Below, piece after piece: positions 1 through 64,000 of a stretch of DNA of 64,000 nt. The notes under the pieces are model-generated. The model did no database searches. It worked only from the letters and a program-made list of their open reading frames with translations, and was not told the origin of the DNA. This DNA comes from Dehalococcoidia bacterium. Lineage in GTDB: Bacteria > Chloroflexota > Dehalococcoidia > Bin125. Within the stretch, counting starts at the first letter, position 1. Each line of letters starts with the position of its first letter. The DNA is taken from assembly GCA_963555985.3 (NCBI GenBank), contig OY820591.1, positions 2,624,001 through 2,688,000 on the forward strand, given 5' to 3'. A program made the translations under genes and the position numbers.

Positions 1-3000
1 CTCCCTCCGCCGCCGCGACGCCTACGGCTCCTTCGCCGCCGACTTCCTCGATTCCGTCCAGGGCCTCGCCACCCTCAAAGCCTTCGGCCAAAGCGGACGC
101 CGAGGCGCAGAACTCGCAGAGCGCGCGCAGGTCGTCTTCCGCACCACCATGGGCGTCCTCTTCCACAACGCGATCGCCCAGGGACTCACCATCCTCGCCA
201 TCACCGTCGGCGCGGCCGTAGCGCTCTTTGTCGGCGCGCTCCGCGTCGAAAGCGGCGCGATGGAGCTGGCCGAGCTGCTGGTCGTGCTGATGCTGGGCGT
301 CGAAGTCTTCCGGCCCCTCCGCGAACTCAGCCAACTCTTCCACCAGGGCCTCCTCGGAGTCGCCGCCGCCCAAAGCGTGCTCGACGTCGATCAGGCCAAG
401 CCGCTCACACCCGACGCCGAGGCCGAACCGGCGGGAGCGCTCCAACCCCGCATCGAGTTCGACAACGTCACCTTCAGCTATCCCACCGGCCGCAGACCCG
501 CGCTCAGCAACGTCTCCTTCACCGTCGAACCCGGACACCGGATCGGCGTCGTCGGACGCTCCGGTTCGGGCAAGTCCACCCTCGTCTGGCTCTTGCAGCG
601 CCTCTACACACCTCAAGAAGGCGCGATCCGCATCGGCGGCCACAACCTCAACGAACTCCGTTTCGCCGACATCCGCGCACAGATGGCCGTCGTCCTCCAG
701 GACACCTATCTCTTCCACGGATCAGTGCTCGCCAATCTCCGCTTCGCCAAACCCGACGCCACCGACAACGAGATCCGCGCCTCCGCCCAAGCCGCCAACG
801 CCCACGAGTTCATCAGCGCCCTGCCGGAGGGCTACGCCACCGTGATCGGCGAACGCGGACACCGACTCTCCGGCGGCGAACGCCAGCGCATCGCCATCGC
901 CCGCGCCCTCCTCCGCGACGCCCCGATGCTGATCCTGGACGAAGCCCTCTCTAGCGTGGACGCCGAGAACGAAGCCACCATCCAGGCCGCGCTCGATCGC
1001 CTCATGCAAGGCCGCACCACCCTAATCATGGCCCACCGCCTCTCCAGCGTCCGCGACTGCGACGAAATTCTGGTGCTTGACGAGGGCCGTCTGGTTGAGC
1101 GCGGAGACCACGAAGCGCTCCTCGCCGAAGGCGGCGTCTACGACTGGCTGATGGCCGGTCAGATGACCGATCCCAGCCTCGACGGATTCGTGGACGACGC
1201 GCCCCCGCCCGAGCTCGCCGCCGCAGCTGAAACCGGCACGCTGGCGATCCGCGACTCCGGCAGCGACGCAACCGAAGCCATCATCCGCGCTGAGGGCATG
1301 GGCTGGCGCGAGACCTCCACACGACTGCTCGGTTTAGCCGCGCCCTACTGGTTCAAGACCACACTCTCCTTCGGAACCGGCGTCGCCCACTTCTTCGGAG
1401 CCATCGCCGTCGGCGTGATCGGCGCGCTCATGGTCGCCAACGTCCGCGACGGCGAGTCGATCGGATTGCTCGCTGCCCTCCTGATCCTGGTCGCTGTCCT
1501 CACCGGACTCTTCCGCTTCCTCGAAAACTGGGTCTCCCACGACATGGCCTTCCGCCTCCTCGCCGACATGCGCATCGCTCTCTTCCGCAAGCTCGATCAG
1601 CTCGCGCCCGCCTATCTCTTGCGCCGCCGCACCGGCGATCTGGTCTCAATGGCCACCCAAGACGTCGAGACCGTCGAATACTTCTTCGCCCACACCATCG
1701 CCAACGCATTCGTCAGCGTCGTCATCCCGGGAGCCGCGCTGATCACGCTCTTCGTCGTCGATTGGCGCTTGGGACTCGGACTCGCCCCACTGCTGATCCT
1801 TGCCGCACTCAGCCCCCTCTTCACCCGCCGAATCGTCGATCGACTCGGTTCCCGCTCCCGCGACCATCTCGGAGCGCTCAACGCCCACATGGTCGACACC
1901 CTCCAGGGACTCCGCGAAGTCACCGCCTTCCAGCGAGAGAAGGAACGCAAGGCCGAGTTCGAGGGCCTGATGCGCGAATACATGCCCATCCGCGGCGGTT
2001 TCAACCGCCAGATCTCCGCCCAGCGAACCCTGCTCGAGGGACTGACCGGCTATGGCGGTCTCGCCGTCATCACGATCGGCGGTGTGCTGGCCGTCCGCGG
2101 CGACATCGACTCCTCCCTCGCCCCACTCCTGACCTTGCTCGCAATGGGCGCATTCATGCCCGTCGCCGAACTCGCCCAGGTCGGCCGCCGACTCGGAGAC
2201 ACGCTCGGCGCCACCCGCCGTCTCACCGCCGTCCACAGCGAGTCGGTCGCTGTCCAGGACGGCCCCGGCGCAGCCGCGAACGGCAAAGGCGGCGTCTCCG
2301 AAGGCGCATTCGCCGCCGTCGGTTTCACCTACGAAGACACCCCGCGCGCGGCACTGGATCACGTCTCCTTCGACCTCAAGCCAGGCGGAACCGTCGCCCT
2401 CGTCGGTCCCTCCGGAGCCGGCAAAACCACCGCCGCCCATCTCCTGCTCCGCTTCTGGGACCCGCAGGACGGCAAGATCACGCTCGAAGACTCCGATCTC
2501 CGCACCTACCGCCTCGACGAACTCCGAGGCCAAGTCGCGCTGGTCGCACAGGACACCTACCTCTTTAACGCCTCCATCCGCGACAACCTGCTCGTCGCCA
2601 AACCCGACGCGACGGAGGAGGAGTTGTTGCTCGCCATCCAGCGCGCCGGACTCGCCGACTTCGTCGAATCCCTCCCCGAAGGTCTAGACACGCCCGTCGG
2701 AGAACGCGGCGCGCAACTCTCCGGCGGACAGCGCCAACGAGTCGCAATCGGCCGCGCCCTCCTCAAAGACGCCCCAGTGCTGATCCTCGATGAGGCCACC
2801 TCCCACCTCGACGGCCTCAACGAGCGCCTCGTCCGCGACGCGCTGGACGAGTTGATGGAAGATCGCACCACCCTCGTGATCGCCCACCGCCTCTCTACCG
2901 TCCGCGACGCCGATCAGATCGTCGTGCTCGACGAAGGCCGCGTAGTCGAAATTGGCAAGCACGATCAGCTAGCTTCACAAGACGGGCTCTACTCGCGCCT

Positions 3001-3034
3001 CGTACGGCGTCAACTTGCCGGAGCCCGTCGCTAG
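1..3034 (+). CDS. Fused double ABC exporter (TMD-NBD-TMD-NBD), CydD-CydC-like; 5' end lies outside the window
   Basis: Frame is open from nt 2 (…FLDSVQGLATLKAFG…, CydD-like). Two Walker A motifs (GRSGSGKST, GPSGAGKTT), two LSGG signatures, two ILDEA Walker B motifs. Confidence 0.85.
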   Translation, partial: SLRRRDAYGSFAADFLDSVQGLATLKAFGQSGRRGAELAERAQVVFRTTMGVLFHNAIAQGLTILAITVGAAVALFVGALRVESGAMELAELLVVLMLGVEVFRPLRELSQLFHQGLLGVAAAQSVLDVDQAKPLTPDAEAEPAGALQPRIEFDNVTFSYPTGRRPALSNVSFTVEPGHRIGVVGRSGSGKSTLVWLLQRLYTPQEGAIRIGGHNLNELRFADIRAQMAVVLQDTYLFHGSVLANLRFAKPDATDNEIRASAQAANAHEFISALPEGYATVIGERGHRLSGGERQRIAIARALLRDAPMLILDEALSSVDAENEATIQAALDRLMQGRTTLIMAHRLSSVRDCDEILVLDEGRLVERGDHEALLAEGGVYDWLMAGQMTDPSLDGFVDDAPPPELAAAAETGTLAIRDSGSDATEAIIRAEGMGWRETSTRLLGLAAPYWFKTTLSFGTGVAHFFGAIAVGVIGALMVANVRDGESIGLLAALLILVAVLTGLFRFLENWVSHDMAFRLLADMRIALFRKLDQLAPAYLLRRRTGDLVSMATQDVETVEYFFAHTIANAFVSVVIPGAALITLFVVDWRLGLGLAPLLILAALSPLFTRRIVDRLGSRSRDHLGALNAHMVDTLQGLREVTAFQREKERKAEFEGLMREYMPIRGGFNRQISAQRTLLEGLTGYGGLAVITIGGVLAVRGDIDSSLAPLLTLLAMGAFMPVAELAQVGRRLGDTLGATRRLTAVHSESVAVQDGPGAAANGKGGVSEGAFAAVGFTYEDTPRAALDHVSFDLKPGGTVALVGPSGAGKTTAAHLLLRFWDPQDGKITLEDSDLRTYRLDELRGQVALVAQDTYLFNASIRDNLLVAKPDATEEELLLAIQRAGLADFVESLPEGLDTPVGERGAQLSGGQRQRVAIGRALLKDAPVLILDEATSHLDGLNERLVRDALDELMEDRTTLVIAHRLSTVRDADQIVVLDEGRVVEIGKHDQLASQDGLYSRLVRRQLAGARR

Positions 3035-3048
3035 TTGGAGGCACCGCC

Positions 3049-3348
3049 GTGAAACAACTCATCCTCGAACTCATCACCCTGATCTTCTTCTGGCCCCTGC
3101 GCATCGTCTCGCGCCTCTTCGGCCGCCGCGCCAACGCCAAAGTGCGCGACTGGCAGGACGGCATGTGGACCTGGTGGCTGGGAGCAGCCGCCGTCGGCTA
3201 CATGGTCGGCGATCAGCACCTCGGCGCCGACGGCAGTCAGATCCCCGGCGGCTACGACGGCGGTCACCATCACGGCGGCCACCACGACAGCGGCGGAGGC
3301 TTCGACGGCGGCGGCTTCGGCGGCGGCGGCGACATCGGCAGCTTCTAG
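3049..3348 (+). CDS. Small membrane protein with Gly/His-rich tail
   Basis: GGAGG RBS before GTG. Hydrophobic N-terminus; GGHHHGGHHDSGGGFDGGGFGGGG tail. Confidence 0.7.
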   Translation: MKQLILELITLIFFWPLRIVSRLFGRRANAKVRDWQDGMWTWWLGAAAVGYMVGDQHLGADGSQIPGGYDGGHHHGGHHDSGGGFDGGGFGGGGDIGSF

Positions 3349-3356
3349 CTACGGGC

Positions 3357-3602
3357 GCCTGTCCTCTCCCCCGCCCTGCGGGGAGAGACGCCCAGCTGAG
3401 CCTGCCCCCGCCTTCGAAGACCTTCGCAAAACCCCCATATCCGTCATTCCCGCGCAGGCGGGAATCCATGCAGCGTATCGAGCGGGACGTAGATTTCCGC
3501 CTGCACCGAAATGACGAAACGCGGAGTCTGGGAAGTTTCGCAAAAGCCTGCCCCTGAGCAGGCAGAGGCTCTCCGAAGGCAGGGAGGGATAGAAGGGGGT
3601 CC
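3357..3602. repeat. Composite REP/MITE-like palindromic cluster
   Basis: CGTCATTCCCGCGCAGGCGGGAATCCA (~3442) with an imperfect inverted copy ending AAATGACG (~3516), flanked by AGACCTTCGCAAAA / TTTCGCAAAAGCCT and other GC hairpins. Confidence 0.65.
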
Positions 3603-3653
3603 GAACCTCCAACATCCACAACCCGGCGAGAGTCTGATGAACTGAGGTAAACC

Positions 3654-4112
3654 ATGTTCGGCGCAGCGCTCTTTGAGATCGTCATCCTGCTCGTCGTCCG
3701 CCCGCTGCGCTTCCTGGTCGGACTCGTCAGCAAGCGCGCTGCCCAACCCCTACAGCGCGTCGAGGACTGGCTGCTGCATCAAGCCCACGCCATCGGCGTC
3801 GAGTCGCGCACCCGCTATGAGGTCGAGAAGGCGGGCGAAGCGCGGGCATTCCTGGCCAGCGGTCTGACCGACCGCAGCGACGCAGTCTCCAGCCTGCAAG
3901 GCGACACAGTGGAGCAAGCGCGCAGGCTCTCGGGCGCGGATCAAGCCCTGCCGCAAAGCCCGGAGGACGCCGATCCCAGCCTCAGACGAGGCCCGCGCCA
4001 GGTCGAAGCGCGAGAGGGACAAACCCGCTCCGAAGAGATGCAGGAAGCCCTGCTCCGCGCCCAGCGCGAGCAACGCGCACGCGCCGAACGCCAAGCTCGG
4101 CGGCGACCGTAA
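3654..4112 (+). CDS. Hypothetical protein with N-terminal membrane anchor
   Basis: GAGGT RBS, ATG, hydrophobic N-terminus similar in style to the 3049 ORF (…PLRFLVGLVSKR vs …PLRIVSRLFGRR). Confidence 0.6.
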   Translation: MFGAALFEIVILLVVRPLRFLVGLVSKRAAQPLQRVEDWLLHQAHAIGVESRTRYEVEKAGEARAFLASGLTDRSDAVSSLQGDTVEQARRLSGADQALPQSPEDADPSLRRGPRQVEAREGQTRSEEMQEALLRAQREQRARAERQARRRP

Positions 4113-4126
4113 GCGATCACCGGCCG

Positions 4127-4825
4127 CTATTCCGCCTCCGCTTCTGAATCCAACTCTGCCATCAACGCATCGACCTCCCGAATCAGCAGCGGGAGCTCCT
4201 CCCTGACCGTCTGCCAGACTTTGGCCCAGTCAATATTCGTGTACTGGTGAACGAGGAGGTTGCGCTGACCGACGTAGCCCTGGTAGTCCGTGATCCGCTC
4301 CGCAGTGGCCTTGTCCTGCCGCGAGAGACGATTGAGCGACTCCCCGATCCTCGTTAGGGCCTGCGGCACGCTGCGAATCAAATCATCGCTACTCATCATT
4401 TCATCGAAAGACACGTTCGTACCGACTCCGTGTAAGTAGTCGGCCTCCTGCCGAATCTCCCAGAGATACTTCAGCGCTCGATCCGAACTCACGCGAACCC
4501 CGTTTCTAGAGCTTGCCTGACGTCGCTCACCCCACAAATGCGTACGGCTGTCCTTCACAGACTGGCGGAAATACGGGTTCGTGAACTCGACATCCGAGAT
4601 CAGATCCACATCCCGCCCAAAGAGATCGCGCAGCGCCGCTTCGAGCTCTCCGTGAGTGCTGAACCGCGCCTCAGAGTCAAATTTCACCAGAAAATCAAGA
4701 TCGCTGCGCTCCGCATCCCACTCCCCCGTCGCCGCCGAACCAAACAACTCCAACCGGCGCACATGGTGTCGCCGGCAAAGCGCCTCAAGTTGCTGCTGAC
4801 GTTCGCTGATAATGGCGGGGAGCAT
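4127..4825 (-). CDS. Fused MntA-type nucleotidyltransferase + HepT/DUF86 HEPN RNase (type VII TA-like)
   Basis: N-terminal FGSAATGEWDAERSDLD (GS..DxD); C-terminal RNLLVHQY (RX4HXY). Confidence 0.85.
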   Translation of the reverse strand: MLPAIISERQQQLEALCRRHHVRRLELFGSAATGEWDAERSDLDFLVKFDSEARFSTHGELEAALRDLFGRDVDLISDVEFTNPYFRQSVKDSRTHLWGERRQASSRNGVRVSSDRALKYLWEIRQEADYLHGVGTNVSFDEMMSSDDLIRSVPQALTRIGESLNRLSRQDKATAERITDYQGYVGQRNLLVHQYTNIDWAKVWQTVREELPLLIREVDALMAELDSEAEAE

Positions 4826-4899
4826 CGCTCAGAACCGTCACTGGACTACCGCTGCGATCGAGCATAGCCAGTCGCCGAAGGCGGTCTGCCTGAACAACC

Positions 4900-5730
4900 C
4901 TAGCTCGGCTGCTCCCAGCGGAACGTTCTCGCCGCGAGCGCCAGACCGGCGACCAGCCAAACGATCAGCACCAGCGCGACCCAGTGCAGTTCCCACGCTC
5001 CGCCGGGCTCAATCTGCTGGAACTCGCTGGGCAGGAAGACGCTGCGCAGACCCTGCGCAAGCCAGCGCATAGGGAAAACGCTGGCGATGTATTGCAGCCA
5101 GGTGGGAATGTCGTGGAACGGGAAAAAGACGCCTGAAACGAATTGCAGAAAGATGTAGGGCGCGTTCACGACGGCGGGAGCGGCGCGCACCGTGGGAATG
5201 ATCCGCGTGATCGCGATGCCCATGGTCGTCCCCGCGCCGACCCCAAGAACAAGCACCCAGATCAGCGTCAGCCACTGCGTCCCGGAGGGCGCGTCGAGCC
5301 CGAAGAACGCGATCCCCAGCACCAACATCACCACCACCTGCACGATGGTGATCGCCAGCACGCCCGAAAGCTGGCCGACGAAGAAGGCCGTCTTGGGGAT
5401 CGGCGAGCCGCCTATGCGTTTGAGGAAGCCCATCTCGCGCTGGCTCACGATCGAGATCGAGAGATTGAGAAAAGCGGTGCCAAGCAGCGAAGAGGCGATG
5501 ATCCCGGCCGAGACGTACTGCCGCCCCTCAACCCCGAAGGCGACATCCCAGCTGAAGACGCTCCCGAAAATGATCATCAACATGACCGGGAAGAGCACGA
5601 GGAAGAACATCGCCTGCGGCTCGCGCCACACGGCCTTGAGATTGAGCTTGGTCAGCGTCCACGAGATCCGCAGCAGATGCCGCGCGCCGCCGATCTCACG
5701 CTGTACACCCGCAGTGGTAAGCGCGGTCAC
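4900..5730 (-). CDS. ABC-2 type transporter permease
   Basis: About six TM segments; REMGFLKRIGGSP motif; overlaps the ATPase stop. Confidence 0.9.
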   Translation of the reverse strand: MTALTTAGVQREIGGARHLLRISWTLTKLNLKAVWREPQAMFFLVLFPVMLMIIFGSVFSWDVAFGVEGRQYVSAGIIASSLLGTAFLNLSISIVSQREMGFLKRIGGSPIPKTAFFVGQLSGVLAITIVQVVVMLVLGIAFFGLDAPSGTQWLTLIWVLVLGVGAGTTMGIAITRIIPTVRAAPAVVNAPYIFLQFVSGVFFPFHDIPTWLQYIASVFPMRWLAQGLRSVFLPSEFQQIEPGGAWELHWVALVLIVWLVAGLALAARTFRWEQPS

Positions 5731-6674
5731 GAAGCCGCCTCCCCGCCGGCGCGAGCCTCCGCGGCCTCGCTCTCACCGACCAACTCCAGGTACATCTCCT
5801 CCAGCGAGGGCGAGCGTACCCAGAGCTCGGGTAGTTCACCCAGCCCCTGCGCCTCTGCCCAGGCGAGCAATTCGCCCAACTCGCGTGTCGGCGCGCCGGT
5901 TTCGCACGTCAGCCGCCCGCTCTCGGAACGACTCCAACGACCGGGCAGACCGTCAAGCTGCGCCCCCTCCGCCGGCCGCCAGGAGATGCGTGAGCGCGCC
6001 CCCAATTCGCGCCGCAAATCCCAGATCGTGCCCTCCGTGATCAGCCGTCCCTGGGCGATCACCCCGATCCGGTCTGCCAACGCCTCAGCTTCGTCGAGGT
6101 AATGAGTAGTCAGCAGAATCGTCCGTCCCTCCGCCTGGAGCGCTCGCACCAGCTCCCACGACTGTCGGCGGGCGGCCGCGTCGAAACCGGTCGTGGGCTC
6201 GTCGAGAAAGAGCAACTCAGGATTGCCGACCACGCCCAGCGCCAGGTCGAGCCGACGCTTCTGCCCGCCGGAGAACTTGGCCCCGCGCCGATCCGCGTGT
6301 TCGCCCAGACCGACCAGTTCGAGCACCTCGTCGGGGTCGAGCGGGTTGGGATAGGCCTGCGCCCAGGCGTGCATGATCTCGCGCGCGGTGTAGAGATCGA
6401 CCGAGCTCTCGCTCTGCAGCACGATCCCGATCCGGGCGCGAAAGTCGGCAAGCCCGTCAGCCGGGTTCATCCCCAGCACGCGAACCTCGCCCGCGTCGCG
6501 CTTGCGGTAGCCCTCCAGAATCTCGACGAACGTCGTCTTGCCCGCCCCGTTAGGACCAAGCAGCGCATAGACCTGCCCCGCTTCGATGGTCAGATCCACC
6601 CCGTCCACGGCGGTGATCTCGCCGTAGCGCTTGACTACGCCGCGCGCTTGAATCGCCGGTTCCCCTGCTGACAT
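5727..6674 (-). CDS. ABC transporter ATP-binding protein (DrrA/NodI-like)
   Basis: GPNGAGKTT, FSGGQKRR, LFLDEPT. Start trimmed to MSAGEPA (ATG 6674). Confidence 0.9.
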   Translation of the reverse strand: MSAGEPAIQARGVVKRYGEITAVDGVDLTIEAGQVYALLGPNGAGKTTFVEILEGYRKRDAGEVRVLGMNPADGLADFRARIGIVLQSESSVDLYTAREIMHAWAQAYPNPLDPDEVLELVGLGEHADRRGAKFSGGQKRRLDLALGVVGNPELLFLDEPTTGFDAAARRQSWELVRALQAEGRTILLTTHYLDEAEALADRIGVIAQGRLITEGTIWDLRRELGARSRISWRPAEGAQLDGLPGRWSRSESGRLTCETGAPTRELGELLAWAEAQGLGELPELWVRSPSLEEMYLELVGESEAAEARAGGEAAS

Positions 6675-6734
6675 ATTCGACAGCCTACGCGAGCGCCTAG
6701 ACTTGGCGCACCAGTACACGGAGAGGGATCGCAA

Positions 6735-7865
6735 ATGACAACGATCAACCAGGACAAACTCAACGAGCTCTTCGGCTACGTCGAAGGCATCGTCAACGAC
6801 AAGAAAGTCCCCGCCGCCCAGATCGCCATCGGCCACGACGGCGAACTCGCCGCAATGCGCACCTTCGGCGCCGCCCATCAAGGCACGTCGGTGCAACCCG
6901 CCACCGACGACACCCTCTTCTGCATGTTCTCCTCGACCAAGGCCGTCGTCGGCGTCGGCGTCTGGAAGCTCCTGGACGAGGGCCTGCTCGATCTCGAAGA
7001 GAAGGTCGTCGACATCATCCCGGGCTGGTGCGCCGAGGGTGGCGGCGAAGCAACCTACGCCGATGTCACCGTCCGCAACGTGATGCTCCACACCGGCGGC
7101 TTCCCCCACGCGCCCATGAACCCCCGCCTCTGGGAGGACCGCGAAGCCCGGCTCCGCCGCATGATGGGCTGGCGGCTCAACTGGACACCCGACACTCAGT
7201 GGGAGTACCACGCCACCTCCGCCCACTGGGTCCTAGCCGAGATCATCACCCAAAAGACCGGCGAAGACTTCCGCGACTGGCTCCGCGCCAACCTGCTCGA
7301 CCCGATGGGACTCGACAACCTCTACATCGGCCTCCCCAACGAAGAGCACGAACGCGCCGCCTCCATCGTCTACACCGAAGAACCTCTCCCCGTCGCCGGC
7401 GGCGAGGTCTTCCCCCAAACCATCCTCCACTTCAATCTCGCCTCCCAGCGCCGCGCCGGCTGTCCGGGCGGCGGCGCATTCGCCAACGCCGCCGGCGTCG
7501 CCATGTTCTACCAGGGCCTAATCAACCGCCCCGACGACAGCCCCCTCACCGCGAACGCCATCGAACTAGGCACCACCGTCGGTACCAACCCCGACCGTCA
7601 CACCGACCCTCTCAGCGGCATCCACGTCAACCGCGCCCTCACCGTTGTCGTCGCCGGCGACGACGGCCTCAGCCAAGACCGCGGCTTCGGCAGCGGAGCC
7701 TCCCCCAAAGCCTTCGGACACGCCGGCGCCGGCGGACAAATCGCCTGGGGCGACCCCGAAACCGGCCTCTCCCTCGGCTTCGTCACCAACGGCTTCCAAC
7801 AAGACGAAAACGTCTACGAACGAACCCACACCATCGGCACCATGGCCGCCGCCTGCGTCAGCTAG
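6735..7865 (+). CDS. Serine hydrolase, beta-lactamase class C/esterase family
   Basis: FSSTK (SxxK), MLHTGG, WEYH, FGHAGAGG motifs. Confidence 0.9.
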   Translation: MTTINQDKLNELFGYVEGIVNDKKVPAAQIAIGHDGELAAMRTFGAAHQGTSVQPATDDTLFCMFSSTKAVVGVGVWKLLDEGLLDLEEKVVDIIPGWCAEGGGEATYADVTVRNVMLHTGGFPHAPMNPRLWEDREARLRRMMGWRLNWTPDTQWEYHATSAHWVLAEIITQKTGEDFRDWLRANLLDPMGLDNLYIGLPNEEHERAASIVYTEEPLPVAGGEVFPQTILHFNLASQRRAGCPGGGAFANAAGVAMFYQGLINRPDDSPLTANAIELGTTVGTNPDRHTDPLSGIHVNRALTVVVAGDDGLSQDRGFGSGASPKAFGHAGAGGQIAWGDPETGLSLGFVTNGFQQDENVYERTHTIGTMAAACVS

Positions 7866-7946
7866 CTGAGCCTGTCGCAAACCCTCACACCCCGTTCGCC
7901 CGCCCGGCGGCCGCTATTCTGATCCTGAGCCGGGAAGGAACCGCCA

Positions 7947-8288
7947 ATGGCCACCATGACGCGACAGTTGGAACGCGGACTGATCGAGGCGGGCGTCCCC
8001 GAGGAGCACGCCGAACGCATCGCCGACGCCCAGGAAGCCCGCCTCAGCGAACTAGCGACCAAAGAAGATCTGCACCTACTGCGCCGAGAGTTGTACGAAA
8101 TCCGCGACGACCTGCGCCGCGAGTTGTACGAAATCCGCGACGACCTGCGCCGCGAGCTCGCCCAGTTCCGTGAGGAAATGAACGCTCGCCTCGCCCACCT
8201 CGAACGCACCATCTGGGGCCTCGCCGCCCTCGGCTTCGCCATGTGGTCCGCCACCTTCGGCGCCCTCATGTACGCCGTCTTCGGCTAA
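7947..8288 (+). CDS. DUF1640/CCDC90-like coiled-coil protein with C-terminal TM
   Basis: AGVPEEHA…LATKEDL motif, LRRELYEIRDD repeats, hydrophobic C-terminus. Confidence 0.7.
   Translation: MATMTRQLERGLIEAGVPEEHAERIADAQEARLSELATKEDLHLLRRELYEIRDDLRRELYEIRDDLRRELAQFREEMNARLAHLERTIWGLAALGFAMWSATFGALMYAVFG
8079..8157 (+). repeat. 33-bp in-frame tandem repeat (~2.4 copies)
   Basis: ctgcgccg(a/c)gagttgtacgaaatccgcgacgac twice, plus a partial copy. Confidence 0.9.
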
Positions 8289-8293
8289 CCCCC

Positions 8294-9262
8294 CTACTCA
8301 TCCTCCGTACCCGGCAGCAACGGACCCTCCGCAATCGCCGGCAGCGCCCGCGTCAACGCCAACGCCGCATCCGTATCCGCAAAACTCAAGCGCTGAATCA
8401 CCGTCCAGTTCGACTCCGACCAACGCTCCCCCAATTCTTCCCCCTCTTCCGCCCGTTCGCAGACCAACCCAATCAGATACTCCAACAACCGATCAAACCA
8501 CCCGAACAACCCCGGCAGCGTCGCATCAATCGCATCCGCCGCCGCAATCGTCGCCTCCGCCGACTGCCGCAGCGCCCGCGCCGCCGCCTTTGGCAGCGCC
8601 TGCTCAAACCCGGGCGCATGAACAATCGCATAGATATCCGCGCTGTGCGCAGTCGGACGCTCCCCCAATTCGACTTCCGCGCCGAGACTCGGACTCGCCA
8701 GCCGCGACACCGCCGCCGGCAGCGACCCATCGGGCGCAACGATCCCAGCCAGCTCCGGATCAAACTCAGCCAACGGCATCCCTGCCAACGCGCGCAGGTT
8801 CCCCCGCCCCGACGCCAGCGCTTTCCCCTCCTGCCCGTAACAGTGCGGAATCACCGTCGCCGCACAATCCAGCATCCGCGCCAGATAATCCAGCACCAGA
8901 TCAATATGCAGCGGAACGCTCGTCACCTGTTCCCGCGTGAGCTCGGCATCCTCAACACCCATCGCCGCATTCTTCAGCTCCTCCAGCGGCGGCTGCATCG
9001 CCGCCAGCGCCGCTACCAGCTTGGGCCCGAGCTGCCGCAACTCAATCGCCGCCTGCTCGAAACCGTCGTCGAACCAGTCGTTCGGCCAGACATGCTCATG
9101 CTCCGGCAGGTCATAGGCGAATCGCAGCAACAGATCATACGGCCACTGCGCGATCCCGAAGCGAATCTCCGGCGACGGCAAGCGCGAAACCGAACGCGCC
9201 CGCCCAGCCGCGACCAGCGCCCCCCGAGGCGGCATCCCGATCCCGTGTCGCGCCGCCGCCAT
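8294..9262 (-). CDS. Hypothetical protein
   Basis: 322-aa ORF whose start overlaps the upstream dehydrogenase stop (TGATG); no recognised motif. Confidence 0.6.
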   Translation of the reverse strand: MAAARHGIGMPPRGALVAAGRARSVSRLPSPEIRFGIAQWPYDLLLRFAYDLPEHEHVWPNDWFDDGFEQAAIELRQLGPKLVAALAAMQPPLEELKNAAMGVEDAELTREQVTSVPLHIDLVLDYLARMLDCAATVIPHCYGQEGKALASGRGNLRALAGMPLAEFDPELAGIVAPDGSLPAAVSRLASPSLGAEVELGERPTAHSADIYAIVHAPGFEQALPKAAARALRQSAEATIAAADAIDATLPGLFGWFDRLLEYLIGLVCERAEEGEELGERWSESNWTVIQRLSFADTDAALALTRALPAIAEGPLLPGTEDE

Positions 9263-10314
9263 CAGTACCCCGCCTCACGGTCGACCACATCCAGCAATGG
9301 CTCGCCGCCCAGGTACCGAGCGAGATTGTCGGTGAAGCGAACGGTCGCCTTGCCGAAGTAGTCCGGCATCAGGCCGCTGTTATGCGGAGTGATCACGAGA
9401 TTGGGCGTCTCCCAGTCGGGATGTCCGTCGGGCAACGGCTCGGGCGAGGTCACATCGGTGTAGCACGCCCGCAACCGCCCGTCCTGGAGCGCCGCAATCT
9501 GCACAGGCCAATCCACCACTTCGCCCCGAGCAATGTTGATCAGCGCCGCGCCCGGCTTCATCGCCGCGATCTCCGCCTCTCCGATCATCTGCCGCGTCGC
9601 CTCGGTCAGCGGTACCGCAAGCACGCTGTAGTCCGCCTCCGCCAACACCTCGTGAAGACGGTCGGGCGGCCAGATCGCCTCCACCGCCGCCGGCGCGTCC
9701 GGCGGCGGCGTCCCTTCCGCCTCCGCTCGACGCCGCACACCGATCACTCGCACCCCCAGCGCACCCACCAGACGCGCAATCTCCGAACCAATCGCCCCAT
9801 AACCGATGATCGCCACAGTCGCACCCTCCAGCGAACGCGGAGTCAGCGGATCCGTCGCATCGACGAAACGCTGCCAGTAGCCCTGCCGCTGATTGTCGAG
9901 ATACCTGGGCATCTGCTTGCAATCCATCAGCATGAACGCCAACACCCACTCCCCGATCACCCGCGCCGCCAGACCGGGCATCTTGGTCACTCGCACATGC
10001 GGATCAGGCGGTTGACGCAGAATCTGATCCGCCCCCGCCGAGGCCAGCGCGATCCACTCCAGCGCCGGCGCCCCGCAAGCGAGATTGCCGCTGAAAAACG
10101 TGAGCCACACCCGATCGCGGTTGCGAATCTCCTCACCTTCGGCAATCGCCGCATCCACATCGACCTCGGGATGATTCGGTTCCCGCATCCAGCGCACCAG
10201 ATTGAGCGAGGCTGAGTGAAGTCGGATGCGCGGATCCACCGCCCGGATGCGCTCCAAGGCCGCGTCCCCCACCGGCAGAAACGAGCAGATATGAAGCTCA
10301 TCGGCTGTGCTCAT
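9262..10314 (-). CDS. D-2-hydroxyacid dehydrogenase family protein
   Basis: IIGYGAIG Rossmann motif, INIARGEVVD, DVTSPEPLP, ITPHNS. Confidence 0.92.
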   Translation of the reverse strand: MSTADELHICSFLPVGDAALERIRAVDPRIRLHSASLNLVRWMREPNHPEVDVDAAIAEGEEIRNRDRVWLTFFSGNLACGAPALEWIALASAGADQILRQPPDPHVRVTKMPGLAARVIGEWVLAFMLMDCKQMPRYLDNQRQGYWQRFVDATDPLTPRSLEGATVAIIGYGAIGSEIARLVGALGVRVIGVRRRAEAEGTPPPDAPAAVEAIWPPDRLHEVLAEADYSVLAVPLTEATRQMIGEAEIAAMKPGAALINIARGEVVDWPVQIAALQDGRLRACYTDVTSPEPLPDGHPDWETPNLVITPHNSGLMPDYFGKATVRFTDNLARYLGGEPLLDVVDREAGY

Positions 10315-10376
10315 GGCGATCTCCCCTCAGACGTAGGATACGCCCCGCCAGCAGGAGGCAGGCGTATACTCACCAC

Positions 10377-10889
10377 GTGCCCAATCCAGACGAATTCAGC
10401 CTGATCTGCGCAGACGCCGAAGCCACCCGTCGCCTCGGTGAGGCCGTCGGACGCGCCGCTTCCGCCGGTACCGTCGCCCTGCTCTCCGGAGAGCTGGGAG
10501 CCGGCAAGACTGTCTTCGCCCAAGGCGTCGGACGCGGACTCGGCGCGCCCACCACCGTCAACTCCCCCACCTTCGTCCTGATCAACGAGCACCTCGGCGG
10601 ACGCCTCCCACTCCGTCACGCCGACCTCTACCGCCTCGACGACCTCGACCTGATCGCCGAACTCGGCCTCGATCAGGCCGCCGAAGACGGCGTCCTCCTG
10701 GTCGAATGGCCCGAACGCGCTGGCGAAGCCCTCCCCCCGGACCATCTCCTCGTCCAAATCGCACCTCTCCAGCCCGAAATCCCCGAAGACCAGCTCGAAG
10801 CAGCGCCGCGCAAACTCCAACTCTCCGCTTCCGGCGAAATCGCCGCCGCCGTCCTCGACACCGTTCGCAACATCGGCAGCGACGACTAA
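10377..10889 (+). CDS. tsaE: tRNA t6A biosynthesis ATPase TsaE
   Basis: LSGELGAGKT, VNSPTF, HADLYRL, VEWPE. Confidence 0.95.
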   Translation: MPNPDEFSLICADAEATRRLGEAVGRAASAGTVALLSGELGAGKTVFAQGVGRGLGAPTTVNSPTFVLINEHLGGRLPLRHADLYRLDDLDLIAELGLDQAAEDGVLLVEWPERAGEALPPDHLLVQIAPLQPEIPEDQLEAAPRKLQLSASGEIAAAVLDTVRNIGSDD

Positions 10890-11596
10890 TGGAACTCTCC
10901 ATCGACACCGTTGGCGAACGCTCCAGCGTCGCCGTCAGCGAGCAGGGCGAACTGCTCACCGAACTCACCTGGATCTCAGGCCGCAGACACACCCCAAGCC
11001 TCACTCCCATGATCGATCTGGTCTGCCGACAGACCGGCAGCGCCGAGTCGGTCAAAGCGGAGCTCCAAGCCGTCTTCGTCGATCTCGGGCCCGGCGCATA
11101 CGGTGGAATCCGCGCCGGCATGGCCGCAGCCGAAGGTCTCGCAGTCGCCCTCAGCTTGCCCTGCGTCGGTATCGGCCGGCTCGAAATCGAGGCCTACCAG
11201 CACGCCGCCGCAGGACTCGCCACCGCCGTCCATCGCGCCGCTCGAGGTACCTGGGCTTGGCAGACCTTCTGGGGGCCAATCGACCGCTGGCGGCCCCTCG
11301 ACAGCCCCAAGACCGGCTCAGCTTTCGAGTTCTCCCGCGCCCTCGCCGACGCCGCCCGCATCGCCGCCCGCCCCGGCGTCATCTGCGGCGAACCCCACCT
11401 CATCGACGACGAAACCCGGGACGCCCTCGCCCAAACCGGCTGGTCCCCCGCCCCCCCAGCCCTAAACCTGCGCCGAGCCAGCCACTTAGCCGAACTCGCC
11501 TGGAAGCGCCTCAACGAAGGCGGCGGCCAACCCCCAGCCGCCCTCGAACCCCTCTACCTCCGAGAACCCGCCATCGGCCCCCAACCTCCCCGCTAA
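10889..11596 (+). CDS. tsaB: tRNA t6A biosynthesis protein TsaB
   Basis: MELSIDT, GPGAYGGIR, LEPLYLR; start overlaps the tsaE stop. Confidence 0.9.
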   Translation: MELSIDTVGERSSVAVSEQGELLTELTWISGRRHTPSLTPMIDLVCRQTGSAESVKAELQAVFVDLGPGAYGGIRAGMAAAEGLAVALSLPCVGIGRLEIEAYQHAAAGLATAVHRAARGTWAWQTFWGPIDRWRPLDSPKTGSAFEFSRALADAARIAARPGVICGEPHLIDDETRDALAQTGWSPAPPALNLRRASHLAELAWKRLNEGGGQPPAALEPLYLREPAIGPQPPR

Positions 11597-11629
11597 CTAC
11601 AAAACTCACCCACCCGCCCCACTCTCCCT

Positions 11630-12015
11630 CCCCAAAAATCTCCCCCTTGAGAGCCTGTCCCCGCGCCGGCGGGGAGGGAGATGCCCCGAAGTGACAGAGG
11701 GGGTGAAACACCACACCCAGCACAAACGCCCGCAACACCGCTACACCCGCCAAACTCCGTCATACCCACCCCCAACCAACTCCGTCATACCCGCGCTCCG
11801 TCGCGGGTATCTCGATGTGAGCACTATCAACCCCCAACCCCACCTCCCCAAAATCTCCCCCAAGAAACCTCTCCCCCTTGAGAGCCTGTCCCCGCGCAGG
11901 CGGGGAGGGAGATGCCCCGTAGGGGCAGAGGGGGTGAAACGCCACACCCAGCACAAACGCCCCGCACCCCAACCCTACTTCCGTCATACCCGCGCTCCGT
12001 CGCGGGTATCTCGCC
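11630..12015. repeat. Approximately duplicated intergenic unit built from two palindrome families
   Basis: CTCCCCCTTGAGAGCCTGTCCCCGCGC…GGGAGATGCCCCG…AGAGGGGGTGAAAC at ~11640 and ~11873; CGTCATACCCGCGCTCCGTCGCGGGTATCTCG at 11783 and 11982. Confidence 0.85.
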
Positions 12016-12128
12016 GTGACCAGCACCCAACCCTCAGTCAACTCCGACACACCCAACCAACTTGCAACCCGAACATCCATCCAGATAAGCTCAAGAGTCC
12101 TGCATTCCCCAAGAAAGGAACACCCGCC

Positions 12129-12485
12129 ATGCCCTTCACCCACACCTACCAATCCAGCATGACCGGCGTCGGCCAACTCGCCCACTCCGACGAAGCCGGC
12201 CACGTCCGCATCAAAGCGCTCGCCCTCCTCATCCGCGAACTCTCCCCCTCCAACGCCAAGACCCGTGAGATCCACCACGCGCTCGACCTCGAACCCCACC
12301 CCGAACCCGCGACCAAACCCCGAGCCAACCACTCCCCCCGCCTGCCCGAAGCACCCCTTACGCCCGAGCAGAAGAAGGAACTCCACCTCCATCCCCACGC
12401 CATCGCTGTCGCCCTCATGCGCGGCGAAGACGTCCCCCTGCCGGACGACGACGACAGCCTCGAAGAAGAGGAAGAGCCGCAGTAA
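12129..12485 (+). CDS. Hypothetical protein with acidic tail
   Basis: AAAGGA RBS before ATG (MPFTHTYQ…); codon usage is host-like. The upstream extension to 11691 is repeat-derived. Confidence 0.55.
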   Translation: MPFTHTYQSSMTGVGQLAHSDEAGHVRIKALALLIRELSPSNAKTREIHHALDLEPHPEPATKPRANHSPRLPEAPLTPEQKKELHLHPHAIAVALMRGEDVPLPDDDDSLEEEEEPQ

Positions 12486-12655
12486 TCCCCCGACCGCAAG
12501 CGGCGACCCCACCTCGTTTTTTTCTCACAGCCCCCACGAGGCCGCAAACCGCGACCACCCAGTCCCTACCGTGCCCAGACCAACCTCCGCAAAAGCCAAT
12601 CCGCAACCCGCCGCTACGCTGACCGCGCAACCCCCCACCCCAAAGGAGTCCCTAC

Positions 12656-13111
12656 ATGGCGAGCGAACGAACCCTAGTCCTGGTCAAACCCGACGGCGTC
12701 CAGCGCGGCCTGATCGGGCAAGTCCTCGCCCGCCTCGAACAGCGCGGACTCAAAATCATTGGCCTCAAGCTCCTCCAAATGGACGAAGCCCTCGCCAATC
12801 AGCACTACGCCGAGCACGTCGGCAAGCCCTTCTTCCCCGGCCTCCGAGACTTCATCACCAGCGGCCCCCTGGTCGCCGCCGTCTTCGAGGGCGACAACGC
12901 CGTCCAACTCGTCCGCAACGCCATGGGCGCCACCCACCCCCTCGAAGCCACCCCCGGCTCAATCCGAGGCGACTTCGGAGTAGACCTGGGCCGCAACGTC
13001 ATCCACGGCTCCGACTCCCCCGAATCCGGCCGTAGAGAATCCGCTCTCTTCTTCAACCAGTCCGAACTAGTCAACTGGACCCGCAACACCGAACTCTGGA
13101 TCTACGAATGA
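12656..13111 (+). CDS. ndk: Nucleoside diphosphate kinase
   Basis: [33 protein letters not shown]. Confidence 0.98.
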
Positions 13112-13136
13112 GCTCTCCCCCGCGTAAATCAAAGAT

Positions 13137-13315
13137 CGTCATACCCGCGCCCCGCCGCGGGTATCTCGCCGTTACCTGCACCGTCGTCGCGAATATGACG
13201 AGATTGCCGCGGCGGAACGCGGCAATGACGGAGCTGATCGACTGATGCACAAGTCTCCTTGAGGGGGAGATGCAGAAAGCCTGCCCCTGGCTTGAACCGG
13301 GGGCAGAGCGGGTGA
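13137..13315. repeat. Inverted CGTC-type REP pair plus second-family palindrome between convergent genes
   Basis: CGTCATACCCGCGCCCCGCCGCGGGTATCTCG … CGAGATTGCCGCGGCGGAACGCGGCAATGACG, then TCTCCTTGAGGGGGAGATG…GCAGAGCGGGTGA. Confidence 0.8.
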
Positions 13316-13330
13316 GAACTCTGTAGCCCG

Positions 13331-13741
13331 CTACTCCACCCGCAGCAACGTCGCCGCCCGCGACCACAACCCGTCCAAGTCGTAGTACTCCCGCATCTCC
13401 CGATCAAAGATATGCACCACCACCGAGCCAAAGTCGCACAACAGCCAGCCCCCGTCAGCCGTACCCTCACGGCGCGGAAAGGACGTCTCCGGCACATGCC
13501 GCAGCGCATCCTCCAGCGCCCCGAACTGCCGCCGCGAACTCGCCGTCGCAATCACGAAAAAATCCGCCAGGTCCGTCACCGGCTCCACATCCAGCAGCAC
13601 GATCGCTTCCGCCTGCCGCTCGTCAAGTTGGTCGACAATCGCCCGCGCAAGACGTTCCGCCTCGGCTTTGGCTTGAAGATGGCGCGCGTCCGTCTCTACA
13701 GACGGGGTAGTGGTAGTGGCGTCGGTGGCAGCGCTGGTCAC
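13331..13741 (-). CDS. rsfS: Ribosome silencing factor RsfS
   Basis: ADFFVIATASS, EG…GWLLCDFGSVVVHIF…REYYDLDGLW. Confidence 0.95.
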   Translation of the reverse strand: MTSAATDATTTTPSVETDARHLQAKAEAERLARAIVDQLDERQAEAIVLLDVEPVTDLADFFVIATASSRRQFGALEDALRHVPETSFPRREGTADGGWLLCDFGSVVVHIFDREMREYYDLDGLWSRAATLLRVE

Positions 13742-13780
13742 GCGCCCAGTCTAGCCTGAGAGAGAGCAGAGGAGTCCGGG

Positions 13781-14878
13781 ATGCCTGAGCAGGGTCAGCG
13801 CGAGCGTGTAGTCGTCGGCATGAGCGGCGGCGTCGACTCCTCCGTCGCCGCCGCCCTCCTCGTCGAACAGGGCTACGAGGTCATCGGCATCACCATGCGC
13901 CTCTGGACCGAAGCCCGCCCCGACGACTACACCGGCCGCTCCCAGTGCTGCGCCATCGAAGACATCGGCGACGCCCGCCGAGTAGCGCAGCGGCTGGGAA
14001 TTCCCCACTACACGATCAACCTCGAGCGACCCTTCCGCCAGTTCGTCGTCGACCAATTCGTCTCCGAATACGCCCAGGGCCGAACTCCCAACCCCTGCCT
14101 CAACTGCAACACCTACATCAAGTTCGACCGCTTCCTCGATCAAGCCCGAGCCATGCAAGCCGACTGGATCGCCACCGGCCACTACGCCCGCATCAACCGC
14201 AACAACGACAACCCTCAACTCCTGCGCGGAGTCGATCCCGGCAAAGACCAGACCTACTTCCTCTATACCCTCAGCTCTCAGGCCCTCGCCATGACCCTCT
14301 TCCCCGTCGGCGGCCTGCGCAAGAGCGAGGTCCGAGCCGTCGCCGCCCGCCACAACCTCGCAGTCGCCGAGAAAAGCGAGAGCGCCGACATCTGCTTCGT
14401 CCCCGGCGGCGACTACCGAGCCGTCGTCAGCGCCCGCGTCCCCGACCGCCCCGGCCTCACTCTCGACACCGAAGGCGCGGTCATCGGCGAGCATCGAGGC
14501 ATCCAGCACTACACCATCGGCCAACGCCGGGGACTCGGAGCCGGCGGAGGCGGCGAGCGCCGTTACGTCACCGCCATCGACCCCAGCGCCAACACCATCA
14601 CCGTCGGCGACGCCGACGATCTGCTCACACACCGCGTGCATCTCTCCAACTGCCACTGGCTGATCGACCCGCCCGCAGCCGGCGACGAGCTCGACCTGGA
14701 CGCTCAGTTGCGCTACCGCTCGACCGCGCTACCGGCCCAGTTGCGAGCACTCCCCGACGGCGCCGCAGAGCTCATCCTGAACCAACCGGCGCGAGCAGTC
14801 GCAGCCGGACAAGCGGCGGTCTTCTATCAAGGCGAGCGCGTGCTGGGCGGCGGCGCCGTCGAGTCCGCAAGCGCATAA
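13781..14878 (+). CDS. mnmA: tRNA 2-thiouridine(34) synthase MnmA
   Basis: [44 protein letters not shown]. Confidence 0.98.
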
Positions 14879-14938
14879 TCACGCCGTTGCCCACCCGCTC
14901 GTGCGCTAGGCTCGCACCAGAACGAAGGGGAGTCGCCG

Positions 14939-15262
14939 ATGCCGCTGGGCGTAATCACCGACATCCGCGACATCGTCATCATCATCGCCGGCCTCCTCAG
15001 CGTGATCGCGCTAATCGTCATGATCCTCATGACCCTCATCACCGGCTTCCTCGCCATCCGCCTCCTCCGCGCCGCCCGCCGAACCATCAGCGAAGGCGTC
15101 CCCCCGCTCCTCGAAAACGCTCAAGAGACGGTCAAGAGCGTCAAAGGTACCGTCGACTTCCTCGGAGAAGCCGCCGCCGAGCCGGTGATCCGCGCCTACG
15201 CCACCGCCGCCCGCATTCAGCGCATGTTCGACATCCTCAGCGGACGCAGAGGTCGGGAGTAG
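14939..15262 (+). CDS. Membrane protein, DUF948/YtxG-like
   Basis: Long N-terminal TM followed by coiled coil; GGGGAG RBS. Confidence 0.65.
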   Translation: MPLGVITDIRDIVIIIAGLLSVIALIVMILMTLITGFLAIRLLRAARRTISEGVPPLLENAQETVKSVKGTVDFLGEAAAEPVIRAYATAARIQRMFDILSGRRGRE

Positions 15263-15266
15263 TCCC

Positions 15267-15461
15267 ATGGGTTTCGCGCGAGGCTTCCGCTGGGGCCTCA
15301 TCCTCGGAGTGATCGGAGCGCTGGTCGGCCGAACCCTCAGCGGAGAAGACAACGCCGACCAATGGCAACAGGCCCAAGTCGCCGGAAACCTCGCCGCCGC
15401 CCAAGCCGAAGCCGAACAGCGAGAACGCTTCAACCAAGCCCGCAGCGGAAACAAGCCGTGA
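15267..15461 (+). CDS. Small YtxH-like protein
   Basis: MGFARGFRWGLILGVIGAL…; follows the YtxG-like gene. Confidence 0.6.
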   Translation: MGFARGFRWGLILGVIGALVGRTLSGEDNADQWQQAQVAGNLAAAQAEAEQRERFNQARSGNKP

Positions 15462-16909
15462 CCCCCAACCACCCCTCTCCCCCCGCACCACAGGAAGAGA
15501 CGCCCCGTAGCAATCTCCCCTCTCCCTCCGCATCGCAGGAAGAGACGCCCCGCAGCAACCTCCCCTCTCCCCCCGCATCGCGGGGGGAGATGTCCCGTAG
15601 GGACAGAGGGGGGTCCCCCCACCGCCCCAACCAAATCCGCGACCACGACCGCCCCATCCACGACTGGTACCGCTTCGTCCTCTCCTTCCCGCCCCACCTG
15701 GTACGCGAATACCTCGAACGATTTGACGTTGGCCCCAACGACGTCGTGCTCGATCCGTTCTGCGGTACCGGCACCACGTTGGTCGAAGCCAAGAAGCAAG
15801 GCATCGCCTCAGTCGGAATCGAAGCCGTGCCCATGTCCGCCTTCGCCGCATCAACCAAGCTGAACTGGACAATCCACCCCGATCAGCTAGAGCGCGACGC
15901 CGATCTCACCGCCAACCGCGCGAACCGCCAGCTCGCCGACCCGGACGCCCCACTGCGCCGCCTGCCGCCAAGCCAAGAGAAGCTCTTGCCGAGTAGATCG
16001 ATCAGCCCCCGCCCGCTCCACCAGTCGCTGATCCTGCGCGACGAGATCGACCGGCTCGATACCCCAAGCCCAGCCCACCTACGCCTCGCGCTGGCGCGAG
16101 AACTGCCCTCCGCAATCGGCAATCTCCGCTTCGGCCCCGAAATCGGCCTCGGCCGGATCAAAGAAGATGCTCCGGTGCTCGAGCTCTGGCGCTCGCAAGT
16201 CCAACGCATGGCCGACGATCTCCGCCGCTGGTCGCCCCATGCCTCAGTCCCCGCCCAAGTCATCAGCGGAGACGCCCGCACCCCTGCCGCACTCTTGCCC
16301 GCCAACAGCGTCGATGCGGTCATCACCTCACCGCCCTACCCCAACGAGAAGGACTACACCCGCACCGTGCGCCTCGAATCCGTCCTGCTCGGCTTCCTTA
16401 CCGATCGCGAATCGCTCAGAGCAGTCAAGCGCGGCCTCGTGCGCTCAAACACCCGCAGCGTCTACAAGCATGACGACGACGACGCTTGGCTAGCCCAGTT
16501 CCCAGCCGTCACCGCGCTCGCCGACGAAATCGAAGCCAAGCGCCTCGAACTGGGCAAAACCTCCGGCTTCGAGAAGCTGTACCACCGCGTCACCCGCCTC
16601 TACTTCGGAGGCATGGCCCGCCATCTCGAATCCCTCCGCCCCGCCCTCAAACCCGGCGCCCAACTCGCCTACGTCGTCGGCGACCAAGCCTCCTACTTCC
16701 GCATCATGATCCGCACCGGCGAGTTGCTAGCGGAGATAGCCCAGCGTCTGGGCTACGAAGTCACCGCAATCGATCTCTTCCGCACCCGCGCCGCCACCGC
16801 AACCGGCGCGCAGATCAACGAGGAAGTGCTCCTGCTAAGGTGGCCGGGGCCATGCTCGCATCGAACAATGATGATCAGGCAGGTTCACCCGCAGGGAACT
16901 CCGCCATGA
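15458..16909 (+). CDS. Orphan amino-DNA methyltransferase (likely N4-cytosine, alpha class)
   Basis: Motif I DPFCGTGTT precedes motif IV ITSPPY. Start uncertain (GTG 15458 overlapping the upstream stop, or ATG 15590). Confidence 0.85.
   Translation: MTPNHPSPPAPQEETPRSNLPSPSASQEETPRSNLPSPPASRGEMSRRDRGGSPHRPNQIRDHDRPIHDWYRFVLSFPPHLVREYLERFDVGPNDVVLDPFCGTGTTLVEAKKQGIASVGIEAVPMSAFAASTKLNWTIHPDQLERDADLTANRANRQLADPDAPLRRLPPSQEKLLPSRSISPRPLHQSLILRDEIDRLDTPSPAHLRLALARELPSAIGNLRFGPEIGLGRIKEDAPVLELWRSQVQRMADDLRRWSPHASVPAQVISGDARTPAALLPANSVDAVITSPPYPNEKDYTRTVRLESVLLGFLTDRESLRAVKRGLVRSNTRSVYKHDDDDAWLAQFPAVTALADEIEAKRLELGKTSGFEKLYHRVTRLYFGGMARHLESLRPALKPGAQLAYVVGDQASYFRIMIRTGELLAEIAQRLGYEVTAIDLFRTRAATATGAQINEEVLLLRWPGPCSHRTMMIRQVHPQGTPP
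15473..15614 (+). repeat. 45-bp tandem repeat merging into a REP-like palindrome at the MTase 5' end
   Basis: ccctctccc…caggaagagacgccccg(t/c)agcaa(t/c)ctc twice, then CTCCCCCCGCATCGCGGGGGGAGATGTCCCGTAGGGACAGAGGGGGG. Confidence 0.85.
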
Positions 16910-17811
16910 TCCCCGCCAACGAGACCTTCGACGGAACCTTCCCCTTCGAACCCCACTTCACCGACGCCCCAGGCTTCCGTATGCACTACGTCGACGAGGG
17001 CGAAGGCGAGCCGCTCATCCTGCTCCACGGCGAGCCGACCTGGGGCTATCTCTATCGCAACTTCATTCCCGGCCTGTCGGAGAGGAATCGCGTGATCGTG
17101 CCCGACCACATGGGCTTCGGCAAGAGCGAGACGCCGCAGGATCGCGAGTACACGCTCAGGACCCACGTCGGCAATCTGGCCGCATTGATCGACGAACTCG
17201 ATCTGCACGACATCACCTTCGTCATGCAAGACTGGGGCGGACCGATGGGCTCACAGTACGCCGTGCGCAACCTCAACCGGGTCAAGCGCATGTGCGTCCT
17301 GAACACGGTCATTCCAGGCTCGCGCCGCGAGCCTCCGAACGCCCCGCTCACACCCTGGTTCCAGTGGATCGGCAAGCATCATGAAGCCGGCACGTTGCAC
17401 GAAACCCTCGGTCACCTCGGAAGCAACGTCCTCAGCGTGATGAAAATCATCGGGTTCGAGAACTCAGATGCCATCGACGACGCCTGGATTCGCGCCTACT
17501 CCGCGCCCTTCCCTGACAAAGAGTCTTGCATCGGCGCGATCGAATTCCCGCTCGACGCCTACCTGGGCCGCATCCGGGATTACATCTTCGAGGAAATCGC
17601 CAACGTGCAAGAACTGGCCTCAATGCCCGCCATGATGGTCGAGGGCATGCAAGACCACGCGATCAACCCCCAGGTCGCCATCGGAGGCTTCCAGGCGCTC
17701 TATCCGGATGCGCCAATCACGATCCTGCCAAACGCCGGACACTTCTGCCAGGAAGACGCGCCCGAGATCATCGTGCCGCTAATTCAGCAATTCCTACAAA
17801 TGACGCGGTAA
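16906..17811 (+). CDS. Haloalkane dehalogenase-like alpha/beta hydrolase
   Basis: MHYVDEG, LLHGEPTWGYLYR, QDWGG (Asp nucleophile), AGHFCQED; ATGA overlap with the MTase. Confidence 0.88.
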   Translation: MIPANETFDGTFPFEPHFTDAPGFRMHYVDEGEGEPLILLHGEPTWGYLYRNFIPGLSERNRVIVPDHMGFGKSETPQDREYTLRTHVGNLAALIDELDLHDITFVMQDWGGPMGSQYAVRNLNRVKRMCVLNTVIPGSRREPPNAPLTPWFQWIGKHHEAGTLHETLGHLGSNVLSVMKIIGFENSDAIDDAWIRAYSAPFPDKESCIGAIEFPLDAYLGRIRDYIFEEIANVQELASMPAMMVEGMQDHAINPQVAIGGFQALYPDAPITILPNAGHFCQEDAPEIIVPLIQQFLQMTR

Positions 17812-17814
17812 CAG

Positions 17815-17904
17815 TGGCGGAGAGGGTGGGATTCGAACCCACGAGGGCCTTGCAGCCCTACACGCTTTCCAGGCGTGCCTGATCGTCCACTCCAGCACCT
17901 CTCC
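17815..17904 (-). tRNA. tRNA-Ser(GGA)
   Basis: GGAGAGGTG…CACGCCT-GGA-AAGCGTG, long variable arm, GGTTCGAATCC, ends CCA. Confidence 0.95.
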
Positions 17905-17918
17905 GAGATTCCGCCAAC

Positions 17919-18010
17919 TGGCGGAGAGGGTGGGATTCGAACCCACGAGGCACGTCGCCGCACCTACCGATTTTCGAGATCGGCTCCTTCGGCCACTCGG
18001 ACACCTCTCC
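17919..18010 (-). tRNA. tRNA-Ser(CGA)
   Basis: GGAGAGGTGTCCGAGTGG…CCGATCT-CGA-AAATCGG, long variable arm, T-loop, CCA; TATACT just upstream. Confidence 0.95.
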
Positions 18011-18093
18011 ATCTGCGAGTATACGCAGCCTCTGAACCCGCGGCCGCGTAGCCTGTGAACAACGACACGCAGCCGATTCGCAGGGAGATCGCG

Positions 18094-19626
18094 GTGACCA
18101 ACTCCGAGCGCGCCCGCACCATTGTCGACCTACTCGCCCAACACGACGACGCCAGCGACGCGATCGGCTCGCCCGGACGAGACCTGCTCTCATTCGCGGG
18201 ATTGCGCGAACAGATCGAGCAGACCGTCGCCCAACTCAACAGCTTCGGACTTGGCCGCGAGGACGGGATTGCGCTCGTGCTGCCCAACGGCGCCGAAATG
18301 GCGACCGCCTACCTCGGCGTCGCCTCCGCCGCCACCGCCGCGCCGCTCAACCCCGGCTATCGGGTTGACGAGTTCGACTTCTACCTGTCCGACCTGGAGG
18401 CAAAGGCAGTCATCGTCCAGGAGGGCGTCGACTCACCGGTGCGCATCGCCGCCGAACGGCTCGGTGTTCCCCTAATTGCGCTGATGCCAATCACGGACGG
18501 ACCGGCGGGACGCTTCCGTCTGCACTCAGACCTGAGTGGCACGCCGGAGCGCCCCGGCACAGCTGGCCCCGACGATGTCGGCTTGGTCCTGCACACATCC
18601 GGCACCACCTCTCGCCCCAAGATCGTCCCCCTCCGCCAGCGCAATCTCACCGCGACTGCGCACCATATCCGTGAGACGCTCTCACTCACGCCCGACGACC
18701 GCTGCCTCAACATCATGCCGCTGTTCCACATTCACGGCCTGATGGCTGGGATCATGGCCAGCGTGGGAGCGGGCGGCTGCACCTGGTGCTCGCCGGGCTT
18801 CAACGCGATGCAGGTCTTCGGCTGGCTGCGAGAAGCCAAACCGTCCTGGTACACCGCCGTCCCGACCATGCACCAGTTGATTCTGACTCGGGCGTCGCGC
18901 AACGCCGAGATCCTGGCCGAAACCGACCTCCGCTTGATCCGCTCCTCGTCCTCGTCCCTCCCGCCGACCGTCATGGCCGAACTCGAAGACACCTTCGGCG
19001 CGCCCGTGATCGAGTCCTACGGCATGACCGAAGCCGCCCACCAGATGACCTCCAATCCGCTCGGCGATGGTCGCCAGAAGCCCGGCTCGGTCGGATTGCC
19101 GGCGGGTCCCGATGTGGCGCTGATGGACGAAGACGGCGCCCTGCTCGCGCTCGGACAGCAGGGCGAAGTCGTGATCCGGGGCGAAAACGTCACCGACGGC
19201 TACCGCAACAACCCCGAGGCCAACGCCAGCGCCTACACCCGAGGCTGGTTCCGCACCGGCGACCAGGGCGTCTTCGACAACGACGGCTATCTCACCATCA
19301 CCGGACGCCTCAAAGAGATCATCAATCGCGGCGGCGAGAAAATCTCCCCCCGCGAGGTCGACGAAGCCCTGCTCCAGCACCCGTCCGTCGCCCAAGCCGT
19401 CACCTTCGCCATGCCCCACGACCGCCTCGGCGAAGAAGTCGCCGCCGCCGTCGTCCTGCGAGAAGGCCAGGACGCCGCCGAACGAGAAATTCGCCGCTTC
19501 GTCGGAGAACGAGTCGCCGACTTCAAGACCCCCCGCCGAATCGTCATCCTCAACGAAATCCCCAAAGGCGCAACCGGCAAAATCCAACGCATCGGCCTCG
19601 CCGAGAAATTGGGCCTGACGAAGTAG
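18094..19626 (+). CDS. Acyl-CoA synthetase (oxalate-CoA ligase-like)
   Basis: LHTSGTTSRPK, YGMTEAAHQ, GWFRTGD, KGATGK. Start is GTG 18094 (GGGAG RBS) or 18055. Confidence 0.92.
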   Translation: MTNSERARTIVDLLAQHDDASDAIGSPGRDLLSFAGLREQIEQTVAQLNSFGLGREDGIALVLPNGAEMATAYLGVASAATAAPLNPGYRVDEFDFYLSDLEAKAVIVQEGVDSPVRIAAERLGVPLIALMPITDGPAGRFRLHSDLSGTPERPGTAGPDDVGLVLHTSGTTSRPKIVPLRQRNLTATAHHIRETLSLTPDDRCLNIMPLFHIHGLMAGIMASVGAGGCTWCSPGFNAMQVFGWLREAKPSWYTAVPTMHQLILTRASRNAEILAETDLRLIRSSSSSLPPTVMAELEDTFGAPVIESYGMTEAAHQMTSNPLGDGRQKPGSVGLPAGPDVALMDEDGALLALGQQGEVVIRGENVTDGYRNNPEANASAYTRGWFRTGDQGVFDNDGYLTITGRLKEIINRGGEKISPREVDEALLQHPSVAQAVTFAMPHDRLGEEVAAAVVLREGQDAAEREIRRFVGERVADFKTPRRIVILNEIPKGATGKIQRIGLAEKLGLTK

Positions 19627-19633
19627 CGTTCTC

Positions 19634-19777
19634 CGTCATACCCACGCCCCCGTTCCCCGCCGTAACCGCGCCCCTATTCCCGTCATACCCGCGCTTGCCG
19701 CGGGTATCTCGCTGAGTCGAGCACCGACGTCCGTCCTGCACACAGCGAGATTGCTGCGACCGAGCGCGGCAATGACG
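19634..19777. repeat. Inverted CGTC-type REP pair between convergent genes
   Basis: CGTCATACCCGCGCTTGCCGCGGGTATCTCGCTG … CAGCGAGATTGCTGCGACCGAGCGCGGCAATGACG. Confidence 0.8.
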
Positions 19778-19788
19778 ACATCCTTCCC

Positions 19789-20316
19789 CTACGTCTTCGA
19801 ATCAATACTCCGCAGCAAATCCCGGATCTCCACCAACAACTCGTTCTCGCTCGATGCAGCCGCAGTAGCCGCAGGCGCCCCGCCCTCCTGCAAGATCTCT
19901 CGCTGACGCAGCACCGCATCGCGGAACGCCGCCGCATCCACTACCCCGATCAGACTCCCCTCCGACCCCGTCGTGCCCGACTGACCCGCCGTCTCCACCT
20001 TCAACCCCTGAATCCCGCTCATCCGCATCAACGGATCGTCGTGCAGACGCACATCCGTAATCCGATCCAGCGGAATCGTGCTGTCGGAGCGGAAATAGAC
20101 CCCGCGCGTCAACTCCAGCGACGACTGCGTCAGCTTCGCGCTGAAGCGATCGTAGGCCCGGGGCAGATAGGACACGCTCCAGATCAGCCAGAACGGGATC
20201 AGCGGAATCCCTACGACGGTGATCACCAGCAGCAGCGACACCGCCAGCCGCCCGTAGCCCATCACGCGACGGTCGAACTCCGCTTCCAGCAATACGGCGT
20301 CTCTGGAGGAAGTCAT
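19789..20316 (-). CDS. bPH_2 (bacterial PH domain) membrane protein
   Basis: Two TMs, then TIPLDRITDV…LKVETAG; start trimmed to MTSSRDA. Confidence 0.8.
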   Translation of the reverse strand: MTSSRDAVLLEAEFDRRVMGYGRLAVSLLLVITVVGIPLIPFWLIWSVSYLPRAYDRFSAKLTQSSLELTRGVYFRSDSTIPLDRITDVRLHDDPLMRMSGIQGLKVETAGQSGTTGSEGSLIGVVDAAAFRDAVLRQREILQEGGAPAATAAASSENELLVEIRDLLRSIDSKT

Positions 20317-20397
20317 GGCGCTGCTCCAATGGTGCGGTCTGAGATTCGCTGCGAATATAAGTGAATCCCGACCGCTGCGTACGACTCGGAGCTCGAC

Positions 20398-21333
20398 ATG
20401 GAATTCGGCATTCACCTGGTCCAGCAGAACACCACGATTGAGGAGTGCCGCGCACTCTGGCGTTGGGCCGACACCGCCGGCTTCACCTGGATCGACGTCT
20501 CCGATCACTTCTACGAGTCGCCCATGACCGAGAAGCAGGCCCCCTACCTCGAATGCCTCGCCTGCCTGGCTGCGCTCGCCTGCGACACCGAACATGTTCG
20601 GATCGGGACCTGCGTGCTGGCTATGGACTACCGCCACCCGGCCGTCCTCGCCAACGCCCTCGCCACGATCGACCAACTCTCGAACGGGCGCCTGGAGGCC
20701 GGACTCGGCGCAGGCTGGAACGTGCAGGAGTATGCCGCCTACGGCATTCCCTTTGAGCGGATCGGGCGGCGTCTGGATCGGCTCGAAGAGGGCATCCAGG
20801 TGCTGCGCGCGTTGTGGGAGGAACCGCGCGCCAACTTTCAGGGCGAGCACTACCAACTCACCGACGCGCTCTGCGAACCCAAACCGGTCCAGACTCGCAT
20901 CCCGATCTGGATCGGCGGCAACGGCGAACGACGCACGCTCAGAATGATCGCGCGCCGCGCCGACGGCTGGAACTCGCCCTACGTGACCGTCGAACAGTGG
21001 CAGCGTCTGAGCGGCGTGCTCGATCAGTGGTGCGAAGTCGAAAAACGCGACCCCGCCGCCATCCTGCGCGATGTCAACCTCTCCTTCCATCTCGCCGCCA
21101 GCGAAGCCGATCGAGCCAAGGCCGAGGCCCACTTCGCCGAAGTCTTCGGCCCCGCCGGAGACAGCTTCCGTCAGCGCGGCGCGATCCTCGGTACGCCCTC
21201 CGAGGCCATCGACATCCTCACCGCCTACGCCGAAGCCGGCGTCAACCGAGTCAACATCACCCTGCGCCCGCCCTGGGACTGGGACGCGCTCCATGCCTTC
21301 GCGGACGGGGTCATGCCCAGCTTCACGCCCTAG
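20398..21333 (+). CDS. LLM-class (probably F420-dependent) oxidoreductase
   Basis: VSDHF, YRHPAVLA, LSNGRLEAGLGAGW, PIWIGG. Confidence 0.92.
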   Translation: MEFGIHLVQQNTTIEECRALWRWADTAGFTWIDVSDHFYESPMTEKQAPYLECLACLAALACDTEHVRIGTCVLAMDYRHPAVLANALATIDQLSNGRLEAGLGAGWNVQEYAAYGIPFERIGRRLDRLEEGIQVLRALWEEPRANFQGEHYQLTDALCEPKPVQTRIPIWIGGNGERRTLRMIARRADGWNSPYVTVEQWQRLSGVLDQWCEVEKRDPAAILRDVNLSFHLAASEADRAKAEAHFAEVFGPAGDSFRQRGAILGTPSEAIDILTAYAEAGVNRVNITLRPPWDWDALHAFADGVMPSFTP

Positions 21334-21440
21334 GACATGTTCAGACTGCGGGAAGTGTGCCGGCGCTGTTTGGCGGGAGAATTTCGGAGGGATTGAGCGG
21401 ATCTCCTGTTGAGCGCTGCGGATCGTGCGTTTGTGGGTCT

Positions 21441-21520
21441 GGATTTGTCCAGATTTGTCCAGATCCGTCTGGATTCGTCTCGATTCGGGCAGATTTTTCC
21501 GGAAGAATCCGGGCATGTCC
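21441..21520. repeat. Degenerate decamer tandem array (8 x 10 bp)
   Basis: ggatttgtcc agatttgtcc agatccgtct ggattcgtct cgattcgggc agatttttcc ggaagaatcc gggcatgtcc. Confidence 0.6.
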
Positions 21521-21699
21521 AGCAGCGTCCGGGTTTGGAGCGAGTCGTTTGTGGGACACAGCGGTCTCTCATTGGCTTCGTGCGCGTATATGTTCTGAGC
21601 ATACCCGGTTTCGGCTCGGTTGCGGAGGGCGGAGAGGGGATCGCGCGATGTGAAGTTGGCGGTACGACCAGATCTGGAGGTGGCTTCGGACTTGAGAGG

Positions 21700-21875
21700 T
21701 TCGTGATTCCTGCCCCCTGTTCAGGCCAGGGGCAGGCTGCGCGGGAATGACGGATATGGGGATTACGCGCAGCGGGGACCCCCTCTGTCCCCCGCCTACG
21801 CGGGGGCAGGCTCTACGTGACATCTCCCTCCCCGCCTACGCGGGGACAGGCTCCGCAAGGGAGGAGAGGGGGTCT
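21700..21875. repeat. Nested palindromic (REP-like) cluster upstream of the FN3 gene
   Basis: CCCCGCCTACGCGGGG(G/A)CAGGCT twice, CCCCTGTTCAGGCCAGGGGCAGGCT, GCGGGAATGACG. Confidence 0.75.
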
Positions 21876-21987
21876 CCACCGCACTCGGCGCAATCGTGAC
21901 AGCCATATATCGACATCCGCTCTCAGATGAAGGCCATATCAACGTTCTTGTAGGCTGAAGGCTGAAACGCAACCCAGAGGCGCGACT

Positions 21988-24900
21988 ATGACCACGCCAC
22001 GAACCTTTGCCGCCTGGCCGGTGGCGCTCGCGCTCGCCATTCTGATCGCACTCGCCTGCGCCGCGACCGGCGTCCTCAGCGCCGACACCAAGACCCCGCC
22101 CGGCAAACCGAGCATCAGCTCCGTCACGGTCGGCGACCGCCAACTGACCGTCAACTGGGGGGCGGCCACCACGCCGAGCGATAAGCCCGTCGTCGACTAC
22201 CAGGTGGAATACCGCTCCGGCAGCAGCGGCGACTGGACGATGGCCTCCGACTTCAGCATCTCCTTCGAGTCCGCCGTACAGACCGGCAACGACACCACCT
22301 GGGCCCACAACCGCAACCCGCTCGATCTGGGCACGGTCACCGGCGACGCCGCCCCCTACATCGAGCGCACCAAGGGCGGACGCCACAACCTCGACGGCGT
22401 CTACCGACTCAAGCAGACCGTCGCCGCCGTGCGCGTCACCGTCAACGGCACCACCGACGGCGCGGGAACCCTGCGCTCGAACTACACCGACTCGCCGATC
22501 ACCGACCTGCGACACAACGGCAAGAGCATGGGTGCCAACGTGGTCAACGCCTCAGGGACCAGCTTCGAGCTGATCGGCGTCGTCCAGGACCTGCTCGCCA
22601 ACTCCTACATCTGGATCGACGGCTGGGACCAGACCTCGACCAACACGACCTTCCCCGAATTCGACGAGATCACGGTCACCGACCGCCGCCTGAAGATCGA
22701 CATCGCCACCGCCTCGACCGCGACCAACACGATCATCAGCGGCCTGACCAACCAGCAGAGCTACCAGGTGCGGGTCCGCGCCCGCAACAGCGACGGCTGG
22801 GGCGCCTGGTCCGACGCCTCCAGCGGGACGCCGCTGGGCGTCGCCGACGCGCCCGCCGGCCTCTCCTCGGTCTCGGGCAATAACCGGCTCGCCCTCAGTT
22901 GGAGCGCCCCGACCAACAGCGGCGGCTACGCGATCACCGACTACGACATCCAGTACCGCGCCCAGACCGGCCAGACCTGGGGAAGCTGGACCGACTGGCA
23001 GGCGAGCACAGTCAGCACCAGCACCAGCACGACGATCAACAGCGGCATCGTCAACGGCACGAACTACCAGGTCCGCGTGCGCGCCGTGAACAGCGCCGGC
23101 GACGGCGACTGGTCAGCATTGGTCACCGACACGGCGGGCAAACCCTCGCAGCCCAGCTTCGCGCTCTCCACCGTCCAACGCCCGCTGCCCGCCGGCAAAT
23201 CGGATCGCGGCGGACTGCTCTCGATGGTGCTCAACGCGCCCGGCAACGGCAGCGCCGTCAGCGACTACGACCTCCGCTACCGCGCATCGGGCACGAGCAC
23301 CTGGTACACCTACCGCGACCGCTCGCATGATTCGGGCCGGCTGACGGACAGTAAGGTCGTCAGCAACACCGTTCCGATCGATTTCGGCACGTTCAGCACC
23401 CCGTCCGGCGCGGTCGGAGTGGCGCGCGAGGCTCTCGGCTCCGGCTACGTGTACAAGTTCAGCAAGGCCGTCGACGAGCTCTGGATCCGCGCCAGCGGCA
23501 CGATCAGCGGAGGCGGCACCGTCGTCGCGCACTGGCACACCTCGAAGCCGACCGCCGCCCAGGTCGCCACGCTGGGCACGCAAATCTTCTCGGTCAACAC
23601 CTCGGTCAACGCCAAATCCGAGCACACCTTCTGGCAGGACGGCTGGGTCGTCAACCTGCCCGCCGACGGCTACATCTGGTTCTACACCACGGACTCCGAG
23701 ACGCTGACCAAGCGCCGCCTGATGCTCGACTTCACCGACAACACGGCGCTCCCGCCGCAGGTCAACGACACCGGCACGCGGACGACGAGCGAAACCGTGG
23801 GTGTCTCGAGCAACGTCGTCGATCCGATCGACTTCGGCGCCTTCGCCACGCCGTCGGGCGGCGTGGCGGTGACGCGCGAGAGCGTGAGCAACAAGGCCGG
23901 CTACTACAAGATCGGCGCCGCCACCGAGCGGCTCTGGATTCGGGTCAGCGGCAAGTTCAGCGGCAGCCCGGTCAAGGTGATCGCCTGTTGGCTGACCAGC
24001 AAGCCGACCAACCCCTTCTTTGATTGCAACGATTTCCAACACCCAGAGCGGAAGTTGTTCACTGTGAAGAGCCAATTAGTCGGCGGGATCGCCACCTTCG
24101 ATGCGTCGAGCTGGGTCTACAACCTGCCCGCCAACAGCTACATCTGGTTCTACACCGAGGGGCTGACTACGGCAGACAATGCGAGCACGCTGACCGAGCA
24201 CCGGCTGCAACTGGACTTCGACCGCGGGCGGATCGTGCTCAGCGGCCTGCGCAACGGCACGACCTACGAACTCCAGGCCCGCGCCAAGAACGCGCGCGGC
24301 TGGGGCGCCTGGAGTCCCTCCGTCTCGGGCACGCCGGGCGCGCCGACGCCGCCGGAGATCAACACGCTGCCGAAGAACGCCTCGCTGGATCTGAGTTGGG
24401 CCGCCCCGTCGGACAACGGATCGGCGGTCAGCGGCTACGACGTGCAGTACCGCAACGCATCGTCGGGGGGCTGGTCGTCGTGGCCGCACGCGGGTACGAC
24501 CCGCAGCGCCACGATTACGGGGTTGACCAACAACACCGAGTACGAAGTCCGCGTCCGCGCCAGGAACGCAGTCGGAAACGGCCCCTGGTCGACCGTCAAG
24601 GCCACGCCCATCCCGGAGAAGCCCGACGCTCCCGCCGCGCCCACGCTCACCTCCAGCGGCACCACCATGACCGTCAGTTGGACCGCGCCCTCGGCCAACG
24701 GCGCCGACATCAGCGACTACGACATCGAATACTCGTCCGACAACGGCACGACCTGGATGCCCCACCTGCATCGTTCCTACACCTCGACGCTCACCACCAG
24801 TGACACGACCACCCAGAACGTCCCGCTCGACTTCGGCACGCTGAGTCCGATTGGCCTCACGGTGACCAACGAGTCGGTCAACAACAACGCAGGCGTCTAC

Positions 24901-27900
24901 AAGGTCGGCCAGACGCTCGGCGCGCTCCAGGTGCATGTGAGCGCCATGTCCACCCCGTCCGGGACCCTCAACGTCCGCTACGCCAACACCAAGCCGATCG
25001 CCGAGACGATGTACTACCACGGTACGAAGCTGTTCAGCCTCAACCTCAACCCGAACGCCTCGGTCAGCGGCTCCGGCACGATCCCCGCGCCGCCGGCGAA
25101 CTCCTACTTCTGGGCCTCGAGCACGCTGGAGTTGTCGATCTCCACCCGCACCATCAGCCTCCACTGGCCCACCGTCTCGACCAGCACCAGCGACACGATC
25201 TCCAGCCTGACCAACGGCACGGCCTACCGGGTCCGCGTGCGCGCCCGCAACTCCGTGGGCACGAGCGACTGGTCGACCGCCGCGACCCACGCCATCGGAC
25301 GGCCCAGCCCGCCCACCGCCCCGACCCTGACCAGCAAAGATACGAAGATCACCGCGAAGTGGGACGCCCCCGCCAGCCCCGTCACGATCATCGACTACGA
25401 CGTCCGCTACTGCTCGTCCAGCTGCAACGTCGACGCCAACTGGACGCCGCTCGCCGACGTCACGAACAGCACGTCGCTGAGCGAGACGATCAGCGGTCTG
25501 AACAACGGCACCACCTACTACGTGCAGGTGCGGGCCGAGGCCAGCGTCGGCGCCGGCCCCTGGTCGCCCAGCGCCAGCATCAAGGCCGGCCTGCCCGAGG
25601 CGCCCTCAGGGATCGGGTTGGAGTCGGGTAACGACACGCTGGTCGTGACCTGGACCGCGCCGTCCGGCAACGGGTCGCTGCTCACCGGCTACGACTTCAG
25701 ATACTCGTCCGACAGTGGAACCAACTGGACCGAGGTCTCGCTGAGCACCGTCCCGCCGAACCCGAGCCACAGCCTGTCCGGCCTGAGCAACGGCACTGCC
25801 TATCAAGTGCAGGTGCGAGCCAAGAACCAGCACGGCGTCGGTCCCTGGTCGGACTCCGGAACGGAGACGCCCGGCAAGCCGCTCGCTCTGTCCGCGCCCA
25901 CCCTGGCCGCCGCCGACCACAAGTTCCTCGTCAGCTGGTCCGCCGCCACCGACAACGGCTCCGCGATCAGCGACTACGACGTGCGCTACAAGAAGAGCAG
26001 CGCCTCGAACTGGTCGGAGATCGACGACACCAGCGCCAGCGCCGCGACCAGCGCGGTGATCACCGGGCTCACGCCGGAGACGACCTACCTGGTCCAGGTG
26101 CGAGCGACGAACACCCACGGCGACAGCGCCTGGTCGGCGTCGGCCACGCTCAAGCTGCCGGTCTCGCCGGTGCCGCAACTGTTCGGCGTGCGCTACTGCG
26201 ATCCGGCTGCGCTGAACCAGGTCTGGGTCGATTACGACTGCTTCATCAAGGCCGGTCAGCACGGGACGAAGCCGTTCGACGCCGCCCGCATCGCCTCCGG
26301 CGGCAACTACGTCGAGTTGTACGACTACATCAGTTCGGCGCAGACGGTCGTGGCCCTGGGATACAACCCGCAAGGCGGCCTCGCCATCGTCGAGACCACG
26401 CTCAACGGCGTCGTCCAGGACACCTTCCAGATCGACGTAATCCGCTTCAGCATCCGCGATCACAGCGTCAGCGGAAGCCTCAAGGCAGGCGAGTGGTCCA
26501 CCCTCACCGTCTACCTGCACAGCCCCCAACACGGTTCGCCCGACATCTTCGAGAAGAACGGCCTTGATTACGCCCGCACCTGGGTGCGACTCGAGCTGCC
26601 CAACCAGATGATTGGACGGGACCGTCTGGGCACCAACACCGTCAATCCGGTTCAGGTCGCCGGTCAATACGGCGACAGCGTGACGTTCCAGATCCAGGCG
26701 ATCAATCCCGGCGCGTACAGCTTTACGGTCAAAGCCTTCCGCCCCGCGCCCGACCCCGATTGCACCAGCGCGCTCAAGTGCTTCACCCCGCCGAACCCGC
26801 AGACGCAGGTTCAATACGAGACGTCGGTCTCCGCCCAAGCCACCTTCGCCGCGCCCAACCCGCCCGCCGCGCCCGCCAACCTCTCCGCCAGCGCCGGCGA
26901 CGGCAGCATCACCCTCAGCTGGGACGATCCGCAGAACCCGACGATCAGCGGCTACGAGTACAACGTCAACCACAACGACACCGGCACCGGCAACCTGAGC
27001 GGCTGGAGCGCCTGGCAGAGCATCGCCGGCAGCAATGCGCAGACCACCAGTCACACGCTCAGCGGTCTGACCAACGGTCGCGAGTACCGCTTCCACGTCC
27101 GCGCGGTCAACGCGGGCGGCGCCGGTACCGGCGCGCCCAACGCGGCTCCCTGGTACGTATCGGCGACGCCCGAAGCGCCGCCCGATCCGCCCGCCGCGCC
27201 GTCGTCGGTGAGCGTGACGCGGGCCGATGGGACGCTCACGGCGTCGTGGGACGCTCCCGATGGCGCGACCAGCTACGAGATCAAGTACAGCGACAATGGC
27301 GGCTCGAGCTGGCAGACCGCCGCCTCCGATCACACCTTGACCAGCATTGACATCAACGTCACCAACAGCAGCACCTACATCGTCGCCGTCCGCGCCGGCA
27401 ACGAGGGCGGCGACAGCGGTTGGCGCAACTCGTCGCCCGCGGATCCCTTCGTCCCGCCGCCGACCAATCCGCCGGGCGCGGTCTCGTCTGTCAGCGTCAC
27501 CCGTGCCGACGGTACGCTCACCGCCTCCTGGGACGCGCCCGACGGCGCGAGCAAGTACCACGTCACCTACACCGACGACGGCGGCAAGAGTTGGCACGCG
27601 CCCGTCGACGACCACATGAACATCCCCAGCAACAGCCTCACGTTCAGCGTCGACAACGCCAAGACCTACATCATCGGCGTCCGCGCCGGCAACGAGATCG
27701 GCTGGAGCGGCTGGGTCAACTCGCCATCCTCAGGCCCCTACACCCCGCCCAACACACCCCCGACCAATCCGCCCGGCCCGGTCTCCGGATTCAGCGTCAC
27801 CCGCGCCGACGGAACCCTGACCGCGACCTGGGACGCCCCCGACGGCGCGAGCAAGTACCACGTCACTTACAGCGACGACGGCGGCAAGAGTTGGCACGCG

Positions 27901-28050
27901 CCCGTCGACGACCACATGAACGTCCCCAGCAACAGCCTCACGTTCAGCGTCGACAACGCCAAGACCTACATCATCGGAGTCCGAGCCGGCAACGAGATCG
28001 GCTGGAGCGGCTGGCGCAACTCTCCATCGGCAGGGCCGTTCATCCCCTAG
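21988..28050 (+). CDS. Large secreted fibronectin type III repeat protein (2020 aa)
   Basis: Signal peptide; more than 10 FN3 units (W..P…Y.V.Y…GL.NG..Y.V.VRA.N..G.G.WS). Confidence 0.92.
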   Translation: MTTPRTFAAWPVALALAILIALACAATGVLSADTKTPPGKPSISSVTVGDRQLTVNWGAATTPSDKPVVDYQVEYRSGSSGDWTMASDFSISFESAVQTGNDTTWAHNRNPLDLGTVTGDAAPYIERTKGGRHNLDGVYRLKQTVAAVRVTVNGTTDGAGTLRSNYTDSPITDLRHNGKSMGANVVNASGTSFELIGVVQDLLANSYIWIDGWDQTSTNTTFPEFDEITVTDRRLKIDIATASTATNTIISGLTNQQSYQVRVRARNSDGWGAWSDASSGTPLGVADAPAGLSSVSGNNRLALSWSAPTNSGGYAITDYDIQYRAQTGQTWGSWTDWQASTVSTSTSTTINSGIVNGTNYQVRVRAVNSAGDGDWSALVTDTAGKPSQPSFALSTVQRPLPAGKSDRGGLLSMVLNAPGNGSAVSDYDLRYRASGTSTWYTYRDRSHDSGRLTDSKVVSNTVPIDFGTFSTPSGAVGVAREALGSGYVYKFSKAVDELWIRASGTISGGGTVVAHWHTSKPTAAQVATLGTQIFSVNTSVNAKSEHTFWQDGWVVNLPADGYIWFYTTDSETLTKRRLMLDFTDNTALPPQVNDTGTRTTSETVGVSSNVVDPIDFGAFATPSGGVAVTRESVSNKAGYYKIGAATERLWIRVSGKFSGSPVKVIACWLTSKPTNPFFDCNDFQHPERKLFTVKSQLVGGIATFDASSWVYNLPANSYIWFYTEGLTTADNASTLTEHRLQLDFDRGRIVLSGLRNGTTYELQARAKNARGWGAWSPSVSGTPGAPTPPEINTLPKNASLDLSWAAPSDNGSAVSGYDVQYRNASSGGWSSWPHAGTTRSATITGLTNNTEYEVRVRARNAVGNGPWSTVKATPIPEKPDAPAAPTLTSSGTTMTVSWTAPSANGADISDYDIEYSSDNGTTWMPHLHRSYTSTLTTSDTTTQNVPLDFGTLSPIGLTVTNESVNNNAGVYKVGQTLGALQVHVSAMSTPSGTLNVRYANTKPIAETMYYHGTKLFSLNLNPNASVSGSGTIPAPPANSYFWASSTLELSISTRTISLHWPTVSTSTSDTISSLTNGTAYRVRVRARNSVGTSDWSTAATHAIGRPSPPTAPTLTSKDTKITAKWDAPASPVTIIDYDVRYCSSSCNVDANWTPLADVTNSTSLSETISGLNNGTTYYVQVRAEASVGAGPWSPSASIKAGLPEAPSGIGLESGNDTLVVTWTAPSGNGSLLTGYDFRYSSDSGTNWTEVSLSTVPPNPSHSLSGLSNGTAYQVQVRAKNQHGVGPWSDSGTETPGKPLALSAPTLAAADHKFLVSWSAATDNGSAISDYDVRYKKSSASNWSEIDDTSASAATSAVITGLTPETTYLVQVRATNTHGDSAWSASATLKLPVSPVPQLFGVRYCDPAALNQVWVDYDCFIKAGQHGTKPFDAARIASGGNYVELYDYISSAQTVVALGYNPQGGLAIVETTLNGVVQDTFQIDVIRFSIRDHSVSGSLKAGEWSTLTVYLHSPQHGSPDIFEKNGLDYARTWVRLELPNQMIGRDRLGTNTVNPVQVAGQYGDSVTFQIQAINPGAYSFTVKAFRPAPDPDCTSALKCFTPPNPQTQVQYETSVSAQATFAAPNPPAAPANLSASAGDGSITLSWDDPQNPTISGYEYNVNHNDTGTGNLSGWSAWQSIAGSNAQTTSHTLSGLTNGREYRFHVRAVNAGGAGTGAPNAAPWYVSATPEAPPDPPAAPSSVSVTRADGTLTASWDAPDGATSYEIKYSDNGGSSWQTAASDHTLTSIDINVTNSSTYIVAVRAGNEGGDSGWRNSSPADPFVPPPTNPPGAVSSVSVTRADGTLTASWDAPDGASKYHVTYTDDGGKSWHAPVDDHMNIPSNSLTFSVDNAKTYIIGVRAGNEIGWSGWVNSPSSGPYTPPNTPPTNPPGPVSGFSVTRADGTLTATWDAPDGASKYHVTYSDDGGKSWHAPVDDHMNVPSNSLTFSVDNAKTYIIGVRAGNEIGWSGWRNSPSAGPFIP
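27460..28047 (+). repeat. 300-bp near-identical intragenic duplication (last two FN3 domains)
   Basis: Units start ccgaccaatccg at 27460 and 27760; a more diverged third unit lies at ~27180. Confidence 0.9.
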
Positions 28051-28335
28051 TCAGACGTGTCCCCGCTCGGTGAGTAGTTGTTCGTATTGCTCGCGGGACA
28101 TAGAACAGTCGACGAGACGGTCGAACTCGCGATTCGTCAGTTTGCAATCGCTGGCCATGAACGCAGCCAGGCGGTTGCCGATGTCGCGTCGGGAGCCTCG
28201 CGACATCGAGGTACTGACGCTGCTTCTGCCGCCGTCTTGGGTGTAGAAGAAGTACCGCCGATGCCGCTTCTGCTCACGAACCAGGAAGCCCTTCCGACGA
28301 AGCGCCGCATCGACATCACGCGCTTTATGCGCCAT
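28051..28335 (-). CDS. HicA-like toxin
   Basis: Basic 94 aa, ALRRKGF…H..Y…DI…M…L; homologous to 39350..39634. Confidence 0.7.
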   Translation of the reverse strand: MAHKARDVDAALRRKGFLVREQKRHRRYFFYTQDGGRSSVSTSMSRGSRRDIGNRLAAFMASDCKLTNREFDRLVDCSMSREQYEQLLTERGHV

Positions 28336-28660
28336 CTGTGCCGACCGCTATGCGTTCGAGCAACTGGCCTCGGAGTTCTTTGGCCTTCGGCGACAGTTCC
28401 CCAGGATCGGCCTGTGCGAACTCGCTCCAGTAAAGCTCCAGCGTTTCCTGTAGGACTTCGCCCAACTCCGAGCGGCTCTCCCCATAGCAGCGGATTCCGA
28501 AATCGCCTTCGAGGACATAGAGAGTCCCATCCTCATCCTCATGCAAAGTCACCTCGAACCGCAACGGTTCCCGCGCCGCCAACCGCCGACCATCCACCAC
28601 GATCTCACTCACCACGATCGGACTCTCGTCAACTTGCGTCTTCGGGTCAGTAGTAACCAT
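28325..28660 (-). CDS. HicB-like acidic antitoxin (copy 1)
   Basis: PLRFEV…GIRCYGESRSE…LYWSEFAQAD…LS; overlaps the toxin start. Confidence 0.65.
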   Translation of the reverse strand: MVTTDPKTQVDESPIVVSEIVVDGRRLAAREPLRFEVTLHEDEDGTLYVLEGDFGIRCYGESRSELGEVLQETLELYWSEFAQADPGELSPKAKELRGQLLERIAVGTDGA

Positions 28661-28703
28661 CAGCGAGATCCTTTGCCGTCCACCAAGGCTACTCCGTACC
28701 GCC

Positions 28704-29033
28704 TCATGCGGCATCGGACGCCTCGACGAAGATTCGACGCATTTCCGCGCCCAAGTGCTGCGCATCGCCAGACAACCTCGACTGATCTCCAACGGCAAAG
28801 TCGCGCCAAAAGATCTCAAGGTCATCTTCCAGTATGTCGATCAACAACTCCCGCGTCTCCGCGAACAGGTAGATGTCCAATGGGCCTTCGAGGTCGAAGA
28901 CCAGAGCTTCCGCGTCGTAGGTCACCTCGAACCGCAACGGCTCCCGCGCGATCAGGCGTTGGCCGTCCACTGTGATCTCGGACACCGTGACTGGGCTTTC
29001 GTCGATCAGCGGTTTTGGGTCGCTGGTGACCAT
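28704..29033 (-). CDS. HicB-like antitoxin paralogue (copy 2, no intact toxin)
   Basis: MVTSDPK…DESP…AREPLRFEVT, clearly homologous to copy 1; GGAG RBS. Confidence 0.65.
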   Translation of the reverse strand: MVTSDPKPLIDESPVTVSEITVDGQRLIAREPLRFEVTYDAEALVFDLEGPLDIYLFAETRELLIDILEDDLEIFWRDFAVGDQSRLSGDAQHLGAEMRRIFVEASDAA

Positions 29034-29143
29034 GAGCGCGCTCCTGCCGGATTCACCCGATCGGATGGCGCGGGCTGCAGCGGGGGCGGCGATAAACTGC
29101 CTGCGAACTACGTCCCACCGACCTGCCGACTGAGAGGCCAACC

Positions 29144-30745
29144 ATGCCCGTAGACCAGAATCGTGAATCGTGGAAGCCGGGACAGGACTGGCTGGGCGCG
29201 ATTGAGGAAATCAACTACATCAAAGAACTCGCCAAGGAGATGGGCGGCGAGTACGGCGTCGCCCGGCAGCACCGAGGCGGCCGCTACACCATCCGCGAGC
29301 GGATCGACAAGTTCCTTGACCCCGGCTCCTTCTTCGAGGCCGGCCCCCTGGTCGGCGGCTACGAGTACGACGACAACGGCGACCTGCGCGAGTTCACACC
29401 GGGCGCCTTCGTGATGGGCATGGGCCAGATCGACGGCCGCAACATCGTGATCGGCGGCGACGATTTCACGATCTCCGGCGGCTCGCCCCACAACGTCTCC
29501 AAGGGCGCCTCGCAGTTCGCCACCCCGCTGGCGGCTCAATACGGGCTGCCCTACGTCCAATTGATCGAAGGCGTCGGACACAGCGCCAAGCGCGACGAGG
29601 AAGAGGGCCGCATGGCCCTGCCCGGCGGTCAGACCTGGTGGCGTCACATCAACCTGCTCAACAAGGTGCCCGTCGCCTCCGGGATCATGGGCTCGGTCGC
29701 CGGCGCGCCAGCCGCCTTCGCCCTGCTCTCCCACTTCACCGTGATGATCAAGGGTCAGTCGCAGATCTTCCCCTCGGGACCGCCGGTGGTGCGACGCGCG
29801 ATCGGCGAGACCTTCAACAAGGAGGAGCTGGGCGGTTCGGCCGTCCACGTCTACCAGAGCGGACAAGTCGATAACGAGGCCGAATCCGAAGAGGACGCCT
29901 TCGACCAGATCAAGCAGTTCCTCTCCTACCTGCCCGACACCACCAACGACGTCACCGAGCGGGTGCACAACGGCGACGACCCCAACCGCCGCGTCGAGGA
30001 GCTGCTGCGCATCATCCCCGAGAACCGCAAGCGCGGCTACAACCCGCGCAAGCTGGTCAAGCTGGTCGTCGACCACGGCGAGTTCTTCGAGATGCGACCC
30101 CACTGGGGCGGTGCGATCATCACCGGCTTCGCCCGCCTCGGCGGCTACGCCGTCGGCGTCGTCGCCAGCGACCCCTACGTCATGGCCGGTGCCATGAACG
30201 GCGACGCCGCCGACAAGTTCACCCACTTCGTCGACCTCTGCGACGGCTTCAACCTGCCCATGCTGATCTTCCTCGACATGCCCGGCTTCATGCTCGGCTC
30301 GCAGGCCGAACTGAACCAGACCATGCGCCGAGGCACCCGCGCATTAATCGCCGCCTACGAGGCCGACGTGCCCAAGGTCGAGTTCAACATCCGCAAGAGC
30401 TACGGCGTCGCCGCCGACGCGCCCAACAGCATGGGCGAGCCGGCCGGTGTCAACATGCGTTTTGGCTGGCCCGCCGGCGAATGGGGCGGCATCCCAATCG
30501 AGGGCGGAGTCGCTGCCGCCTACCGACGGGAAATCGAGGCCGCAGAGAACCCCGAAGCCCACCGCGAGATGATCGAAAACCGCCTCCTCCGCCTCAGAAG
30601 CCCGATGAAGGCCGCCCACAACTTCGACGTGATCGACCTGATCGATCCCAGGGATACGCGCCGGATCGCCTTCCGCTTCATCGACGCCGCCCAACCTATG
30701 CTCAAGCGCCTCGCCCAGCGCCCAAAACGAATCATCCGCCCCTAG
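29144..30745 (+). CDS. Acyl-CoA carboxylase carboxyltransferase (beta) subunit
   Basis: RERIDKFLDPGSF, DDFTISGG, EELGGS.VH, DMPGFMLG, IDPRDTR. Confidence 0.93.
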   Translation: MPVDQNRESWKPGQDWLGAIEEINYIKELAKEMGGEYGVARQHRGGRYTIRERIDKFLDPGSFFEAGPLVGGYEYDDNGDLREFTPGAFVMGMGQIDGRNIVIGGDDFTISGGSPHNVSKGASQFATPLAAQYGLPYVQLIEGVGHSAKRDEEEGRMALPGGQTWWRHINLLNKVPVASGIMGSVAGAPAAFALLSHFTVMIKGQSQIFPSGPPVVRRAIGETFNKEELGGSAVHVYQSGQVDNEAESEEDAFDQIKQFLSYLPDTTNDVTERVHNGDDPNRRVEELLRIIPENRKRGYNPRKLVKLVVDHGEFFEMRPHWGGAIITGFARLGGYAVGVVASDPYVMAGAMNGDAADKFTHFVDLCDGFNLPMLIFLDMPGFMLGSQAELNQTMRRGTRALIAAYEADVPKVEFNIRKSYGVAADAPNSMGEPAGVNMRFGWPAGEWGGIPIEGGVAAAYRREIEAAENPEAHREMIENRLLRLRSPMKAAHNFDVIDLIDPRDTRRIAFRFIDAAQPMLKRLAQRPKRIIRP

Positions 30746-30817
30746 GTTCCTCGACAAGCTCACGCCAAGAGGCGAGTTGCCACGCGCACCGACACCAGAG
30801 GAAGCGAGTGAGGCGGG

Positions 30818-31129
30818 CTAGTCGGCTAACAGGGTCAATCCCGCAGGCATGGCTGCCATGTCGGAACGAATCTGCTCGATTCCTCTGCGGAGTACGTCTG
30901 GGTCTTCTCGCAACCTCTTCGTGGCCTCCGGATTGAAGTACCTCTGATTGGCGGAACGGAGCGTCTGTTCCGAGTCGCAATAGAACAGGACTACTTCAAC
31001 GCCATCGCGGCCCAGATGTTGCAAGGTCTCCATTTCGAGAACTCGAAAAGCCTCGGTGTCCTCGTCGAATTCCTGCACCCGTGGATCTTCGTCTGCGCGC
31101 GGATCGTATGTCAGCACGAAGTACTTCAT
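30818..31129 (-). CDS. Putative toxSAS antitoxin (CapRel C-terminal-like domain)
   Basis: MKYFVLTYD…EF…EVVL…S…LR..N.RYF; ATGA-coupled to the SAS gene. Confidence 0.6.
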   Translation of the reverse strand: MKYFVLTYDPRADEDPRVQEFDEDTEAFRVLEMETLQHLGRDGVEVVLFYCDSEQTLRSANQRYFNPEATKRLREDPDVLRRGIEQIRSDMAAMPAGLTLLAD

Positions 31130-31908
31130 GGCGCCGCTCCTGGTTCAGGAAAGAGGGTAGCCCATAGGCGGATCAGACTGGCTTCTTGCTCCGCCACATC
31201 GGCTTCGAGTGTTTCGCGATAGCTCCGGACTACCTGTAGCTGGGCATCGTCAATTTGGTCTGCGACTATGTCCTCAAAGATTACTCCTGCCATCAATTCG
31301 TAATTCCTGAGGTCAGTAAGCCGGACCATCTTGCTGAAGCTGTCGAGCAGGACGTGGATTTCATTCGGACCGCCGCCGTACTTGACTTCGATTCCCTCCG
31401 AAGCGGCAGCACGCTCGGTGAGTTGAGCCCATGCGTGCTGGATCCGCGTGCGGATCTGCAACTCGACTGCATGTCCGTCACCGCTCTTCAGCGTCAGGTG
31501 CACGGCCCGATAGCCATTGTTCGAGTCGGAACGATAGTCCCTGGTTCTGGTGACAGTGAGCTTCGCACACTGCAGGATGAACTGATCGACCTCGGTCAAT
31601 GAAGGCAGTATGACCCTGCATCCCGCGATGTCTTCCAAGTCGGAGAGGCTGGTGCGTTGCCTGATCAGCTTGGCGCGCACGGAAGATATCTGCTTGATTC
31701 GCGCGGATATCTGAAAGTCGTCGGACGCTGGCCCACGCTCGGCGATTTCCCGGACCTTGGCTTCGATCTCGCTGAGGGAAGGCCCAAATCCCTGACTCCA
31801 GAGGATGTAGGCCGACACATCTTCTTGGGAAGGCACCTCGGCATTCCGCAAGCGCGAGCCGAGCTTACGAATTTGATTCTTGGAGAACGTGTGTGGTGCG
31901 TCGTTCAT
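31126..31908 (-). CDS. Small alarmone synthetase (RelA/SpoT domain), CapRel-like toxSAS
   Basis: RIKQISS..AKL, DIAGCRVI, GYRAVHL, ELQIRTRIQHAWA; start trimmed to MNDAPH. Confidence 0.88.
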   Translation of the reverse strand: MNDAPHTFSKNQIRKLGSRLRNAEVPSQEDVSAYILWSQGFGPSLSEIEAKVREIAERGPASDDFQISARIKQISSVRAKLIRQRTSLSDLEDIAGCRVILPSLTEVDQFILQCAKLTVTRTRDYRSDSNNGYRAVHLTLKSGDGHAVELQIRTRIQHAWAQLTERAAASEGIEVKYGGGPNEIHVLLDSFSKMVRLTDLRNYELMAGVIFEDIVADQIDDAQLQVVRSYRETLEADVAEQEASLIRLWATLFPEPGAAP

Positions 31909-31924
31909 CACCCCACAGTACGCC

Positions 31925-31962
31925 ACACACCCGCCAGCCGGCGTTCGTGCTGGCGGGTGTGT
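31925..31962. terminator. 14-bp perfect inverted repeat between the amidohydrolase and SAS genes
   Basis: ACACACCCGCCAGC … GCTGGCGGGTGTGT; no U-tract. Confidence 0.5.
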
Positions 31963-31972
31963 CAAGCGAACA

Positions 31973-33703
31973 TCACCCTCGACCGTGGCGGAGGAGTTTG
32001 CCTGGGGTGGAGCCGGTCTCGTTGCCGTCCTCCATGGTGACTTCGCCGTTGACGAGGATGTAGCGGTAGCCGCTGGGGCGCTGGACTCGACGCCATTCGC
32101 CTCCAGGGAAGTCGTAGACGATCTCGCCGGTCCACTCCGGCGTGATGTTGAGCGCGTCGAGGTCGTAGATGACTACGTCGGCGGGCGCGCCCTCGACCAG
32201 GGTGCCGCGGTCGCGGAAGCCGGCGGCGCGGGCGGGCAGGTTGCTGAGGCGGTAGTGGGCTTCCTCCAGCGAGAGCCGACCCGTGTCCCGAACCAGCCAC
32301 ATGAGGAAGTCGGTCGGGTAGCTGCCGGCGGTGAGGAACTTGGTGTGCGCGCCGCCGTCGGAGACGCCGGGGATGCAGTAGGGCGAGGTGATCATCTCGG
32401 CCGTCCACTCGTCGTTCTGCTCGCGCATCGGGGTCAAGAACTCGGCCGCAAGGTCGGTCTCCAGGGCGAGATCGAGCATCGCGTGGACGGGGTGGCAGCC
32501 GCGCAGCTCGGCGACCTGACCGACGGTCATGCCGACATACTGCTCAAGCTCGTCGAGGTGGGCGAGATCCTGGATCAACAGTTCCTCGATCGGGCCGCCC
32601 AGGGCCTGGGTTTGACCGAGCTTCTTGATCGCCTCATCGATCTCGTCGATGATCCGCGCCCGCACCTCAGGATCGCCCATCTTCGCCTTGCGCTCCTCGC
32701 GGGTACCGGTGGTGGCGTAGTTCCAGGCGGGAGAGGAGTCGTAGAGGTTCCAGTCCTCAAGCGTGAAGGTGAAGGCGGCGCGGATGGTGGCGGCCTGTCC
32801 GAAGATGCGCTCGCCGCGCGCGTTGCACTCTTCGAGCCACTTCATGCGGTTGCGGTGCAGGTCGGCGTTCTTGGGGTTGACGGCGATCAGGTTGTGCAGG
32901 ATCGGCCGCTTCGAGACCGCTGCCAGTGCCGACTGGAAGGCGAGGTCCTTGTCGAGATCGCCGGTGAACTGGGTGATCTGGATGAAGCCCTCGTCGCGCT
33001 TGGCCAGGACTTCGCCGAGCGCGAGGCACTCGTTGTCCGACATGATGTCGGTCACCATCGGCGTGCCGTCGTAGTCGGCCTGGACCGAGTTCTCGCCCAG
33101 CCGCTGGGTCGACCAGCCGCAAGCGCCGGCGTCCATCGCTTCGTCGAGCAGGCGCTGCATCTCGCGGATCTCGTCATCGCTGGCGCGGCGGCTCTTGGCC
33201 GCCTCCAAGCCCATCACCCAGGTCATCAACGGGGCCAGAGGCATGTAGCTGAGGCAGTTGACGCCCTTGGGGATGCGATCGAGCGTGTCGAGGAACTCGG
33301 GGAAAGTAACCCAGTCCCAGATCATGCCTTCCTTCATCGACTCGAAGGGGATCGCCTCGGTGCGCGACATCGTCAGCATCGCGCGGTCGCGCTCCTCGAT
33401 CCGCACGGGAGCGAAGCCGAAACCGCAGTTGCCCAGCACGACCGAGGTGACGCCGTGCCAACCGGAGATCGTGCAGTAGGGGTCCCACTGGATCTGGGCG
33501 TCGTAGTGCGTGTGCAGGTCAACGAAGCCGGGCGCGACGATGTGGCCTTCCGCATCGAGCACGCGGTCGGCGTCGGAGGGCGACATGCGCCCGCCGACCT
33601 GAGCGACCTTGCCGTCCTTGAGGCCGACATCGGCGACGAACTTGGGGAAGCCGGTGCCGTCGACGACGGTGCCTCCGCGAATGATGGTGTCGAACTGGGC
33701 CAT
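31973..33703 (-). CDS. N-acyl-D-amino-acid deacylase family amidohydrolase (paralogue 1)
   Basis: APGFVDLHTHYD, GNCGFGFAP, SDGGAHT, GAPADVV. Confidence 0.92.
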   Translation of the reverse strand: MAQFDTIIRGGTVVDGTGFPKFVADVGLKDGKVAQVGGRMSPSDADRVLDAEGHIVAPGFVDLHTHYDAQIQWDPYCTISGWHGVTSVVLGNCGFGFAPVRIEERDRAMLTMSRTEAIPFESMKEGMIWDWVTFPEFLDTLDRIPKGVNCLSYMPLAPLMTWVMGLEAAKSRRASDDEIREMQRLLDEAMDAGACGWSTQRLGENSVQADYDGTPMVTDIMSDNECLALGEVLAKRDEGFIQITQFTGDLDKDLAFQSALAAVSKRPILHNLIAVNPKNADLHRNRMKWLEECNARGERIFGQAATIRAAFTFTLEDWNLYDSSPAWNYATTGTREERKAKMGDPEVRARIIDEIDEAIKKLGQTQALGGPIEELLIQDLAHLDELEQYVGMTVGQVAELRGCHPVHAMLDLALETDLAAEFLTPMREQNDEWTAEMITSPYCIPGVSDGGAHTKFLTAGSYPTDFLMWLVRDTGRLSLEEAHYRLSNLPARAAGFRDRGTLVEGAPADVVIYDLDALNITPEWTGEIVYDFPGGEWRRVQRPSGYRYILVNGEVTMEDGNETGSTPGKLLRHGRG

Positions 33704-34163
33704 AGCGGTTCCTTCCGGGGCCAGAATGCTGCGTCGGTGCGCACGTTGCAGATGTGGCGCAATATACAGACTTCAGCGCGGGGTCAAGGGCTGCGCGCCT
33801 GCGGAGTGTTCAGCGCGAATTTTTTTTTCTGCGGGGCCCAGAGAAAAAAGGCGGAATTGCCTGTGTTTTCTGGGGTTTTCGAGATCGGGGCGTTCAGTTT
33901 CTGGTTAGTGTTGTTCAGTATTGGAGCCGGCATCGGGTCGTCCTTCAGGTTTGTTCAGCCGCGGTTGCAGGGAAGCGAGCTCGTCGCCGCAACGGTTGTT
34001 CTGTCCAGTGTAGACGGTTGGGATGGCGGCGTTGGTCACGGCGAGTGAGCCCAGCTTTCGCAGGGAAGGGCTCCGCGCCAAGCGCGGGTATTGCCGTATT
34101 GCAAGCGCGGGCCGCTGCCGGATGGCAACGGCCCGCGCGGGACTGAACGGTAGACGGCGGGAC

Positions 34164-35894
34164 TTAGCCGCGGCCGTGGCGGAGCAACTTGCCCGGGGTT
34201 GCTCCGGTCTCTTGGCCGTCCTGCATCGTGACTTCGCCGTTGACCAGGATCCACTTGTAGCCGTGCGGCTTCTGGACTCGGCGCCATTCGCCGCCGGGGA
34301 AGTCGTAGACGATCTCGCCCTGGAACTCGGGGTCGAGCTTGAGTTCGTCGAGGTCGTAGACGACGACATCGGCGGGCGCGCCTTCGACCAGGGCGCCGCG
34401 GTTGGTGAAGCCACCGGCGCGGGCGGGCAGGTAGCTGAGGCGGTAGTGGGCCTCTTCGAGGCTGACGCGGCCGGTGTCGCGCACCATCCACATGAGGAAG
34501 TCGGTCGGGTAGGAGCCGGCGGTGAGGAACTTGGTGTGCGCGCCGCCGTCGGAGACGCCCGGAATCGTGTAGGGCGAGTCCATGATCTCGGCCATGTGAT
34601 CCTCGTTGGCGTTGGTGACCTCGGTCAAGAACTCGGCCTTGAGGTCGGTCGCCAGGGCCAGGTCAAGCATCGCGTCGATCGGGTGCTTGCCCATCTTCTC
34701 GCCGACTTCGGCGAGAGTCAGACCGACGTACTCCTCCAGCTCGGGCTTGGCCTCAAGGTGCTGGATCATGACCTTCTCGATCGAGCCGCCGATGGCCTGG
34801 GTCTGGCCGAGCTTCTCGATCGCGTCGTCCATCTCGGCCTTGAGGCGCTGGCGCACGTCGGGGTCGGCGAACTTCTGCATCTTCTCCTCGATTGTGCCGG
34901 TGGTGGCGTAGTTCCAGGCCGGCGAGGAGTCGTAGAGGTTCCAGTCCTCGAGCGTGTAGGCGAAGGCCGAGCGGATGGTGAAGGCCTGGCCGAAGATGCG
35001 CTCGCCGCGGTCGTTGGCCTCGTCCAGCCACTTGAGCGACTTGGTGTGCGAATCCGGCCGCTGGCTGCTGGGCGCGATCACGTTGTGCAGGATCGGGCGT
35101 CCCGAAACCTCAGCCAGCTTGGCCTCGAAGGCGAGGTCGGACTTGATGTCGCCGGTGGCCTGGGTGATCTGGATGAAGCCCTCATCGCGGTCGCGCAGGA
35201 CTTCGGCCAGCGCCAGACACTCGTTGTCCGACATGATGTCGGTCACCATCGGGGTGCCGTCGTAGTCGGCCTGGACGGAGTTCTCGCCCAAACGCTGGGT
35301 TGACCAGCCGCAAGCGCCGGCGTCCATCGCCTCATGCAGCAGGCGCTGCATTTCCGCGATCTCGTCGTCGGTGGCGCGGCGGTTCTTGGCCGCCTCGAGG
35401 CCCATCACCCAGATCATCAGCGGGGCGATCGGCATGTAGCTGAGGCAGTTGACGCCCTTGGGGATGCGGTCGAGCGTGTCCAGCCACTCCGGGAACGAGA
35501 CCCAGTCCCAGATCATGCCTTCCTTCATCGACTCGAACGGAATCGCCTCGGTGCGAGACATCGTCAACATCGAGCGGTCGCGCTCCTCCGGGCGGACCGG
35601 AGCGAAGCCGAATCCACAGTTGCCCAGCACGACCGAGGTGACGCCGTGCCAGCCGGAGATCGTGCAGTACGGGTCCCATTGGATCTGGGCGTCGTAGTGG
35701 GTGTGGAGGTCAACGAATCCCGGTGCGACGATCTGGCCCTCGGCTTCGAGCACCTGGTCGGCGTCGGCCGGGTCCATCTTGCCGCCAATCTGGGCGACGA
35801 CTCCGTCCTTGATCCCCACATCCGCCTTGAAGCGGGGCACGCGGGTACCGTCGACGACGGTGCCCCCGCGGATCAGGATGTCGAATTTGGCCAT
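34164..35894 (-). CDS. N-acyl-D-amino-acid deacylase family amidohydrolase (paralogue 2)
   Basis: Same motifs and identical length (576 aa) as paralogue 1. Confidence 0.92.
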   Translation of the reverse strand: MAKFDILIRGGTVVDGTRVPRFKADVGIKDGVVAQIGGKMDPADADQVLEAEGQIVAPGFVDLHTHYDAQIQWDPYCTISGWHGVTSVVLGNCGFGFAPVRPEERDRSMLTMSRTEAIPFESMKEGMIWDWVSFPEWLDTLDRIPKGVNCLSYMPIAPLMIWVMGLEAAKNRRATDDEIAEMQRLLHEAMDAGACGWSTQRLGENSVQADYDGTPMVTDIMSDNECLALAEVLRDRDEGFIQITQATGDIKSDLAFEAKLAEVSGRPILHNVIAPSSQRPDSHTKSLKWLDEANDRGERIFGQAFTIRSAFAYTLEDWNLYDSSPAWNYATTGTIEEKMQKFADPDVRQRLKAEMDDAIEKLGQTQAIGGSIEKVMIQHLEAKPELEEYVGLTLAEVGEKMGKHPIDAMLDLALATDLKAEFLTEVTNANEDHMAEIMDSPYTIPGVSDGGAHTKFLTAGSYPTDFLMWMVRDTGRVSLEEAHYRLSYLPARAGGFTNRGALVEGAPADVVVYDLDELKLDPEFQGEIVYDFPGGEWRRVQKPHGYKWILVNGEVTMQDGQETGATPGKLLRHGRG

Positions 35895-36061
35895 GTCAGT
35901 CTCCTCAGTCTCGTTGCCGTGCAGGTGATCCAGACCGGGTGCGGATAGGCAACCGGTCAGTTGCGTAGCAGGATACGGAAGTCGGCGCGAGCGTGTCGAG
36001 CGGATCCGGTTCGGGCGACGAGAATGAACTCAGCGGATGGCAGTAGAGACCTTCGCGTTGA

Positions 36062-37186
36062 TCAGGAGGAATCGGCAGCAAACGTGCTGTACTCGAGCTT
36101 GGTGCGCAAGTCGTTGTGCGCGCTGTAAGGAATCAGGCGATCGTGCTGGAGTCGACCGACCACTATGCCGGGATGTACGCCGACATCATCCGCAAGCCGG
36201 TTGATGTTGACGCGAGAGCAAGTTTTGTGATGCCAAAAGGGCTCCCAGTCCTTGGGCGAAATCAGGAAATCGCGAGCGAAGTCGTCGGCCTCGCGCTCGG
36301 CGTCATCCTCTCGTGGCACACGGTCCAAATTGATATAGATGTTCCTGCGATGCTCCCTGAGCGCATGCGCCGCCTCGTGGAAGAAGGTGAACCAGAAAAC
36401 ATCGGCCCAGCCACGGAACAGGCTGAGCTGGATCAGTGGGCGACCATCTTCCATCCATCGGGTGACTCCGTTAGCGCCGGACTTGGGAACATGCGGTACC
36501 AGCTCCAAGTGGACGCCGGCCGCCGCACAGAGTAACTGCATCTGCTTCCAGAACCCCGGTTCAGAGGTGAGCTCTCGAATTCTGCCGAGATTCTGGCCGA
36601 ACAGCATCGGATCGAACGTCGACGATTGTTTGGTCTGCGTGTCCCACCGTCGCTCGATCACTTGCCACTCACCTTGCTGAAGCCAAGCCGCGAGCGCCCA
36701 TGGGTCGAACTTGGTCTTCTGAGTAATCCGAAACGCAGCCTCGTGTCGCCCAGTTTCAACTTCACTCAGGGTTTCGACGTCATACAGCACACGGAGTTCG
36801 CCAACGCGTTCCACTTCGGTGCCTAGATTTCGCATCCAACCGCGCTTGACAAACTCTCGCCAAGGAATATTTCGCTCTTTGACCAGCTCGATGTCGGCCC
36901 GCATTTCTGGTTCTGCCAAAAGGCGGCTCAGGGTCTCCTCGTAACTCTCCTGCAGCCTCCGCATCACCGCTGCCGGTAACCCCAGCTCAGACTCCAGGTC
37001 GTCTGCCAGTGGCTTTGTGATCGGTGCGCGGCCTCGAAGAACACGCTCAACGGACTTCGATGAGCGCCCAATCCGGCTGGCCAGGTCTTCAGAGGACCAG
37101 CCACGATCGTCTAGCTCATCGACCACGTAACGGCCGGGATGAATGGCCTGTCTCGGAAGAATGCCAGACTCCGAAGCGCTAGTCAT
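36062..37186 (-). CDS. higA: HigA-like antitoxin with HTH + ImmA/IrrE metallopeptidase domain
   Basis: IHPG…HTH, FWFTFFHEAAH (HExxH), EREADDFA, HPGIVVGRLQH. Confidence 0.85.
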   Translation of the reverse strand: MTSASESGILPRQAIHPGRYVVDELDDRGWSSEDLASRIGRSSKSVERVLRGRAPITKPLADDLESELGLPAAVMRRLQESYEETLSRLLAEPEMRADIELVKERNIPWREFVKRGWMRNLGTEVERVGELRVLYDVETLSEVETGRHEAAFRITQKTKFDPWALAAWLQQGEWQVIERRWDTQTKQSSTFDPMLFGQNLGRIRELTSEPGFWKQMQLLCAAAGVHLELVPHVPKSGANGVTRWMEDGRPLIQLSLFRGWADVFWFTFFHEAAHALREHRRNIYINLDRVPREDDAEREADDFARDFLISPKDWEPFWHHKTCSRVNINRLADDVGVHPGIVVGRLQHDRLIPYSAHNDLRTKLEYSTFAADSS

Positions 37187-37475
37187 AGTGATCCGTGTTC
37201 ACTTCTTGGACCCGGAGAAGTCCAGGTTTCGGGAAGGTCATAATCAGGCGCACGCCCTTGTCCTTGTTGAGGTCAATTGCGAACTGGCCCTCACGATCTC
37301 GCCTCAGCGGATGAAATCGCCAAGAAGACGGAATCTCCCGCGTAGATTCAATCTCCATGAGAAAACTCACCCTCTCCTGGTATTTTCGGCCTACCGCCCG
37401 GCCAAACGCCTTGGTGGCCTTGTTCACATCTGCCGCGCACTCGCGCAACTCGTCGGTGCGGAAGTGTACGTCCAA
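37179..37475 (-). CDS. higB: HigB-like (RelE superfamily) toxin
   Basis: RFHPLRRDREGQFAIDL…RL, ends DHYD; TTG start with GGAG RBS; lies upstream of higA. Confidence 0.85.
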   Translation of the reverse strand: MDVHFRTDELRECAADVNKATKAFGRAVGRKYQERVSFLMEIESTREIPSSWRFHPLRRDREGQFAIDLNKDKGVRLIMTFPKPGLLRVQEVNTDHYD

Positions 37476-37604
37476 CTCGCCTCTCCTCCGGTCAGACGCA
37501 CCCGCTCCATTGAGACTCTTGTTTCAATCATATGCGATGCAGCCTCCTGGGCCGCTCCAGCACTGAACAACCGACACAGAGCGATTTCCCGCGCCTCCAC
37601 CCCC

Positions 37605-37733
37605 TATACTGCGGAACATGGTGATGTGTGCAGTAGAGGGAGCTGATCCGCGGGCGACTCACGCCTGCGGAGTGCTCGGGGCCTGATGGGAGGCCGCCGC
37701 CCGATTCGTGGCACCGGCGGCCGCGTCTTTTTT
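37605..37733 (+). promoter_or_regulatory. leuA leader: -10 box and terminator-like hairpin (possible attenuator/T-box-like)
   Basis: TATACT at 37605; GGCCGCCG/CGGCGGCC stem (37692-37722) containing GTGGCACC, followed by T6. Confidence 0.45.
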
Positions 37734-37770
37734 CCTGCGAATCTCTGCTCTGACTACAGGAGTTCCCACT

Positions 37771-39324
37771 ATGGCTGACCGAGTCCGAATCTTCGATACG
37801 ACCCTGCGCGACGGCGAACAGGCCGCCGGCGTTTCCTTCTCCGCCGAGGAGAAGTTGCAGATTGCAAAGCTGCTCGAGCGGATGGGCGTCGATTGCATCG
37901 AGGCCGGCTTCGCCGCCGCCTCGCCGGCCGACTTCGACGCCGTGAACCGGATCGCGCGCGAAGTGCGCGGTACCCAGATCGCGTCGCTCTGCCGCGCTGT
38001 CCCGAATGATGTCGACCAGGGCTGGGAGGCGATCCGCGACGGTGAGAACCCGCGCATTCACGTCTTCCTCTCCTCCTCCGACATCCACATCGCCCACCAA
38101 CTGCGCAAGGACCGCGAGACCGTCCTCCAGCAGGCCCGCGAGATGGTCGCCCGGGCCAAGAAGTACGTCAGCGATGTCGAGTTCTCGCCAATGGACGCGA
38201 CCCGCTCGGACGTCGATTTCGTCCGCCGGATGCTGCGCGAGGTGATTGAGGCGGGCGCGACCACGATCAACATCCCCGACACCGTCGGTTACGCGATTCC
38301 CGATGAGTTCGCGCGCTTCATCCAGGGCATCCTCGAAGACGTGCCCGGCGCGGACAACGTGGTCGTTTCGGTGCACTGCCACAACGACCTCGGACTCTCC
38401 ACCGCCAACTCGCTGGCCGCCGTTCGCGCCGGGGCGCGGCAGGTGGAATGCACGATCAACGGTCTGGGCGAACGCGCCGGCAATACCTCGCTCGAAGAGA
38501 CCGTGATGGCGATCCGCACCCGCGCCGACCATCTCGGCGTCGAGATCGGGGTTGACCCGCAATACCTAGTTCCCGCGTCGCGGATGGTGCAGGAATTCGC
38601 GGGGATGCACGTGCAGCCGAACAAGGCGATCGTCGGCCTCAACGCCTTCCGCCACCAGTCCGGCATCCACCAGGACGGCGTGGTCAAGATGCGCGAGACC
38701 TACGAGATCATGGATCCCAAGGAGGTCGGTTGGGTCGAGGGATCGCAGTTCGTGCTCTCCAAGCTGTCGGGGCGGGCCGGCTTCCGCTCACGCCTGGAAG
38801 ACCTCGGTTTCGATCTCGAAGGCGATGAGTTCAGCTCGGCCTTCGACCGCTTCCAGCAACTCGCCGACCGCAAGACCGTCGTCGACGATCGCGACCTCGA
38901 AGCGATCGTGCTCGATCGGCTCGGACAGGTGACTGAGGGCTGGGAGCTCGTCGCCATCGACATCACAGCGGGTACGTCCAGCCAACCCTCGGCGACGATC
39001 ACGCTGCGCTCGCCGGAGGGCGAACAGGTCTCAGGCTCGCGCACGGGTTCGGGGCCGGTCGATGCGATCTATCAAACGATCCGCGAACTCACCAGCGTCG
39101 CCGACGAGCTGGAGGAGTACAGCGTCTCCAGCGTGACCGAGGGTCTGGACGCGCAGGGCGAGGTCACGATCCGCACCCTGATCGACGGCGCCACCCACAC
39201 CGGACGCGCCTCCGACCAGGACATCCTGGTCGCCAGTGCGCGGGCCTACATCAACGCGATCAACCGCCATGTCGCAGGAGCGGCGGGAGCCTCTGCCGCC
39301 GCGACGCAGGAACGCACGCCGTAA
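37771..39324 (+). CDS. leuA: 2-isopropylmalate synthase
   Basis: [40 protein letters not shown]; AGGAG RBS. Confidence 0.98.
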
Positions 39325-39349
39325 CTGCATTACTCGCGCCGCGACGGGA

Positions 39350-39634
39350 TCAGCGGATGAACCCGTCACGGCGCATCATCGCTTCGTAGTCGGCCTGGGA
39401 GAGGTCGCAGTCGATCAGGCGGTCGAACTGACGGCGGTTGAGGCGGAGTTGGCGAGCCATTGAGGCGAGGAGCTGGTCGCTGATGTCGCGGTCAGCGCCG
39501 TGGGACACGACGGTGAATGCTTCAGTCTCTTCTCCGTCGACGCTGAAGTACCTCAGCTGCAAATGACGCGCGTTGACCTCGCGAAAACCCTTGCGACGAA
39601 GGCCGCGCAAGACTTCTCGTCTTCTACGTGGCAT
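39350..39634 (-). CDS. HicA-like toxin
   Basis: GLRRKGF…H…VSHGADRDI…MARQL.L…FDRLIDC. Confidence 0.72.
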   Translation of the reverse strand: MPRRRREVLRGLRRKGFREVNARHLQLRYFSVDGEETEAFTVVSHGADRDISDQLLASMARQLRLNRRQFDRLIDCDLSQADYEAMMRRDGFIR

Positions 39635-39953
39635 CTGTGACCAACTGGAAACGTTGGCGCAAGTCCTCACCGAGATCCTTCGCGCCCAACGTCATCTTCT
39701 CTGACGAGCTCTCGGCGAACTCCCGCCAGAGGAATCCCAGCGAGTCGTCGATGATGTCCCAGCATTCTTCACGCGTCTCTGCGCCGTGCATGATGTTGTA
39801 CTCGCCCTCGAAGAGGTAGAGGCCAACGCCGTCTTCTTCCGAGTACTCGAACGTGAAGACGAGCGGTCGCTCAGTGCGATATCGCTTCCCGTTCGAGACG
39901 AACTCGGTGAAGACCATCGGGCTGACATCGACATCGGACGCGGGAGTGGTCAT
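39624..39953 (-). CDS. HicB-like acidic antitoxin
   Basis: Homologous to the 28325 and 28704 ORFs (GAETREE…LWREFA); AGGAG RBS. Confidence 0.68.
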   Translation of the reverse strand: MTTPASDVDVSPMVFTEFVSNGKRYRTERPLVFTFEYSEEDGVGLYLFEGEYNIMHGAETREECWDIIDDSLGFLWREFAESSSEKMTLGAKDLGEDLRQRFQLVTDAT

Positions 39954-40058
39954 GGCGCGCTCCTGGTTCGGGCTTCATGGTAGGTCGGTGGGGCGGGCGC
40001 TGTGTCGGCTGCGCGTAAGATGATCGCTGAGACCGACATTCCAGAGCAGGAGACCACC

Positions 40059-41459
40059 ATGGCCGGACGTACCGTTGCGCAGAAGATCTGGGACGAGCAC
40101 CTGATTCGCCAGGCGGATGGGGAACCCGACCTGCTGTACATCGACCTGCACCTGGTACATGAGGTGACGTCGCCGCAGGCCTTTGAGGGTCTGCGGCTGA
40201 CAGGTCGGCAGGTACGGCGGCCGGACTTGACCCTGGCGACGCAGGATCACAACGTCCCCACCGACACTCGGATCGAGCCGTTCGCCGATCCGCTCTCGCA
40301 GCAGCAGGTCGAGGCGTTGCGGGCGAACTGCGAGGAGTTCGGCGTGCCGCTCTACGACACGCTCGACCCGCGCCAAGGCATCGTCCACATCATCGGCCCG
40401 GAGCAGGGCTTGACACAGCCCGGCCTCACCATCGTCTGCGGCGACAGTCACACCTCCACGCACGGCGCGCTAGGAGCGCTGGCCTTCGGGATCGGCACGT
40501 CGGAAGTCGAGCACGTACTCGCCACTCAGACGCTGCCGCAAGCTCCGCTCAAGCAGATGTCGGTTGAAGTGACGGGCGAGCTTCCGGCCGGCTGCGCCGC
40601 TAAGGATGTAATTCTCACGATCCTCAACACGATCGGTACCGGCGGCGGTGTGGGGCACGTGATCGAGTATCGGGGCGACGTGATCAAGAACCTCTCGATG
40701 GACGGGCGGATGACAGTCTGCAACATGACGATCGAGGGCGGCGCCCGCGCCGGATTGGTCGCGCCGGACAAGACCACGATCACCTACGTCAAGGGCCGCA
40801 CCCACGCTCCAAGCGGTGACGCCTGGGACGAGGCGGTCGCGCGTTGGAGCGAACTGGTCACCGACGACGATGCCGTATTCGACAAGGAAGTCGTGATTGA
40901 GGGCGCGGAGATCGCGCCATTCGTGACTTGGGGCACGAATCCCGCCCAGAGCGCTCCGGTGACGGGCAGCATTCCCGATCCTGCCAGTCTGGCGACGGCC
41001 TCGGCGCAAGAGTCCGCCGAACGCGCACTCGCCTACCAGGGCCTAACGGCCGGCACCAACATCACCGACATCGCCATCGATCGCGTCTTCATCGGCTCCT
41101 GCACGAACGGACGGATCGAGGATCTGCGCGCAGCCGCGGCCGCCATCGGCGACGGCAAGGTCGCCGCAGGCGTCAATGCGATGGTCGTCCCCGGCTCCGG
41201 CCTCGTCAAAATCCAGGCCGAAGCCGAAGGTCTAGCCGATCAGTTCCGCGACGCCGGCTTCGAGTGGCGCGACGCCGGCTGCTCAATGTGCCTGGGCATG
41301 AACCCCGACATCCTCAGCCCCCAGGAACGCTGCGCCTCAACCAGCAACCGCAACTTCGAGGGCCGGCAAGGCCCGGGCGGTCGGACGCATCTGGTGAGTC
41401 CGGCAATGGCGGCGGCAGCGGCGGTGGCGGGTCACTTCGTAGATGTTCGGGGGCTGTAG
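40059..41459 (+). CDS. leuC: 3-isopropylmalate dehydratase large subunit
   Basis: [48 protein letters not shown]. Confidence 0.98.
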
Positions 41460-41469
41460 GGTCGCGCAG

Positions 41470-42009
41470 GTGCGGTTAACGCTCAGTCTTCGCGATCTTG
41501 CTGCTGAACACCCCGGCTTAACCGTGCCGGTTGCTTCGGCCTATTCCGAGGCAGCGGCGGTCTGCCTTGATCGCCATCATGAATCGCCGATTCAGTTCAC
41601 GGCAAGGGGCGAAGCTCGGCGGGACGACGTGTTCCTCGCCTGGAAGCGGACGACTGCGCGACAGCGCTTGGCCTGGAGCAATCAGATGGACGTGATTGAG
41701 GCTGGAGCGATTGCTGTGGCGCTCGCTTACGTGTCGACGGCGCACAGTCTCATTGCCTTCAGTCGCGCGTGGCGGGGAAGCGGCGCCGATTACATCCTCA
41801 CTCCGAGTCGCGTGGATGTTCCCGACATCGAGCAACGACTGAGGCTGGAAGTATCCGGTGTGGATCGTGGAGGGGAACCTGAGATCGAACGCCGACTTGC
41901 TCAGAAGCTGCAACAACTTCGTCGCGGCGATCTCTACACTGCGGGTATGGCGATCGTCGTCGGATTTCGCGCTCGAACGATTCGGTTCGCAAGTCTGGAT
42001 GTCGAATGA
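41470..42009 (+). CDS. Hypothetical protein, possible PD-(D/E)XK-like nuclease
   Basis: E.GA…GSGADY…RLEVSG…R…K pattern; lower GC than neighbours. Confidence 0.55.
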   Translation: MRLTLSLRDLAAEHPGLTVPVASAYSEAAAVCLDRHHESPIQFTARGEARRDDVFLAWKRTTARQRLAWSNQMDVIEAGAIAVALAYVSTAHSLIAFSRAWRGSGADYILTPSRVDVPDIEQRLRLEVSGVDRGGEPEIERRLAQKLQQLRRGDLYTAGMAIVVGFRARTIRFASLDVE

Positions 42010-42356
42010 CTTGGCTCGAACACCACCGGAAGAGCGAAGAACTGTTCGGCAATGCTGAACTCGAAGATCGATTCGGCGATCCTGGGCTGGCGCGCAAGCT
42101 GTATCGAGAAGCGGCGCAGTCGGAACAACGCGCGCTCGCCGATCTGGGGGCGGACAAGCCTGAGACATTTGGGATTACCGCAGTCAGCGCCGTTTCCTGC
42201 TACTTCATGGCGCACGACTACGAGCGGGCGGAGCAGCTCGCCTATAAGTTCCTGGCAGGAGATCGCCTAGCGGCCATTGCTCGACATGACATGAAGGAAG
42301 TCCTGCGCGAAATCTGGGACATGCAGGCCGAGCTCACGTTGCAGGCGACGGACTAG
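42006..42356 (+). CDS. Hypothetical helical (TPR-like) protein
   Basis: ATGA-coupled to the previous ORF; [12 protein letters not shown]…AVSAVSCYF. Confidence 0.6.
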
Positions 42357-42393
42357 CGGCAACCCTTGCTCCAACAGGTTGGTGGGCCAGATT

Positions 42394-42579
42394 TGGCGCG
42401 ACCCGGGGTGCTCGATGTGCCTGGGTATGAACCCCGACATCCTGAGTCCGCAGAAACTATGCGCCTCTACGAGCAATCGGAGCTTTGAGGGTCGGCAGGA
42501 GCCTAGCGGTCGGGCGCACCGGGCATGTCCAGCGATGGCGGCGGTCGCGGGTCACTTTGTGGATGTGCGTGGCCTGTAA
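42394..42579 (+). pseudogene. Degenerate duplicate of the leuC 3' end
   Basis: [35 protein letters not shown]…[10 protein letters not shown] matches leuC 41265-41459 with a 9-nt deletion. Confidence 0.9.
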
Positions 42580-42588
42580 CAACGGCCG

Positions 42589-44124
42589 TCAGCGCCAGAG
42601 CGCCAACTCTTCCTCCCGCTCTGCGGTGACCGTCCGCACATCCGGACCGAAGACCATCGTGTAGGGCCGGTTGGCTCGGTATTGGGGCCAGCCCGGCAGC
42701 GAACTTGTGCTCGGATTGCCGGTCCGGGCGAAGTTGATCCAGGCGTCCATCATGAAGCCGCTGAGCTGGTCGACCTGCGGGTCGTCGCCGACGAAGTCTC
42801 GCGTTAGCCCGGTCGTTCCCCAGATCAGCGGTACGTCGATCGCGTGCGGCGATCCCAGGCGGCCCTCGAACATCGGTGATTGTTGTTCGACCAGGTAGGC
42901 GTAGGTTCCGCCGGCTGCGCCCGCGTGCGCGTTGAGCAGACGGCGGGTCGAACCTCGGTACTGACGGTCGGTCATGACCGCGTTGTAAACCGCGAGCGGA
43001 TCGATCGTCTCGCCGCGCTGGACTCGCAGCGCCCGGTACCGCTCGTAGCACTCCCCGGCGCGTTCGCCGCCGCCGACCAACGGCGCCAGCAACTCCAGGG
43101 CCCGTTCCTCGTTCAGCTCTGACAGACCGGACATCGCCGAAAGCAGCGTCAGCTCATCGCGGTTCGTGCCTGCCAGTAGATCGACATCGCCGCCGCGACC
43201 GAGTGGCACGGTTTCGAGCGGGACAGCGTCGAGGAAGTCGTCCTCGATGATGGCGTTGAAGAGTCCGTGCAGCCCCCCGGCCGGGTTGACCGCCGGGTCA
43301 GCGGCCATCAGCGCGCTCTGCGCGCGCAGCAGGCTCTCAACCGGCAGCGACCGCAACTCGTCCGCCGACGGCTGCTCCAGCCCCAGCTCGCGGTAGAAGT
43401 AGGGCAGCATCTCAGCGACGGACTCGCGCGTATGGAGCCGATCGGCTGCGCCGCTCTGGATGATCGCGTGCTGAACGAGGCCCTCTGTGAGCGGTGATCC
43501 GAGCAGCATCGCAACCGCGATGCCTCCGGCCGACTCGCCGAAGATCGTCACGTTGGACGGATCGCCGCCGAAGGCGGCAATCTCGTCTCGCACCCACTTC
43601 AGCGCGGCGATCATGTCGTGGAAGCCGAAGTTGCCCTCTGCCTCGTCGCCGTCGCTGAGTACCGGGTCGGGCAGGTAACCGAGCGCGCCCAGACGGTAGT
43701 TGATCGTGACGATCACCACATCGCCGCGAGCGGCGAGTGGGCCACCGTTGTAAGCGGGCGACGAGCCCGATCCGCTGAACAGCCCGCCGCCGTGAATCCA
43801 GAGCATGACCGGTCGCCGGTTGTCGTCGGGGCCGGGCGTCCAGATGTTGAGATAGAGGCAGTCTTCCGACATGCGCTCCTGGCTGTGGCCCATGATGCCG
43901 GCGAACGGCCCGGCGGCAGGCCGCGGCGGCTGGGCTGAGATCGGGCCGAACTCCAGGGCGCCGCGGACTCCGGCCCACGGCTCCACCGGCTGCGGACGGC
44001 GCCAGCGCAGCTCACCGACGGGAGGCTGCGCGAAGGGCACGCCGCGAAAGACGTGGATACCGTCCTCGATCTGTCCCCGCAAGGTTCCCTTCTGGGTCTG
44101 AGCAGTGGTCGGATTCGAAGCCAT
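42589..44124 (-). CDS. Carboxylesterase type B (paralogue 1)
   Basis: SEDCLYLNIWTP, HGGG, NYRLG, FGESAG. Confidence 0.93.
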   Translation of the reverse strand: MASNPTTAQTQKGTLRGQIEDGIHVFRGVPFAQPPVGELRWRRPQPVEPWAGVRGALEFGPISAQPPRPAAGPFAGIMGHSQERMSEDCLYLNIWTPGPDDNRRPVMLWIHGGGLFSGSGSSPAYNGGPLAARGDVVIVTINYRLGALGYLPDPVLSDGDEAEGNFGFHDMIAALKWVRDEIAAFGGDPSNVTIFGESAGGIAVAMLLGSPLTEGLVQHAIIQSGAADRLHTRESVAEMLPYFYRELGLEQPSADELRSLPVESLLRAQSALMAADPAVNPAGGLHGLFNAIIEDDFLDAVPLETVPLGRGGDVDLLAGTNRDELTLLSAMSGLSELNEERALELLAPLVGGGERAGECYERYRALRVQRGETIDPLAVYNAVMTDRQYRGSTRRLLNAHAGAAGGTYAYLVEQQSPMFEGRLGSPHAIDVPLIWGTTGLTRDFVGDDPQVDQLSGFMMDAWINFARTGNPSTSSLPGWPQYRANRPYTMVFGPDVRTVTAEREEELALWR

Positions 44125-44133
44125 GTCGCGTTC

Positions 44134-45672
44134 CTATTCGAGCAGATCCGTGCTCCAGATCTCGCGCTCTTCCTCGCGATCCACGCGCAGTGTCTTCACG
44201 TCCGGGCCGAGCGCCATCGTGTAGCGCTGGTCGGCCCGGTACTGCGGCCAGCCGGGGAGTGCGCCGGTGCTCGGGTTCCCAGTTCGCGCGAATGCAATCC
44301 AGGCGTCCATCACGAAGCCGGTGAGTTGGTCGGTCTGCGGGTCATCGCCGACGAAGACGCGCATCGCGTCGCAGGTACCCCAGACGAAGGGGATATCGAT
44401 GGCGTGGGGCGCGCGCAGGCGTCCGTCCAGAGCGGGCGACTGCTGGTTGAAGAGGTAGGCGTATGTCTGCCCGTCTCCATCGAGGGCGCTGTGCGCGTCG
44501 AGCAGACGGTCGGAGGGGATGCGGAATACGTAGTCGGTCATCACCGAATCGAAGACGGTGAGCGGGTCGGAGCCTGCGCCGCGCGCCGCGCGCGTGTCGC
44601 GGTAGTGCTCGTACAGCCGGTCGGCGGTCTCGGCATCACCGGATGTCACAGCCAGCGCTCCCCGAGCGCCGGTCTCATCCATCTCATTCACGCCGCCGAG
44701 CGCGGCCAGCAGCGTCCACTCGTCCTCGATCGTCCCGCAGAGCAGATCGACATCCTTGCTGCGGCCGTTGCGCACCGCCTCGATCGGCAGCGTCTCCAGG
44801 AATCCGCCCTCGACCACCGGCGAGAACGGCATCAGGTATCGCCCTGTCAATGTCGCCGACTCCGGGTCGGCCTGCAACGCGAGCTGAGCGTCGAGAATGT
44901 CCTGTGCGGGAATGCTGCGCAGCGAGTCGGCGTCGTCGGGGCTCACCTCGAGGACCGCGCAGAAGCGCCGGCAGACTTCCTCAGCCACGTCAACCGGAAG
45001 CGAGTGGTGTCCCGCGCCCGACTGTGGGATCGCACGCTGGAACAGACCCTCGGCCTCGGCCGCGCCCATCAGCACGCCCACGCTCATGCCGCCGGCGGAT
45101 TCGCCGAAGATCGTGACGTTGTTCGGGTCGCCGCCGAATGCGGAGATATGATCTCGCACCCACTCCAGCGCCGCCACTTGGTCGCGCATTCCGTAGTTGC
45201 CGCTGTGCGGATCGTCGCCGTCGGTCAGCGCCTGGTTGTAGAGATAGCCCAAGGCACCGAGCCGATAGTTGATCGTGACCACGACGACATCGCCGCGACG
45301 GGCGAGGTGCTGGCCGTCGTAGATCGGCGTCGCCCCGGACCCGGCCGCAAACCCGCCGCCGTGAATCCAGAACATCACCGGACGCTTGGCGTCGTCCAGG
45401 CCCGGCGTCCAGATGTTAAGCGTGAGGCAGTCCTCGTCGACCGGCATCTCCCAGGCTCCGAGCAGCTCGAGGCCCTGGACGAATGTCTGGATCGAGCCGG
45501 CCCCGACTTCGTTCGCCTCGCGAATGCCGTCCCACGGCTCAGGCGGCCGCGGTGCGCGGAAGCGCAGCTCCCCGACCGGCGGCGCTGCGAACGGCACGCC
45601 TCGAAAGACATGCAGATCGTCCTCGGTCTGCCCCTGGAGTTGGCCGTATTTCGTGTTGACAACTGCTGGCAC
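44134..45672 (-). CDS. Carboxylesterase type B (paralogue 2)
   Basis: EDCLTLNIWTP, HGGGF, FGESAG; GTG start with AAAGGA RBS. Confidence 0.93.
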   Translation of the reverse strand: MPAVVNTKYGQLQGQTEDDLHVFRGVPFAAPPVGELRFRAPRPPEPWDGIREANEVGAGSIQTFVQGLELLGAWEMPVDEDCLTLNIWTPGLDDAKRPVMFWIHGGGFAAGSGATPIYDGQHLARRGDVVVVTINYRLGALGYLYNQALTDGDDPHSGNYGMRDQVAALEWVRDHISAFGGDPNNVTIFGESAGGMSVGVLMGAAEAEGLFQRAIPQSGAGHHSLPVDVAEEVCRRFCAVLEVSPDDADSLRSIPAQDILDAQLALQADPESATLTGRYLMPFSPVVEGGFLETLPIEAVRNGRSKDVDLLCGTIEDEWTLLAALGGVNEMDETGARGALAVTSGDAETADRLYEHYRDTRAARGAGSDPLTVFDSVMTDYVFRIPSDRLLDAHSALDGDGQTYAYLFNQQSPALDGRLRAPHAIDIPFVWGTCDAMRVFVGDDPQTDQLTGFVMDAWIAFARTGNPSTGALPGWPQYRADQRYTMALGPDVKTLRVDREEEREIWSTDLLE

Positions 45673-45751
45673 GAGAGTGTCCTTTCAGGAAGCGAAATCA
45701 AGCACAGTAGCCTGCGCAGGCGGACTAGTGGTCATGATAAGGCGGGGTGTG

Positions 45752-46783
45752 ATGGCAATTGGACAGATCGGGCTGGGATTGGACTTCTCGCTGGGTCTGA
45801 GCTTCGAGGATCAGCAAACACTCGCGCGCGAGGCGGCAGAGCTTGGTTACCAGAGTCTGTGGACGCCGGAAGGCGCGGGGCTGGATTCGTTTCAGTTGTG
45901 CGCATTGCGTTATCAGGCGAGCGGGCTGGCGACCGGGATCGGCGTCTGCCCGATCGCCTATCGCTCGCCCGTCGCCTTCGCCATGAGCGCCGGTACCGTC
46001 GCCGCACAGAGCGGCGGCAAGTTCAGTCTTGGCATCGGCTCCGGTGGGATCTATCGCGCCGACGCTCGCCGCCAGCTCGGGCTACCCCGCCGCTCCACGC
46101 TTGGCGTGATGCGCGAATACGTCTCGGCAGTCAAGGGACTGCTGGCGGGCGAGTCCGTCACGATCCAGGGCGAGTCGTTCCAGTACGACGGCGTGCAACT
46201 GGGCTTCCGTCCGCCGCCGACGCCCGTGTTCGTAGGCGCGCTTGGCCCGCAGATGATCCAGCTTGGCGCCGAGGTGGGCGACGGAGCAGTGTTGAATTGG
46301 TGCGACTCGGAGCGGGTGCAATGGAGCCGCGAGCGTCTCAACGAAGGCGCAGCCAAAGCCGGCAAGGGTCCCGAAGATGTACAGCTGGTCGAATACATCC
46401 GCATCTGCGTGGACGACGATATTGAGACCGCGCGGATGTCATATGCAAAGTCGATGCTGGGCTATGCGCTGGGGCAGAGCGTGCCTAGCGAGCGGCTGCG
46501 CAAGTTCGCCTATCGGGCGCACTTCGAGCGGATGGGCTTCACGGACGAGCTGGCGTCGCTGGACGACATGCGCCATCGCGGGGCCTCGGCGGACGAGGTG
46601 GCGGCCGCTGCTTCGGAGGAACTCTTGACCCGCGTCGGCTACTACGGCAATGCAGCTGGAGCGAAAGCGGCCTTCGAGGCGCTGGCGGACGGTCTGGATA
46701 CCGCAATCGTTCGAGTGGTAGCGGCGCGTCCCGGTCTTGAGGCGACGCGGGCAGTGATGCGTGCGTGCGCGCCGAGTGCTTAG
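45752..46783 (+). CDS. LLM-class flavin-dependent oxidoreductase
   Basis: LWTPE, RSPVAFAMSA, SGGKFSLGIGSG, PVFVGALGPQM; start trimmed to MAIGQ. Confidence 0.88.
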   Translation: MAIGQIGLGLDFSLGLSFEDQQTLAREAAELGYQSLWTPEGAGLDSFQLCALRYQASGLATGIGVCPIAYRSPVAFAMSAGTVAAQSGGKFSLGIGSGGIYRADARRQLGLPRRSTLGVMREYVSAVKGLLAGESVTIQGESFQYDGVQLGFRPPPTPVFVGALGPQMIQLGAEVGDGAVLNWCDSERVQWSRERLNEGAAKAGKGPEDVQLVEYIRICVDDDIETARMSYAKSMLGYALGQSVPSERLRKFAYRAHFERMGFTDELASLDDMRHRGASADEVAAAASEELLTRVGYYGNAAGAKAAFEALADGLDTAIVRVVAARPGLEATRAVMRACAPSA

Positions 46784-48072
46784 CTCACCTGCTCAATCGC
46801 GTCTTCGAGGATGTCCACCGCTCGATCGAGCTGCGCCTCCGTCGTGCTCAATGGGGGGACGAAGCGGAGCACTGAACCACCGCGCCGCTGACTGAAGATG
46901 AGGCCGTTCTCAAGACACCGATCCGCGATTCGCCGTCCCTCGTCGGTGGCCGGTTCTTTGCTCCGCCGATCTCGCACCAGCTCAATCCCCTGTAGCAAGC
47001 CGCGACCGCGAACGTCGCCGATCAGGTCGAAGCGATCGGCGAGCTCGTTGAGTCTCGTCTTCAGGTAACCGCCCAGCCGCTTCGCCTTGCCCGGCGTGTC
47101 TTCCTCTTGGACTACATCGAGTGTCGCTGTGCCCGCGGCGCAAGCGAGCGGGTCGTTGGAGTGCGAGTGGGTGACGATGAACTCGTCGGCGACGACCGCC
47201 TGCTCGATCTCGGCGGAGGTGCTGACCGAGGAGATGCAGACGCCGCCGCCGAAGTGCTTGGCGAGCGTGATGAGGTCGGGAACCACACCTTCGTCCTCGA
47301 ACGCGAACATCGTTCCCAGCTTGCCCAGACCGGTCTGCTCCTCGTCCAGGATCAGCAGCATTTCGCGCTCGTAGCACTCGTGCTGGAGTCGGGACAGCCA
47401 GCCGTTCGGCGGTTCGATCACGCCGCCGGCGCTGAAGAGCGGTTCAGTCAGTACCGCCGCCGGGCGTGAGGTCGTCTGCGCATCGATCAGCTCAAAACTC
47501 GCATCAAGGCAGGCGATGTCGCAGGTTTCCGGCTGTAGTCCAATTGGGCAGCGGTAGCAGTAGGGCGCGAGCATCGCCATCGTCCCGGCCTGCGGCGGCC
47601 CGTAGCCCGCGTGCCAGCCTGCGTAGGTGAGCGCGCGGGTGGTATCCGACATGCCGTGAAATGAGACATGCGGCGAGGCGATCTCGAACCCGCCCGTGTA
47701 CTTCCGTGCGATGTTGATCGCCGCCTCGTTCGCGTCCGCGCCGGATTGGAGGAACATCGACTTTTGCAGCGGATTGGGCAGCAGCTGAGCGAGCCGTTCG
47801 GCCAGCTCAATCTCCTTGTCGTTGTAGTAGGAGGAATGGGCGTGGAGCAGCGTGGCGCAGGCTTCGGCGACGGCTGCGGTGATCTTGGGGTGGTTGTGTC
47901 CGAGCCAGGCGCACATCTGGCCGGAGTTGAAATCGAGGTAAGTCTGGCCGTTGGCGTCTTCGACTTCGGAGCCGGAGCCGCGCACGAAGACGGGGCCAAC
48001 GCCGGATTTGTCCATGCGTCCGCCGAAGGAGTACTTGCGGGCGGTTTCGAGGAGTTGGGTTTCTGTGGTCAT
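46780..48072 (-). CDS. Class III PLP aminotransferase (2,2-dialkylglycine decarboxylase-like)
   Basis: DFNSGQMC..LGHNHP, LILDEEQTGLG, TLAKHFGGG, GDVRGRGL. Confidence 0.88.
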   Translation of the reverse strand: MTTETQLLETARKYSFGGRMDKSGVGPVFVRGSGSEVEDANGQTYLDFNSGQMCAWLGHNHPKITAAVAEACATLLHAHSSYYNDKEIELAERLAQLLPNPLQKSMFLQSGADANEAAINIARKYTGGFEIASPHVSFHGMSDTTRALTYAGWHAGYGPPQAGTMAMLAPYCYRCPIGLQPETCDIACLDASFELIDAQTTSRPAAVLTEPLFSAGGVIEPPNGWLSRLQHECYEREMLLILDEEQTGLGKLGTMFAFEDEGVVPDLITLAKHFGGGVCISSVSTSAEIEQAVVADEFIVTHSHSNDPLACAAGTATLDVVQEEDTPGKAKRLGGYLKTRLNELADRFDLIGDVRGRGLLQGIELVRDRRSKEPATDEGRRIADRCLENGLIFSQRRGGSVLRFVPPLSTTEAQLDRAVDILEDAIEQVS

Positions 48073-48341
48073 GAGCGTCGGAGACCATGGCCTTCTTTCC
48101 GTGCATAGACTTCGAGTATCCGCACGGTGAGTTCGTCGTCGTTCACTTCAAAATCGGCGCGGTAGCGATATCGAATCCTGATTTCCCAGCGATTGCGATA
48201 ACCCTGCTTCTTCTTGACCCCATCAGGCCGAGGTTGCTCGGCGAGCGCCTCGCAGGTGCTCTGCACGGACGGCTGAACCTCGCGCGGCAGACGCCTCAGT
48301 TGACGCCGGGCCCTGTTCGTCCAGATTACCCGGTGGCTCAC
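48069..48341 (-). CDS. RelE/ParE family toxin
   Basis: ARRQLRRLP…LAEQPRPDGVKK..G…IR..YR…V.D. Confidence 0.8.
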   Translation of the reverse strand: MSHRVIWTNRARRQLRRLPREVQPSVQSTCEALAEQPRPDGVKKKQGYRNRWEIRIRYRYRADFEVNDDELTVRILEVYARKEGHGLRRS

Positions 48342-48922
48342 TCGTTGGCCGTCTCGGCAATCTCGCGATCCAGAGCCTCTAAACGAACTAGTTCGTCCGG
48401 GTCGGCCAGCGCTAGCATCCGCCGGAATTCGTCATCGGTGATTCGACGGTCAAGTACGTCCCAATCGATTCTTGCGTCACGCGCCCAACAGGCGAGCCGC
48501 TCAATCTCGTGCTCGATTCGTTCGCCCCCGAGCCAGGCCTGCATCTGCGCCGCTTCTTCCGCCGACTGTTCGGTGAGCTCGGTAAGCTCGCATTCGCGCC
48601 GTAGCCAATTGCGCTCCTCGAGGGTGGTAATCCACCCTTCCCGATAGGCTTCGCTCACTGCATAGGCCCGCGCAAACACGGCATCTTCTTGCAGATGACG
48701 CAGCAGATCGCAGAGATCGTCCAACTCGTCTTCGGGCAACAACCGCTCCGCCTCCTCGTAGGGCAAGCGACCACACCACGACCAGCGGAAGAGGTTCGGA
48801 CGCCGGTCCCTGATCGACTCGCCGCGTAGAAATGCGGCGTAGAGGGCATCATTCTCCGCGCGCTGAGCGGCGTCAGCAGGATGCTCCATGATCGTCATGC
48901 GCAACCTCTCCTGAGTTACCAA
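48338..48922 (-). CDS. Hypothetical acidic protein, probable antitoxin
   Basis: Stop overlaps the RelE start; acidic C-terminus; start uncertain. Confidence 0.55.
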   Translation of the reverse strand: MVTQERLRMTIMEHPADAAQRAENDALYAAFLRGESIRDRRPNLFRWSWCGRLPYEEAERLLPEDELDDLCDLLRHLQEDAVFARAYAVSEAYREGWITTLEERNWLRRECELTELTEQSAEEAAQMQAWLGGERIEHEIERLACWARDARIDWDVLDRRITDDEFRRMLALADPDELVRLEALDREIAETANE

Positions 48923-48934
48923 CGAACCCCGCCC

Positions 48935-49906
48935 TCAGGCGCAGACTTCGTCGTCCAGCGACCAGCGGTTGTATTCGGGATCAGGCTGATTGGCGAGCTT
49001 CGCGCGGGCGGCGAGCCACATTTGGCGCCACTGACTCGCGTCGGACAAGACCGAATCGGGATCGCGGCGGGAGCGGGCGACGAAGCCCGGGAAGGCTTCG
49101 CGGCCGGTGGGTTGGCCGGGCGGGTGGTAACGCAGGTCGAAGCTCCAGCGGATGCGGTCGCTGAGGTTGGGCAGGGCGGCGTGGACGGTGCGGCGGTGGA
49201 GGAAGAGGCAGCCGCCGGCGGGCAGGGGGACGGCCCGTCCTGCGCCGCCGGCGGGCAGGATGCTCTGGGGGATGTTGAGTCCCTGGACGCCGGAGCAGTG
49301 GGTCAGCACTTCGCCTCGGTGCGAGCCGGGGATGACCTGGAGGCAGCCGTTCTGCGCATCGGTGTCCATTAGCGGGAACCAGACGGTGAGCATGTCAGTG
49401 TCGTCGGCGGAGGCGTTGACCACGCCGGCGTCCTGGTGCCAGGGGGTGGCTCCGTAGATCACGTTGCCGTCGGCGTCGCGCGGGGCGATCGACTCCGGCA
49501 CCTTCACCCGTACGTGCTGCACGGGATTCGAGTAGATCTCGGGACCGATGAAGCACTCCACAGTGTCCAGCAGTGAGGGATTGGTGAGCGCGCGGAAGAC
49601 CGCCGGGCCCGCCCAGAACGGGGTATCCGCCTTGATTCCCCGCTGGGGCAGGGAGAAGTCGAAGTACTGGGCGTACACCTTCTGCGATTCGACGTAGACC
49701 TGCGACACCCGCTCTCCGAAGGGCAGGTTGTCGTAGGCGTCGGAGAGCGCGTCCTGCCGGTGCAACTCGTGCGCGAGCGTATCGAGCACGCCCGCGTACT
49801 CAGCCATGACCGGAGCGATGACCTCAGCAGGGTCGAACACGTCCTCAACCGCGAGAAAGCCGAAGGTCTCGAAGTGATCGAGCTGTTCTGCGGTCAGGGA
49901 CAGCAT
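48935..49906 (-). CDS. Phytanoyl-CoA dioxygenase (PhyH) family Fe/2OG oxygenase
   Basis: PWHQD, NGCLQVIPGSH, VHAALPN…R.S. Confidence 0.92.
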   Translation of the reverse strand: MLSLTAEQLDHFETFGFLAVEDVFDPAEVIAPVMAEYAGVLDTLAHELHRQDALSDAYDNLPFGERVSQVYVESQKVYAQYFDFSLPQRGIKADTPFWAGPAVFRALTNPSLLDTVECFIGPEIYSNPVQHVRVKVPESIAPRDADGNVIYGATPWHQDAGVVNASADDTDMLTVWFPLMDTDAQNGCLQVIPGSHRGEVLTHCSGVQGLNIPQSILPAGGAGRAVPLPAGGCLFLHRRTVHAALPNLSDRIRWSFDLRYHPPGQPTGREAFPGFVARSRRDPDSVLSDASQWRQMWLAARAKLANQPDPEYNRWSLDDEVCA

Positions 49907-49920
49907 ATTCGCTCCGTGGG

Positions 49921-50007
49921 TGGACGGTTTTGGACGAATCCGGACGATTCTGGACGGATACGAGCGGAATTTGGGCGGGGAACCCGCATTCCGCTCGCAT
50001 CCGTTCG
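49921..50007. repeat. Decamer repeats plus ~20-bp hairpin downstream of SBP paralogue 1
   Basis: tggacggatacgagcggaat … attccgctcgcatccgttcg; homologous element at 52181-52258. Confidence 0.6.
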
Positions 50008-50012
50008 GGCGG

Positions 50013-51956
50013 CTAGGCCGTCTTCAGCTTCTGGATCGCGGTCAGGCTGCCCTCGCCGCGAAGCTCGGCTGGGCCGACCGGCCAATTGATGTTGGCCGCC
50101 GTGGCCGACGCTGAGGAGACCTCGGTCAGGAAGATCCACGAGAAGTTGTCGTAGAAGGTGACGTAGAAGTCTTCGAGCAATGCGGCACGTTCGCCCGGAT
50201 CCATTGCCTGGTTCTGCGCGATGTACAGCTCCTGGATCTCGGTCTCGGGGTAAACGGAGACGGCGTAGAAGCCTTCCTCGTTGATCTCGGAGCCGATCAC
50301 CGTCTCCGGCTCGGCGATGCTGTTGGTGAAGAACCAGAACAGGCCGGGCTTGGAGAAGGTACGCACTTCGGCGAAGTACTCGCTGGAGAGGTACTCGACG
50401 ATCTTGGTGCGGATACCGACCGCCTCGAGGTCCTCCTGAATGACCAGTGCCATGGTCGGCACGATGACCTGAAAGTCGGTCACGATGTGCAGGTCGACGT
50501 CGATGCCGTCCGGGTAGCCAGCTTCAGCCAACAGAGCCTTGGCGCGCTCCGGGTCGTACCCGTGATAGCGCGATTCAAGCGCGTCCTTGGGGAAGCCGAT
50601 GGTGCCCTTGTAGGGACCGTAGGACGGCTGCTCGGAGCCGGTCAGCAGACCCTCAATGATCGCCTCGCGGTTGATCGCCAGGTTGGCCGCCTCGCGTACG
50701 CGGATGTCGAGGAACGGGTTGGGCACGCCGTCGACCTCGTCCACGTTGTCATGCGTGTTGAACATGATGTGGTGGGTCGGGTTGCCGGCGGGGCCGTAGA
50801 GGATCTTGAAGGCGTCGTTGCCCTCGTAGGGCGCGACGATGTCGGTCGGCAGATTGTAGGCGACGTCGACTTCGCCAGCCTCGATCCCCGCGAGCTGAGC
50901 CAGCGGCTCGGGGCGGATCTTGACGTCAAGGTCCTTGAACCAGGGCAGACGCGGCAGGACGAGGCCGTCGCGGCCGCGCCGGTACTGGTCGTTGCGAGTC
51001 CAGTTGAAGCCGACGTCGGGCGTGTGCGACTGGAACACAAACGGACCGGTCCCCACCGCGTTGACGGTGTCTACGTGCTCGTCGCCGTGCTCCTCCACGT
51101 ACGCCTTGGACATGTGGCGGACGGCGCCGGACATGATCGAACCGGCCAGCGAGGCGTTGGGGGCCGGGGTCTCGACGCGGAAGGTGAGGTCGTCGACGAC
51201 GCTGTAGCTGGCGAAGTTTCCTGTGCCGAACGTACCTCGAGCCGTGCCCCAGCCGTTGGGGTGGTCGCTCGCTTCGCCACCCTGGTGATACTCAGCGTCC
51301 GACGCCACACGCTGGAAGTTGAACTCCAGGTCGCGCGCCGTGTACTGCGAACCGTCGTGGAACAGCGCGTCATCGGTGACGTGCATGATCAGGTTGGTCG
51401 GGTCCACGATCTCGATGCCGGCGACCAGATTGGGTTCCAGCGCGGCGGTCTCTGGGTGGTTCGACATGCCCGACTCGAACGTGCAGGCGCCATTGATGTA
51501 GTTGGTCTGCGACCCGGAACGCTGTGGGTCGAGGCCCGCCGTGTAGCGCGAAGTGGCGACGTAGAGTGTGGCCTCGGTGTCGATCTCGGGCTCTTCCGCC
51601 TCAACGTCTTCCTGAGCCTCATCGCGCTCAATCGCTTCGACCGTGCCCTCTTGGGCCTCCTGCTGCTCGACCTGCTGCGCCTGTTGCTCGGCCTGCTGCT
51701 CCGCTTGTTCCTGCTGCATGGCCTGCTGCTGTTGCTGCTGCTGGACCTGCTGCTCGGCGGCCGGCTGAGGCTGTTCTTGCTGCTGCTCCTGAGGCTCGGC
51801 CTGAACTACGGCCTGCTGGTCGTCATCGTCATCATCGCCGCAGCCGACCAGGGCGAGTCCTGCGGCGCCGACGCCCGCGCGCGAGCTCGCACGCAGCAAG
51901 GCTCGGCGCGAGAGTCGGCGGTGACTCATGCGGGTCCAATAGTTTCGCTTCTGCAT
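50013..51956 (-). CDS. ABC transporter family-5 substrate-binding lipoprotein, Tat-exported (paralogue 1)
   Basis: SRRALL Tat motif, LALVGC lipobox, Q/E-rich linker, VGTGPF, YDPERAK.LL.EAGY. Confidence 0.9.
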   Translation of the reverse strand: MQKRNYWTRMSHRRLSRRALLRASSRAGVGAAGLALVGCGDDDDDDQQAVVQAEPQEQQQEQPQPAAEQQVQQQQQQQAMQQEQAEQQAEQQAQQVEQQEAQEGTVEAIERDEAQEDVEAEEPEIDTEATLYVATSRYTAGLDPQRSGSQTNYINGACTFESGMSNHPETAALEPNLVAGIEIVDPTNLIMHVTDDALFHDGSQYTARDLEFNFQRVASDAEYHQGGEASDHPNGWGTARGTFGTGNFASYSVVDDLTFRVETPAPNASLAGSIMSGAVRHMSKAYVEEHGDEHVDTVNAVGTGPFVFQSHTPDVGFNWTRNDQYRRGRDGLVLPRLPWFKDLDVKIRPEPLAQLAGIEAGEVDVAYNLPTDIVAPYEGNDAFKILYGPAGNPTHHIMFNTHDNVDEVDGVPNPFLDIRVREAANLAINREAIIEGLLTGSEQPSYGPYKGTIGFPKDALESRYHGYDPERAKALLAEAGYPDGIDVDLHIVTDFQVIVPTMALVIQEDLEAVGIRTKIVEYLSSEYFAEVRTFSKPGLFWFFTNSIAEPETVIGSEINEEGFYAVSVYPETEIQELYIAQNQAMDPGERAALLEDFYVTFYDNFSWIFLTEVSSASATAANINWPVGPAELRGEGSLTAIQKLKTA

Positions 51957-52273
51957 TCAGGTACCTCCTGGTGAAAGCACGCATCGGAAGCGTGCTCACA
52001 TGTGTTTGCAAGAGTTTAGACGATCATGGATCGCATCCCCACACGCCAGCTGATTCCAGTCTCCCCCGCACCACCAGCGAGGGGGGGAAGTTGGATTGCA
52101 TCTCGACAGCTTCGGCCAGGATCAAGCAGGCGTAGCAGGGGCCGATCAACACTGAGGGAAGCCGGATTCGCTCCCGGAGATGTTCGGATCTGTTCGAATT
52201 CGGACGGATTTGAGCGGAACGAGGGAGTGAGAGCCGTCGTTCCGCTCGCGTCCGTTCGGGCTGATTCAGGCCG

Positions 52274-54226
52274 CTAGGCCGTCTTCAGTTTCTGGATCTT
52301 GGTCAGCGTGCCTTCGCCGCGCAGCTCGGCCGGACCGACCGGCCAGTTGATGTGCGCTGCGGTAATCGACGCCGCCGAAACCTCGGTGAGGAAGAGCCAA
52401 GAGTAGTTGTCGTAGAACAACGTGTAGAGCTGCTCGATCAACTCTGCGCGCTCCGTCGGCACCATCGCTTGCTTCTGGGCGAGATAGAGCTCGTGAATCT
52501 CGGTCTCCGGGTAAACCGACACGGAGTAGAAGCCGGTCTCGCTAATCTCGGCCCCAATCACCGACTCCGGCTCAGCCGAGGCATTGCTGAAGAAGTAGAA
52601 CATGCCCGGCTTGGAGAAGGTCCGTACCTCGGCGAAGTACTCCGAGCTGAGGTATTCGACGATGGTGGTGCGGATGCCTACGGCCTCCAGATCCTGCTGC
52701 ACGATCAGCGCCATCGTCGGCACGATCACCTGGAAGTCGGTCACGATGTGCAGATCGACGTCGATCCCGTCGGGGTAGCCGGCCTCAGCGAGCAGCTGCT
52801 TGGCTCTTTCGGGGTCGTAGGGGTGTCGGCGCGCCTCCAACGCTTCCTTGGGGAAGCCGATCGTGCCTTTGTAGACGCCGTAGGACGGCTCTTCGACACC
52901 AGTGAGCAACCCTTCGATGATGGCCTCGCGGTTGATCGCGATATTGGCCGCCTCGCGCACGCGGATGTCGAGGAATGGGTTGGGGACGCCGTCGACCTCG
53001 TCCACTGCGTCGTGGGTGTTGAACATGATGTTGTGGGTGGGGTTACCCGACGGCCCATAGAGCACCTTGAACCTGTCATCGCCGTCGTAGGGCGCGACCA
53101 CATCGGTGGGCAGGTTGTAGGCAGCGTCGATCTCGCCGGCTTCGATGCCTGCAATCTGGGCCAGAGGTTCGGGGCGGAGCCGTACGTGCAGGTCCTTGTA
53201 CCAGGCCAAGCGCGGCCCGGCCAGGGCGTCGCGGTCCTTGTGATAGCCCTCGTAGCGGGTGTAGTTGAAGCCGACGTCGGGGAGGTGCTCCTGGAACACG
53301 AACGGCCCGGTCCCCACAGCCTGGACCGTGTCAACGTATTCGTCGCCGTTGGTTTCAACGAATTCCTTCGAATGCTGCACCACGGCACCGCCGGTGATCG
53401 ATGCGACCAGTGAGGCATTCGGGGCCGGGGTCTCGACGGCAATGGAGTAGTCGTCGATCAGACCGTAGCTAGCGAAGTTCTCGGTGCCGAACGTCTGCCG
53501 CGCCGAGCCCCATCCGTTCGGGTGATCGCTGGTCTCGCCGCCCTGGTGATACTCAGCCGCCGATGAGACGCGCTCCCAATTGAACTGGAGGTCGTGCGCC
53601 GTGTACGGCGTGCCGGAATGGAAGTTGATTCCTTGCGCCACGTGGAAGATCAGATTCGTCGGATCGATCAGTTCGACACTCTCGACCAGGTTGGCCTCCA
53701 GCGCAGCCGTTTCGGGATGATTGTTCATCGCGGAGTCGAAGACCGTGGATGAATTGACGTAGTTCGTCTGCGATCCTGAGCGCTGTCCGTCGAGTCCGGC
53801 AGTGTAGCGACCAGTGGCCAGGTTAAGTGTGGCCTCGAGGTCGATTTCGGGTTCGGCCGCCTCAACGTCCTCTTCAGCCTCCTCGCGCTCAATTGCTTCG
53901 ACTGTGCCCTCTTGGGCCTCCTGCTGCTCAACCTGCTGAGCCTGCTGTTCGGCTTGCTGCTCCGCTTGTTCCTGCTGCATCGCCTGCTGCTGCACTTGTT
54001 GTTGCTGCTGCTGCACGGCCTGCTGCTCTTCAGCGGGCTCGGGCTGGGGCTGTTCCTGCTGCTGTTGGACCTGCACGACGGCCTGCTGGTCGTCGTCATC
54101 GTCATCGCCGCAGCCGACCAGCGCGAGTCCGGCCGCGCCGACGCCGGCGCGCGAGCTCGCGCGCAGCAGGGCTCGGCGCGAGAGTCGGCGGTGACTCATG
54201 CGGGTCCAGTAGTTTCGCTTTCTCAC
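52274..54226 (-). CDS. ABC transporter family-5 substrate-binding lipoprotein (paralogue 2)
   Basis: Same architecture as paralogue 1; GTG start with GGAGAAGGA RBS. Confidence 0.9.
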   Translation of the reverse strand: MRKRNYWTRMSHRRLSRRALLRASSRAGVGAAGLALVGCGDDDDDDQQAVVQVQQQQEQPQPEPAEEQQAVQQQQQQVQQQAMQQEQAEQQAEQQAQQVEQQEAQEGTVEAIEREEAEEDVEAAEPEIDLEATLNLATGRYTAGLDGQRSGSQTNYVNSSTVFDSAMNNHPETAALEANLVESVELIDPTNLIFHVAQGINFHSGTPYTAHDLQFNWERVSSAAEYHQGGETSDHPNGWGSARQTFGTENFASYGLIDDYSIAVETPAPNASLVASITGGAVVQHSKEFVETNGDEYVDTVQAVGTGPFVFQEHLPDVGFNYTRYEGYHKDRDALAGPRLAWYKDLHVRLRPEPLAQIAGIEAGEIDAAYNLPTDVVAPYDGDDRFKVLYGPSGNPTHNIMFNTHDAVDEVDGVPNPFLDIRVREAANIAINREAIIEGLLTGVEEPSYGVYKGTIGFPKEALEARRHPYDPERAKQLLAEAGYPDGIDVDLHIVTDFQVIVPTMALIVQQDLEAVGIRTTIVEYLSSEYFAEVRTFSKPGMFYFFSNASAEPESVIGAEISETGFYSVSVYPETEIHELYLAQKQAMVPTERAELIEQLYTLFYDNYSWLFLTEVSAASITAAHINWPVGPAELRGEGTLTKIQKLKTA

Positions 54227-54353
54227 GATCGATCCTTCTCCAGCGAGCGGCATACTCAGCCTGCTCGCCTCTGTTATCGACGAGTCTAGGCAAAACAGAA
54301 TGCGTTTACTGGCGTCATTCGCTCAGCCGGGATTGCGCAATCTTGGCTGCGCC

Positions 54354-55100
54354 CTACTCCAGCGCCAAACCGCGACGGGCTATCTCGGCGGTGACCCGTT
54401 CATGGATCATTCGCGCGTCGGCGAGGGCCTGTTCTGTAAATTCCCGACTCGGCTCTTTGATCGTCGTGTAGCGCGGGTACGACGCCCACGTGCTCAGCTC
54501 TTTGGGATCGGCGATGATCCCGTCGATGTCCCAGGCGGCGGGCACGAGCGGCAGCAATTGCTCCAGGTCGTGCGGGAACGGATAGGTGATCCTGTCCACC
54601 ATCAAGGCCGACTTGATCGCCTTCTCGACCGCCTGCTGCACGTGGTAGCAAACCGCCGACAGTGGCGGCGGACTGAGGGCCAAGCCGGCTTCGGCCATTC
54701 TGAGGTCTTCGTCCGCGCGATGCATGAGTTGAGCGAACTGCTCCATCACCGGGTCTCCTCTGCCGCGGACGTAGAGCGTGCGGCCATCGATCAGGGCGGC
54801 GCGCTCGACCGTGCCGATCACGGTCGCCTGGCGCACGATGTCGGCGGCGGTGCTGATGATGATGTCCCTGGCGAACCCAGTGCACGAGAGTTCGGCGCTG
54901 ATCCGCCGGCTCAACTCCGCGCGTTCCACAGCCTCATCCAGGACGATCAGCAGGTCCACGTCGCTGCGTTCGTCGTAGTCGCCTCGGGCTCGGGAGCCGA
55001 AGAGGATGATCTGCTGCGGATTCCAGCCTTCGACGATGAGCTCGACCATCTCCTGGATGGCCGTGTTCACGTCTTGGCTCGGCGCCAGTTGCGTGGTCAT
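54354..55100 (-). CDS. Fused MNT nucleotidyltransferase-HEPN protein (copy A)
   Basis: FGSRARGDYDERSDVD (GS-X10-DxD); CYHVQQAVEKAIKS…HDL…PRY HEPN signature. Confidence 0.88.
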   Translation of the reverse strand: MTTQLAPSQDVNTAIQEMVELIVEGWNPQQIILFGSRARGDYDERSDVDLLIVLDEAVERAELSRRISAELSCTGFARDIIISTAADIVRQATVIGTVERAALIDGRTLYVRGRGDPVMEQFAQLMHRADEDLRMAEAGLALSPPPLSAVCYHVQQAVEKAIKSALMVDRITYPFPHDLEQLLPLVPAAWDIDGIIADPKELSTWASYPRYTTIKEPSREFTEQALADARMIHERVTAEIARRGLALE

Positions 55101-55154
55101 GACACCGATGGTAGTCAGCGCGGCGGGGATCGACCGAGGTCGCGCAAACTCTCT

Positions 55155-55901
55155 TTACTCCATCGCCAAACCGCGACGGGCTATCTCGGCGGTGACCCGT
55201 TCATGGATCATTCGCGCGTCGGCGAGGGCCCGTTCCGCGAACTCCTGAGTCGGCTCCTTAAGCGTCGTGTAGCGCGGGTACGACGCCCACGTACTTAGCT
55301 CTTTGGGGTCGTCGATGATCCCGTCGATGTCCCAGACGATCGGCACGAGCGACAGCAATCGTTCGAGGTCGTGAACGAACGGGTAGTCAATCCGATCCAC
55401 CATCAAGGCCGACTTGATCGCCTTCTCGACCGCCTGCTGCACGTGGTAGCAGGCCGCCTGCAGGATTGGCGGACTGAGAGTCAGCAGGGCCTCAGCCGCT
55501 CTGAGATCTTCCTCTGCGCGATACATGAGTTGAGCGAATTGCTCCATCACCGGGTCTCCTCTGCCGCGGACATAGAGCGTGCGGCCATCGATCAGGGCGG
55601 CGCGCTCGACCGTGCCGATCACGGTCGCCTGGCGCACGATGTCGGCGGCGGTGCTGATGATGATGTCCCTGGCGAACCCAGTGCACGAGAGTTCGGCGCT
55701 GATCCGCCGGCTCAACTCCGCGCGTTCCGTGGCTTCGTCCAGGACGATCAGCAGGTCGACGTCGCTGCGTTCGTCGTAGTCGCCTCGGGCTCGGGAGCCG
55801 AAGAGGATGATCTGCTGCGGATTCCAGCCTTCGACGATGAGCTCGACCATCTCCTGGATGGCCGTGTTCACGTCTTGGCTCGGCGCCAGTTGCGTGGTCA
55901 T
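55155..55901 (-). CDS. Fused MNT-HEPN protein (copy B)
   Basis: Tandem duplicate of copy A at an 801-bp offset. Confidence 0.88.
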   Translation of the reverse strand: MTTQLAPSQDVNTAIQEMVELIVEGWNPQQIILFGSRARGDYDERSDVDLLIVLDEATERAELSRRISAELSCTGFARDIIISTAADIVRQATVIGTVERAALIDGRTLYVRGRGDPVMEQFAQLMYRAEEDLRAAEALLTLSPPILQAACYHVQQAVEKAIKSALMVDRIDYPFVHDLERLLSLVPIVWDIDGIIDDPKELSTWASYPRYTTLKEPTQEFAERALADARMIHERVTAEIARRGLAME

Positions 55902-55921
55902 GACACCGATGGTAGCCAGCC

Positions 55922-56827
55922 TCAGCCCAGGTTGCGGAGGCGCGGATCGAGCAGGTCGCGCAGCCAGTCGCCGACGAGGTTGCCGCTCAGTGCAACGAGC
56001 ATGAGCGCGAGACCAGGCATCCACATCACCCACCAGGCGTGGGTGAGGTAGTTGCGCGCTTCGGTGATCATCCGTCCCCAGGTGGCCTGTTCGACCGGCG
56101 CGCCCACGCCGAGGAAGCTGAGCGAGGCTTCGGCCACGATCACGATCGGGATTTGCAGGGTCATGATCACGACGATGGTGTTGAAGACGTTGGGCAGCAA
56201 CTGTTTGCGCATAATCCAGAGGCCGCTGCCGCCGGCGGCCATCGAGGCGATCACGAACTCACGCTCCTTGAGCGAGAGCACTTCGGCGCGGACCAAGCGC
56301 GCATAGCCTGCCCAGGTCCAGAACAACAAAATCAGGATCACATTCCAGATTGAAGCGCCGAGGGCGGCGCCAAGCAGGACAGCGAAGACCACAGCCGGCA
56401 GCGCAAGCTGGACATCGACATAGCGCATGAGGAGCTGACCGAGTTTGCCGCTGCGCCAGCCGGCAATCACCCCGACCGTGCTGCCGAAGAGCGCCGCGCC
56501 CGGAACCACGATCGCGACCACAATCAGGGAAACGCGGGCGCCATGCACGATCCGGGTCCAGATGTCGCGCCCGATGTGATCGGTGCCGAGCAGATTCTCG
56601 CTCGTGCCGCCGTCGAACACGGGTCGCTCCAACTTATTGAGCACGTCAGTATCGCCCGGATCGCCGGGGGCGATGATGTCGGCGAAGATCCCGAAGACGA
56701 AAAAGACGAGCATGATCGTCAGGGGAGGTACGAGCAGCAGCGAACGCCGCAGCCTGCGGGGGCGGCGCAGGCGCAAGCGGCGGCGCGGCGCAGGCGCAAT
56801 CGCAGTGTCGGCAATTCGTTCGCTCAC
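55922..56827 (-). CDS. Peptide/nickel ABC permease (DppC-like)
   Basis: LLGTDHIGRD, EASLSFLGVG, NLVGDWLRDLLDPR. Confidence 0.93.
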   Translation of the reverse strand: MSERIADTAIAPAPRRRLRLRRPRRLRRSLLLVPPLTIMLVFFVFGIFADIIAPGDPGDTDVLNKLERPVFDGGTSENLLGTDHIGRDIWTRIVHGARVSLIVVAIVVPGAALFGSTVGVIAGWRSGKLGQLLMRYVDVQLALPAVVFAVLLGAALGASIWNVILILLFWTWAGYARLVRAEVLSLKEREFVIASMAAGGSGLWIMRKQLLPNVFNTIVVIMTLQIPIVIVAEASLSFLGVGAPVEQATWGRMITEARNYLTHAWWVMWMPGLALMLVALSGNLVGDWLRDLLDPRLRNLG

Positions 56828-56829
56828 GA

Positions 56830-57762
56830 TCAGAGCTCCGCTGCCTGGATTCGCGGGTCGATGAATCGGTACGAGATGTCAACCAGCAGGTTGCCCATCG
56901 CAATCGAGAGCGCGATCACGGCGACGCCCGCCTGCACCGTGGGGAAGTCATCCTTCAGAATCGACTCAATCATCAGCCTGCCCAGTCCGGGCCAGGAGAA
57001 CACGACCTCGATGATCACCGACCCGGCGATCAACGTGCCCAGTTCCAGCCCGAGAATGGTCGCGACCGGAATCATCGCGTGGCGCAGGGCGTGGCGAACG
57101 ATCACGGTTCGCTCGTTGAGTCCTTTGGCCCGCGCCGTGCGGATGAAATCGGTATTCATCACGTCGATCATGCCCGAGCGAGTGAGGCGCATGAAGCCGG
57201 CGGCCGACAGCAAGCCCAGCGAAATCGCAGGCAGAACCAGGGCGCGGAAGCCCTCCGATCCGGCAGTGGGGAACCAGTCGACACGCACGGCCAGGAAGAA
57301 GATCAGCATCAAGCCCAACCAAAAGCTGGGCGTCGCCTGACCAAAGACTGCGATCAGGCGAGCGAGCCAGTCATACGGCGAACCGCGCGCGAGCGCGGCC
57401 AAGATTCCCAGCGGAATGCCTAACCCAATCGCGACCACCAACCCTGCCGCCGTGAGCTTGACGGTCGGCAGGATTTTATCGGCGACGATATCGATCGCAG
57501 CGCCGGCCCGAATGAAGGAATAGCCCAGATCGCCTTGCACGGCGTCCTTCAGGAAGATGCCGTACTGGGTGTAGAGCGGCTTGTCGATGCCCAGACGCTC
57601 GCGGACCTTTTCGTAATCCGCCTCCGTCGTGTCGAAGGGAGGCAGCAGCGCAGCCTCGGGATTGCCGAAGATTCTGGCGACGACAAACACGATGCTGACC
57701 ACGACCCAGATGACGAAGATCGTCTGAATCAGCCGGATTATCAGCAGGCTGGCGAACTGCAT
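56830..57762 (-). CDS. Peptide/nickel ABC permease (DppB-like)
   Basis: GDLGYS, PSFWLG, TARAKGL, FSWPGLG, IDPRI. Confidence 0.93.
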   Translation of the reverse strand: MQFASLLIIRLIQTIFVIWVVVSIVFVVARIFGNPEAALLPPFDTTEADYEKVRERLGIDKPLYTQYGIFLKDAVQGDLGYSFIRAGAAIDIVADKILPTVKLTAAGLVVAIGLGIPLGILAALARGSPYDWLARLIAVFGQATPSFWLGLMLIFFLAVRVDWFPTAGSEGFRALVLPAISLGLLSAAGFMRLTRSGMIDVMNTDFIRTARAKGLNERTVIVRHALRHAMIPVATILGLELGTLIAGSVIIEVVFSWPGLGRLMIESILKDDFPTVQAGVAVIALSIAMGNLLVDISYRFIDPRIQAAEL

Positions 57763-57843
57763 CGCGGGTCCCCTGGTGCCTCCGTCACGGTCGGCGGCGT
57801 CAATGGCGGCATTCTAGCCAGACGCAGCGAGTGGATGCAGTCC

Positions 57844-60800
57844 CTACCAGCTATCGATGTACGGCCGCCGGCCCTCACGAATCGGCTCCGAGTTCGGTAC
57901 CGCATCGAGCATCCGCACGATCCACTGGCGAGTCTCCGCCGGATCGATCACGTCGTCCGACTCCAGCACGGTCGCCGCATTGATCGCGTTGCCGCGCTCG
58001 TAGGCGTCGGCCACCATCTCCTCGTAGACGCGCGTTCGCTCTTCGAGGTCCTCGATCTGCTCAAGCTGCGCCCGCGCGCCGAGCTTGACCCCCGCTTCGA
58101 GGTTCATGCCGCCGTATTCGGCCGTTGGCCAGGCGATGTTGAACAGACCCGCCTCAGTACTGCCCGCGACCATCGCCAGCCCGCCCAGTCCGTAGCACTT
58201 GCGCAGTGTGATCGTCATCTTTGGAGCGGTCAGGTTCGCCAGCGAGACAAACACGCGATGGCAATGCCGCACCAGCGCCGTCTTCTCGATCTCGGGGCCG
58301 ACCATCATCCCCGGCGTATCCACCAACGTGATCACGGGGATATTCCAGCAGTCGCAGATCTGCGCGAAGCGCGCCAGCTTATCCGAGCCCGGACTGTCCA
58401 CCGCGCCGCCGAGATGCATGTTGTTGTTCGCGATCAGCCCCACCGGCCGGCCCTCGATCCGGGCCAGCGCGGTGACGACGCCGATCCCGAACTCGGGCCG
58501 CAGTTCCAGCACCGAGTCGTCGTCGGCTAGCAGGTCGATCACCTTACGCACGTCGTACGTCCGCAGTCGGTTTTCCGGGATCGCATGACGCAGCAGCCGC
58601 TGGTCGGGACAGCTCCACTCCTTCACCCTGCCCTGGAAGTAGGAGAGGTACTTCTTGGTCGCAGCCATCGCCTCCTCTTCGTCCTTGACGAAGATGTCGA
58701 CGACCCCGTTCGGCACCTGCTGCGACATCGGCCCCAGCTCTTCCGGCAGGAAGAGGCCAAGTCCGCCGCCCTCGATCACGGCAGGGCCGCCCATGGCAAT
58801 GTTCGAGCCTTCAGTAGCCACGATGATGTCGCACATCCCCAGCATCGAGGCATTGCCGGCGAAGCAGCGTCCGGCCGTGATCGAGATCATCGGCACCCGG
58901 CCCGAGAGCTCGGCCAGGCGCTCGAAGGTCCGGACGTTGCGGGCGGCGACGCGGGTATAGGCCCAATCGCTATCGCCCGAGCGTCCGCCGGCGCCTTCGG
59001 CAATGAAGATCAGCGGCGTCAGCAGCCGGTGGGCCGTCTCAACCATGCGGTCGGTCTTCTCATGTCCACGCCCGCCCTGAGTCCCCGCCCAGACGGTCTC
59101 GTCGTAGGAGATGATCGCCGTCGATGCTTGATGGTTGTCGAACAAGTCGGCATTGACCGTACCGATCCCGCAGATCAAGCCATCCGCCGGCGAGACTCTG
59201 CGCAACTCTTCCCAGGAGCGCTTGCGCCGTTGCGCGGCCACACCGAGCGGCATGTACTCCGTCCAGCTGCCGCCCTCGACCAGCTGGGCGATGTTCTCGC
59301 GCGCCGTGCGCTTGCCCTTGGCATGGCGCCTTGCGACCGGACCGGGACGATTGCGATCTTCCAGCGCCTCGTGCAGGTCGATGTTGTGTTGGAGGTCGGG
59401 ACGGATGTGGTCGAGGTCGATCTCGCCGCCGCCGTCGTCGAGCGCGGGGCCTACATCCGCCGGCTCGATGAAGACGAGCGCGTGACTCTCCCAGATGATG
59501 TCGCCCACGCCGATCGTGATCTCTCGCACGATCCCGCCGACATCAGCGGTCAGCACGTGCTCCATCTTCATCGCGTTCATGATGATTACGTCCTGGCCGG
59601 CGACGACTTCATCGCCCTCGGCGACCAGGATCTCGATGATCGTGCCCTGGATCGGAGCGCGCAGCGCTTCGGTACCGGGCGGGCCGACGATGTCGGGCGC
59701 GTGTCCGATCTTCTGATCGGCTTCCAGTCCGCGATTCACGTCCAGCGAGGCTGCGCCGGCGCCCTGGCGGAAGAAGTCGAGCGCCGCGAGCGGGTCAGCG
59801 AGCTGGTTCTCGACTTTTGCGCCCGCCCAGGCCGCGTCGGTACCGGCTGCGGCGCCATTCTCCGAGCTGGCCGCCAGTTCGCCAATTCGGTCGTCGATCC
59901 AGCGGGTGTGTACATCGCCGCTGAGGAATTCAGGGTGAGAAAGGATGTTGCGCAAGAAGGGAAGATTGGAGTCCGGTCCCTCGAGCTCAAACTCGTCCAA
60001 GGCGCGGCGGGCGCGGCGCACCGCGTCGGAAAACCCGCCGGAAGGCGTGCGCGCGATCACCTTAGCGATCAGCGAGTCGAAGTTGGGGTTCGCGGCATAG
60101 CCCGCATAGCCGTAGGAATCGACGCGAATCCCCGGGCCGGCTGGAGGGCGGAAGCTGCGCAATGCTCCGGCGGCCGGACGCACATCGCCGTCCTCGCGCA
60201 TTCGCTCCAGATTGACCCGCGCCTGAAGCGCGTAACCGCGTCTCGGCGGCGGCGGTACCAGACCGAGGTCGGAGAGCGCCGCGCCCTCCGCGATTCGGAG
60301 TTGGCATTCGACCAGATCGAGTCCGGTGACTTCCTCGGTCACGGTGTGCTCGACTTGCAGCCGCGCATTGGCCTCAATAAACGCGAATTCGGCGTTGGTC
60401 TCGGCATCAACCAGAAACTCGAAGGTGCCAAGGTTCGTATAGCCGCCTGCCCCAGCCAGTTGTACGGCTGCGCTCGTGATTCGCTCTCTGAGATCGTCGC
60501 TCAGCGTGGGACTGGGCGCGATCTCAATCAGCTTCTGGTAGCGGCGCTGGATCGTGCACTCACGCTCGCCGACGTGAGCCACGCCGCCGTGTTGGTCGGC
60601 CACGATCTGGACTTCGATATGGCGCGCTCTGGGAATGAACCGCTCCACAAACAGCGCGCCGTTGCCGAATGCGGCCTGCGCCTCGCGGGTGCAGCCCTCA
60701 AAGGCGTCTCCGATCTCGTCTGCGCTCGTGATCGCACGCATCCCGCGACCGCCGCCGCCTGCGACCGCCTTGATCACCATCGGGCGGCCGTCCAACTGCT

Positions 60801-61242
60801 CGAAAAACGCGCGAGCGCCGTCCAGATCAACCGCGTGGTCGCTGCCGCTCAGAATCGGCACGCCGCGTGCGGCTGCGAGGGTACGCGCGCGAGCCTTGTC
60901 CCCGAACAGCGCGAGCGCCGCCGGGGATGGCCCGACGAACGTGATCCCGGCCTCTTCGCAAGCGCGGGCGAAGTCGGCATTCTCGGCCAGGAAGCCGTAG
61001 CCCGGGTGGATGGCGTCGCACTCGTACTCTTGCGCGCGTTCGATGATCTGCGCGATATCGAGATAGGCGGCGGGGCCAATGCCGTCGAGCACGATCGTAG
61101 TATCGGCGTGCTGAATATGCTGCGAACCGGCATCATCGGAGGAGTGAATGGCGGCGGTTGAGAGCTCAAGTTCGGCAGCAGTGCGGAGGATGCGGATGGC
61201 GATTTCGCCGCGGTTGGCGACGAGGAGGCGTGAGATAGGCAT
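57844..61242 (-). CDS. Single-chain biotin carboxylase-BCCP-carboxyltransferase (long-chain acyl-CoA carboxylase-like)
   Basis: ANRGEIA, HPGYGFLAEN, RLQVEHTVTE, AMKM biotin site, DTPGMMVG. Confidence 0.93.
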   Translation of the reverse strand: MPISRLLVANRGEIAIRILRTAAELELSTAAIHSSDDAGSQHIQHADTTIVLDGIGPAAYLDIAQIIERAQEYECDAIHPGYGFLAENADFARACEEAGITFVGPSPAALALFGDKARARTLAAARGVPILSGSDHAVDLDGARAFFEQLDGRPMVIKAVAGGGGRGMRAITSADEIGDAFEGCTREAQAAFGNGALFVERFIPRARHIEVQIVADQHGGVAHVGERECTIQRRYQKLIEIAPSPTLSDDLRERITSAAVQLAGAGGYTNLGTFEFLVDAETNAEFAFIEANARLQVEHTVTEEVTGLDLVECQLRIAEGAALSDLGLVPPPPRRGYALQARVNLERMREDGDVRPAAGALRSFRPPAGPGIRVDSYGYAGYAANPNFDSLIAKVIARTPSGGFSDAVRRARRALDEFELEGPDSNLPFLRNILSHPEFLSGDVHTRWIDDRIGELAASSENGAAAGTDAAWAGAKVENQLADPLAALDFFRQGAGAASLDVNRGLEADQKIGHAPDIVGPPGTEALRAPIQGTIIEILVAEGDEVVAGQDVIIMNAMKMEHVLTADVGGIVREITIGVGDIIWESHALVFIEPADVGPALDDGGGEIDLDHIRPDLQHNIDLHEALEDRNRPGPVARRHAKGKRTARENIAQLVEGGSWTEYMPLGVAAQRRKRSWEELRRVSPADGLICGIGTVNADLFDNHQASTAIISYDETVWAGTQGGRGHEKTDRMVETAHRLLTPLIFIAEGAGGRSGDSDWAYTRVAARNVRTFERLAELSGRVPMISITAGRCFAGNASMLGMCDIIVATEGSNIAMGGPAVIEGGGLGLFLPEELGPMSQQVPNGVVDIFVKDEEEAMAATKKYLSYFQGRVKEWSCPDQRLLRHAIPENRLRTYDVRKVIDLLADDDSVLELRPEFGIGVVTALARIEGRPVGLIANNNMHLGGAVDSPGSDKLARFAQICDCWNIPVITLVDTPGMMVGPEIEKTALVRHCHRVFVSLANLTAPKMTITLRKCYGLGGLAMVAGSTEAGLFNIAWPTAEYGGMNLEAGVKLGARAQLEQIEDLEERTRVYEEMVADAYERGNAINAATVLESDDVIDPAETRQWIVRMLDAVPNSEPIREGRRPYIDSW

Positions 61243-61270
61243 AGTGGGAGTGTAAGAGAGGGACAGAGCA

Positions 61271-61753
61271 CTACACCGGCGCCCGTGCGGTCACGCAATT
61301 CAGGCGTCCCGCAATGACGATCAAATCGCTGTCGGTGGTCAGAAGTTCATCCACGTCGGAATCCATAGCGCTTGCCAGGTGGATAGCGTCGGAGGGCTCC
61401 AGCCGTCGCCGTCGCTGTTCCGGCTCCAGCCTCTCTCGGATCCGCCGCCAGCGGCGTACTAGGCGCTGTGCCGCGAAGCCGGTCTCGTCTGTGAACGGTA
61501 CGAGCAGAACTCGCTGTTCGTCGGTCAGGAGTTGGCGGATGACTGCTTCCGAATCAGGCGCGATGATCGCCTGCGAACGATCTCGCGAGTAATAGGCGAC
61601 TTCGGCGATGGTGATGTTCGAGGTGACAATCTCCATCTCGCCCGAAGTGGAACGACGCAGTAGTTCATCTAACGTCGGCCAATAGCGCCGCCTCTGATTC
61701 AGCCAGGCGATACAGAGATTCGCGTCCCAGTAGACCCGCGGAACCTCAGCCAC
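61271..61753 (-). CDS. PIN domain (VapC-like) toxin
   Basis: VYWDAN, TIAEV, SDAIHLASA, LLTTD; GTG overlaps the upstream stop. Confidence 0.85.
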   Translation of the reverse strand: MAEVPRVYWDANLCIAWLNQRRRYWPTLDELLRRSTSGEMEIVTSNITIAEVAYYSRDRSQAIIAPDSEAVIRQLLTDEQRVLLVPFTDETGFAAQRLVRRWRRIRERLEPEQRRRRLEPSDAIHLASAMDSDVDELLTTDSDLIVIAGRLNCVTARAPV

Positions 61754-62432
61754 CGCCAGCCGCCGCGCCACTGCTGCGATGCCGCTCACGAAGCGCCCGC
61801 GGCGGGAACAGATTCAGCGTCTCAACACCCCTGATGGCAATCCCCCCGGGGGCTTGATCATCGCGGGCGAGACGACCGTCTATATAGACGGACCAGGCGA
61901 TTCCGGCTGTGGCCTGGTCGCTCTGAGCCGGAGTCAGGTAGCAGCGAAACGGATGCGGCAACTGTGCGCCGCCAACGGTCGCGTAGGCGTCCGCGCCAGT
62001 CTGAACCGCTTCTATCTCTCCAAAGACGGAAAGGCTTGCCCGGCCTGCTCTGACGGGCGTCACTCCGAGCCAGGCGTCGCCTGAGCTAAATCTCACCGCT
62101 CCGTCGGCCGGGCAGGCGGCCAACATCGATTGCAAGGCTTCTTGCGCCGGCGCCTGCGCAGGCATACCGGCCGCCAGCCCAACCGCGAGCTCCCAGTACG
62201 CCGCGCCAACCCGTTCCGCCACCTCCGTATCGCCCTCTGACAGCAGGTCGAGCTGGATATGCAGGTCGTCATCCTCAGCATCCAGTTTCACGATCTCGCG
62301 CCGCAGCTTTACAGCAGTCGCGTACTCGTGCTCCAGCGCGGACAACAGGCGATCGAGAGCTGTGAGCGAGTCGCCCAGCGAACCGACAGTGTGCTCGCCG
62401 GCTACACCAAAACAGATCGTGGCCAAGCCCAT
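61746..62432 (-). CDS. Hypothetical protein, partner of the PIN toxin
   Basis: Coupled upstream of the PIN gene; GGAAGGGAAGG RBS; beta-rich C-terminal half. Confidence 0.55.
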   Translation of the reverse strand: MGLATICFGVAGEHTVGSLGDSLTALDRLLSALEHEYATAVKLRREIVKLDAEDDDLHIQLDLLSEGDTEVAERVGAAYWELAVGLAAGMPAQAPAQEALQSMLAACPADGAVRFSSGDAWLGVTPVRAGRASLSVFGEIEAVQTGADAYATVGGAQLPHPFRCYLTPAQSDQATAGIAWSVYIDGRLARDDQAPGGIAIRGVETLNLFPPRALRERHRSSGAAAGGG

Positions 62433-62473
62433 CACGACCTTCCCTTCCTCCTTCCACACCCTACCCAACCCTC

Positions 62474-63556
62474 TCAGCTCCCGCCGACCGCCTCCGCGAT
62501 CATCCCGCCCAACGCCGCCGTAGCCAACGGCTCATCCCCCTCCGAGGCCAAGTCCGCCGGGCGGTGACCGGCGGCCAGCGTAGCCATCACCGCCTGCTCA
62601 ATCGCCGATGCCTCCTCCTCCAGACCAAAGGAGTAGCGCAGCATCAGCGCCGCGCTCAGAATCATCGCCATCGGATTGGCGATCCCCTGACCGGCGATAT
62701 CCGGCGCAGTACCGTGAATCGGCTCGTAGAGACCGCTCGAACCTGCGCCCAACGACGCCGACGGCAGCATCCCCATCGATCCCGCCAGCATCGACGCCTC
62801 ATCCGTGAGAATGTCGCCGAACATGTTCTCCGTCACGATCACGTCGAAGTAGGACGGGTGCCGGATCAAGTCCATCGCGCAAGCGTCGACCAGGCGGTGC
62901 TCCAGCGTGACGTCCGGGTACTCAGGAGCGATCTCGTCGGCGATCTCGCGCCACATCCGCGAGGTATCGAGGATGTTCGCCTTATCCACCGAGGTCAGCA
63001 AGCCGCGCCGCGCTCGCGCCGTCTCGAAGCCCAGCCGCACGATCCGCTCCACCTCCGGTTCGGAGTACGCGAGCGTATCCACCGCCTTCCGTTCGCCATC
63101 CTCTTCCCAGCGCCGCTGCGGTTCGCCGAAGTAAATGCCCCCGGTCAACTCGCGCAGCACGACCATATCGACCGCCTCCACCGTCTCGCGCTTGAGCGGC
63201 GTGCTGTCCGCCAGAATCGGCAGCATCTTCACGGGGCGAATATTGGCGAACAGCCCCAAACCCTTACGCAGACCCAAAATCGCCTGCTCCGGACGCACGC
63301 TCGCCTTCGGGTCGTCCCATTTCGGGCCGCCCACCGCGCCGAACAGCACCGCGTCCTGCGCCTTGCACATCTCCAGCGTTTCGTCGCGCAGCGCGACGCC
63401 GTGCGCATCGATCGAGGCTCCGCCGACCAGATCTTCGGTGTAGGCGAAGGAGTGATCGAAGCGTCCCCCAACCGCATCGAGCACGCGCACAGCTTGAGCG
63501 ATCACTTCGCCGCCGATCCCGTCGCCGGGTAGCAGCGCGATGTCGTAATGGGCCAT
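62474..63556 (-). CDS. leuB: 3-isopropylmalate dehydrogenase
   Basis: LPGDGIG, GAVGGPKW, RELTGGIYFG, NMFGDILTDEA, YEPIHGTAPDIAG. Confidence 0.98.
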   Translation of the reverse strand: MAHYDIALLPGDGIGGEVIAQAVRVLDAVGGRFDHSFAYTEDLVGGASIDAHGVALRDETLEMCKAQDAVLFGAVGGPKWDDPKASVRPEQAILGLRKGLGLFANIRPVKMLPILADSTPLKRETVEAVDMVVLRELTGGIYFGEPQRRWEEDGERKAVDTLAYSEPEVERIVRLGFETARARRGLLTSVDKANILDTSRMWREIADEIAPEYPDVTLEHRLVDACAMDLIRHPSYFDVIVTENMFGDILTDEASMLAGSMGMLPSASLGAGSSGLYEPIHGTAPDIAGQGIANPMAMILSAALMLRYSFGLEEEASAIEQAVMATLAAGHRPADLASEGDEPLATAALGGMIAEAVGGS

Positions 63557-63568
63557 ATCTCGGTATTC

Positions 63569-63772
63569 CTAATCGTCGCTTGAGCGCTCAGCCTGAGCGC
63601 GCTCCGCTGTCACTCAACAGCCGGGATCGCCGTAGTTGCCGCAGCAGTTGTCGAGTCTGCGCAGCTTAATCCAGTTGTTCGCCAAGAGCCCGCGAACGGC
63701 GTCGCGCAGACTCTCGGCGCGGCGCAGATTGACAAGCGAGTCCCTGAACGAAGGAGTCGGATGCCGCCCCAT
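63569..63772 (-). CDS. Small CCGxYGxPGC protein; candidate selenoprotein (TGA at 63614-63616 read as Sec). Ends at 63614 if TGA is a stop
   Basis: GGAG RBS; MGRHPTPSF…NCCGNYGDPGC-TGA-VTAERAQAERSSDD-TAG. Confidence 0.7.
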
Positions 63773-63884
63773 GTTCAAGCTCCGTTCGCGCCTGCTTGCA
63801 CAGCCATGGTATCGCCGCCCGCCCCAGCAGGCCGACAAAACAACCGCGCGATCTCGCAACAGACCAAGCCCCCAGTCCCCAGCC

Positions 63885-64000
63885 CTACTCCTCCGGCGGA
63901 CGCTCAGCCTGAGCGCGTTCCGCCGTCACTCAACAGCCCGGCGCGCCATAGTCGCCGCAGCAGCTTCGGCGCCTCCACAGCCGATCCCAAGCGATAATCA
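63885..64000 (-). CDS. Second small CCGxYGxPGC protein (5' end outside the window); candidate selenoprotein
   Basis: IIAWDRLWRRRSCCGDYGAPGC-TGA(63930-63932)-VTAERAQAERPPEE-TAG; not in the ORF track. Confidence 0.65.
63894..63925 (-). promoter_or_regulatory. Putative bacterial SECIS hairpin (homologous copy at ~63582-63604)
   Basis: CGGCGGA-ACG-CGCTCA-GGC-TGAGCG-TCCGCCG starts 4 nt after the TGA; first loop G is 21 nt after the TGA. Confidence 0.6.

What the first reader, a model, noticed from the sequence alone, without database searches (positions are those of the whole stretch)
63569..64000. Tandem mini-genes ending CCGxYGxPGC-UGA with conserved read-through and SECIS-like hairpins: candidate unannotated selenoprotein family
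Seen in sequence: two adjacent minus-strand genes end …NCCGNYGDPGC-TGA (63614) and …SCCGDYGAPGC-TGA (63930). After the TGA both continue in frame as VTAERAQAER, and the three nucleotide differences there are all synonymous third positions (ACA/ACG, GAG/GAA, CGC/CGT). Both reach TAG exactly 15 codons after the TGA. In copy 1 that TAG overlaps the leuB AGGA RBS. Both carry the hairpin CGCTCA-GGC-TGAGCG with the loop G 21 nt past the UGA; copy 2 adds a 7-bp lower stem (CGGCGGA/TCCGCCG). Established: bacterial SECIS elements lie immediately 3' of UGA with a G-containing apical loop (E. coli fdhF loop region CAGGUCUG), and Cys-Sec dyads are redox or metal-binding motifs. Inference: these are ~67-aa CC…CU selenoproteins (metal/Se carrier, redox peptide or modified-peptide precursor). 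Gene callers would truncate or miss them.
Basis: partly seen in the sequence, partly recalled or inferred. Interest (0 to 1): 0.92.

Follow-up and report, generated by a model that had tools for sequence, protein, structure and literature searches.

The report
Unannotated small selenoprotein family (CC…CU)
Two tiny genes upstream of leuB almost certainly encode members of a widespread small selenocysteine-containing protein family that gene callers cut short at the UGA, and whose function (probably metal binding or redox) is still unknown.

Summary
The interpretation (a real, unannotated selenoprotein family) is strongly supported.

- Both minus-strand ORFs end CCGxYGxPGC-TGA, continue in frame for 14 codons to TAG, and carry a GC hairpin 13 nt after the UGA.
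- In 80 named loci from other genomes, 111 of 113 instances of the motif are followed by TGA, 2 by TGT (Cys) and none by TAA or TAG.
- Cys-form homologues keep a homologous translated tail.
- The hairpin sits at a fixed distance from the UGA, covaries, and has a conserved loop G.
- All 57 genomes with a TGA form that I tested carry selenocysteine machinery. One Cys-form genome has none of the four markers.
- Databases hold over 1,000 clusters of these proteins. Those listed are unnamed or called "hypothetical" (one exception), and most are truncated at PGC.
- There is no match in Pfam or NCBIfam. A May 2026 catalogue of 119 prokaryotic selenoprotein families lists nothing that fits.

Function is inferred only. 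Two vicinal chalcogen pairs (CC…CU) lie on a Gly/Pro loop between helices, often followed by an acidic or His-rich tail. This suggests a soft-metal-binding or redox module.

The family occurs mainly in Dehalococcoidia (usually between leuD and leuB) and Acidimicrobiia. I rate it a new family of a known kind.

The parts
63569..63772 (-). Copy 1 full coding sequence: 52 codons, Sec codon, 14-codon tail, TAG stop. It encodes a 67-residue selenoprotein.
   Evidence: Translation with TGA=U. GGAG lies 7 nt before the ATG. Homologues found.
63614..63616 (-). In-frame TGA of copy 1, read as selenocysteine (residue 53).
   Evidence: TGA in 111 of 113 instances in the 80 named loci and TGT (Cys) in 2 of 113. 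Cys-form proteins shown. Contigs of 4 DNA runs show no variant at this codon.
63584..63600 (-). SECIS-like hairpin of copy 1: 7-bp stem GCGCUCA/UGAGCGC with loop GGC, starting 13 nt after the UGA.
   Evidence: RNAfold. Position and loop-G statistics. Covariation.
63885..64000 (-). Copy 2, the part inside the window. The gene starts at TTG, window-equivalent 64091 (L003:1091), and ends at TAG 63887-63885. It encodes 68 residues.
63930..63932 (-). In-frame TGA of copy 2, read as selenocysteine (residue 54).
   Evidence: In one search the only variant nearby is 63933 A>G, which on the minus strand is TGT>TGC in the preceding Cys codon and is synonymous.
63894..63925 (-). SECIS-like hairpin of copy 2: the same 7-pair upper stem (63916-63900, one G-U pair) plus a 6-bp lower stem.
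   Evidence: RNAfold, -21.7 kcal/mol.
62474..63556 (-). leuB (3-isopropylmalate dehydrogenase), the next gene downstream. Its AGGA ribosome-binding site (63570-63567) overlaps the TAG stop of copy 1.
   Evidence: ORF. The orthologue in L095 matches Pfam Iso_dh at E 3.7e-135 and is 89% identical to this gene by tblastn.

Best explanation
The two ORFs are tandem paralogues of a real but unannotated bacterial selenoprotein family of about 50-90 residues.

How the recoding works (inferred from canonical bacterial Sec decoding):
- The ribosome reaches the UGA directly after ...CCGxxGxPGC.
- SelB carrying Sec-tRNA(Sec) is recruited by the GC-rich hairpin that begins about 13-15 nt downstream. The first loop nucleotide is a conserved G.
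- Selenocysteine is inserted and translation continues through the hairpin for, typically, about 16 codons to a true stop.

The protein (AlphaFold2 model, mean pLDDT 86):
- Two N-terminal basic helices.
- A Gly/Pro loop carrying two vicinal chalcogen pairs, Cys43-Cys44 and Cys52-Sec53.
- A short acidic C-terminal helix or tail, which is His-rich in many homologues.

Function is inferred, not shown. The CC...CU tetrad most likely forms a soft-metal site, making the protein a metallochaperone or metal buffer. I put this at about 0.4. A redox-active selenenylsulfide centre is the main alternative.

The confidence of 0.86 applies to the claim that this is a genuine selenoprotein family. It does not apply to the function.
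For: TGA conservation:
- Same-family relatives: 36 of 36 genomes have a hit with one TGA inside it. All were checked by extracting the motif.
- 49 distinct copies from relatives: 48 TGA, 1 TGT.
- A pattern scan that does not constrain the next codon found 113 motif instances in 80 named loci: 111 TGA, 2 TGT, 0 TAA/TAG.

Sec/Cys pairing:
- 19 of 266 database proteins have Cys at the position followed by a tail. By my count from the print-out, 14 of those 19 tails hold at least 2 His.
- Cys-form P0007 aligns to Sec-form L053 at 51% identity over 77 residues, tail included.

RNA element:
- 111 of 130 unique sequences have an uninterrupted hairpin of 5 bp or more in the minimum-energy fold.
- The stem starts at offset 14-18 in 96 of 111, and a G is in the loop in 111 of 111. 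There are 53 distinct 5' stems.
- On a MAFFT alignment of 123 sequences, 88.3% of cells pair against 71.0% in shuffles (0 of 500 shuffles reach it). The covariation score is 0.546 against 0.238 (0 of 500). Slid controls give 35-47%.
- RNAalifold independently predicts the same 5 pairs, and all 5 have compensatory changes.
- The first loop G is at least 90% conserved.
- The hairpin is kept while the encoded peptide differs between subgroups.

Sec machinery:
- The own genome has all four components.
- Of 57 genomes with a TGA form that were tested, selA is over its cut-off in 53.
- Each of the other 4 has selB and/or tRNA-Sec over its cut-off.
- Cys-form genome G047 (90% complete) has none of the four over its cut-off.

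Coding signature after the TGA (group chosen on the upstream motif only, 102 sequences):
- Third-position entropy is 1.42 against 1.07 and 1.03 at positions 1 and 2.
- The synonymous share of codon differences is 19.5% in frame 0 against 11% and 12% in the other frames.

Not a terminator: the hairpins are not among the T-run terminator-like sites.

Function lead:
- Invariant C43, C44, G45, G48, P50, G51, C52 and U53.
- Model with helices 9-18, 22-39 and 56-65, and the motif in loop 40-55.
- 37 of 124 Sec-form tails have at least 3 His. Tail composition is 12.5% Glu, 11.9% Asp and 10.1% His.
Against: - There is no direct evidence of selenium incorporation or of the read-through peptide. No usable RNA run was found: RNA runs held only 0.04 of the sampled words.
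- Open-frame length after the TGA does not discriminate in this GC-rich DNA. The median is 16 codons in frame 0, against 28 in frame +1 and 11 in frame +2.
- Folding energy downstream is only slightly better than in shuffles: -16.6 against -14.5 kcal/mol. It beats the sequence's own shuffle mean in 101 of 130 cases.
- The coding signature in the tail is weak compared with upstream (synonymous share 19.5% against 46.7%). It is absent in the divergent 28-sequence group, where an ungapped alignment is not valid.
- Related sequences are not independent, so none of these counts is a probability.
- No Rfam SECIS family matched, and bSECISearch could not be run.
- Two of the three Cys-form genomes (G061, G062) do have selA. 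So the Cys form is not tied to loss of Sec machinery.
- For function, no conserved neighbour exists outside the leu genes, no PDB fold match was found, and neither copy in this window has any His in its tail.
Confidence: 0.86

Rival explanations
1. It is a genuine selenoprotein, but the CC...CU tetrad is a redox centre and not a metal site. A vicinal Cys-Sec selenenylsulfide would exchange with the vicinal Cys-Cys pair, so the peptide acts as a small thiol/selenol oxidoreductase, a peroxide or electrophile scavenger, or an electron shuttle.
For: - The adjacent Cys-Sec pair and the second adjacent Cys-Cys pair are invariant.
- The 2026 review states that most uncharacterised selenoproteins probably serve redox functions (PMC13188914, section 7).
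- The two copies in this window have acidic tails without His. So a His-based metal tail is not essential to the family.
- A vicinal Cys-Sec redox centre at a flexible C-terminus is known from mammalian thioredoxin reductase. This is recalled, not tested here.
Against: - There is no thioredoxin fold and no CxxC or UxxC spacing.
- No reductase is linked in any context examined.
- His-rich tails occur in 37 of 124 Sec forms and in many Cys forms. These point to metals.
Confidence: 0.3
2. The small proteins are precursors of a ribosomally made, post-translationally modified peptide or cofactor. The N-terminal helices would be the leader and CCGxxGxPGCU the core.
For: - The genes are small.
- There are 2-3 tandem paralogues in many Dehalococcoidia.
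- The C-terminal motif is Cys-rich and invariant.
Against: - No maturase-like gene is conserved next to the family. In Dehalococcoidia the neighbours are leuD and leuB. In Acidimicrobiia, Acidobacteriota and the other groups the neighbours are unrelated housekeeping genes.
- AlphaFold2 gives a confident compact helical model (mean pLDDT 86). That is unusual for a leader-core precursor.
Confidence: 0.06
3. The TGA is an ordinary stop. The protein ends at ...PGC, and the conserved hairpin is an RNA element (attenuator, stabiliser or processing site) for the downstream gene.
For: - Gene callers end the protein at PGC in 238 of 266 database entries.
- Four of 124 forms have tails of 5 residues or fewer.
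- Frame openness after the TGA is not informative.
- In Dehalococcoidia the element sits just upstream of leuB.
Against: - The stop would be TGA in 111 of 111 stop-type cases, never TAA or TAG.
- Cys codons align with it, and the Cys forms continue into a tail homologous to the Sec forms.
- The hairpin keeps a fixed distance to the TGA also in phyla where leuB is not downstream.
- All 57 TGA-form genomes tested have Sec machinery.
- The Cys-form locus L060 lacks the hairpin.
- No T-run follows the hairpins.
Confidence: 0.05

Closest known systems
[quoted passage not shown] All are listed with a CU motif in Table 1 of PMC13188914.
   Same: They are small proteins with a Cys-Sec dyad close to the C-terminus. 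The SECIS therefore lies at or beyond the end of the coding region. Their roles are predicted from sequence to be metal or redox related.
   Different: - No NCBIfam model matches at E <= 1 for the two window proteins.
- Among 114 family members scanned at E <= 0.1, only 4 single chance-level hits to unrelated models were found.
- The CCGxxGxPGCU motif with a second vicinal Cys pair, the two basic N-terminal helices and the translated acidic or His-rich tail are specific to this family.
- What those other families look like beyond their names and motifs in the table was not examined.
E. coli fdhF-type bacterial SECIS (recalled from the literature; criteria of bSECISearch as I recall them)
   Same: A stem-loop lies immediately 3' of the UGA inside the coding region. 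The apical loop sits about 20-25 nt from the UGA and a G is among its first loop nucleotides.
   Different: - The stem is short (mostly 6-8 bp) with a 3-5 nt loop.
- No bulged U was checked.
- No Rfam SECIS model matched.
- bSECISearch was not run.
C-terminal Gly-Cys-Sec-Gly redox centre of animal thioredoxin reductase (recalled)
   Same: It has a vicinal Cys-Sec pair preceded by Gly on a flexible segment near the C-terminus.
   Different: That centre belongs to a large flavoenzyme. Here the protein is a free-standing 50-90-residue protein with an additional Cys-Cys pair and no flavin domain. The resemblance is one of motif only, with no homology.
HdrB-type cysteine-rich CCG domain (Pfam PF02754; motif recalled)
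   Same: It contains a CCG tripeptide within a Cys-rich metal-cluster-binding context.
   Different: The Pfam scan found no match at E <= 1. The length and Cys spacing are different.

Membership tests
Bacterial selenoproteins (UGA recoded through SelB and SECIS) | An in-frame UGA conserved at the same position among homologues | tested here: met
   TGA in 111 of 113 instances in 80 named loci. TGA in 48 of 49 distinct copies in relatives. No TAA or TAG in either set.
Bacterial selenoproteins (UGA recoded through SelB and SECIS) | Homologues with Cys aligned to the UGA | tested here: met
   Genomic TGT in L060, L120 and L138. Nineteen of 266 database proteins have Cys plus a tail. P0007 against L053 gives 51% identity over 77 residues, tail included.
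Bacterial selenoproteins (UGA recoded through SelB and SECIS) | A stem-loop directly 3' of the UGA, with a G in the apical loop at a constrained distance | tested here: met
   Searches give the fixed offset, a loop G in 111 of 111, and covariation reached by 0 of 500 shuffles. This was tested with my own criteria. bSECISearch was not available, and no Rfam family matched.
Bacterial selenoproteins (UGA recoded through SelB and SECIS) | The genome encodes selA, selB, selD and tRNA-Sec | tested here: met
   Own genome. All 57 TGA-form genomes tested have at least one marker over its cut-off, and selA is over its cut-off in 53 of them.
Bacterial selenoproteins (UGA recoded through SelB and SECIS) | Selenium shown in the protein (75Se labelling or mass spectrometry) | not testable with these tools
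   This is an experiment. RNA runs held too little of the locus to use.
KCU-star, SaoC, MbdU and all other NCBIfam-modelled selenoprotein families | A match to the family HMM | tested here: not met
   No families at E <= 1 for P0003 and P0004. Among 114 members at E <= 0.1 there were only 4 single weak hits to unrelated models.
HdrB-type CCG domain (PF02754) and any other Pfam family | A match to the Pfam HMM | tested here: not met
   No Pfam families at E <= 1. The precomputed Pfam field is '-' for all 120 listed database homologues.
RiPP or peptide-cofactor precursor | A conserved adjacent maturase or modifying enzyme | tested here: not met
   Neighbour clustering over 80 loci gives only leuD, leuB and lineage-specific genes. 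Twenty neighbours in other phyla are unrelated to each other.

The most novel reading that the evidence does not exclude
This is a new, Sec-dominant class of free-standing seleno-metallopeptide. A CC...CU chalcogen clamp, often with a His-rich tail, would handle a soft metal or an iron-sulfur fragment. In Dehalococcoidia the gene has been fixed between leuD and leuB. There it could protect, repair or load the oxygen-labile [4Fe-4S] cluster of isopropylmalate isomerase (LeuCD). Because the stop codon of copy 1 overlaps the leuB ribosome-binding site, leuB translation could also be coupled to selenium-dependent read-through.
Probability: 0.15. Interest if true: 0.8.

Novelty: new member of a known kind. 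Interest (0 to 1): 0.66.

Why it matters
If confirmed, this adds a widespread family to the prokaryotic selenoproteome.

- It comprises 1,252 clusters at 90% identity in public data.
- 254 relatives were found in one-genome-per-species collections.
- It was present in 36 of 36 searched genomes of one Dehalococcoidia family.
- It uses Sec far more often than Cys, which suggests that selenium is functionally important here and not merely interchangeable with sulfur.
- It is systematically mis-annotated as a truncated "hypothetical protein".
- It is missing from Pfam and NCBIfam and from the 119 families catalogued in May 2026. Selenoproteome counts for Chloroflexota and Acidimicrobiia are therefore too low.
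- The invariant CC-x7-CU motif is a new chalcogen arrangement to study for metal or redox chemistry.
- The covarying hairpin set gives a clade-specific SECIS model that could improve selenoprotein gene callers.

Tried and rejected
- Open reading-frame length after the TGA was rejected as evidence. Frame +1 is more open than frame 0.
- Folding energy against shuffles is only weakly different, so I relied on position and covariation instead.
- My first codon analysis chose groups by the tail peptide. That is circular, so I repeated it with groups chosen on the upstream motif only. The signal is weaker but still present in the large group, and absent in the divergent group of 28.
- An Rfam E-value scan of L003:400-1200 found no SECIS family and only chance-level hits.
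- The search for homologous proteins with the single Cys-form P0007 found only itself.
- The ESM Atlas search returned only unnamed clusters that look like the family itself. Its structure hits had TM of 0.51 or less and fell under the tool's bar for naming a family.
- Foldseek against the PDB gave no match at E <= 0.001.
- RNA evidence: 7 RNA runs hold only 0.04 of the sampled words, so nothing can be said about expression.
- I laid the four DNA holders instead (one study, possibly the source of the assembly). They only confirm the sequence.
- Weak protein hits in G040, G041, G046, G055, G058 and G060 were not counted as members. The two whose loci I fetched, L063 (G046) and L069 (G060), gave no motif match. 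The other four were not fetched.
- Of the 254 relatives found, only the best 80 loci were examined. Cys forms may be commoner among the other 174.
- Literature:
  - Four searches found no description of this family or motif: selenoprotein + Dehalococcoidia + SECIS, selenoprotein + SAR202 (0 papers), the motif strings (unrelated hits only), and selenocysteine + selenoprotein + sponge + Chloroflexi.
  - I read the full tables of PMC9312934 and PMC13188914.
  - I read passages of PMC12013277 and PMC2398784, and sections 7, 11 and part 1 of 2 of the reference list (section 31) of PMC13326102.
  - The BSepDB family list (its Table S2) and the sequence supplements of the GOS paper are closed. "Hypothetical protein GOS_A" therefore cannot be excluded by sequence. 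It is reported with 2 Sec and 155 Cys sequences, unlike this Sec-dominant family.
Full report
**The observation**

On the minus strand, copy 1 runs from ATG 63772 through 52 codons ending NCCGNYGDPGC. TGA follows at 63616-63614, and the frame continues as VTAERAQAERSSDD to TAG at 63571-63569.

Copy 2 starts outside the window, at TTG L003:1091 (window-equivalent 64091). It ends SCCGDYGAPGC, with TGA at 63932-63930. The frame then continues VTAERAQAERPPEE to TAG at 63887-63885.

Both starts have a Shine-Dalgarno-like GGAG or GGAGG 6-7 nt upstream.

Both copies fold into GCGCUCA-GGC-UGAGCG(C/U), starting 13 nt after the UGA. Copy 2 adds a 6-bp lower stem.

The TAG of copy 1 overlaps the AGGA that precedes the leuB start at 63556. 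Beyond the window, upstream on the same strand, lies a Rieske/KshA_C-type oxygenase (L003:1108-2262). A divergent GPP34-cytochrome P450 fusion follows it.

The genome holds only these two copies.

**Is the TGA a conserved feature?**

A six-frame protein search of 60 relatives found a hit with one TGA inside in 36 of 36 genomes of the same family. I extracted the motif from all of them. Among 49 distinct copies, 48 have TGA directly after ...PGC and one (L060, genome G047) has TGT.

A scan of one genome per species (185,579 species) used the peptide pattern CCG[NRH][YPH]G[DQA]PGC, which does not constrain the next codon. It found 446 stretches and 254 relatives. The best 80 loci hold 113 motif instances: 111 TGA, 2 TGT, and no TAA or TAG.

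These loci are metagenome-assembled genomes labelled as follows:
- Dehalococcoidia or Chloroflexota, including Tepidiformaceae, Caldilineaceae and Ardenticatenaceae
- Acidimicrobiia
- Nitriliruptorales
- Acidobacteriota
- one Deltaproteobacteria genome

**Is the region after the TGA translated?**

Frame openness says nothing in this GC-rich DNA. The strong evidence is the set of Cys forms.

- A profile search of 1.84 billion representatives gave 472 hits at E <= 0.001.
- Of the 266 database proteins I retrieved, 238 end exactly at ...PGC.
- Nineteen have Cys at the next position followed by a tail.
- Three show W there, which is TGA read as Trp by some gene caller.
- Cys-form P0007 aligns with Sec-form L053 at 51% identity over 77 residues, through the tail.

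So the tail is homologous, and in the Cys forms it is necessarily translated.

Tails are acidic and often His-rich. Among 124 distinct Sec forms the median tail is 16 residues, 37 have at least 3 His, and 4 are 5 residues or shorter.

I also grouped sequences by the upstream motif only (102 sequences). Third codon positions after the TGA vary most (entropy 1.42 against 1.07 and 1.03). The synonymous share of codon differences is 19.5% in frame 0, against 11% and 12% in the other frames and 46.7% upstream. This signature is real but weak. It does not hold in the 28 most divergent sequences, where an ungapped comparison is not valid.

**The RNA element**

- In 111 of 130 unique sequences the minimum-energy fold of +1..+55 has an uninterrupted hairpin of 5 bp or more.
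- The stem starts at offset 14-18 in 96 of those 111.
- The first loop nucleotide lies at +21 to +26 in 99 of 111.
- A G is in the loop in 111 of 111.
- There are 53 different 5' stems.

MAFFT aligned 123 unique 48-nt segments with the hairpins in register. The first loop G is at least 90% conserved.

For six pairs that I named, 88.3% of cells pair, against 71.0% in column shuffles (0 of 500 reach it). The covariation score is 0.546 against 0.238 (0 of 500). Slid controls give 35-47%. RNAalifold independently predicts five of the same pairs, all with compensatory changes.

The stem changes between subgroups whose tails encode different peptides. Selection therefore acts on the RNA as well as on the protein.

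The hairpins are not among the terminator-like sites found by the scan, which require a T-run. The Cys-form locus L060 lacks the hairpin and stops two codons later. No Rfam SECIS family matched, and bSECISearch was not available.

**Selenocysteine machinery**

The window's genome has selA, selB, selD (with its own in-frame TGA) and tRNA-Sec (74 bits).

Among 41 Dehalococcoidia genomes with a verified TGA form, selA is over its cut-off in 40. The exception is G053, which is 85% complete and has selB, selD and tRNA-Sec.

Among 16 TGA-form genomes of other groups, selA is over its cut-off in 13.
- G067 and G072 have fragmented selA plus tRNA-Sec. G072 also has selB.
- G073 has selB and tRNA-Sec.

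The Cys-form genome G047 (90% complete) has none of the four markers over its cut-off. The two Cys-form Acidimicrobiia genomes do have selA. So the Cys form is not restricted to organisms without Sec.

**What the protein looks like**

The invariant positions are C43, C44, G45, G48, P50, G51, C52 and U53. N15, R17 and N32 are nearly invariant.

AlphaFold2 with 114 sequences gives mean pLDDT 86.1 and pTM 0.64. The model has helices at 9-18, 22-39 and 56-65, with the CCGxxGxPGCU motif in the loop 40-55. Foldseek found no PDB relative, and the Atlas search found only unnamed clusters.

Many members also have Cys at position 2.

**Genomic context**

Clustering the neighbours of the 80 loci shows leuB downstream in 36 and leuD (Aconitase_C) upstream in 30. 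This includes Tepidiformaceae.

In the window's genome leuD lies about 12 kb further upstream. Extra genes, the Rieske oxygenase among them, therefore sit between leuD and the small genes.

In Acidimicrobiia, Acidobacteriota and the other groups, 20 immediate neighbours are unrelated to each other. No functional partner can be read from context. The leu linkage may simply be inherited synteny.

**How it most likely works**

Decoding follows canonical bacterial Sec insertion. This is inferred from the four lines of evidence above.

For function I commit to a soft-metal-binding module built from the two vicinal chalcogen pairs, helped in many members by the His/Asp/Glu tail. I put this at about 0.4. 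A redox-active selenenylsulfide peptide comes next at about 0.3. A modified-peptide precursor is at about 0.06. "Not a selenoprotein at all" is at about 0.05. None of the functional steps is shown.

**Novelty**

- The two window proteins match no Pfam or NCBIfam model at E <= 1.
- 114 members scanned against NCBIfam release 20.0 gave only four single chance-level hits.
- Of 1,252 database homologues, the 120 listed carry no Pfam domain. They are unnamed or called "hypothetical protein", with one exception named as a DCC-family oxidoreductase.
- The 2022 table of 87 families (PMC9312934) and the May 2026 table of 119 families and subfamilies, each with a domain model (PMC13188914), list nothing that fits.
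- Four literature searches found no description.

I rate this as a new family of a known kind (bacterial selenoproteins). The recoding mechanism itself is ordinary.

Noticed in passing
L003:2400-4448 (+), genome C1:2689400-2691448, just beyond the window end: A 682-residue protein that fuses a GPP34 (Golgi phosphoprotein 3) domain (E 1.7e-31) to a cytochrome P450 (E 5.6e-35). It is transcribed divergently from the Rieske/KshA_C oxygenase. This is an unusual domain combination for a bacterium.
   Followed up: no
G000:C1:1680550-1681896 and G000:C7:5496-6842: selA appears twice with identical scores (531.1 bits) on two contigs. Contamination of the genome is estimated at 7.54%, so contig C7 may be a duplicate or a strain variant of part of C1.
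   Followed up: no
G000:C1:1998583-1999506 (-): selD of this genome has one in-frame TGA, so SelD is itself a selenoprotein here. The same holds in G053.
   Followed up: no
G000:C1:2699865-2700449 (-) against window 63569-64000: In most Dehalococcoidia loci the small genes lie directly between leuD and leuB. In this genome leuD is about 12 kb upstream, so a block that includes the Rieske oxygenase and the GPP34-P450 gene has been inserted between leuD and the small genes.
   Followed up: partly
window 63843-63860 (-) (L003:860-843): A terminator-like hairpin with a T-rich tail lies 25 nt after the stop of copy 2, between the two copies. The scan found 2 such sites in the region against 1.8 expected by chance, so it may mean nothing.
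   Followed up: no
L096:6567-6614: One middle paralogue has a run of about 18 C directly after the TGA. The run changes its tail to a poly-Pro stretch and shifts the hairpin. It may be a homopolymer assembly error or a decaying copy.
   Followed up: no
Many loci, for example L031, L033, L037, L076, L117 and L150: A Cys at residue 2 (proteins starting MC...) recurs in many members of several subgroups and phyla, but not in the window's copies. It could be a fifth ligand.
   Followed up: no
Dehalococcoidia loci L075-L103: Two or three tandem paralogues of distinct, conserved subtypes recur across genera. One has a His-rich tail, one has a TGPPDAQDE-type tail, and one is leuB-proximal with a hydrophobic second helix. 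This suggests the copies have taken on separate roles.
   Followed up: partly
window 17818-18010 (-) (G000:C1:2641818-2642010): Two adjacent weak hits to the tRNA-Sec model (42 and 40 bits, below the gathering score). They are probably two tandem long-arm tRNA genes.
   Followed up: no
P0240 (database protein, 49 aa): One Cys-form member ending ...PGCCD is named "predicted DCC family thiol-disulfide oxidoreductase YuxK" by one source. It is the only non-hypothetical name among the 120 listed.
   Followed up: no
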